From Caedibacter taeniospiralis (GTDB taxonomy: Bacteria > Pseudomonadota > Gammaproteobacteria > Francisellales > Francisellaceae), in contig NZ_PGGB02000003.1 in the NCBI RefSeq assembly GCF_002803295.2, forward strand, positions 30,210 to 62,209: a DNA stretch of 32,000 nucleotides, written 5' to 3'. Shown here one piece after another: positions 1 to 32,000 of this stretch. How positions within the stretch are numbered: position 1 is the first letter of the stretch; each line of letters starts with the position of its first letter. Below the pieces are notes generated by a model. It saw nothing but the letters and a program-made list of their open reading frames with translations, was not told the DNA's origin and searched no databases. Made by a program: the position numbers and the translations under genes.

Positions 1-324
1 AAGCTCCGACAGATCAAATGGCTTTGTTAAGTAATCATCTGCTCCTGAATCAAGACCTCGTACACGATCACCAACTGCATCTCGTGCGGTTAGTAATAAC
101 ACAGGCACTGCATTTCCCTTGGCACGAATGCTCCTTACAATGGCGATCCCATCTTTAGATGGCAAACCGATATCCATCACTACCGCATCATAAGGTTCAG
201 TATCTAAGGCAAGTTCAGCCATTTTTCCATCCTGCATTAAGTCTACAGCGTAGTTATGCTGTTTTAAACCTTCAACGATCCCCTCACCTAACATGACATC
301 ATCTTCAGCCACCAATATGCGCAT
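1..324 (-). CDS. OmpR/PhoB-family response regulator, N-terminal receiver domain only (3' part of the gene lies beyond the left window edge)
   Basis: My own reverse-strand translation from the ATG at 324-322 is open to position 1 (108 codons): MRILVAEDDVMLGEGIVEGLKQHNYAVDL...DAVVMDIGLPSKDGIAIVRSIR...VLLLTARD...GADDYLTKPFDLSEL. It has the acidic pocket (EDD), the phospho-acceptor D in VMDIGLP, T in LLTARD and K in TKPF. It is absent from the ORF track because it is truncated. Confidence 0.85.
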   Translation of the reverse strand, partial: MRILVAEDDVMLGEGIVEGLKQHNYAVDLMQDGKMAELALDTEPYDAVVMDIGLPSKDGIAIVRSIRAKGNAVPVLLLTARDAVGDRVRGLDSGADDYLTKPFDLSEL

Positions 325-373
325 TATTACTCCAATCTACTATGATTCTGCTCTATAAGCTAATAGCACTACC

Positions 374-1999
374 TTAAGCAATGTATGCCAACAACCCTTT
401 GGTTGAGCTGTCATAATTGTCATGAGAAAAAACACCCTTTTGCAAACTCTCTAAGATAGGCTTGCTTAACGCTTTTCCCAGCTCAACCCCCCATTGGTCA
501 AAACTATTAATCCCCCAAGTGACTCCTTGAACAAATATTTTATGCTCATACAAAGCGATCAACTCGCCCAGGGCATATGGCGTTAATTCATCCATAATGA
601 TGGTATTGCTTGGCTTGTTACCTGCAATGACCTTTTGTGCTGCCAATGTACTGATCTCATTTTCATTGACTCCAGCACTTTTTAATTCCTGCACAACAGA
701 TGCTAAGGTTTTGCCCTGCATCAATGCTTGAGATTGCGCTAAACAGTTTGCCAGTAACGCTTGTTGATGGTCTTTTAATCCGTGGTGTGGTTTCTTAATT
801 GCAATGAAATCAACGGGGATAGTAATATTGCCTTGATGCAGAAGTTGATGAAAAGCGTGCTGCCCATTGGTGCCAATACCACCCCATAACACAACCCCTG
901 TCTGCTCATGACTTAAAACCCCCTCTTTTTTACAAGACTTTCCATTGCTTTCCATGTCGGCTTGCTGTAAATAATCAACCAGGTAACGCAACCTATCATC
1001 ATAGGCTAAAATCGCCTGTGATTGCGTATGATAAAAGTTACTATACAAAATAGCGGTCATTGCCAAAATCACCGGCATGTTTTGTTTTAGTGGTGCCGTT
1101 TTAAAGTGTTCATCCATAGCATGCGCACCCTTTAGCAAGTCTTCAAAAGCACTATAACCCACGGCAAAAACAATCGCCATTCCGATGGAGGACCATAGTG
1201 AATATCGACCGCCAACCCAACCCCACATTTCAAAGCAGTTTTGCAAGTCAATCCCAAAAGCTTTTACTTTGTCTAATGCGCTTGAAACGGCAACAAAGTG
1301 TCTTGCAATCGCTTTTTCATCCCCGTAATAGTCCAAAAGCCAGCGCCGCGCTGTCATTGCATTCATGAGCGTTTCCTGTGTTGTAAATGATTTTGAGGCA
1401 ACGATAAACAGGGTTGTTTCAGGATTCACTTGATTTAAAACACTCAAAACAGACACTGCATCGACATTTGACACAAAATGCACACGTGTTTTATTAAGGT
1501 GATATGGTCGCAAGGCTTCAACTGCCATCTTGGGTCCCAAATCAGATCCCCCAATACCGATATTGACGACATCTGTTATTGTTTTACCCGAAAATCCACA
1601 CCAACGTCCCTCATGCACATCGTCCACTAACTGTTTAACACGCTGACGCTCCGATTCAATTTCAGATTTTACATTTGCGCCGTCAACACAGACTTCTTGA
1701 TGCGAAAAATCTCGCAAAGCCGTATGCAATACCGCACGATGTTCACTGCTATTAATTTTGTTGCCTGCAAACATTTTATCCCTTAGTTTTTCAACTTTTG
1801 CATCAATTGCTAAGGCAAAAAGTTCATGCAAAATATCCTCGGTTATTTTGTTCTTTGAGTAATCCAATAAAAGTGTTCCAACTTTCAAATGATATTTTTG
1901 AAAGCGCTGACTATCTTCATCAAATAGATTTTGAATGTGCAAATTTGAATATTTATTGATAAGTAAATCCTGCAATCTTTGTCTAATATGCTGATTCAT
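374..1999 (-). CDS. pgi: glucose-6-phosphate isomerase
   Basis: 541 aa. Motifs: [27 protein letters not shown], and the C-terminal [11 protein letters not shown] typical of PGI. Confidence 0.95.
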
Positions 2000-2098
2000 G
2001 CTTTATTCCTTTTTCCTTTTAATCTGGTAATCTTTGCCAGCAAGGGTGCATTCAATATACCCCTACATTTATTCAAATAAAAAAATGGGCAGGCGTTT

Positions 2099-2824
2099 TT
2101 ACTCTTGCCATATGAGTCGACGTGCCGCACTTTGCTCTATATGCCAAACGAGTCTTCCCTCTTTCAAATTAACCATTTTGGCGGGATAGTCGATGGTGAT
2201 AGTTTCCCGATCAAATACCTTTTGCAACATATCTGCTTTTGACTCACCAGTCACCAAGAAGTCAATCTCCTTAGCATTGTTAATCACTTTGAGTGTCAAC
2301 GTGACTCGAGCTTGCTTTGACATGGGGTGAGTAGCTACTTCAACCCAACGATCAGAGGATAAGGAAACACCATTTACAAATAGCGAAGCCGTATGCCCGT
2401 CTTCCCCCATGCCTAGCCATAACCAATCGAATTCAGGAAGCATTTCTTTTAGTGGCAGTTTTTTTTTCAGCTGTTGCACATAGTTTATTGCTGCCTGATC
2501 AGGTGAGATTTCACTTTGTATGGGATGTAAATTCTCTCTTGGGATAGCAACATGCCGAAACAATAACCTGTCGGCTTCTCCAAAATTACTCTCCTTATCA
2601 TCAAAGCTCACACAGCGTTCATCACACCACCAAAAATGGAGCTTCCGCCAATTGATGTCGATATGTTGATTTGCTTGCGCTATTAATTCAAACACCGCCT
2701 TTGGTGTGCTGCCACCTGATAACCCAATATGGATGGCGTCTTTTTTTACCTGTGAAAAACGCACAAGTTTTTCCAGCATGGCATAGGTAATATCTTTGCT
2801 GTGTTGATAGATGATATACGACAT
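2099..2824 (-). CDS. pgl: 6-phosphogluconolactonase
   Basis: 241 aa. Motifs: GLSGGSTPK, WWCDERCV, GMGEDGHTASLF (DevB/Pgl family). Lies directly downstream of zwf. Confidence 0.9.
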   Translation of the reverse strand: MSYIIYQHSKDITYAMLEKLVRFSQVKKDAIHIGLSGGSTPKAVFELIAQANQHIDINWRKLHFWWCDERCVSFDDKESNFGEADRLLFRHVAIPRENLHPIQSEISPDQAAINYVQQLKKKLPLKEMLPEFDWLWLGMGEDGHTASLFVNGVSLSSDRWVEVATHPMSKQARVTLTLKVINNAKEIDFLVTGESKADMLQKVFDRETITIDYPAKMVNLKEGRLVWHIEQSAARRLIWQE

Positions 2825-2831
2825 TTTAACC

Positions 2832-4358
2832 TCAGGTATTTTTGTCTTTTTTATTTTGTTTAAAAACAGAGGATGGATTACGCCAGGCGTGCCCGAGCTC
2901 TGCTAGCATTTTATCCGATTCAAGCGGACCGAAAGAGCCACTGGGATAAAAGCTGAGCATGGTTTTGCCATTTTTATGCAGGTAGTGGATGATAGGGTCA
3001 ATGATATTCCAGCAGGCTTCTACAGCATCATTTCTGGCAAATAAGGTATTATCTCCCTGAAGTGCATCCAAAATTAAACGTTCATAAGCCGTTGGCATTT
3101 CTTTTTGCGCAAAATCTGAATAATAAAATCCCATATCTACTTCATGCGTTTTAAATCCGCTTCCTGGTTCTTTCGCCGCGAAACTCAACTTGATTCCCTC
3201 ATCTGGTTGTATACGAATCACCAGCTGATTTTTAAATTTACTAATCTTTTGTACTTGCGAGAAAAAAGGATGGGGTGTTGGCTTAAAGTTAATAACCACT
3301 TCTGAAACTCGCTGGTTTAAGCGCTTACCTGTACGCACATAAAAAGGTACATCATGCCAACGCCAATTATCGATAAAAAAGCGGATTGCCGCATACGTCT
3401 CGGTCGTGGAGCTTTTGGCAACGCCTTGCTCATCTTTATAGGCGCCCTTAATCACACCTTTAACACAGCCCTCCTGGTATTGACCAACCACCACATTTTG
3501 CCTGATATCCTCTGCAGATTTAAATCGCCGAATCGATTGAAATACTTTTAAGGTTTCATTGCGGATTGAATAAGCGTCCATCTTAGCAGGCGGTTCCATC
3601 GCGACAATTCCCAGAAGCTGGAGCAAATGATTTTGGATCATATCACGAATTGCGCCATTTTGATCATAATATCCCGCACGAGACCCAAGTCCAATCTCCT
3701 CATTCGTATAAATCTGCACATTGTCAATGTGAGCTGCATTCCACAGGGGCTCAAAAATGGCATTCGCAAAGCGAAACACCAAAAGATTTTGAACCGTCTC
3801 TTTGCCGAGGTAATGGTCAATCCTAAACAGTTGTGATTCACGATAGTTCCTCAACAAGTGACTATTTAATGCACAGGCGCTTTCCTCGTCAGTTCCAAAT
3901 GGCTTTTCGATGATGATGCGCTTATATCCGCCACTTTCATCACTTAATCCCAGGTTTGCCAAATGTACTGGAATTTCGTAGTAAAGACTTGGTGGGGTAG
4001 ACAGATAGAATAAAAAGTTATGTTGAAGCTCGTGCACCTTGCACAGAAGCTGTAAGCGCTTATGAAGAGACCTATACCCATCATCCGTATAGACATCAAT
4101 TTCTTGATAAAAAACCTGTTTTAAAAACTTCTCAATGGCTTTTTTATCTTTCGGATATTCCTCTGATAGCGTTTCCTGCATTTTTTGACGAAAACTTTCA
4201 TCGCTAAAGGCAGTCCGAGAAACGCCCAAAATAATGTTGTTTTTGCTTAGGTCTTTTTGTTGATAAAGACTGAAAATTGCAGGCATTAGCTTTCGTGCCG
4301 TGAGATCCCCTGACGCACCAAAAATAACAATAATTCCTTTTGCTAGCTTCTTTTGCAT
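2832..4358 (-). CDS. zwf: glucose-6-phosphate 1-dehydrogenase
   Basis: 508 aa. NADP-binding motif FGASGDLTARKL, EKPFG, and active-site RIDHYLGKE. Confidence 0.95.
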   Translation of the reverse strand: MQKKLAKGIIVIFGASGDLTARKLMPAIFSLYQQKDLSKNNIILGVSRTAFSDESFRQKMQETLSEEYPKDKKAIEKFLKQVFYQEIDVYTDDGYRSLHKRLQLLCKVHELQHNFLFYLSTPPSLYYEIPVHLANLGLSDESGGYKRIIIEKPFGTDEESACALNSHLLRNYRESQLFRIDHYLGKETVQNLLVFRFANAIFEPLWNAAHIDNVQIYTNEEIGLGSRAGYYDQNGAIRDMIQNHLLQLLGIVAMEPPAKMDAYSIRNETLKVFQSIRRFKSAEDIRQNVVVGQYQEGCVKGVIKGAYKDEQGVAKSSTTETYAAIRFFIDNWRWHDVPFYVRTGKRLNQRVSEVVINFKPTPHPFFSQVQKISKFKNQLVIRIQPDEGIKLSFAAKEPGSGFKTHEVDMGFYYSDFAQKEMPTAYERLILDALQGDNTLFARNDAVEACWNIIDPIIHYLHKNGKTMLSFYPSGSFGPLESDKMLAELGHAWRNPSSVFKQNKKDKNT

Positions 4359-4501
4359 TAAGCTTCTCTAAGTAATGGTCAAACGCCGTCATTTATATCA
4401 TTTTTTGCTAATAAGTTCACGTGCTAAATGCTAAAGTTTTTCGACACTATCGCACCACCTGTGTTAGCATAAGCCAAAGTGATTTTGCTACCTATGATTT
4501 A

Positions 4502-4738
4502 ATGACTGACAAAGAAAAAGAGATAGAACGTCAAGCCAATATGACGCATAAAGAATTGTTCAAACTCAATGGCGCAAAAGCTGCCGTGCGTTCGTTAATC
4601 TTTATTTTAATTTTTGCTGTATTTTTGTACGCACTAACAGGTGATATGCTATCCCCTGAACTTGCGGTGATTTTCTTCTTGATAGATGCAAGCGTAAATA
4701 CATTTCGCCATAAGTGGTTTAAATCACTGAGGAAGTAA
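4502..4738 (+). CDS. hypothetical small membrane protein (78 aa from the internal ATG; the ORF track starts at GTG 4421)
   Basis: The ORF has a charged N-terminus (MTDKEKEIERQ) followed by hydrophobic stretches LIFILIFAVFLYAL and AVIFFLI. It fills the zwf-ppa gap and ends one base before the ppa stop. I see no recognisable family and no clear SD. Confidence 0.35.
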   Translation: MTDKEKEIERQANMTHKELFKLNGAKAAVRSLIFILIFAVFLYALTGDMLSPELAVIFFLIDASVNTFRHKWFKSLRK

Positions 4739-5263
4739 TTATGCTTTGTAACGCGCAACACTGGCTTGAATATCCGCCTTAGCAGCTTTTGAGCCTTCAA
4801 AACCGTCAACCTTTACCCATTTATTCGGTTCAAGATCCTTATAGTGTTCAAAGAAATGTTTGATTTGATCTAAAAGTAACTTAGGCAAATCGTTAATCTC
4901 CTTGACATGTTCATAGATTTTGGTCAATTTACTCGTGGGAACTGCAATAATTTTGGCATCAACTCCTGACTCATCGGTCATCTTTAGCACACCAACAGGA
5001 CGACAGTTGATAATGACACCTGGTCTTAAGGCAACAGGGGCTACCACCAGGACATCAACAGGATCTCCATCCTCGGATAATGTGTTTGGGACAAAACCAT
5101 AATTGCAAGGATATTGCATTGTTGTCGCCATGAAGCGATCAACCACCAGCATGTTGGCTTCTTTATCAAACTCATATTTTACAGGTTCATTATTCGCGGG
5201 AATTTCAATCACCACATTGATGTCATTTGGCACATCTTTGCCTACTTTTATATTTGAAATCAT
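4739..5263 (-). CDS. ppa: inorganic pyrophosphatase (family I)
   Basis: 174 aa. Motifs: [22 protein letters not shown], typical of soluble PPase. Confidence 0.95.
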
Positions 5264-5320
5264 ATTGATCCTTGATTTATTTCATTTCTGGTTAGCATAA
5301 CTGGGTTATTCTCTTGTATT

Positions 5321-5329
5321 TGCTATAAT
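5321..5329 (+). promoter_or_regulatory. candidate extended -10 promoter element TGCTATAAT upstream of the TauE-like gene
   Basis: TGnTATAAT matches the extended -10 consensus perfectly and lies 32 nt upstream of the ATG at 5362. No good -35 is present. In AT-rich DNA this could arise by chance. Confidence 0.3.
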
Positions 5330-5361
5330 TATTCAACTTTTTAATCAGCAAATAGACTATT

Positions 5362-6162
5362 ATGATTTTCTTACTTTTATTACTTGTTTTATCTGGCTGC
5401 CTTACAGGATTTTTGGCAGGACTTCTTGGAATTGGTGGTGGCATTATTATCGTACCCGTGCTTGCTTTTGTATTTCATCAGTTACCGCAAACAGCCGATG
5501 CGTATATGCAGTTTGCTGCGGGCACCTCGCTTGGCATTATGATTTTTACTGCCATCTCTTCGCTGCCGCACAAGCTACGAAAAAGAGAAATTAATGTTGA
5601 TATTGCCAAGAAAATGCTTCCCTGGATCATTGCCATGAACATAGCAGGCGCCATCATCGCGCATTTGTTAAATCCACGACTATTGGGATTACTATTTGCC
5701 TTACTCATGCTTTTCATGTTTTTGCATATGCTGCTACAAAAAGATAAAAAAACAGATGAGCCAAAACGTAGTGGTCAACGTAAAAGTGCCCTATGGGGAA
5801 GCATAGTGGGTATTAAATCAGGCTTCTTTGGAATTGGAGGTGGCATTATCACCATCCCGTACATTAATTCTCTGGGCTATTCCATTCGTATTGCCATTGG
5901 CACATCCAGTCTTTTTACCTTTATTATTGCTGTTACAGGAAGTGTGTGTTTCATCATCACAGGTTATCTAAACGAGCTCCATATTGCATGGAGCCTAGGT
6001 TACCTGTATCTTCCTGCCATTTTATGCGTTGCCCCAACCAGTATGATCTTTTCCAAGCTTGGTGCAAGCCTGTCAAGTAAAGCACCAACGCGACTGCTCA
6101 AAAGTATCTTTCTTATTATTTTGCTTATCGTTGCCATCAAAATGTTGATTCTTGCCATCTAA
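5362..6162 (+). CDS. TSUP/TauE-SafE family anion (sulfite-type) exporter permease
   Basis: 266 aa polytopic membrane protein. It has the duplicated family signature GIGGGIIIVPVL (N-terminal half) and GIGGGIITIPY (C-terminal half). Confidence 0.8.
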   Translation: MIFLLLLLVLSGCLTGFLAGLLGIGGGIIIVPVLAFVFHQLPQTADAYMQFAAGTSLGIMIFTAISSLPHKLRKREINVDIAKKMLPWIIAMNIAGAIIAHLLNPRLLGLLFALLMLFMFLHMLLQKDKKTDEPKRSGQRKSALWGSIVGIKSGFFGIGGGIITIPYINSLGYSIRIAIGTSSLFTFIIAVTGSVCFIITGYLNELHIAWSLGYLYLPAILCVAPTSMIFSKLGASLSSKAPTRLLKSIFLIILLIVAIKMLILAI

Positions 6163-6435
6163 ATGTATACCACTCTAACGTTGATCAGGTAAATATTCGC
6201 AAAATAATTTACGAGTGGTATAGAGCTACCGATTGATCAGCTTTCCCTATCATGACAATAAGCAATATCTCAACAGCTTATTTTGCCATAACTGACTTAT
6301 TACCCTATGATGCTCTGATGATTTTTATTCTCATTTCACTTTAAAGGAAATTACTTACATGGCAGGGCAGAACCGCAACCAATATCAATCGGGTCATGAC
6401 CACCGCAGTAATCACCGATAAAACTACGCGAACGT

Positions 6436-6467
6436 CAACTACTATCTGCTAAAGCAGATAGTAGTTG
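6436..6467. terminator. perfect 14-bp stem hairpin (CAACTACTATCTGC-TAAA-GCAGATAGTAGTTG), a possible terminator in the convergent gap
   Basis: Read directly. On the + strand it is followed by ATAGTTTTAC (short T run). It lies 48 nt downstream of the GDSL gene stop and 15 nt downstream of a 20-codon + strand ORF. The T tract is weak on both strands. Confidence 0.35.
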
Positions 6468-6514
6468 ATAGTTTTACACAGGCAGCTTTTCCAGATATTG
6501 TGGCTTACACAAAA

Positions 6515-7390
6515 TTAAAGCGGATAAATCAGATTAAAAATCTTCTCAGCCAGTATTTTCTGTGCCTTTGTGGTGGGATGAACATAATCCCAAAATAGAT
6601 GCGTCTGTGGATTACACTCAATGGGAATATCCTGTTGGATCTCGCCATTTTGATCCACCCCACCGAAACTTTTCACGCACGCGTCTGTTGCATTTTCAAA
6701 GCCAAATGCCATGGGAGATTCCAAGGCTTCATGCAAGAAGCTATACGCATCAAGTACTTGAATTCTAAGATGTGGATACTTTCGCTGTAACACGGTAATG
6801 CCATCACTTAATCGCTTGTTTTGTCTTACAATGTTGTTTTTAATGTATTTTTTCAAATACTTGATCATAAGCCTTGGGAAGGGGGAGACTTCATAAGCGG
6901 GGGATAGCGTCACATCTGGGACATTCCAGACGATAATATCTCTAGCCCCTAACTTAATCATGCGATCAATACTGCTTAATAAGTCATTGGCAACACGATA
7001 GACTGCAGGCAGATTTAAAAAAGGTTTTTCATCATGAATAGCAAACAAAAAATTATTACCGCCCCCATTGATCATGACTAAGGCATCCCTGTTAAATCTC
7101 CCTCTTTCAGCCACATAGCGATCAATTTGTACTTGCAGTGAAAATGCATGATCTGTCAGCATTGATTTTGGATTTTTACCACTGGTGCACGCCCCACCAA
7201 TAGCGTAGTTATAAAGCATCGGCTTAGCTGCTTCTTTAGCTTTAATCATATCTACTAAATATTCGCAAGCCACAAATCCATCACAAAAGCGCCCATGATC
7301 ATAAGGCACTCCAGGAATATCCAAGGTTTTCATTAAGTTTCCATTATCTTGTAAGCTATCACCAAACACGACAATACTACCAACAGTCAT
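6515..7390 (-). CDS. GDSL/SGNH-family lipase or acylhydrolase, no N-terminal signal peptide
   Basis: 291 aa. Block I VVFGDSLQDNGN sits at residues 7-18, with GRFCDG, block III INGGGNNF and block V FWDYVHPT (DxxH). The start overlaps the upstream GATase gene by 14 nt. Confidence 0.85.
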   Translation of the reverse strand: MTVGSIVVFGDSLQDNGNLMKTLDIPGVPYDHGRFCDGFVACEYLVDMIKAKEAAKPMLYNYAIGGACTSGKNPKSMLTDHAFSLQVQIDRYVAERGRFNRDALVMINGGGNNFLFAIHDEKPFLNLPAVYRVANDLLSSIDRMIKLGARDIIVWNVPDVTLSPAYEVSPFPRLMIKYLKKYIKNNIVRQNKRLSDGITVLQRKYPHLRIQVLDAYSFLHEALESPMAFGFENATDACVKSFGGVDQNGEIQQDIPIECNPQTHLFWDYVHPTTKAQKILAEKIFNLIYPL

Positions 7391-8096
7391 CTTTCACTCC
7401 TTCGTAAAAATTTACCATCCACTGCGCCACCACCCTACCGTGATCGCGCATTCTAAGACTATCCATACCTGATTCAAAACAGTGCGATAGTGTTTCTTTT
7501 TGCTCCTTTATCAATAAGTGATTATGTGCGCGCAACATCTCAGGGTGTGCCTGCATTCCCCAGATTTGATCACCAATCACAAACATTTGCACAGGACAAA
7601 AAGTATTCGTCGCGATCAATTTAGCATTCTTGGGTAACTCAACGACTTGATCCTGATGATAAAACGTTAGACTCAAGTGATCATGATAAGGGCACATCCA
7701 CTCCAGTTTTTCAAGTATTTTAATACACTGCACACCAACCCCCCAACCTTTGATAGAGCGCTCCACTCGCCCGCCTAAAGCCTGGGCTAATATTTGATGA
7801 CCAAAGCAAATACCAATGATTTTTTTCTTAAGCTGATATAGCGTTTTTATTTTATCCTCTAAGATACAAATCCAATCCAAACGCTCAAAGGTAGTCGCCT
7901 TACTGCCTGTAATAATGTATTTCTCATAGCAATTTAAATCATCAGGGTATTCACCCACGGTGACATCAAACACATCGATATCAACAATGGTAAATACTTT
8001 CAAGAAAAGATTGGCAAACATATCAGGATAATTCCCCCCAGAGATACAGCGTCTATACTCTGGAACATGATCCGCTTGCAGTAAAGCAATCTTCAT
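7377..8096 (-). CDS. class I glutamine amidotransferase (GuaA-N-like GATase1 domain protein)
   Basis: 239 aa. Nucleophile elbow GICFGHQILAQALGG and a downstream QAHPE His-Glu motif. Confidence 0.8.
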   Translation of the reverse strand: MKIALLQADHVPEYRRCISGGNYPDMFANLFLKVFTIVDIDVFDVTVGEYPDDLNCYEKYIITGSKATTFERLDWICILEDKIKTLYQLKKKIIGICFGHQILAQALGGRVERSIKGWGVGVQCIKILEKLEWMCPYHDHLSLTFYHQDQVVELPKNAKLIATNTFCPVQMFVIGDQIWGMQAHPEMLRAHNHLLIKEQKETLSHCFESGMDSLRMRDHGRVVAQWMVNFYEGVKDDCW

Positions 8097-8105
8097 TAAT
8101 GCCTC

Positions 8106-9011
8106 TTAAATCATCTCTTTTAATTGCAACAATGCTGCTTTTGATAACTTAAAGGTATACAGCTTACTGCCATGCTCTTTATTGGTTTTAAAGCCGATCA
8201 GACCATCATCCAGATTCAAAATCTCGTCAATCCCAACAAAAGTTTCTCTTATGCTCTGATCTTCCTTTTTCTGCCATGTTTCCTTGGCGCGAGTAATGGC
8301 TTGTCGGTAAGAGCCGTGCACTTTGTTCTCACGCACTCTTTGGATAAACTGATTGGCAAGCTGAGGCAATTCATCTTCGAGCTTTTTAAGCTCATACAGC
8401 GTTCTGACATCTTCGATAAAACCATCATCAGTTAGCGCGCGAATCGCGGCTGATGACTTGGCTAACTTTAAGCGCAATGAGACCCAGCTTGGGTCTCTTC
8501 CCAATGAGTGAGCAACATCAGCTTTATTCATTTTGCGTTTCATCACAAGCTCCGTTAAAGCGTCTGCTTCTTCAAAAGGCGACACTTTTTCACGCTGTTC
8601 ATTTTCAAGTAGCTGAATGATTAAAATGTCGTTATCCGCTTCATCACGCACAATGCAAGGAATGCTTGTAAGTCGAAGCTGTTTAGCAGCTCTAAACCGA
8701 CGCTCTCCCGCAATAATATGATAAAAACCATCACCTTTTTTAGGCGTCACAATAATCGGCTGAATTATCCCTCTTTCTACAATACTTTGCGCGAGCATAT
8801 CAATATTCTTGAATACCTTGCGTGGTTGACTGGGATCTGGTAAAAGATCTGCCAGGCTCAAGGCAAGCAAACGTCCTGATTGGGTCGCATCTTGATTTAA
8901 AGCATCAAGTTTTAACGCCAAAAGTGTTTCTTTTTTGCTTTCAGCACTGCCATCTTGACTGCCCAACTCGTGAACACGCTTACGATTTGCTAAGGATACT
9001 TTGGCATTCAT
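8106..9011 (-). CDS. parB: ParB/KorB-like partition or DNA-binding protein
   Basis: 301 aa. ParB N-terminal domain motifs LLPDPSQPRK, IQPIIV, IIAGERRFRAAK, then a helix-turn-helix-like stretch (KADVAHSLGRDPSWVSLRL). The start shares an ATGA overlap with the parA stop (9008-9011). Confidence 0.8.
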   Translation of the reverse strand: MNAKVSLANRKRVHELGSQDGSAESKKETLLALKLDALNQDATQSGRLLALSLADLLPDPSQPRKVFKNIDMLAQSIVERGIIQPIIVTPKKGDGFYHIIAGERRFRAAKQLRLTSIPCIVRDEADNDILIIQLLENEQREKVSPFEEADALTELVMKRKMNKADVAHSLGRDPSWVSLRLKLAKSSAAIRALTDDGFIEDVRTLYELKKLEDELPQLANQFIQRVRENKVHGSYRQAITRAKETWQKKEDQSIRETFVGIDEILNLDDGLIGFKTNKEHGSKLYTFKLSKAALLQLKEMI

Positions 9012-9649
9012 GCAGTCACTCCTGCAAAGGATGCAACAATTTCTTTTGCCAGGCGCCTGACCTGGACATGTACATTGCTCTCAGGTGCGTAATCACCGAT
9101 ATACATCCCAGAGGCTTCGGCCTCGACAAATTTCACACTTTGTGGGATATAGGTACTAAATGACTTCCCTTCTTCCTCTAAAACATTTAACAGGCTTCGT
9201 GACATGTTTGACCCTTTGATTACTCTATTTGCCAAGAGCTTATAAGGACGATCCGCCGTAAGTGCTAAATCTTTGGCTTCTAACAAACCTGACAAATCCA
9301 TGCCGCTTGGAGCGGCGGGGATAATCACCAAATCGGCCAGTAAGGCAGCTTTGAGCGCTGCGGTTTGAAAATTAGGTGGGGTATCAATAACAATATAATC
9401 CACTTTGGATTTGATCTCAGATATCGCTTCTCTGGCATGTTTTTCATCTACTTGGATGACATAATCTATGGAATTTTCATTCTTTGCCGCCCACGACCAG
9501 GCATCAGGCTTGTCTTTATCCATATCGATCACGATGACTGAGTGCCCCAACTCCTTCAATCCGCCATAAATATTCATTGCCGTGGTTGTTTTCCCCGAAC
9601 CCCCTTTTTGCTGCAAAAGAGCAATTACCTTCGCTGTTTTCATTATCAA
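9008..9649 (-). CDS. parA: small ParA/Soj-family partition ATPase (type Ib-like, no N-terminal HTH)
   Basis: 213 aa. Deviant Walker A QQKGGSGKTTTA, and VIDTPP (Walker B region). Confidence 0.85.
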   Translation of the reverse strand: MIMKTAKVIALLQQKGGSGKTTTAMNIYGGLKELGHSVIVIDMDKDKPDAWSWAAKNENSIDYVIQVDEKHAREAISEIKSKVDYIVIDTPPNFQTAALKAALLADLVIIPAAPSGMDLSGLLEAKDLALTADRPYKLLANRVIKGSNMSRSLLNVLEEEGKSFSTYIPQSVKFVEAEASGMYIGDYAPESNVHVQVRRLAKEIVASFAGVTA

Positions 9650-9898
9650 TGATTAAATTAGATTTTATGCTCGCGCTAGTATATACCAACCACAAAGCAT
9701 TTTGCAGTATTTTAGCGTCTAATAAGGTGATGACAATATCTTCGCCCATGATGACGCATTGCGTAGGGGGTGTATTGCATACGCCCTTGCAAAAATGGGC
9801 GGAAATTCTGTCAAGCTCTCCAATTTCAGGCAAAATGGGCTTGAATTTGGCAAGGTGCAAAGTCGTGGAAATTGGTGCAACTCAATCATTTTGTTACC

Positions 9899-10339
9899 CT
9901 ATTCATCATGCCCCTTATCTTTATCCAAATCGTTTTTTTGTTGTGTGCGGTAGTGATTCAGATCGATAACATTATTCGCATGGGTCGAAAGATTTTTCGT
10001 CCCTACTTCCGTCACCGTTACCTTTTGCTCATTGGATATCACCTGCAAAAAATGATTTCCATTGAACTGTAAAAACGCCCTGTAGCGATCAACCCCATCA
10101 TCGCTATACTCAAACGCATATTCACGAAATAAGCACATACTGCCAATATCACTTTGCCTCGACAATCTGATCTTCGTTAAGCAGACCGTATCATCCAACA
10201 ACTGAACATCCCATTGTTTCACCACCTTTAATGCGGTATGTATAGCAAACTCACGCGCGCGCATGGCGCTTCGCCATCCTAAAATAACAACCACCACAAT
10301 AATCATTGCCACAGCAATACCGATACTCATATTAGCCAA
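9899..10339 (-). CDS. DUF3301-like inner-membrane-anchored protein
   Basis: 146 aa. N-terminal TM segment IGIAVAMIIVVVVILGW, then AREFA...QLLDDTVCL...REYAFEYSDDGVDRY, which matches my memory of the DUF3301 pattern. The family call is from recall only. Confidence 0.55.
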   Translation of the reverse strand: MANMSIGIAVAMIIVVVVILGWRSAMRAREFAIHTALKVVKQWDVQLLDDTVCLTKIRLSRQSDIGSMCLFREYAFEYSDDGVDRYRAFLQFNGNHFLQVISNEQKVTVTEVGTKNLSTHANNVIDLNHYRTQQKNDLDKDKGHDE

Positions 10340-10341
10340 GC

Positions 10342-11088
10342 CTACTTTTGATTAAGGTTATTTAAAATAACCGTCGCACGTTGCCCCGTATCAGGTACGG
10401 TCACTAGACCATTTTTGGTGTCATATAGCACCTTATCACCAGAAAAACGATTCCCCGCACGATCGACATGGGCTTTAGTTTGGATTGTTAATATGCTGTT
10501 AAGCAAATTAAAATCCATTTGTCTGCCTTCTGCATACATCGTTTCCTGGTCTGATGAAGCTTGTTTGGTTTTTGCCTCTTTTGGAAATGGTAAGGAGTAG
10601 AATTTAGCCATATAGGGATCCGTTGACGTCAAAGTAACCTCCTTGAGCTGCCTGTTTTGATCATCAAATAAAAGCGTTAAAATTTGCCCTGAAAGAAAAC
10701 GACAACCATTTTGTTTTTTGCATACCTCTTTGGCATAGTCTAGAGACTGCTGCTGAAGCTTTTGATAATCAACATTTTGCAACGGAAATTGATACACTGA
10801 CCATTTGCTGTTTTCATTGGGAACATTATGACCACCGCATTGAATATTGGCATTTTTAGTTTGCATTACCAACACATTACCTTGATAAATCATTTTATGT
10901 GCATCCTGGCTATAAGATAAGCTATCACTGCAAATGGTGATTGGACCGTCTCCTGTCGCATTTTTGCCAAACATTCCTGCGGCATCCATGCTAGCCTCAC
11001 TGCTTTGTGCAAAGGATACTCCCATGCTCAACAGAGAAAGGCTTAAAAGCAATAAAGCGCCAGGCTTACATCGTTTACTGTCCTGCAT
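10342..11088 (-). CDS. lptA: LptA-like periplasmic LPS transport protein (OstA N-terminal-type fold, longer than the E. coli protein)
   Basis: 248 aa with a signal peptide (ALLLLSLSLLSMGVSFAQS). OstA-like strands ITICSDSLSYSQDAHKMIYQGNVLVMQ and GDKVLYDTKNGLVTV. Position immediately after lptC with a 14-nt overlap. Confidence 0.65.
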   Translation of the reverse strand: MQDSKRCKPGALLLLSLSLLSMGVSFAQSSEASMDAAGMFGKNATGDGPITICSDSLSYSQDAHKMIYQGNVLVMQTKNANIQCGGHNVPNENSKWSVYQFPLQNVDYQKLQQQSLDYAKEVCKKQNGCRFLSGQILTLLFDDQNRQLKEVTLTSTDPYMAKFYSLPFPKEAKTKQASSDQETMYAEGRQMDFNLLNSILTIQTKAHVDRAGNRFSGDKVLYDTKNGLVTVPDTGQRATVILNNLNQK

Positions 11089-11656
11089 AATAACTTCTGA
11101 CCTCTTTTAATAATTTAAAATCACCTTTTTTAGGTGCGCTAATCATCCCAATACCAACGGTATTATTCGGTGTGCCTGGTTGACTAATAATAACCTTTTG
11201 ATCTGTAGTCAAATTATCCTGATAATTATCATAATCAACCACATCCGTCATCATTTTTATTGCAGGTGAATTTTTGCCATTTGCCTTACGCTGCATGATA
11301 ACATTGCCATACAATCGAATATTATTATTGCTATTAGTAATATCGGCATAGTCAGAAGTAATATGCCAGGGTTTATCTTCAGGTTTTTTTGCATAAAAAA
11401 CAGCACTCACCCCATCCAATTTGGCATCCTGGTTATAAAAGCGCTTTGAGTCTTTAGCGGTTGCTGTATATTGCAGCCGACCACTTTGATTATATTTTTC
11501 ATAAACAAGATCTTGTGCTGTATTTTCAACAAAATGTGCGGGTAAATCTCCATGACTGATCTGCTCTTGTGCTGATTTCACCACAAGCCAGCCGCTGGAG
11601 CCAATGACAGTTACTAGTCCAATCGTTGTAAAAAACACGCGTTTACTAAAAAACAT
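11075..11656 (-). CDS. lptC: LPS export system protein LptC
   Basis: 193 aa. Single N-terminal anchor (FFTTIGLVTVIGSSGWLVV), beta-jellyroll-like repeats (PWHITSDYADI...IRLYGNVIM). Canonical position between kdsC and lptA. Confidence 0.75.
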   Translation of the reverse strand: MFFSKRVFFTTIGLVTVIGSSGWLVVKSAQEQISHGDLPAHFVENTAQDLVYEKYNQSGRLQYTATAKDSKRFYNQDAKLDGVSAVFYAKKPEDKPWHITSDYADITNSNNNIRLYGNVIMQRKANGKNSPAIKMMTDVVDYDNYQDNLTTDQKVIISQPGTPNNTVGIGMISAPKKGDFKLLKEVRSYYAGQ

Positions 11657-12207
11657 TACCCTCGCACCTCACCAAAGGTGATGAAGTCTTGAAGCACTAC
11701 CTGATAAACGCCTTTGGCATCAAGAATCAAATCGCAGATTTCCCTGACCGCACCCTGACCACCTTTACTAAGCGTTACATAATCGACTTTAGATTTAACA
11801 ATGGCTACAGCGTCACTTGGCGCAAACGTCACCAGAGATTTTGCCATGATGGCTAAATCAGGCAGATCATCACCCATATAAGCTACTTCGTAGGGAGTAA
11901 ATTCATATTTAGCTAACAGATCGTCAAATGCCTGAAGCTTATTCTTTTGTCCTTGATAGACATCTTTAACGCCTAGTGCCATGAGTCTAGTCTCAACAAT
12001 TTTTGAAGTTTTCCCCGTAATGACCGCAAGCTTAATCCCAAATTTCTGCAGCAACAGCATCCCTAAACCATCTTTAACATCAAAGTTTTTGATTTCATTA
12101 CCATCGTTACCAAGAATAATTTTCCCATCGGTTAGAACACCATCAACGTCCAATATTAACAGTTTAATTTCCGCGAGCTTTTCTTTTAATTTGGAGTCAA
12201 TCATCAC
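11656..12207 (-). CDS. kdsC: 3-deoxy-D-manno-octulosonate 8-phosphate phosphatase (HAD IIIA)
   Basis: 183 aa. Motifs: LILDVDGVLTDG, VITGK, YMGDDLPD. Confidence 0.9.
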   Translation of the reverse strand: MMIDSKLKEKLAEIKLLILDVDGVLTDGKIILGNDGNEIKNFDVKDGLGMLLLQKFGIKLAVITGKTSKIVETRLMALGVKDVYQGQKNKLQAFDDLLAKYEFTPYEVAYMGDDLPDLAIMAKSLVTFAPSDAVAIVKSKVDYVTLSKGGQGAVREICDLILDAKGVYQVVLQDFITFGEVRG

Positions 12208-12273
12208 AAGGCACGAGTACTATAGAAATTTTGGCACAGTATAGCAGCTTTTCAACGCAGGCAACAAACGCTT

Positions 12274-13692
12274 TTAGCCATTCCCAAAGAGGGACTTAAA
12301 CCATTTAAATCGCCTGCCATAAGGCGGGTAAAGTAGGGTTGCTGTATTAATCCGTCCACGCTGAAAAATGGATTGGACATTACTAAAGTTCTGAAACCCC
12401 TCAAACCCGTGATAACGCCCCATCCCCGAGGCGCCAACCCCACCAAAGGGCAAATCGTGTTGAGCGATATGGTTTAACAGATCATTAATGCACATGCCTC
12501 CACTTGAAATGGATCGTGTCATATATTCCTGTTGCATTTTATCGTGACTAAACAAGTAACAGGCAAGTGGTTTGGGCTTACGGTTGATATAGCTGACAAC
12601 CTCATCAAGCGTTTTATAACTTAACACGGGCAATAGCGGACCAAAGATCTCTTCTTTCATTACGTTAAGTTCATCATCTGGATTGACTAATAAAGTCAGA
12701 GGAAACTTTCTTATTTCAATACTCTCAAGGCTTGCTTCTGATAAGGGTATGATGCTTATCTTTGCTTCTTTAGCCTCTATCAAATAATGCTGTAATCGCT
12801 CAAATTGCTGCAGGTTAATGATAGAACCATAGTTTTTATTGTGATTGAAATCCTGATACATGTCATTGAAAGCTTTTTTCATAGCACAAACAAAGTCATC
12901 AAGCTTACGCTCATAGATAAAGACATAATCAGGGGCAATACAGGTTTGTCCAGCATTAAGCCCCTTGGCAAAAGCAATCATTTTTGCTGCCTTATCTAAC
13001 GGGAATTGCGCATCAATAATCAGGGGAGATTTGCCACCTAGCTCTAAAGTGGCAGGGGTTAAATTTAAAGCGGCTGCTTGCATCACTTTTTTAGCCACTC
13101 TGGTTGAGCCCGTAAAAAATAAATGGTCAAATGGCAGCTGACTAAACTCCTGCGCAATCTCTGACTCACCTGTTATCACTGCGACTTCATCAATAGTAAA
13201 ACAATCCTGGCAAATACGCCTGATCACTGCATTCGTGTGCGGCGTAAATTCCGACATTTTGATACAGACTCGGTTCCCCGCAGCAATGGCATATACCAGG
13301 GGTGATAAGCTCAACAATATGGGGTAATTCCATGGCACCATAATCCCCACCACCCCCAGTGGCTGATAACAAACATAGCTTCTAGCGGGTTGGAAAATAA
13401 GACTGGTATGGCGCTTGTGCTTTTTCATCCATTGACGTAAGTTTTTTACCACATACCTGATAGTAGAGGTGATTTGAAAAATCTCACTTATCCAGGTTTG
13501 CTCATGGCAGCGATGTCCAAAATCTCTACTCACCGCAGCGGCAAGCTCTTCTTCATGCTTTACAATCTCATACAGCAGTTGTTTTAATTTTCCTTTGCGC
13601 AATCGATATTCAGGGTAACGATATAAAACGTAAGACTTTTGCTGCAAATTAAAAATGGCGTTCAGCTGCTGCTTTTGACTAAGATGATCCAT
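12274..13692 (-). CDS. NAD(P)-dependent aldehyde dehydrogenase (ALDH3/coniferyl-aldehyde-dehydrogenase-like)
   Basis: Motifs: LELGGKSP, catalytic Cys in GQTCIAPDY, EEIFGP. The 518-aa ORF is trimmed to the ATG at 13692 (MDHLSQKQQL..., 472 aa), which removes the overlap with trhO. An alternative start exists at 13725. Confidence 0.85.
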   Translation of the reverse strand: MDHLSQKQQLNAIFNLQQKSYVLYRYPEYRLRKGKLKQLLYEIVKHEEELAAAVSRDFGHRCHEQTWISEIFQITSTIRYVVKNLRQWMKKHKRHTSLIFQPARSYVCYQPLGVVGIMVPWNYPILLSLSPLVYAIAAGNRVCIKMSEFTPHTNAVIRRICQDCFTIDEVAVITGESEIAQEFSQLPFDHLFFTGSTRVAKKVMQAAALNLTPATLELGGKSPLIIDAQFPLDKAAKMIAFAKGLNAGQTCIAPDYVFIYERKLDDFVCAMKKAFNDMYQDFNHNKNYGSIINLQQFERLQHYLIEAKEAKISIIPLSEASLESIEIRKFPLTLLVNPDDELNVMKEEIFGPLLPVLSYKTLDEVVSYINRKPKPLACYLFSHDKMQQEYMTRSISSGGMCINDLLNHIAQHDLPFGGVGASGMGRYHGFEGFQNFSNVQSIFQRGRINTATLLYPPYGRRFKWFKSLFGNG

Positions 13693-13696
13693 ATGA

Positions 13697-14701
13697 TTAG
13701 CTGAAGGATGTGACAATGGCAGCATTTTCCTGACGATTTCTTTCACGCTTTTCAAGTTTTTGCACTTTGCGTAACTTTGCCGCCTCTTTAGCTTCCTCAC
13801 CAATATGTGACTCACCACGCTCACGAGCAAGCTGACTCTGCTTTTCGCGCTCTAAAAAGCGCTTTCTTTGCTCTGAAGTATGATGTCCCTTGCAATGATG
13901 GCAAGAAACGCCTTGTGCATATTCAGGCTTCAACTTATCTTCCTCGGTAATCGGACGCCTGCAGGCATAACATTGATCATATTGTCCTTTCTCCAGCTCA
14001 TGCGTGACCGCAACGCGCGAATCAAATACAAAGCACTCGCCCTGCCATAAACTTTCTGTCACAGGAACCTCTTCCAGATATTTTAAAATGCCACCTTCAA
14101 GATGATAGACCTCATCAAAACCCTGCTCTTTTAAGTATGCCGTTGACTTTTCACAGCGAATGCCGCCTGTACAAAACATCGCTACTTTTTTGTGCTTTGT
14201 TTTATCTAAATTCTTCTTAACAAACTCTGGAAATTCTCTAAAAGTCTCAGTCTGCGGATTAATGGCATTTTTAAAAGTGCCAATAGCGACTTCGTAATCA
14301 TTGCGTGTATCCACTAATAAGACCTCTGGATCTGAAATAAGCGCATTCCAGTCACACGGCTTAATGTAAGTCCCACAGACCTTTAGTGGATCAAGTCCTT
14401 CAATGCCCAAAGTCACAATTTCTTTCTTAAGTTTTACTTTAGCGCGATTAAACGGAATATGGTCATCACAAGATTCTTTGTGTGAAATATCCGCCAGGCG
14501 GGAATCAGATTGTAGAAATTTCAGCACGGCATCAATTCCTTCTTTGATGCCCGCAATCGTACCATTAATTCCTTCTCTGGCTAACAGCAACGTGCCACGC
14601 ACCCGATTATCCTCCATCACTTTTAGCAATGGTGTTCTTATTTCCTCAAAATCTTCCAACGTCACAAACTTATACATCGCAGAGACTACGTACTTTGACA
14701 T
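13697..14701 (-). CDS. trhO: rhodanese-domain tRNA uridine(34) hydroxylase (UPF0176/YceA family)
   Basis: 334 aa. N-terminal [10 protein letters not shown]...[14 protein letters not shown], rhodanese active-site loop [11 protein letters not shown], and a C-terminal Cys-rich, Lys/Glu-rich tail. Confidence 0.85.
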
Positions 14702-15001
14702 GACTATACCCTTTTTATTTCTTATTCAAAAACCAGCTATTTATCTTGATCAGATGAGTAACGCAACTACAACATTCTCTTTACGGTACGGCATCCATCA
14801 AAGGTGATGCGCATTATACACCATTTCATCTAAACACCAAACCTTATCCCAACGGTCAAAGCATCGCAGAAATTCCTTAATGTTATCTGTTGCGTACTTT
14901 TACGCTTATGCGCTTGTATGGCTAGAGGATAAAATGGTTTTACTTTATACTGAATTTGCGTTCAATTTTTGAAAACGCATTATGATCAAAATGGGAAAAC
15001 T

Positions 15002-16198
15002 ATGTTACACATCAAAGCCTCAGCTTCGGCAAAGGTTATTTTTATCTTTATTATTATGGTAACGTCAATGCTTGGCATTTTTGTTTCCGACATCTATGTC
15101 CCTTCATTGCCAAGCATTAGCGAGGACTTCGGCACAGGGACACATTTACTGGCTTTTAGTGTCACTTACTACTTTATTGTCTTTGCCTCTTCACAGCTGA
15201 TCTATGGACCCTTATCTGAGCGTTTTGGTCGGCGTAAAATTTTCTTATCAGGACTTGGCATAAGTATTATCGGCACACTTATTACCGTATTTAGTGTGAA
15301 CTTTACAATGCTCATGACTGGGCGGACCTTTGAGGCTATTGGCATGGCAGCACCCATGTCGCTAGGACGCGTGATTTTACGTGACGTGATTCCAGAGAAA
15401 ATCAAGTATGCCCGCTTTATGTCGTTTATGGGCATTGGCACATTAATGGCTCCTGTTATTGCACCAATTTTTGGCGCTTTTTTGGCACACGCTTATCACT
15501 GGCGTGCTGATTTTATCTTTATCCTAACGTTGAGCTTGATCTGCTATATTGGCGCTTACTTGTATCTCATTGAAACACTTCTTAACCCCAAGAAGCGTCT
15601 TTCTGCCAAACTATCGTTGCAAACCTACGCCTGGGTCATTAAAAACAAAGCCTTCATTAAAAATACGATCATCTCAAGTACCGTCATGGGTGCTATTATC
15701 GCCTACTTATCGCTGAGCGCTTTTCTATTTCAGCACTATTTCGGTTTAAGCGAAATCGATTATGCGATCATCTTTGGTCTCGGTGAGGCATTTATTGCCG
15801 TTGGCATGTTTGCCAATGCCATGGCACTAAAATACATTTCGATTGAAAGTGCACAAGTTTTAGCCGTTTTGCTATTTTTACTTTCAGGTATTTTAATCAC
15901 TATTCAGGCGGTATTTTTTACTCAAAATCTTCTGTTTATTACGTTTGCCGTGATTATTTTTAACTTTGCAGCAGGGGTTGTTTTTCCAACCAGCAGCACC
16001 TTAGCCATCGTCACCTTCAAAGCACGCTTAGGAGCTGTTGGCAGTTTATATGGTTGCATTAGCATGCTTGCTGCAGGATTAATCAGTGGTATTGCCCTTT
16101 CAATACCACTAACTCCCAATCTGTTAATTGCACTACTTATCTTAGTGATGTCACTAGTGGCTGTCTTTGTTCTTTTTGCTATGCCTGACAAAGCATGA
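15002..16198 (+). CDS. MFS drug:H+ antiporter (Bcr/CflA-like)
   Basis: About 12 predicted TM segments. MFS motif A is GPLSERFGRRK. I prefer the ATG at 15002 to the TTG at 14969 used in the ORF track; the start is uncertain. Confidence 0.8.
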   Translation: MLHIKASASAKVIFIFIIMVTSMLGIFVSDIYVPSLPSISEDFGTGTHLLAFSVTYYFIVFASSQLIYGPLSERFGRRKIFLSGLGISIIGTLITVFSVNFTMLMTGRTFEAIGMAAPMSLGRVILRDVIPEKIKYARFMSFMGIGTLMAPVIAPIFGAFLAHAYHWRADFIFILTLSLICYIGAYLYLIETLLNPKKRLSAKLSLQTYAWVIKNKAFIKNTIISSTVMGAIIAYLSLSAFLFQHYFGLSEIDYAIIFGLGEAFIAVGMFANAMALKYISIESAQVLAVLLFLLSGILITIQAVFFTQNLLFITFAVIIFNFAAGVVFPTSSTLAIVTFKARLGAVGSLYGCISMLAAGLISGIALSIPLTPNLLIALLILVMSLVAVFVLFAMPDKA

Positions 16199-16729
16199 AG
16201 CAAGGTGGTCATTCACCATCCCCGTGGCTTGCATAAACGCATAACAAATAGTCTTTCCCACAAATGTAAACCCTTGAGATTTTATCCATTTACTCATCAA
16301 CATCGATTCATGGATAAAGGCAGGAACTTTATCGGTTGTAGAATAGATGACTTGAGTTTTTGGCGCAAACTGCCACAACGCATCAACCATTGACAGAGTT
16401 TGAGACAGCTTAAGCCACTGTCTTGCATTATTAATCACGCTATTCATTTTTAACCGATTGCGAATAAGCCCAGGATCTTGCATCAGCCTTTCGACATCAT
16501 GTTCAGTCATTTGCACGACTTTAGCGATTTCAAAATTATAAAAAGAGTTTCTATAGTTTTCTCGACGTTTTAAAATCGTCTGCCAGCTTAAGCCTGCTTG
16601 CGCACCTTCAAGACATAAAAACTCAAATAAGCGCTGCTCATCATAAACCGCCATACCCCATTCATAATCGTGGTAGGCTTGCATTTGTTTATTTGAGTCA
16701 GCCCAAGGACAACGTTGTTGTGCCATCAT
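16154..16729 (-). CDS. tag: DNA-3-methyladenine glycosylase I
   Basis: 191 aa. Motifs: CPW, YHDYEWG, CLEGAQAGLSWQTILKRRENYR, MVNDHL..C. Collinear with E. coli Tag as I recall it. Confidence 0.9.
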   Translation of the reverse strand: MMAQQRCPWADSNKQMQAYHDYEWGMAVYDEQRLFEFLCLEGAQAGLSWQTILKRRENYRNSFYNFEIAKVVQMTEHDVERLMQDPGLIRNRLKMNSVINNARQWLKLSQTLSMVDALWQFAPKTQVIYSTTDKVPAFIHESMLMSKWIKSQGFTFVGKTICYAFMQATGMVNDHLASCFVRHSKKNKDSH

Positions 16730-17370
16730 TTTTGCGTCCCTTGTAGTGCTAAACGAATCAGACTCTCCACATTATTTGCCTCGGTTTTAACTTGATGTAC
16801 ATATTTCTCCGCTTCTTTGCGTTTGTAACCCAATGCTTCAAGCGCATCCACTGCCTGATGCACCATTGAGTTTGCATGATAACCATCACTTGCTGATGGC
16901 ATAAGATTTTGCTCATTTTGCGTGCTATGTACCCTATTTTGTGTTAGTGCATCTAGCTCAAGCATAAGTTTTGTTATCTTATCTTTCATCTCAATGACAA
17001 TGCGCTCAGCTGTTTTTTTACCCACCCCTGGAATGGTACACAAAAGCCCATGATCCTGTGCTTCAATACATTGAACAAAGGTTATTCCATCCATACCAGA
17101 GAGAATAGCCAGTGACATTTTAGCACCAATACCATTGATCTTAATGAGCTCCTGAAACAATCGTCGATCTGATTTTGTGGCAAAGCCGTAAAGCTGTTGC
17201 ACATCCTCACGCACGATAAAATGTGTATGCAATACGACTTCTTGCCCAATATCTCCCAGTTTATAAATTGAGCTCATCGGCACCCATATTTCGTAGCCAA
17301 CGCCACCTGCTTCAACTAATATCAACGGAGGCTGTTTTTCTATAAGCTCTCCTCTTACGCGTCCAATCAT
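16726..17370 (-). CDS. ruvA: Holliday junction branch migration complex subunit RuvA
   Basis: 214 aa. [28 protein letters not shown], and HhH motifs [14 protein letters not shown] and [13 protein letters not shown]. Confidence 0.95.
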
Positions 17371-17882
17371 CTTAAACGTCCTCGTACTATTTTTGTCGCC
17401 CCTGGAATAAACTGAAGACTATTGCGACTGTGAAAATGACAAATCGCAATCGCTAAAGCGTCAGCAGCATCCGCTTGGGGTTTACTGCTTAATTGCAAAA
17501 AGGATTGTACCATGTGCTGCACTTGAAATTTTGTCGCGTTACCATTACCGACTACGGATTGTTTAACCTGCTTTGCGGAGTATTCGTGTACCATTAAATC
17601 CTGATTTGCCAAGGCACAGATCGCTACCCCTCGCGCCTGTCCCAATTTCAAAGCAGCACCTGGATTCTGAAACATAAAGATCTGCTCAATTGCCGCTTCA
17701 GTTGGCTGATAGGCACGAACGATTTCTTCAACACCATCCTGAATCTGCTTTAAGCGCTCAGCAGTGGTTTCTTTGGTAATTCGAATACAACCACTAGTCA
17801 CATACAGGCATTCCCTCGCTTCTGCCTTGATAACTCCAAAACCTGTGATTCTTGATCCTGGGTCAATGCCTAAAATAATCAT
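17367..17882 (-). CDS. ruvC: crossover junction endodeoxyribonuclease RuvC
   Basis: Canonical N-terminus [18 protein letters not shown]. The ORF track's 15 extra N-terminal codons are rejected. The ATG at 17882-17880 forms an ATGA overlap with the upstream stop. Confidence 0.95.
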
Positions 17883-18517
17883 GCAAGTTTTTCCAATTGC
17901 ACAATCCAAGCGTTGAACACATGGCACTCCTGACAGATTGTATCCAAACCAATATCCAGGCTAATTAAGGAACCATGAAGCACCTTATCATAGGAGCTGC
18001 ACACTTTTAAAAGTCGTTTTGAAGGTGCGGTTTGCACACCATCGTTGATATGTTCTGGCGTTATAAACTCAGAACTAATTTTAGTCAATTCACTGACCAC
18101 ACCTTTATCATCAAACCAGTTGGCAAAAACTTGAGGCGCACTAAACAATAGTCCTTCAAATTCATGGGCAGTCAAGTTTGCAATAAAGTTGGGTTGAGCA
18201 ATATCATTCTGAAATACCTTACTGGCGGCTTTAACATTGCCAATTGAATCTGCTGTTTTGGTAAATGGCGGAAAGTCTTTGGGCAAAGCGTAATAGTCAA
18301 TGAACGTGGTGATATAAGCTTTGCTGTCTTCTTTACATTTTTGCAAAACCTGCTGTTTCACTTTACCATAACTAACTACACCCCCCTTACCTTGAGATGA
18401 TGTGCGTAAGACAATGGGGTTGATAACAATATTCAAACGTTCAAAATATGGTTGCAGTAGCTCACGAACAAAGCTTTCTTCCGTTTGCCCTTCGCAGAAA
18501 ATATATACTCGAGTCAT
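17879..18517 (-). CDS. DUF4276-like protein (possible TOPRIM-like nuclease partner of the upstream ATPase)
   Basis: 212 aa from the ATG at 18517 ([21 protein letters not shown]...). It has the N-terminal strand plus invariant-Glu pattern I associate with DUF4276, a later HEFEGLLFS, and a size in the range I recall for the family. There are ATGA overlaps at both ends (18514-18517 with the ATPase stop, 17879-17882 with the ruvC start). The family call is from recall, not a search. Confidence 0.6.
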
Positions 18518-19593
18518 TTTGATGGTCTCCCACCAAGAATGTTTTTCTGCCACAGCTCACCCAGTGTATATTCATCCAGCCACGCCTTCAACTCGACTCT
18601 ATTTAAGCGATGTAAGTTAGTCACACCTTCGCCGCGATCAGCAACAATTACATCTTCAACCTCGAATTCATTCAACAAATCAGGAGATTGAGTAGAAATA
18701 ATAATTTGTTGGGTTTTGGATGCAGAGCGCAGTAAACCTGCCAACAAATGAATAGCATAGGGGTGTAATCCCAGCTCTGGCTCATCAATCAATATTGTAC
18801 ATGGTTTAAACTCTTCAGGCTGCAACAAAACTGTAGCCAAGCATATAAAACGCAAGGTGCCATCAGACAAAATACTTGCTTTAAAAGGGATATCCTGAGC
18901 TTTTTCAACCCATTCGAGTTCAATCTGATCTTTGGCATCAGGTAATGGTCGTAAATTAAAATCACCAAAAAATGGAGCCACCAAGCGAACAACTTTAACT
19001 ATGCGCTGATAATACTCAAGATGGTGGTTTTTCAGGTGATATAAAAATGCCGCGAGATTGCGAGCATCTGGACGCAAATAGGCATTGTCATTAATACCAT
19101 GGGGCTGCTTTACCAATGCACTATCGCTGGTATCGTGAAAATGGTATGCCCGCCAGTTTTTTATGACAGGGAGTGTGTAGTTTTTTATAAGTGATTTATG
19201 AGATTCCACTTGGCTTTCAAAATGTCCATAACCTACGCTGGTATCGCCTCTCATATTCCACCATAGGTCTTCACTTGCAAACATCATGCGGTTGTCGGTG
19301 GTAGGCTCTAGCATAAACTTGTAACCATTGTTACCAAAATACAGTTCAGCACTAAAACGTTCAGTCACCTTGCGACCAAAGTGCAGCATGGCATCAGGAC
19401 CACCTTGCTTACTAACATACAATTGCAATTTGCCTTCAAGCATTTGTGGAAGCAGCTTAAAAAAACTAATGAAATTCGATTTGCCTGCACCGTTTGGTCC
19501 AATCAAAACATTCAACTCATGCAGCTCTAAATCGCATTGTTTAATGGATTTGAAGCCTTTTAAAACAATGCGTGACAATTGGTCACATTTCAC
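18514..19593 (-). CDS. SMC/RecF-like ABC-type ATPase (AAA_21/AAA_15 class), soluble
   Basis: 359 aa. Motifs: Walker A GPNGAGKS (nt 19477-19500), signature-like LSDGTLRF, Walker B ILIDEPELGLHP, STQSPDLL. GTG start at 19593 preceded by GGAGG (19601-19605) at 7-nt spacing. Confidence 0.8.
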   Translation of the reverse strand: MKCDQLSRIVLKGFKSIKQCDLELHELNVLIGPNGAGKSNFISFFKLLPQMLEGKLQLYVSKQGGPDAMLHFGRKVTERFSAELYFGNNGYKFMLEPTTDNRMMFASEDLWWNMRGDTSVGYGHFESQVESHKSLIKNYTLPVIKNWRAYHFHDTSDSALVKQPHGINDNAYLRPDARNLAAFLYHLKNHHLEYYQRIVKVVRLVAPFFGDFNLRPLPDAKDQIELEWVEKAQDIPFKASILSDGTLRFICLATVLLQPEEFKPCTILIDEPELGLHPYAIHLLAGLLRSASKTQQIIISTQSPDLLNEFEVEDVIVADRGEGVTNLHRLNRVELKAWLDEYTLGELWQKNILGGRPSK

Positions 19594-19619
19594 TCTTTAA
19601 CCTCCATCCATTTCCAAAT

Positions 19620-20372
19620 TCACGAATTCAATGCTTCCATGACACTTTCGTCAAACTCAACATTAGTGTACACACTTTGCACATCATCCAAATCCTCTAA
19701 ACGATCGATCATGTTCATAACCTTTTGAGCAACTTCCACATCATCAATATTCGTTTTCACATCTGCATCCATAGTGACTTCTGCTGAAGCGGGTTTTAAA
19801 CCCTTTGCTATTAATGCGTCATTGACCTCAGAAAAACCAGCTGGGTCGGTAATCACATCAATCGTACCATCTGCAAAGCTCACCACATCTTCAGCCCCTG
19901 CCTCGAGTGCCACCTCCATGACAAGATCTTCACTTAAGCCTGCATCAAAACTAATAATACCCTTCTTATTAAACATATAAGAAACGGAGCCGTCTGTCCC
20001 TAAATTGCCACCTGCTTTGGTAAAAGCATGACGCACCTCAGCCACCGTACGATTTCGATTATCCGTCATGCAATCGACAATAAAGGCCACGCCTGCTGGA
20101 CCATAACCTTCGTAACGAATCTCCTCTAAATTGCCTCCTTCTTCGCCACCAGCCCCTTTTTTAATCGCACGCTCAATCGTATCTTTCGTCATATTGTTAG
20201 ACAGTGCTGTCGCAATTGCCGCGCGTAGCCGTGGGTTGGAATCCTTGTCACCCCCTCCCAAGCCTGCAGATATCGTGATCTCACGAATCAACTTGGTGAA
20301 GATTTTTCCACGCTTAGCATCTTCTCTTGCTTTTCTATGCTTAATGTTTGCCCACTTACTGTGACCTGCCAT
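19620..20372 (-). CDS. yebC: YebC/PmpR-family DNA-binding transcriptional regulator / translation factor
   Basis: 250 aa. [32 protein letters not shown] is the canonical family N-terminus. Confidence 0.95.
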
Positions 20373-20408
20373 TTTTAAACCTCTTTCAAAGACCCTTAAA
20401 CGGCAGCA

Positions 20409-20417
20409 ATTGTATCA
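20409..20417 (-). promoter_or_regulatory. candidate extended -10 element (TGATACAAT on the minus strand) for the yebC operon
   Basis: The reverse complement of ATTGTATCA lies 37 nt upstream of the yebC ATG. No convincing -35 is present. Weak evidence. Confidence 0.25.
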
Positions 20418-20512
20418 TAAAGCCCCATAAAACACCGAGGGGATTTTTGCGAACTAAGCACTCCTCTACTACGCTTAAATCACCAAGGAAACCCTGGGAA
20501 AGGATTCAACCC

Positions 20513-22024
20513 ATGAAGCTAGATAGTCTAATTCAGCCGATAAAAGTCATGCGCTTGCGGTATCTCCCACTCCTGATGATTTATTTTGCCTACGGTTGTA
20601 GCGTTTTTTCTGGCATTGGTGAATCTTTTTTTGTCAAAGAACACTTGAATTTATCCGCAGAAAGTCTCATTGTGATTGGGGTTTGGCTAAGTCTGCCATG
20701 GAATATTAAGATGGTATTTGGGCAGTTTGTCGACAGCCTCACCCTATTTGGATCGCAGCGCAAGGCTTACGTTTATTTGGCTGCTGTTTTAATGGCAAGC
20801 GGTTCTTTGCTTATGACTGGATTGGCTAGTCGCTGGAGTTTTGTGGTTGTGTTAGCACCTGATAATGTCATTTTTTTTATTTCATCCTTACTAACCGTTT
20901 TGGGTGTGGTATTACAGGATGTGGTTGCTGATGCCATGAGCGTTGAAGTCGTTGAGCGTGAAGGACGCTCACAACAAGACATTGATCAAGATCTTGCAAT
21001 GGTGCAACTCTTGGGACGTTTAAGCTTGAGTCTTGGAATGTTTCTTGTAGCGGGTTTAGGAGGCTGGCTTGCAGAGGTAATGAGTTATCAGAACCTTTTT
21101 CTACTTACCTTGAGTATCCCCTTGATTAGCATCACGGGTATTTTATTTATTCGTTTGGATAAGGTTCCTCGCAAGCCCATTAATAAAACCGTGCTTTTTG
21201 GTGGACTCTTGTATGCCGTCTTTATTATTGTCATAGGTCTTAGTGACCTTCCTTTAGCACAGGAAATCGCGTTTGTCGTGTCTTTAATTATTATCATTTA
21301 CCTGCTACGCGCGGTCACTAAAGAACTACCTCGCGATTTACTACGCGCCATTTTTGTTGCGGCCTTTATGATCTTCATCTTTCGCGCCTCTCCAACTGCT
21401 GGACCTGGTGCTCAATGGTTTATGATCGATGTGCTGGGATTTGATAAGGCTTTTTTTGGCACGTTATCACAGATTGGGGCTTTTATGTCCATTATTGGCA
21501 TGTGGTTTTTTGCCCGAGTGATTACGGAGAAATCGATCACCTCTGTGCTGTTGTCGCTGACGGTTGCAGGCTTTTTATTAGAGCTACCCCTCATCGCCCT
21601 ATATTACGGACTACATGAATGGACCATGGTTTACTTTGGTTTTGGCGCACGCACCATTGTACTGATTGATAGCGCAGTTGCCTCACCATTTGCCCAATTG
21701 GCGATGATTCCCATGCTAGCACTCATCGCACGCTACGCCCCAAAAGGCAATGCTGCTACCTGGTTTGCGCTGATGGCAAGCTTTATGAATTTAGCACTCA
21801 CTGCAGGGTCATTATTGAGTAAGTACTTAAATAAAGTCTTTGCTGTTTCACGTGAGGTCCTCGATCACACCACAAATACCGTCATCTCCTCTGCAAACTA
21901 TAGTGAGCTTGGCTCACTTTTAATTACCGTTTCAATCATTGGTTTATCTGCCCCTCTTGTAGGAATTTTGCTATACGCACGATTTTACCCAAAGGCAAAA
22001 AAACAAAAAAGACAAAATGGATAA
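20513..22024 (+). CDS. polytopic MFS-like transporter, tentatively folate/biopterin transporter (BT1) family
   Basis: 503 aa from the ATG at 20513 (AAAGGA SD 8 nt upstream), with about 12 hydrophobic segments. The 55 upstream codons in the ORF track overlap yebC and are rejected. The BT1 assignment is from recall of overall pattern only. Confidence 0.6.
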   Translation: MKLDSLIQPIKVMRLRYLPLLMIYFAYGCSVFSGIGESFFVKEHLNLSAESLIVIGVWLSLPWNIKMVFGQFVDSLTLFGSQRKAYVYLAAVLMASGSLLMTGLASRWSFVVVLAPDNVIFFISSLLTVLGVVLQDVVADAMSVEVVEREGRSQQDIDQDLAMVQLLGRLSLSLGMFLVAGLGGWLAEVMSYQNLFLLTLSIPLISITGILFIRLDKVPRKPINKTVLFGGLLYAVFIIVIGLSDLPLAQEIAFVVSLIIIIYLLRAVTKELPRDLLRAIFVAAFMIFIFRASPTAGPGAQWFMIDVLGFDKAFFGTLSQIGAFMSIIGMWFFARVITEKSITSVLLSLTVAGFLLELPLIALYYGLHEWTMVYFGFGARTIVLIDSAVASPFAQLAMIPMLALIARYAPKGNAATWFALMASFMNLALTAGSLLSKYLNKVFAVSREVLDHTTNTVISSANYSELGSLLITVSIIGLSAPLVGILLYARFYPKAKKQKRQNG

Positions 22025-22041
22025 AATAAAGCAAAAACATT

Positions 22042-22070
22042 TTGCCTTTACTTCACAAGCATCCTAGAAT
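22042..22070 (+). promoter_or_regulatory. sigma70-like promoter for ssrA: -35 TTGCCT, 17-nt spacer, -10 TAGAAT
   Basis: The hexamers are at 22042-22047 and 22065-22070. The -10 ends 13 nt before the mature tmRNA 5' end, consistent with a short RNase P-processed leader. Confidence 0.5.
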
Positions 22071-22083
22071 GGCAGGCTCACTG

Positions 22084-22494
22084 GGGGGCGAATATGGCTT
22101 CGACGGGAATGTCAATGTCTTACGGTGCATGCCGAGGGTGTATCTGCCTCGTAAAACACGTTACATCGTCAGAATAACTGGCAAAAATAAAAAAGATCGC
22201 GTTGTAGCTAACGATGCAGCTTTCGCTGCTCGTAAAGCTGCTTAATCTAGCTTAATAACCTAGATACGCACGAACCGATAGTATTTGCTTGTGAATCTAT
22301 CTTATGTTCGTTCATATCCATCACAAGATCGCCAACGTGTCGGTCTAAACACTGCGGCTAAATTTTAAGACTCGCTTGAATTATGCCCTGATTTATCGGG
22401 CGGATTTGAGTCAAATATAATAGATAAGTCTAAGCATGTAGATCTGAAGATGGCGAGTTTGCGGACGCGGGTTCAACCCCCGCCGCCTCCACCA
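22084..22494 (+). ncRNA. ssrA: transfer-messenger RNA (tmRNA, SsrA)
   Basis: 5' GGGGGCGAATATGGCTTCGACGGG and 3' GCGGACGCGGGTTCAACCCCCGCCGCCTCCACCA, with acceptor stem GGGGGCG/CGCCUCC (one G-U pair) and a T-arm. The internal tag ORF ends ...GCT AAC GAT GCA GCT TTC GCT GCT CGT AAA GCT GCT TAA (stop 22243-22245). Confidence 0.95.
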
Positions 22495-22544
22495 AACCAA
22501 AACTCAATAAATTCATCGACAAATTTTAAGAACACTAAAAACAG

Positions 22545-23612
22545 TCATAGTTGAACCCGCGGGTCTAACTCACCCGTTTGGTACAACGCATACATTTTTT
22601 CCAACGAAATTGGTTTTATCTTATCCGCCATCCCCGCGGCACCAAAGGCTTCATATCGGAGCTTACAAATATCCCTCATTGCATCTTTCGCTAGCCCATT
22701 ATATTTGCGCGGGTCAAACTCAGCTCTATGAGTTGCCATAAATTGACGAATTGCACCTGTAGCCGCCATCCGTAAATCGGTATCAATATTGACTTTTCTC
22801 ACCCCATATTTAATCGCTTCAACGATTTCAGCAACGGGAACACCATAAGTCTCCCCCATGTCTCCGCCAAATTGATTGATAATTTTCAACCAGTCTTGCG
22901 GCACAGAAGATGAACCGTGCATCACCAAATGCGTATCAGGGATGCGTGCATGGATTTCCTTAACACGTGAAATCGCGAGCACATCCCCTGTAGGAGGCTT
23001 GGTGAACTTATATGCGCCGTGACTTGTTCCAATGGCAATAGCCAAGGCATCCACTTTGGTGGCTTTAACAAATTGCGCAGCTTCCTCTGGATCGGTTAAT
23101 AACTGATCATGTGATAGTGTGCCTTTAGCACCAACACCATCCTCTTCACCTGCCTGTCCTGTTTCCAACGAACCTAAACAACCTAGTTCACCCTCGACAG
23201 ATACACCACAGGCGTGCGCCATTTCAACCGTGCGCTTAGTCACATCAACGTTATAAGCATAATCTGCTGGAGTTTTACCGTCTGACTCTAATGAACCATC
23301 CATCATTACTGATGAAAACCCTAATTGGATTGAGCGCTGACAGACATCTGGTGATGTGCCATGATCCTGGTGCATACACACAGGAATCTCAGGATATTCT
23401 TCAATGGCTGCTAACACAAGGTGGCGAATAAATGGCGCTCCTGCATATTTTCTAGCGCCCGCTGAGGCTTGCAAAATCACGGGGGCTTTGACCTTGTTTG
23501 CAGCTTCCATCACCGCACGAATCTGCTCTAAATTGTTGACGTTAAACGCAGGAATACCATAACGGTGCTCTGCTGCATGATCTAATAATTGTCGTAATGA
23601 TACTAATGCCAT
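22545..23612 (-). CDS. fba: class II fructose-1,6-bisphosphate aldolase (about 355-aa CbbA-like subtype)
   Basis: I use the ATG at 23612 ([30 protein letters not shown]), which has an AAGGAAAG SD. Motifs: HQDHG, HGSSS. Confidence 0.93.
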
Positions 23613-23729
23613 TTTCTTTCCTTTTTTTATTAATTTGAAGGCTTGTGCAAATAGTTCGCCCAAGCATGTCGGTGGGCGGAAATACAGTCACCGCCTACAT
23701 TTAAAATAACAAAAACACGGCGTACGTTT

Positions 23730-25163
23730 TTACACCACATTACCTGCCTGAATCACTTTAATTTTATTGGTGCCGCCATGAACGCCCATATGATCTCCAC
23801 TGGTTAGCACCATCCAATCACCCTGTTTGACAATGCCACGCTTCTCAAGCTCAAGTGAAGCTTCACGGTTGACATAGAAGCGCGCCATGCGGGTTGAGTC
23901 AAACTCAATCGGTACAACCCCTCGATACAGCGTCATTTTACCTAAGGTTAAACGATTACGTGATAAAGCATAAATCGGTAGGTGCGTGTTAATTCGCGAC
24001 ATCCACAGTGCCGTTGAACCTGACTCAGTTAATGAAATAATCGCCTTGGCATCCACATGATTAGCCAAATAAACGGCAGCACTTGCGACCGCTTCATCAA
24101 CGCGATCATGGTGACGGGTCACATTATCTTTTGACACAATATGCACAAGATTACTCTTCTCAGCCGCCGCACATACGCGCGACATGGCAGCCACGGTTTC
24201 AACAGGATATTCGCCTGCTGCAGATTCAGCAGATAACATCACTACATCGGTGCCATCCAATACTGCATTGGCGACATCAGAAACTTCAGCACGCGTCGGT
24301 GTTGAGCATGTAATCATCGACTCCATCATTTGAGTCGCCGTAATCACGACTTTATCAAGCTCACGTGTTAAGCGAATAATCATCTTTTGTGCCGCAGGAA
24401 CATTTTCGTCCCCTATTTCAACTGCCAAGTCACCTCGCGCCACCATCACTGCATCAGATGCCTTAATAATTTCTTCAATATGGGTAAGTGCCTCAGTGCG
24501 CTCAATTTTGGCGACAACCCCAGCTTCAGAACCAGACTCTTGCAGCAACTTACGCGCATATTCCATATCTTTGGCATCACGCGGAAAAGAAACAGCGACA
24601 TAGTCGACCTCAAGCGCTGCCGCTGTTTTAATATCTTCTATGTCTTTTTCAGTCAATGCAGGAGCAGTTAAACCGCCCCCTTTTTTGTTGATGCCCTTGT
24701 TATTAGAAAGCTTGCCACCCACTATGACCTTACAATGTACTTTCACGCCTTCAACCTTAATAACAGATAACACAATTTTGCCATCATCAAGCAATAAAAT
24801 ATCACCTTTTTTGACATCATTGGGTAGCTCTTTATAGTCAATGCCAACACTTGTTTCGTCACCTGCGTTTTTATCAAGCTCCGCATCAAGAATAAAGGGA
24901 TCACCATTTTTCAAGATAACCTTGCCATCTTTAAATTTTGCAACACGAATTTTGGGTCCTTGAAGATCCGCTAAAATACCAATATAGGTTCCCTTTTCCT
25001 TGGCGACCTCGCGAATAAGCTGCACGCGTTTACGATGATCGTCAGCTGTACCATGCGAGAAATTACAGCGCACGGCATTTAATCCTGCGTCCACCATTTT
25101 ACTTAGCACCTCTTTTGACTCACTGGCAGGACCAATGGTTGCTAAGATTTTTGTTCTTCTCAT
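23730..25163 (-). CDS. pyk: pyruvate kinase
   Basis: 477 aa. Motifs: [37 protein letters not shown] overlap with the pgk stop at 25160-25163. Confidence 0.95.
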
Positions 25164-26347
25164 ACTTTTACCTCTTGTGCACGCTCATATAAAACCTCAA
25201 CACCTGGCAAGACTTTTCCTTCGATAAACTCCAAAAATGCCCCTCCAGCCGTTGAGATATAAGAAACTTTGTCTTTGATGTTAAACTTTTCAATGGCTGC
25301 AATCGTATCTCCTCCACCTGCGACAGAGAAGGCAGTTGAGTTTGCGATGGCTCGCGCAATCGCTTTGGTGCCCTCTGCAAAATGGGCAAACTCGAAAACC
25401 CCCACAGGACCATTCCATAAGATAGTCCTGGCTGATCGAATAATCTCTGCCAGTTTTTGCCCAGTTGACGGTCCAAAATCCAGAATCATATCATCCGATC
25501 CAACGGTCTCAATGGTTTTAATCTCAGCTCTGGCATTCTCATCAAAAGATTTAGCCACGCGAACGTCAACTGGCAAGGCAATTTCGACACCCTTTTGTTT
25601 GGCCTTCACCATGAGTCTCTTTGCAGTATCAACCAGGTCCGCTTCAATCAAAGAACGACCAACCTTAAAGCCTTGAGCCAACAAAAATGTGTTGGCAATA
25701 CCACCACCAACAATCAGCTGATCCACCTGATCGATCAGGTTTTCAAGCACGGTGAGTTTAGTCGAAACCTTTGAGCCACCAACAATCGCCACTAGTGGCT
25801 TTTTAGGATTTTTAAGTGCCGCGCTTAGCGCATTTAACTCTTCGGTGAGTAAAAGTCCCGCACAGGCTATTGGCGCATATTTTGCCACACCATAGGTAGA
25901 GGCTTGCGCTCTATGTGCGGTAGCAAAAGCATCCATAACAAAAACCTGAGCCAGGCTCGCAAGCTTTTGTGATAGAAGTTCATCAGACTTTTCCTCACCC
26001 TTGTTAAAGCGCACATTCTCGCAAAGCACCACTTGCCCTGGCTCAATAGCGACACCATCAAGATAGTCCTTAAGCAAAGCCACATGCTGTCCTAATTTTT
26101 CTGTCAGCACATTGGCAACGGGTGATAGTGAATATTCACTATTATACTCACCCTCTACAGGTCTGCCTAAGTGTGTCATTAAAATCACTCCTGCCCCTTG
26201 CTTCAACGCATATTGAATCGTGGGGAGGGCTGCATCTATACGCACAAAACTGGTTACTCTGCCATCCTTGATAGGCACGTTAAAGTCAACGCGCATCAAT
26301 ACTTTTTTACCTTTCAAATTCACATCGGTAATCGATAAAAATTTCAT
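25160..26347 (-). CDS. pgk: phosphoglycerate kinase
   Basis: 395 aa. Motifs: [24 protein letters not shown]. Confidence 0.95.
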
Positions 26348-26370
26348 TATTTAGACCCTTATTCAATTAC

Positions 26371-26545
26371 TGGAGTCATGGACTTTTGCTGATTTTTAAC
26401 TACCCCGTCAGCCTGCGGCTGCCACCCCTTCACAAGTGAAGGGGAATTTTTGGAAAGTTTGTCACTTAATTCCCCTTCGTTAGCGAAGGGGTGGCTGCGA
26501 AGCAGACGGGGTAGTCTTTAAAGACAGTAAAAGTGCACAGCTCCA
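26371..26545. repeat. GC-rich imperfect nested palindromic element (REP/MITE-like), about 175 bp
   Basis: Perfect outer pair CTACCCCGTC (26400-26409) / GACGGGGTAG (26505-26514) and inner pair GGGGAATT (26441-26448) / AATTCCCC (26468-26475). There are four local hairpins (26409-26421, 26425-26444, 26472-26491, 26495-26505). Weaker flanking symmetry runs out to TGGAG (26371) / CTCCA (26545). Confidence 0.75.
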
Positions 26546-26550
26546 ACCAA

Positions 26551-26578
26551 CAAAAAAGGCGCTTCAAACGCCTTTCTT
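26551..26578 (-). terminator. rho-independent terminator downstream of gap
   Basis: The minus-strand RNA reads AAAGGCG-UUUGAAG-CGCCUUU followed by a U run (UUUUUUG). It starts about 12 nt after the gap stop. Confidence 0.8.
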
Positions 26579-26589
26579 ATCCATGCTGA

Positions 26590-27600
26590 TTACTTAGCAG
26601 CAAACCACGCCTTAGTGGTTCTTAACATTTGATTTGAGAAGCCCCACTCATTGTCATACCAGGAAAGTACTTTAACTAAATTACCAATGACACGCGTTTG
26701 TGTTGCGTCAAAAATCGATGGCTGCGGATTGTGGTTAAAATCCATGGAGACTAATGGTTCAACGTTATAACCTAAAACGCCTTTTAGACTTGTTTCAGAT
26801 GCGTTTTTCAACAATTTATTGACCTCTTCCACACTCGTGTGTTTCTTCGCGGTAAAAGTTAAATCAACGACGGACACGTTAATCGTAGGCACTCGCATCG
26901 CAAAACCATCCAGGCGCCCTTTAAGCTCAGGCAATACCAGACCTACCGCCGCCGCCGCCCCTGTTTTAGTTGGGATCATATTATGCGCTGCGGCGCGTGC
27001 GCGATGTAAATCACTGTGATAGCTATCCACGATTCTTTGATCATTAGTATAAGCATGGATTGTCGTCATTAGACCTTCTTGAATACCAACGTTATCATTC
27101 AATACTTTGGCAACTGGCGCCAAACAGTTGGTTGTGCATGAGGCATTTGAGATAACCGTCATCGCTGAAGTTAATACGTTATGGTTTACACCATACACAA
27201 TCGTCGCATCAACATCGCTACCCCCTGGCGCTGAAATTACTACTTTTTTGGCACCAGCCTGTAAATGTGCCGCACATTTTTCTTTTGAAGTAAATAAACC
27301 CGTACATTCAAATACCACATCAACGCCCAAGGTCTTCCAAGGCAAGCTCGCAGGATTGCGTTCGGCTAAAATTTTAATGCGATCCTTATTAACGACCATT
27401 TCATCATTTTGCAAAGAAACATCCGCATGAAAACGTCCATGTGTCGTGTCATACTTTGTTAGATGTACATTAATTTCAGGACTGCCCAAGTCATTAATCG
27501 CAACGATTTTAAACTCGTTTGTCAAACCTGCTTCATAGATCGCACGCAATACACAGCGACCAATGCGACCATAACCATTAATTGCAATTTTAATTGCCAT
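26590..27600 (-). CDS. gap: glyceraldehyde-3-phosphate dehydrogenase
   Basis: 336 aa. Motifs: INGYGRIGR, active-site [20 protein letters not shown]. Confidence 0.95.
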
Positions 27601-27635
27601 TTTTTATTTCTCCTTTTTTAATTTGCCTTTATGAC

Positions 27636-29651
27636 TTATAAACTTTCAACGACATTTTTAGCTAAAAGTGACTTAGCTTTAGCGACCGCATTTTGCGCGG
27701 TCAAACCAAATGCTTCATACAATTTCTCTATAGGTGCCGATTCACCAAAATGGTTTAAGCCAATTACAGCCCCCCCCGCTTTTGGCAGTAAACGATACCA
27801 TAAATCCCCTTGTGCAGCTTCCATTACAAGTGCTGGGATATTATCTTTAATCACTGCTTGTTGGTACGCATCATCTTGCGCCATAAACTTCTCAACGCAT
27901 GGCATTGAAACCACATTTACACTAACACCTTCCTGAGTCAAAAGAGTAGCCGCATCGCACAGGATGCTAAGCTCAGAACCAGTTGCAATCAAGGTAATTT
28001 CTGCGCACTGAGTTTCTTTGAGTAAATAACCACCTTTTTTAATCAACTCTATTTGTGTTTTGCTGGCAACAAGCGTGGGCAGGTTTTGCCGTGAAAGCGC
28101 CAACAATGAAGGAGTATATCGTTCTTCAATGGCACATTGCCAGGCAACTGCAGTTTCCACAACATCCGCTGGACGCCATACATTCAAATTAGGCATAACA
28201 CGCAAACTGGGAAGATGTTCAATCGGCTGGTGTGTTGGACCATCTTCACCTAGTCCAATTGAGTCATGGGTCATGACATAGACGACAGGCTGCTTCATAA
28301 TCGCACTCATGCGAATCGCATTTCGCGCATAATCACTAAACACCAGGAAGGTGCCACCATAAGGTCTAAAGCTACCATAGAGCGACATGCCATTCATCAT
28401 CGCAGCCATGCCAAATTCACGCACACCATACGATAGGTAATTGGCATGATTTTCATGATTATTTAACCATCTACTGCCTGACCAGTTCGTTAAGTTAGAT
28501 CCCGTCAAATCTGCCGAACCACCAAACATATCAGGTAAAAATTTACCTATTTCTTCCAAAGCCATTTGCGAGGCTTTACGCGTTGCCACGGTGGGTTTAT
28601 CTGCGAGTAATTTAGTGAAATAATCTTCGAGATGTTCTTTAAAATGTCGCGGCAACGCTTTGTTTAAACGCGAATTAAGTTCAGCATATTGAACGGGATA
28701 TGCCTGTTGATAGGCTTCAAATTTTTCATTCCAGTCTTTCTCACTGGCAACTCCTTTATCAATAGCACACCAATCCGCATAAATGTCCTTAGGGATTTCA
28801 AAGGGGGGATAATTCCAATTAAGTGCCTTACGCGTATTAGCAATTTCATCATCGCCCAACGGCGCACCATGGACACTATGGCTTCCTGCTTTATTGGGTG
28901 AACCTTGTCCAATCTTGGTCTTGCAACAAATAAGTGTTGGTTTTGATGTTTCTTGCTGTGCTTTGTGAATTGCCGCATCAATTGCGGCAAAATTGTGCCC
29001 TTCAACATGAGAAATCACCTGCCAGCCGTAGGCTTCATAGCGTTTTGCCACATCTTCAGTAAACCAGCCTTTAACATCGCCATCAATTGAAATGCTGTTA
29101 TCATCCCAAAACGCAATAAGCTTGCCAAGCTTCAGTGTTCCAGCTAAAGAGCTAACTTCATGTGAGATCCCTTCCATCAAACAGCCATCGCCCAAAAATA
29201 CATAAGTATGGTGATTAATAATTTCATACTGCGGCTTATTATAGGTATCGGCTAATAATTTCTCTGCCAATGCCATACCAACGGCATTAGCAAGCCCCTG
29301 CCCCAGTGGTCCTGTCGTTGTTTCAATGCCTGGCGCGTAGCCATACTCGGGATGACCTGCGGTTTTTGAATGAAATTGTCTGAAATTTTTCAAATCCTCA
29401 ATGGATAGCTCATAACCCGTTAAATGCAGTAAGGAATATAAAAGCATGGAGCCATGACCATTGGATAACACAAAACGATCACGATTAATCCAATGCGGGT
29501 TTTTGGGATTGTGTTTTAAATACTTACGCCATAAAACAGTCGCAATATCAGCCATTCCCATCGGCATGCCAGGGTGTCCTGATTTTGCTTTTTGTACCGC
29601 ATCCATAGATAAAAACCGAATCGCGTTTGCAAGGATTGCGTTTGAATTCAT
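27636..29651 (-). CDS. tkt: transketolase
   Basis: I use the ATG at 29651 ([28 protein letters not shown]), which is collinear with the E. coli TktA N-terminus as I recall it. Also GDGCLMEG. The 11 upstream codons in the ORF track are rejected. Confidence 0.95.
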
Positions 29652-29898
29652 CTCTGTCCAAAATTTAGTAGTGTTCGCGGGCAAAAGTGTAACATAACTG
29701 TTTGCTAAATACAGTGCTGTTTAGTGGGCAATATTTAATTTTGACAAAAACACCAGGGTAAGTTGACTCTAAGCAAGAGCATCTCAATCTATGACCATTG
29801 AGCACGCCACAGCAGTGCTCTCATAACTAACTAAATGACGTTGTTTTAAACCACCATTTACCCTAAAATGCCGCCATACCTTTCCAGTAAAAACACCG

Positions 29899-31401
29899 AT
29901 GCTGCAAGTAGAAGATATTCAAAGCACTGAGCTTTTTTTGGCATACCTAAAAAGGCTTGATAATGCGCCCATGTTTGTTTACAAGAATAGCTATTACACC
30001 TACTTACAAATATACCAATACACCTTGTCTATTAGCCAGTGGTTGTCAGATAATCAGATTAATAAGCTGATGTTTTCCATTACGAACTCTCCACTTTCGG
30101 TGAGCTTATTTTTTGCGAGCTGGCACCATAAGATTGAGTGCATTCCTGTCAATCCTCGTTTTATCGCCAATGAGCTCCTGGGTTTAATTAAACGAGCGCA
30201 ACCTGATCGTGTTGTAGTTGAGCCACACCAGTTATCCGATGAGCTCACTCACTACTGCCAGCAAAACAACATTAAACTTCTTTCAGTAGAGGATCCAATT
30301 GCTTTTTTAGCACAGATTACAAAGCATCACAGCACTTTAAATGATGATTCCTGTGAGAAACAGCAGGAAGGTATTACGTATCACATAAGCTCTGGCACAA
30401 ATGGTCATTATAATTTCCATGGTCATACGACCTCTCAGATTTTACAATACGCCTATGCGCGTCAATTCGATTACGGTCTTAAAAGAGGTGATATTTCACT
30501 TATTCACCTTTCCTTTAATCATGCCTATGCCTTTTCTTATCAGTTGTTACCCAATATCGCTTTAGGTAATTGCATGGTGTTAGCTTCAGGCTTTGAAGCT
30601 AAATCTGCGCTTGAATACATTGAAAAATATAACATCACCGCACTGGCGTTATTGCCAACGATGTATTATCAGCTTTGCCAGGAACACATACCAAGTGGCA
30701 AACCACGACATAAACTCAGGCACTTGAGTGTGGCAGGTGATCAACCAACAGATGCACTGATGCGGCTCGTTAAAGAGACGTTCAACCTCCCCTTACTCAA
30801 CGGACTTGGCATGACAGAAGTCTATGGTTATGCACAGAATCTGGGCGAAGCCAAACCTTACAATAAAGTTAAACTGTTTAATGATGTTCAAGTAAACATT
30901 AAGCCTCTTTTCCATCATGAACTCAGCACGCTGGATCATCTTGATAACACTAAACAGCTCATTGGTGAGATCTATCTTAAGACACCCATGCAGCCTGTTT
31001 CCCATCAAGACCAGTGGCTTGCTACAGGCGATTATGGCTATGTGGATGACGAGCGCCATCTGTATTTTCTGGGACGCATTAAAGACATTATCGTTAAAGG
31101 TGGTTCAAAAATATCTCCTTTGGAGCTTGAGCATTATCTCTATCAAATTCCTGAGATTCAGCAAGTCGTGGTTATTGGCAAGAAAGACCCTATTTGGGGA
31201 GAAATTGTACGCGCGTGCATCGCACTTAAAACTAATACCTGCTTGCCCCTTGAAACAATTAATGCCTTCTTAACCCCCTATCTCTCAAGCTATAAACACA
31301 TTGATGAAGTTATCTTCTACGATAAACTACCTCTTAATATCAGCGGAAAAATCAACCGCTACCGTTTAAAGCGAGAACTACACAATGAACCATCTGCCTG
31401 A
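29899..31401 (+). CDS. adenylate-forming enzyme (acyl/aryl-CoA ligase superfamily) with an atypical A3 motif
   Basis: 500 aa. Motifs: NGLGMTEVYG (A5-like), ATGDYGY (A7), GRIKDIIVKGGSKISP (A8), GKINRYRLK (A10 Lys). The phosphate-binding loop reads SSGTNGHYNFHG rather than the canonical SSGTTGxPKG. Confidence 0.75.
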   Translation: MLQVEDIQSTELFLAYLKRLDNAPMFVYKNSYYTYLQIYQYTLSISQWLSDNQINKLMFSITNSPLSVSLFFASWHHKIECIPVNPRFIANELLGLIKRAQPDRVVVEPHQLSDELTHYCQQNNIKLLSVEDPIAFLAQITKHHSTLNDDSCEKQQEGITYHISSGTNGHYNFHGHTTSQILQYAYARQFDYGLKRGDISLIHLSFNHAYAFSYQLLPNIALGNCMVLASGFEAKSALEYIEKYNITALALLPTMYYQLCQEHIPSGKPRHKLRHLSVAGDQPTDALMRLVKETFNLPLLNGLGMTEVYGYAQNLGEAKPYNKVKLFNDVQVNIKPLFHHELSTLDHLDNTKQLIGEIYLKTPMQPVSHQDQWLATGDYGYVDDERHLYFLGRIKDIIVKGGSKISPLELEHYLYQIPEIQQVVVIGKKDPIWGEIVRACIALKTNTCLPLETINAFLTPYLSSYKHIDEVIFYDKLPLNISGKINRYRLKRELHNEPSA

Positions 31402-32000
31402 ATTTGCCTGCCTTGAAAACACTCTGGATAACGCTGAACCCAGCTATTACTTTAGTCAACCAAAAGAGAAAGTGCTGTGCATTAACCCTGATATGATTAA
31501 TGACGCACTCACGCGCCTTTGGTCGCTACAACAGCAAGGCTTATACCTTGTAGGCTTTGTGAGCTATGAAACCGCCTATTATGTAAACCCTGACTTTTTC
31601 TCCCTGCAAAACCATGAACCCATTACCCATGATTCAGGGACTCCACTGATCCATTTTATCGCCTTTGAAAAATGCTCAATACAGAAACCCTCGGTTGATA
31701 CAAATAAATCTACTATTTCTAAACCTGTCATTAACCTTATTTCTGATCCTCTGACCCAGGAACAATACGCTGCGGATTTTTCCGTGTTAAAACAGGCACT
31801 TATTGATGGTGAGAGTTACCAAATCAACTATACCAAACGCATTCAGCTGCGATCAGATCTTGATAGCCTATCCCTGTATAATGAACTCAAAAAACAACAA
31901 CCTGTAAGCTATAGCGCCTTTTTACCTTTTTCGCCCATGCAGGTGTTATCTTTCTCACCCGAGTTATTTTTCCATAAAAAAGGAGATTGCATTACCGTTA
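31385..32000 (+). CDS. pabB: aminodeoxychorismate/anthranilate synthase component I family, N-terminal part (runs off the right window edge)
   Basis: My own translation from the ATG at 31385 is open to the window end (205 codons): MNHLPEFACLEN...GLYLVGFVSYETAYY...DGESYQINYTKRIQL...SYSAFLPF...SFSPELFF. These are PabB/TrpE-like chorismate-binding hallmarks. It overlaps the upstream stop by 17 nt. It is absent from the ORF track because there is no stop in the window. Confidence 0.75.
   Translation, partial: MNHLPEFACLENTLDNAEPSYYFSQPKEKVLCINPDMINDALTRLWSLQQQGLYLVGFVSYETAYYVNPDFFSLQNHEPITHDSGTPLIHFIAFEKCSIQKPSVDTNKSTISKPVINLISDPLTQEQYAADFSVLKQALIDGESYQINYTKRIQLRSDLDSLSLYNELKKQQPVSYSAFLPFSPMQVLSFSPELFFHKKGDCITV

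Follow-up and report, generated by a model that had tools for sequence, protein, structure and literature searches.

A HEC-01-type candidate defense cassette joined into the yebC/ruvC overlap of Caedibacter taeniospiralis

The locus and its layout

In Gammaproteobacteria, ruvC normally lies next to yebC, and it followed yebC on the same strand in 73 of the 80 gammaproteobacterial yebC loci compared here. In Caedibacter taeniospiralis, an endosymbiont of Paramecium, two genes stand between them, one coding for an ABC-type ATPase and the other for a DUF4276 protein. What this pair is, how it came to lie in a DNA-repair operon and what it might do there are the questions raised by the locus. The window analyzed is a stretch of 32,000 nt. 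A previous sequence-only reading had described the genes as an uncharacterised module with an architecture like that of OLD, PARIS or AbiL, and had offered two views of it, a defense cassette that landed in a repair operon or a module that works with RuvABC in processing DNA ends or branched DNA. Both ORFs, every motif it cited and the ATGA overlap between the two genes were present as described (ORF list and sequence reading); the strand, which it had left unstated, is the minus strand (Table 1).

Table 1. Features of the yebC–tag stretch, in the order of transcription (positions are those of the window)
Feature	Position	Strand	Basis and remarks
yebC (upstream flank)	19620..20372	-	Pfam YebC 2.4e-60; same as relatives to the last codon (junction alignment)
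Inserted segment, 1,741 nt (26-nt leader and two genes)	17879..19619	-	Comparison with empty yebC/ruvC site of related genera
26-nt leader, yebC stop to ATPase start	19594..19619	-	GGAGG Shine-Dalgarno 8 nt before GTG
HEC-01A-type ABC ATPase, 359 aa	18514..19593	-	GTG start; Pfam AAA_21; PADLOC HEC-01A
ATGA stop/start overlap, ATPase/DUF4276	18514..18517	-	Sequence reading
HEC-01B-type DUF4276 protein, 212 aa, predicted Toprim-like nuclease	17879..18517	-	Pfam DUF4276; PADLOC HEC-01B
ATGA overlap, cassette stop codon contains ruvC start	17879..17882	-	Sequence reading and relatives
ruvC (downstream flank), 171 aa	17367..17882	-	Pfam RuvC 4.3e-59; N-terminus same as in relatives
ruvA	16726..17370	-	Overlaps ruvC by ATGA
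tag (3-methyladenine glycosylase I)	16154..16729	-	Pfam Adenine_glyco 2.8e-68; ATGA overlap with ruvA

The ATGA shared by the DUF4276 stop codon and the ruvC start was not part of the previous description. The true start of ruvC is the ATG at 17882-17880, and the protein begins with MIILGIDPG. Since ATGA overlaps also join ruvC to ruvA and ruvA to tag, the whole stretch of yebC, ATPase, DUF4276, ruvC, ruvA and tag is a single tightly coupled operon, with the translation of ruvC now coupled to that of the DUF4276 gene. The tag gene is absent from the ruvA end in the relatives L175 and L179; by this comparison it is, besides the cassette, another Caedibacter-specific extension of the operon. A search of the region for a promoter or terminator of the cassette gave no signal above that expected from shuffled sequence, and the Caedibacter transcriptome paper and its supplement do not mention the locus.

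Insertion at the yebC/ruvC junction

The cassette was absent from all 80 gammaproteobacterial yebC loci. It was also absent from the two closest genera, Cysteiniphilum and Fastidiosibacter (YebC identity of 89–90% and 82%, respectively), in which yebC and ruvC overlap by GTGA, and these empty sites support the view that the module was inserted where the two genes normally adjoin. When the locus was compared by blastn with Cysteiniphilum halobium L179, the alignment stopped exactly at the yebC stop codon and restarted at the ruvC start. The empty site reads TTCGTGATTATTTTAGG and the filled site reads TTCGTGA[ATTTGG...GCATGA]TTATTTTAGG, with the start codon of ruvC being ATG in Caedibacter and GTG in the relatives. 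By this alignment, 1,741 nt were inserted exactly at the GTGA overlap, and the terminal ATGA of the cassette now provides the ruvC start. The terminal hexamer GCATGA was also found in the cassette relatives L085, L089 and L097, and the yebC/ruvC placement of the cassette was confined to one species.

No direct or inverted repeats bracketed the insert, and neither an integrase or transposase nor another defense gene was found in the 32-kb window, whose other genes are housekeeping ones. A tmRNA gene located 2.5 kb away had no attached island. A mobile-element signature was therefore rejected.

The filled and empty sites can thus be compared at single-nucleotide resolution, with the downstream reading undisturbed, and the insertion illustrates concretely how "embedded" defense genes may arise. 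It shows that embedding is not limited to defense operons and that a core DNA-repair operon can also host a defense-type cassette. Guilt-by-association searches for defense genes would overlook a cassette placed in a repair operon.

The ABC ATPase

The first protein of the pair matched both Pfam families that had been expected, AAA_21 (2.6e-28, 100.4 bits, cutoff 27) and AAA_15 (6.9e-17, 62.6 bits, cutoff 32.1). As a soluble ABC ATPase should, it carries Walker A, signature, Walker B and D-loop motifs; the motifs cited previously map to residues 32–39 (GPNGAGKS), 242–249 (LSDGTLRF), 267–278 (ILIDEPELGLHP) and 300–307 (STQSPDLL). Walker A (G32–S39), the signature (S243-D244-G245), Walker B (D270-E271) and H277 were invariant in 36 homologs. 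The H-loop His is missing, and a Gln that is likewise invariant in the 36 homologs, Q302, stands there (in STQSP, after the strand 296–301). We infer that Q302 occupies the position of the usual H-loop His, and, because Gln replaces His, the hydrolysis properties of the ATPase may differ from the usual ones.

The ATPase has no coiled-coil insert and is SMC/Rad50-head-like. PtuA, the RecN head, the SMC head, Rad50 and OLD were the top Foldseek matches of its predicted structure (pLDDT 81), and profile comparisons matched Ts OLD (6p74, 6.1e-9) and GajA (about 1e-6). The protein is not an ortholog of RecF, RecN or transporter-type ABC proteins: the RecF model gave 33 bits versus a cutoff of 172 bits, transporter models were all far under their cutoffs, and the RecN head was a fold match only (13–15% identity; identity to RecN and Rad50 was only about 15%). 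The architecture proposed previously, in which DUF4276 is the partner of a soluble ABC ATPase of SMC/OLD-like type, is right.

The DUF4276 protein

The previous assignment of the second protein to DUF4276 was supported over the full Pfam model (PF14103; 5e-54, 183.9 bits, cutoff 30.2, model positions 1–192 of 192). The N-terminal motif cited for it corresponds to residues 1–17 and HEFEGLLF to residues 118–125. Five acidic residues, E9, E13, D74, E119 and E121, were invariant in 49 homologs. Profile and sequence searches detected no solved structure related to DUF4276, and Pfam searches with 49 family members at E-values up to 10 yielded only stray matches to OLD-like_TOPRIM (2 members, 0.11) and RloB (1 member, 0.047).

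The structural model of the DUF4276 protein (pLDDT 93) had its best PDB match, a weak one (E-value 4.8e-4, TM 0.44), in 6njv, the C-terminal region of Xanthomonas OLD in which the Toprim domain lies, and the three best PDB matches were all to this region of OLD. E9 lies directly after strand 1 (residues 2–8) and D74 at the end of strand 3, which are the canonical Toprim positions. E9 thus represents the conserved Glu after strand 1; the DxD motif after strand 3 is absent and D74-Y75-Y76 is found there, with D74 and Y76 invariant and a family consensus of D-F-Y. Because DxD reads D-x-Y in this clade, the metal site of the predicted Toprim-like nuclease is non-canonical, and the invariant E119 and E121 may provide the missing carboxylates. 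The model supports DUF4276 as a Toprim-like protein and predicted nuclease, the fold that had been anticipated, and the DUF4276 partner was likewise judged to be Toprim-like by Payne et al. 2024 (bioRxiv 10.1101/2024.01.29.577857) and in a second paper.

Identity of the pair and comparison with known systems

The ATPase matched the PADLOC model HEC-01A (PDLC04175; 3.5e-153, residues 1–357 of 359, model positions 1–362 of 363), and the adjacent DUF4276 protein, whose gene overlaps that of the ATPase by 4 nt, matched HEC-01B (PDLC04188; 6e-80, residues 1–211). By these profile matches, the gene pair is HEC-01 (Hma-embedded candidate 1), which is already in PADLOC. HEC-01 was introduced in 2024 as a candidate combining ABC ATPase and TOPRIM and did not protect from any phage used in the first study (Payne et al., bioRxiv 10.1101/2024.01.29.577857). 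Protection has also been reported, in a single screen of one HEC-01 representative with three phages (T4, T5 and T7), where E. coli B was protected from at least one of them. In addition, deletion of mad3 or mad4, which are distant homologs, reduced defense by MADS (the methylation-associated defense system of Pseudomonas aeruginosa). The pair can thus no longer be called uncharacterised, nor does the earlier view hold that no ATPase and DUF4276 system had been characterised experimentally. The PARIS paper places MADS3-4 and AbiL among ABC-ATPase and TOPRIM systems and uses DUF4276 as a domain annotation; a preprint on MANTIS was found to have no relevance to the cassette. Any PADLOC run would label the pair HEC-01, so that the catalogue of defense systems gains nothing new from it. 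The pair is ordinary; its placement within a DNA-repair operon is unusual.

Members of the HEC-01 family are candidate anti-phage or anti-mobile-element systems that are typically embedded inside other operons. The Caedibacter pair shares with them the gene order, with the ABC ATPase first and the small TOPRIM-like protein second, both models being matched end to end, as well as the embedding itself. However, its host operon is the housekeeping yebC-ruvCA operon of an obligate endosymbiont rather than a defense system such as Hma, BREX or restriction-modification (R-M). Mad3 and Mad4 of MADS also combine an ABC ATPase with a DUF4276-type Toprim partner, but the cassette ATPase scored 112.9 bits against the 420-bit cutoff of the NCBIfam MAD3 equivalog and matched PADLOC mad3 far less well (7e-26) than HEC-01A. 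The DUF4276 protein had no PADLOC mad4 match, and neither mad6, mad7 or mad8 nor a methyltransferase was present in the 32-kb window.

PARIS (AriA and AriB) is similar in having a two-gene layout of an ABC ATPase and a separate Toprim effector, and it is the likely model for a sensor and scaffold that frees a nuclease. Nevertheless, AriA models matched the cassette ATPase weakly (8.1e-26 and 1.8e-18), and the partner is a DUF4276 protein of 212 aa rather than a DUF4435 protein of about 300 aa such as AriB; DUF4435 was not matched by any of the 49 members of the partner family even at E-values up to 10. OLD and GajA have ATPases of the same broad clade, and the catalytic C-terminal region of OLD was, weakly, the closest structure to the DUF4276 model. 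In these proteins, however, ATPase and Toprim are fused, whereas in the cassette they are split, D-x-Y stands in place of DxD and there is no GajB-like helicase. Finally, AbiL (AbiLi/AbiLii) and RloA/RloB consist of an ATPase and a small Toprim-like partner that are often located between hsdM and hsdS, a place that cassette relatives also occupy. AbiLi matched at 2.2e-21 but AbiLii only at 0.031, and RloB, apart from its stray match in 1 of the 49 DUF4276 family members, belongs to a different partner family.

Distribution of homologs

We examined 84 homologous loci, 80 of which had enough upstream DNA to be assessed for the ATPase. An ATPase homolog was located directly upstream of DUF4276 in all 80, so that the proposed pairing of the two families is strict, and the same 4-nt overlap between the genes occurred in the homologous loci that were read. 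Neither ruvC, ruvA nor yebC was nearby in any of the 84 loci. Instead, relatives were found between pglX and pglZ of BREX (7 loci) and between hsdM and hsdS of type I R-M systems; one was located in a defense island with R-M, Kiwa and HipA genes, another adjoined an integrase, and 13 plasmids carried relatives, including plasmids of the intracellular pathogen Piscirickettsia salmonis. Homologs with 55–85% identity were scattered over Gammaproteobacteria, Desulfobacterota, Cyanobacteria and Balneolota, and this scatter supports a horizontal origin of the cassette. A phage origin was rejected, as neither IMG/VR nor a set of 50,697 phage records contained a relative.

Age and intactness of the cassette

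The genome of this obligate intracellular symbiont measures 1.32 Mb, more than half of the genes present in its relatives having been lost; what remains includes a type I-C CRISPR-Cas system and the remnant of a prophage. The GC3 of the cassette (0.36–0.375) was close to that of the host (0.39 ± 0.03; the overall GC content of relatives is 47–53%). A compositional anomaly, and with it a recent landing, was rejected because both GC and GC3 are host-like; the fully ameliorated GC argues for long residence without decay. Compared with the closest relative, pN was 0.11–0.16 and pS was saturated. Where columns are conserved to 90% or more, the two cassette proteins showed 3 and 4 departures (family medians, 2 and 6), and all family-invariant residues were kept. 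The arrangement was identical, with both ORFs intact, in four independent samples. The four available copies were 99.4–100% identical, with too few differences for strain-level dN/dS; differences between strains in the ATPase were mostly non-synonymous (2 of 3, 2 of 2 and 3 of 4), and neighboring genes had the same pattern.

An intact, ameliorated cassette in such a small endosymbiont genome suggests either selective value, which would be against phages, plasmids or R-body-associated elements, or lock-in, since ruvC uses the terminal ATG of the cassette.

Possible function and origin

We consider it probable that the locus is a horizontally acquired HEC-01-type candidate defense cassette, joined exactly into the yebC/ruvC overlap, whose mode of action would by analogy be PARIS/Gabija-like. 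The cassette, with its own ribosome-binding leader, would have entered the 4-nt GTGA overlap in an ancestor of C. taeniospiralis, and its terminal ATGA would have taken the place of this overlap, leaving ruvC, ruvA and tag still coupled within a single operon. It is presumably transcribed from the yebC promoter. As in PARIS, Gabija, OLD and Septu, the ATPase would dimerize on ATP, act as sensor and scaffold and keep the co-translated Toprim nuclease inactive until an invader-derived cue frees or activates it; the nuclease would then cut nucleic acid (DNA or tRNA) and the infection would be stopped. We infer complex formation, trigger, substrate and activity in this endosymbiont from those systems.

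It is possible, though unlikely, that the cassette is a passenger (selfish or neutral) without current benefit, which is kept because it is embedded and whose proteins are perhaps made but useless intracellularly. As ruvC depends on the terminal ATG of the cassette and on translational coupling, a deletion would be tolerated only if it were perfectly precise, and the seamless supply of a start codon, the inactivity of HEC-01 in its first assay, the predominance of non-synonymous differences between strains (a pattern shared by neighboring genes) and the lifestyle of the host are all consistent with this idea. As a point against a role in defense, phages may exert little pressure on a bacterium that lives obligately inside cells and has a genome of 1.32 Mb. 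However, the retained CRISPR-Cas system and prophage remnant indicate that invader pressure exists, and a passenger would hardly be expected to keep both ORFs intact in four samples, to preserve all invariant catalytic residues without excess change at conserved columns and to reside long enough for full amelioration, without decay, in a genome that has shed so many genes.

A role as a DNA-repair accessory, in which an ATP-driven Toprim nuclease was co-opted to process DNA ends or branched DNA with RuvC and RuvA, would explain both the position and the translational coupling to ruvC. The genes coupled downstream (ruvC, ruvA and tag) are all DNA-repair genes, SMC-head-like ABC ATPases such as RecN and Rad50 were among the structural matches, and the cassette is intact in a reduced genome. 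Yet the cassette is limited to one species, with none of the other yebC loci or the two closest genera having it and none of the homologous loci lying near ruvC, ruvA or yebC; its relatives occur in BREX, R-M systems, defense islands and plasmids, the low identity to RecN and Rad50 sets it apart from these proteins, and the cassette proteins do not diverge from the family consensus to an extra degree that would point to a changed function. Comparative data thus lend no support to the module working with RuvABC that had been offered as one of the two views, and we regard such co-option as very improbable. Equally improbable is a toxin-antitoxin-like addiction module that stabilizes the locus rather than senses invaders. 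The description of Pfam AAA_21, named after AbiEii toxins, and the relatives on plasmids, including those of P. salmonis, could be taken to point in this direction, but the ATPase matched HEC-01A, OLD, GajA, PtuA and AriA and not the nucleotidyltransferase-type AbiEii toxin, Pfam detected no antitoxin-like DNA-binding domain in the pair, and a chromosomal core position needs no stabilization.

Beyond the preferred reading of a horizontally acquired candidate defense cassette, HEC-01-type cassettes may be adapted for seamless insertion at stop/start overlaps of operons, an idea that we think quite unlikely. The cassette start was (A/G)TGA in 43 of 54 assessable loci, and cassettes of the close clade often end in ATGA preceded by a Shine-Dalgarno-like GGAGG, which would make this end a ready-made translational coupler for the downstream gene. 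ATGA as a universal cassette end was rejected, since just one in four or so of the 84 loci had this end, most of them in the closest clade. If the ends are adapted, the Caedibacter site would be the first such event resolved at the nucleotide level against empty sites and the first in a housekeeping operon, and the cassette would be hard to lose because the start codon of the downstream gene belongs to it. A dedicated overlap-targeted insertion, or selection for "operon-compatible" ends, would then explain the presence of defense genes inside BREX, R-M and Hma operons.

Identity of the cassette and its known relatives

Both products of the cassette, the two-gene insert between yebC and ruvC, gave end-to-end matches to the PADLOC candidate system HEC-01: the ATPase to HEC-01A (3.5e-153) and the DUF4276 protein to HEC-01B (6e-80). 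The cassette is a member of this already described candidate family. The sequence-only reading was confirmed in its observation and largely right about the ATPase + DUF4276 architecture, and every motif it quoted was found in place in both ORFs, but the pair is not uncharacterised. HEC-01 was defined as an Hma-embedded ABC ATPase plus TOPRIM protein, with a metal site conserved relative to Burkholderia OLD and zero protection against all phages assayed (Payne et al., bioRxiv 10.1101/2024.01.29.577857). In a cold-seep study, one HEC-01 representative was reported to defend E. coli B from one or more of T4, T5 and T7. The Menshen paper placed DUF4276 in Toprim as a new member and described Mad4 as homologous, and the PARIS paper, which used DUF4276 among its domain annotations, extended ABC ATPase + TOPRIM systems by AbiL and MADS3-4. 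In MADS, deletion of mad3 or mad4 weakened defence; Mad3/Mad4 are only distant kin of the window pair (113 bits against a 420-bit cutoff), and all remaining MADS genes are missing from the window. OLD-ABC + TOPRIM dyads occur inside BREX in many taxa and were proposed to be backup effectors (2026 BREX survey). The novelty lies in the site: the cassette entered a housekeeping repair operon of an endosymbiont exactly, with the overlap preserved.

The ATPase matched AAA_21 (2.6e-28), AAA_15, SMC_N and DUF2813 in Pfam. Among 36 aligned homologues, catalytic-type residues are kept: Walker A (G32..K38-S39), signature (S243-D244-G245), Walker B (D270-E271), H277 and Q302 (STQSP) are invariant. Judging from strand 296-301 in the AlphaFold model (pLDDT 81), Q302 probably occupies the usual H-loop His position of ABC ATPases, and this Gln is a trait of the whole family. 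The model matched PtuA (from Septu and retron systems), RecN, SMC and Rad50 heads and Thermus OLD, with identity of 13-17% throughout, and a profile search of PDB sequences retrieved OLD, GajA, PtuA, AriA and SMC. Scores against RecF, SMC and transporter equivalogs were far under the cutoffs. A RecF, RecN or transporter-type assignment, named by the sequence-only reading as contrary to its claim, was rejected.

The DUF4276 protein covers the entire Pfam model (5e-54). E9, G10, T12, E13, D74, Y76, E119 and E121 are invariant in an alignment of 49 sequences. No solved structure with a sequence relationship to it was found. In its confident model (pLDDT 93, pTM 0.89), E9 comes after strand 1 and D74 is at the end of strand 3, a Toprim-like placement, and the top three PDB matches were all to Xanthomonas OLD, in its C-terminal region, which contains the Toprim domain (E 4.8e-4 to 1.1e-3, TM 0.34-0.44). 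D-x-Y replaces the Toprim DxD, a non-canonical feature that is a family trait.

Insertion into the yebC-ruvC operon

The ATPase ORF has a GTG start codon, which lies 26 nt past the yebC stop and 8 nt past a GGAGG. It overlaps the DUF4276 gene by ATGA, and the real ruvC start, overlooked by the sequence-only reading, shares ATGA with the DUF4276 stop (GCATGATTATTTTAGGC, giving MIILGIDPG). As ATGA overlaps recur at ruvC/ruvA and ruvA/tag, the six genes form a single tightly coupled operon, within which no promoter- or terminator-like site exceeded shuffled expectation.

Features of the cassette region in the window
Feature	Position	Strand	Remark
BT1-family transporter gene	20348-22024	plus	adjoins yebC
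tmRNA gene	22084-22494	plus	tag peptide GKNKKDRVVANDAAFAARKAA; 1.7 kb from yebC
yebC	20372..19620	minus	
Insert	17879-19619		1,741 nt
ABC ATPase ORF	19593..18514	minus	359 aa
STQS, ATPase residues 300-303	18688-18699	minus	Gln in 36/36 homologues
DUF4276 ORF	18517..17879	minus	212 aa
ruvC	17882..17367	minus	
ruvA	17370..16726	minus	
tag	16729..16154	minus	3-methyladenine glycosylase I

The ATPase shows 100% identity to a protein assigned by NCBI to Caedibacter taeniospiralis. This species, of the Fastidiosibacteraceae, lives as an obligate endosymbiont of Paramecium, and its genome (1.32 Mb, 41.3% GC) encodes a type I-C CRISPR-Cas system and contains a prophage remnant. Four independent assemblies carry the identical arrangement (99.4-100% identity). 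The claim that yebC and ruvC are normally adjacent was borne out: ruvC lies downstream of yebC in 73 of 80 gammaproteobacterial yebC loci, and the cassette in none of the 80. Two related species share the local synteny, Cysteiniphilum halobium (89% identity in YebC) and Fastidiosibacter lacustris (82%), and in both of them yebC and ruvC overlap by GTGA. Blastn alignment with Cysteiniphilum stops exactly at the yebC stop and restarts at the ruvC start. The empty site reads AATTCGTGATTATTTTAGGC; the filled site reads AATTCGTGA, the insert [ATTTGGAAATGGATGGAGGTTAAAGA-GTG...GCATGA], then TTATTTTAGGC. No repeats flanking the insert were found. The terminal hexamer GCATGA also closes the cassette in three relatives; the present ruvC ATG was therefore brought in by this seamless capture, in place of the ancestral GTG.

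The acquisition is old, since the cassette has host-like composition (GC 0.40-0.41, GC3 0.36-0.375; host GC3 0.39 +/- 0.03) and its closest relatives have an overall GC of 47-53%. Compared with the nearest relative, pS is saturated (0.71-0.76) and pN is 0.11-0.16. At columns conserved in at least 90% of sequences, the window proteins depart at 3/67 and 4/186 (family medians 2 and 6), and both genes look functional. Strain-level differences were sparse, too few for a branch-specific test.

Distribution and genomic context of homologues

Homologues (DUF4276 55-74% identity, ATPase 68-85%) were detected in Nitrincola, Halomonas, Desulfobotulus, Desulfurivibrio, several cyanobacteria, Cyclonatronum and many metagenomes, a patchy distribution typical of horizontal transfer. 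Pairing is obligatory: among 84 homologue loci, in all 80 with sufficient upstream DNA, an ATPase homologue precedes the DUF4276 gene and ends 0-93 nt before it. Relatives occur in defence-type contexts. The two closest (73% and 71%) are flanked by pglX and pglZ of type I BREX, the Desulfurivibrio copy is likewise placed between these two genes, and BREX genes surround 7/84 loci. Further relatives occupy the hsdM-hsdS interval of type I R-M and overlap the gene on either side by 4 nt, one shares an island with genes for R-M, Kiwa and HipA, and one adjoins an integrase. Some precede unrelated genes, e.g., BrkB or cupin. The cassette was present on 13 plasmids, including those of Piscirickettsia salmonis, and in no phage record or IMG/VR contig.

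The relatives in the hsdM-hsdS interval include distant ones (38-42% identity) at L171 (5255-9907), L119 and L161; this is the classic "restriction-linked ORF" position. In the closest named relative, Nitrincola nitratireducens (L085, 6926-8004), the ATPase is broken into two ORFs of 102 and 257 aa by either a frameshift or a sequencing error in an otherwise complete BREX locus. The small plasmids NZ_CP039232.1 and NZ_CP039246.1 of P. salmonis, another intracellular member of the Thiotrichales, carry HEC-01-type pairs (DUF4276 48% identical) and are a conceivable transfer route.

Possible function

By analogy with PARIS, OLD/Gabija and Septu, the ATPase would be both sensor and scaffold, dependent on ATP, and would hold back the Toprim nuclease; an invader cue would lift this restraint, and the freed nuclease might then cleave DNA or tRNA. 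A role in repair together with RuvABC, the alternative offered by the sequence-only reading, is very improbable: it has no comparative support, and none of the 84 homologue loci has yebC, ruvC or ruvA nearby. The ruvC association is an accident of insertion in a single lineage. That the pair acts as a toxin-antitoxin module is a similarly weak proposal. It is plausible, if rather unlikely, that the cassette is a locked-in passenger, as ruvC now relies on its ATG, one study found HEC-01 inactive and the host lives inside cells; however, a purely neutral passenger is at odds with an intact cassette in a strongly reduced genome.

The ATPase gene begins with (A/G)TGA in 43/54 loci, and at 11 homologue loci and in the window the start of a downstream gene falls within the terminal (A/G)TGA. 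This is a hint, short of established, that the family may have ends fit for embedding in operons. However, most members lack the ATGA end, which counts against this idea, and it is further weakened because 4-nt overlaps are the commonest overlap type in compact operons.

Neighboring genes and other insertions

The yebC-ruvCA operon has gained, again seamlessly, a second lineage-specific gene: tag, missing from the ruvA end in Cysteiniphilum (L179) and Fastidiosibacter (L175). Its 3' end and a convergent MFS gene overlap by 45 nt. The tmRNA gene of the window has neither an island nor an integrase attached. Of the 36 differences between the window and strain L082, 23 fall in the BT1-family transporter gene, which in L082 is split into 372- and 139-aa ORFs (4398-5910), suggesting pseudogenisation in some strains. 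ruvB does not follow ruvA in the window, L175 or L179; the E. coli-type ruvAB pairing is missing from Caedibacter's family.

In other gammaproteobacteria, unrelated small genes occupy the yebC-ruvC gap (L039 6744-7666, L072 2111-2742, L005 and L065: a 252-aa protein, an antisense 68-aa ORF that is PIN/VapC-like by eye, and 123-aa and 129-aa ORFs), so the junction occasionally takes other insertions. Membrane-protein genes lie between ruvC and ruvA in Francisella sp. SYW-9 (397 aa; L002 7405-8690) and Marinospirillum celere (221 aa; L003 7362-8108).
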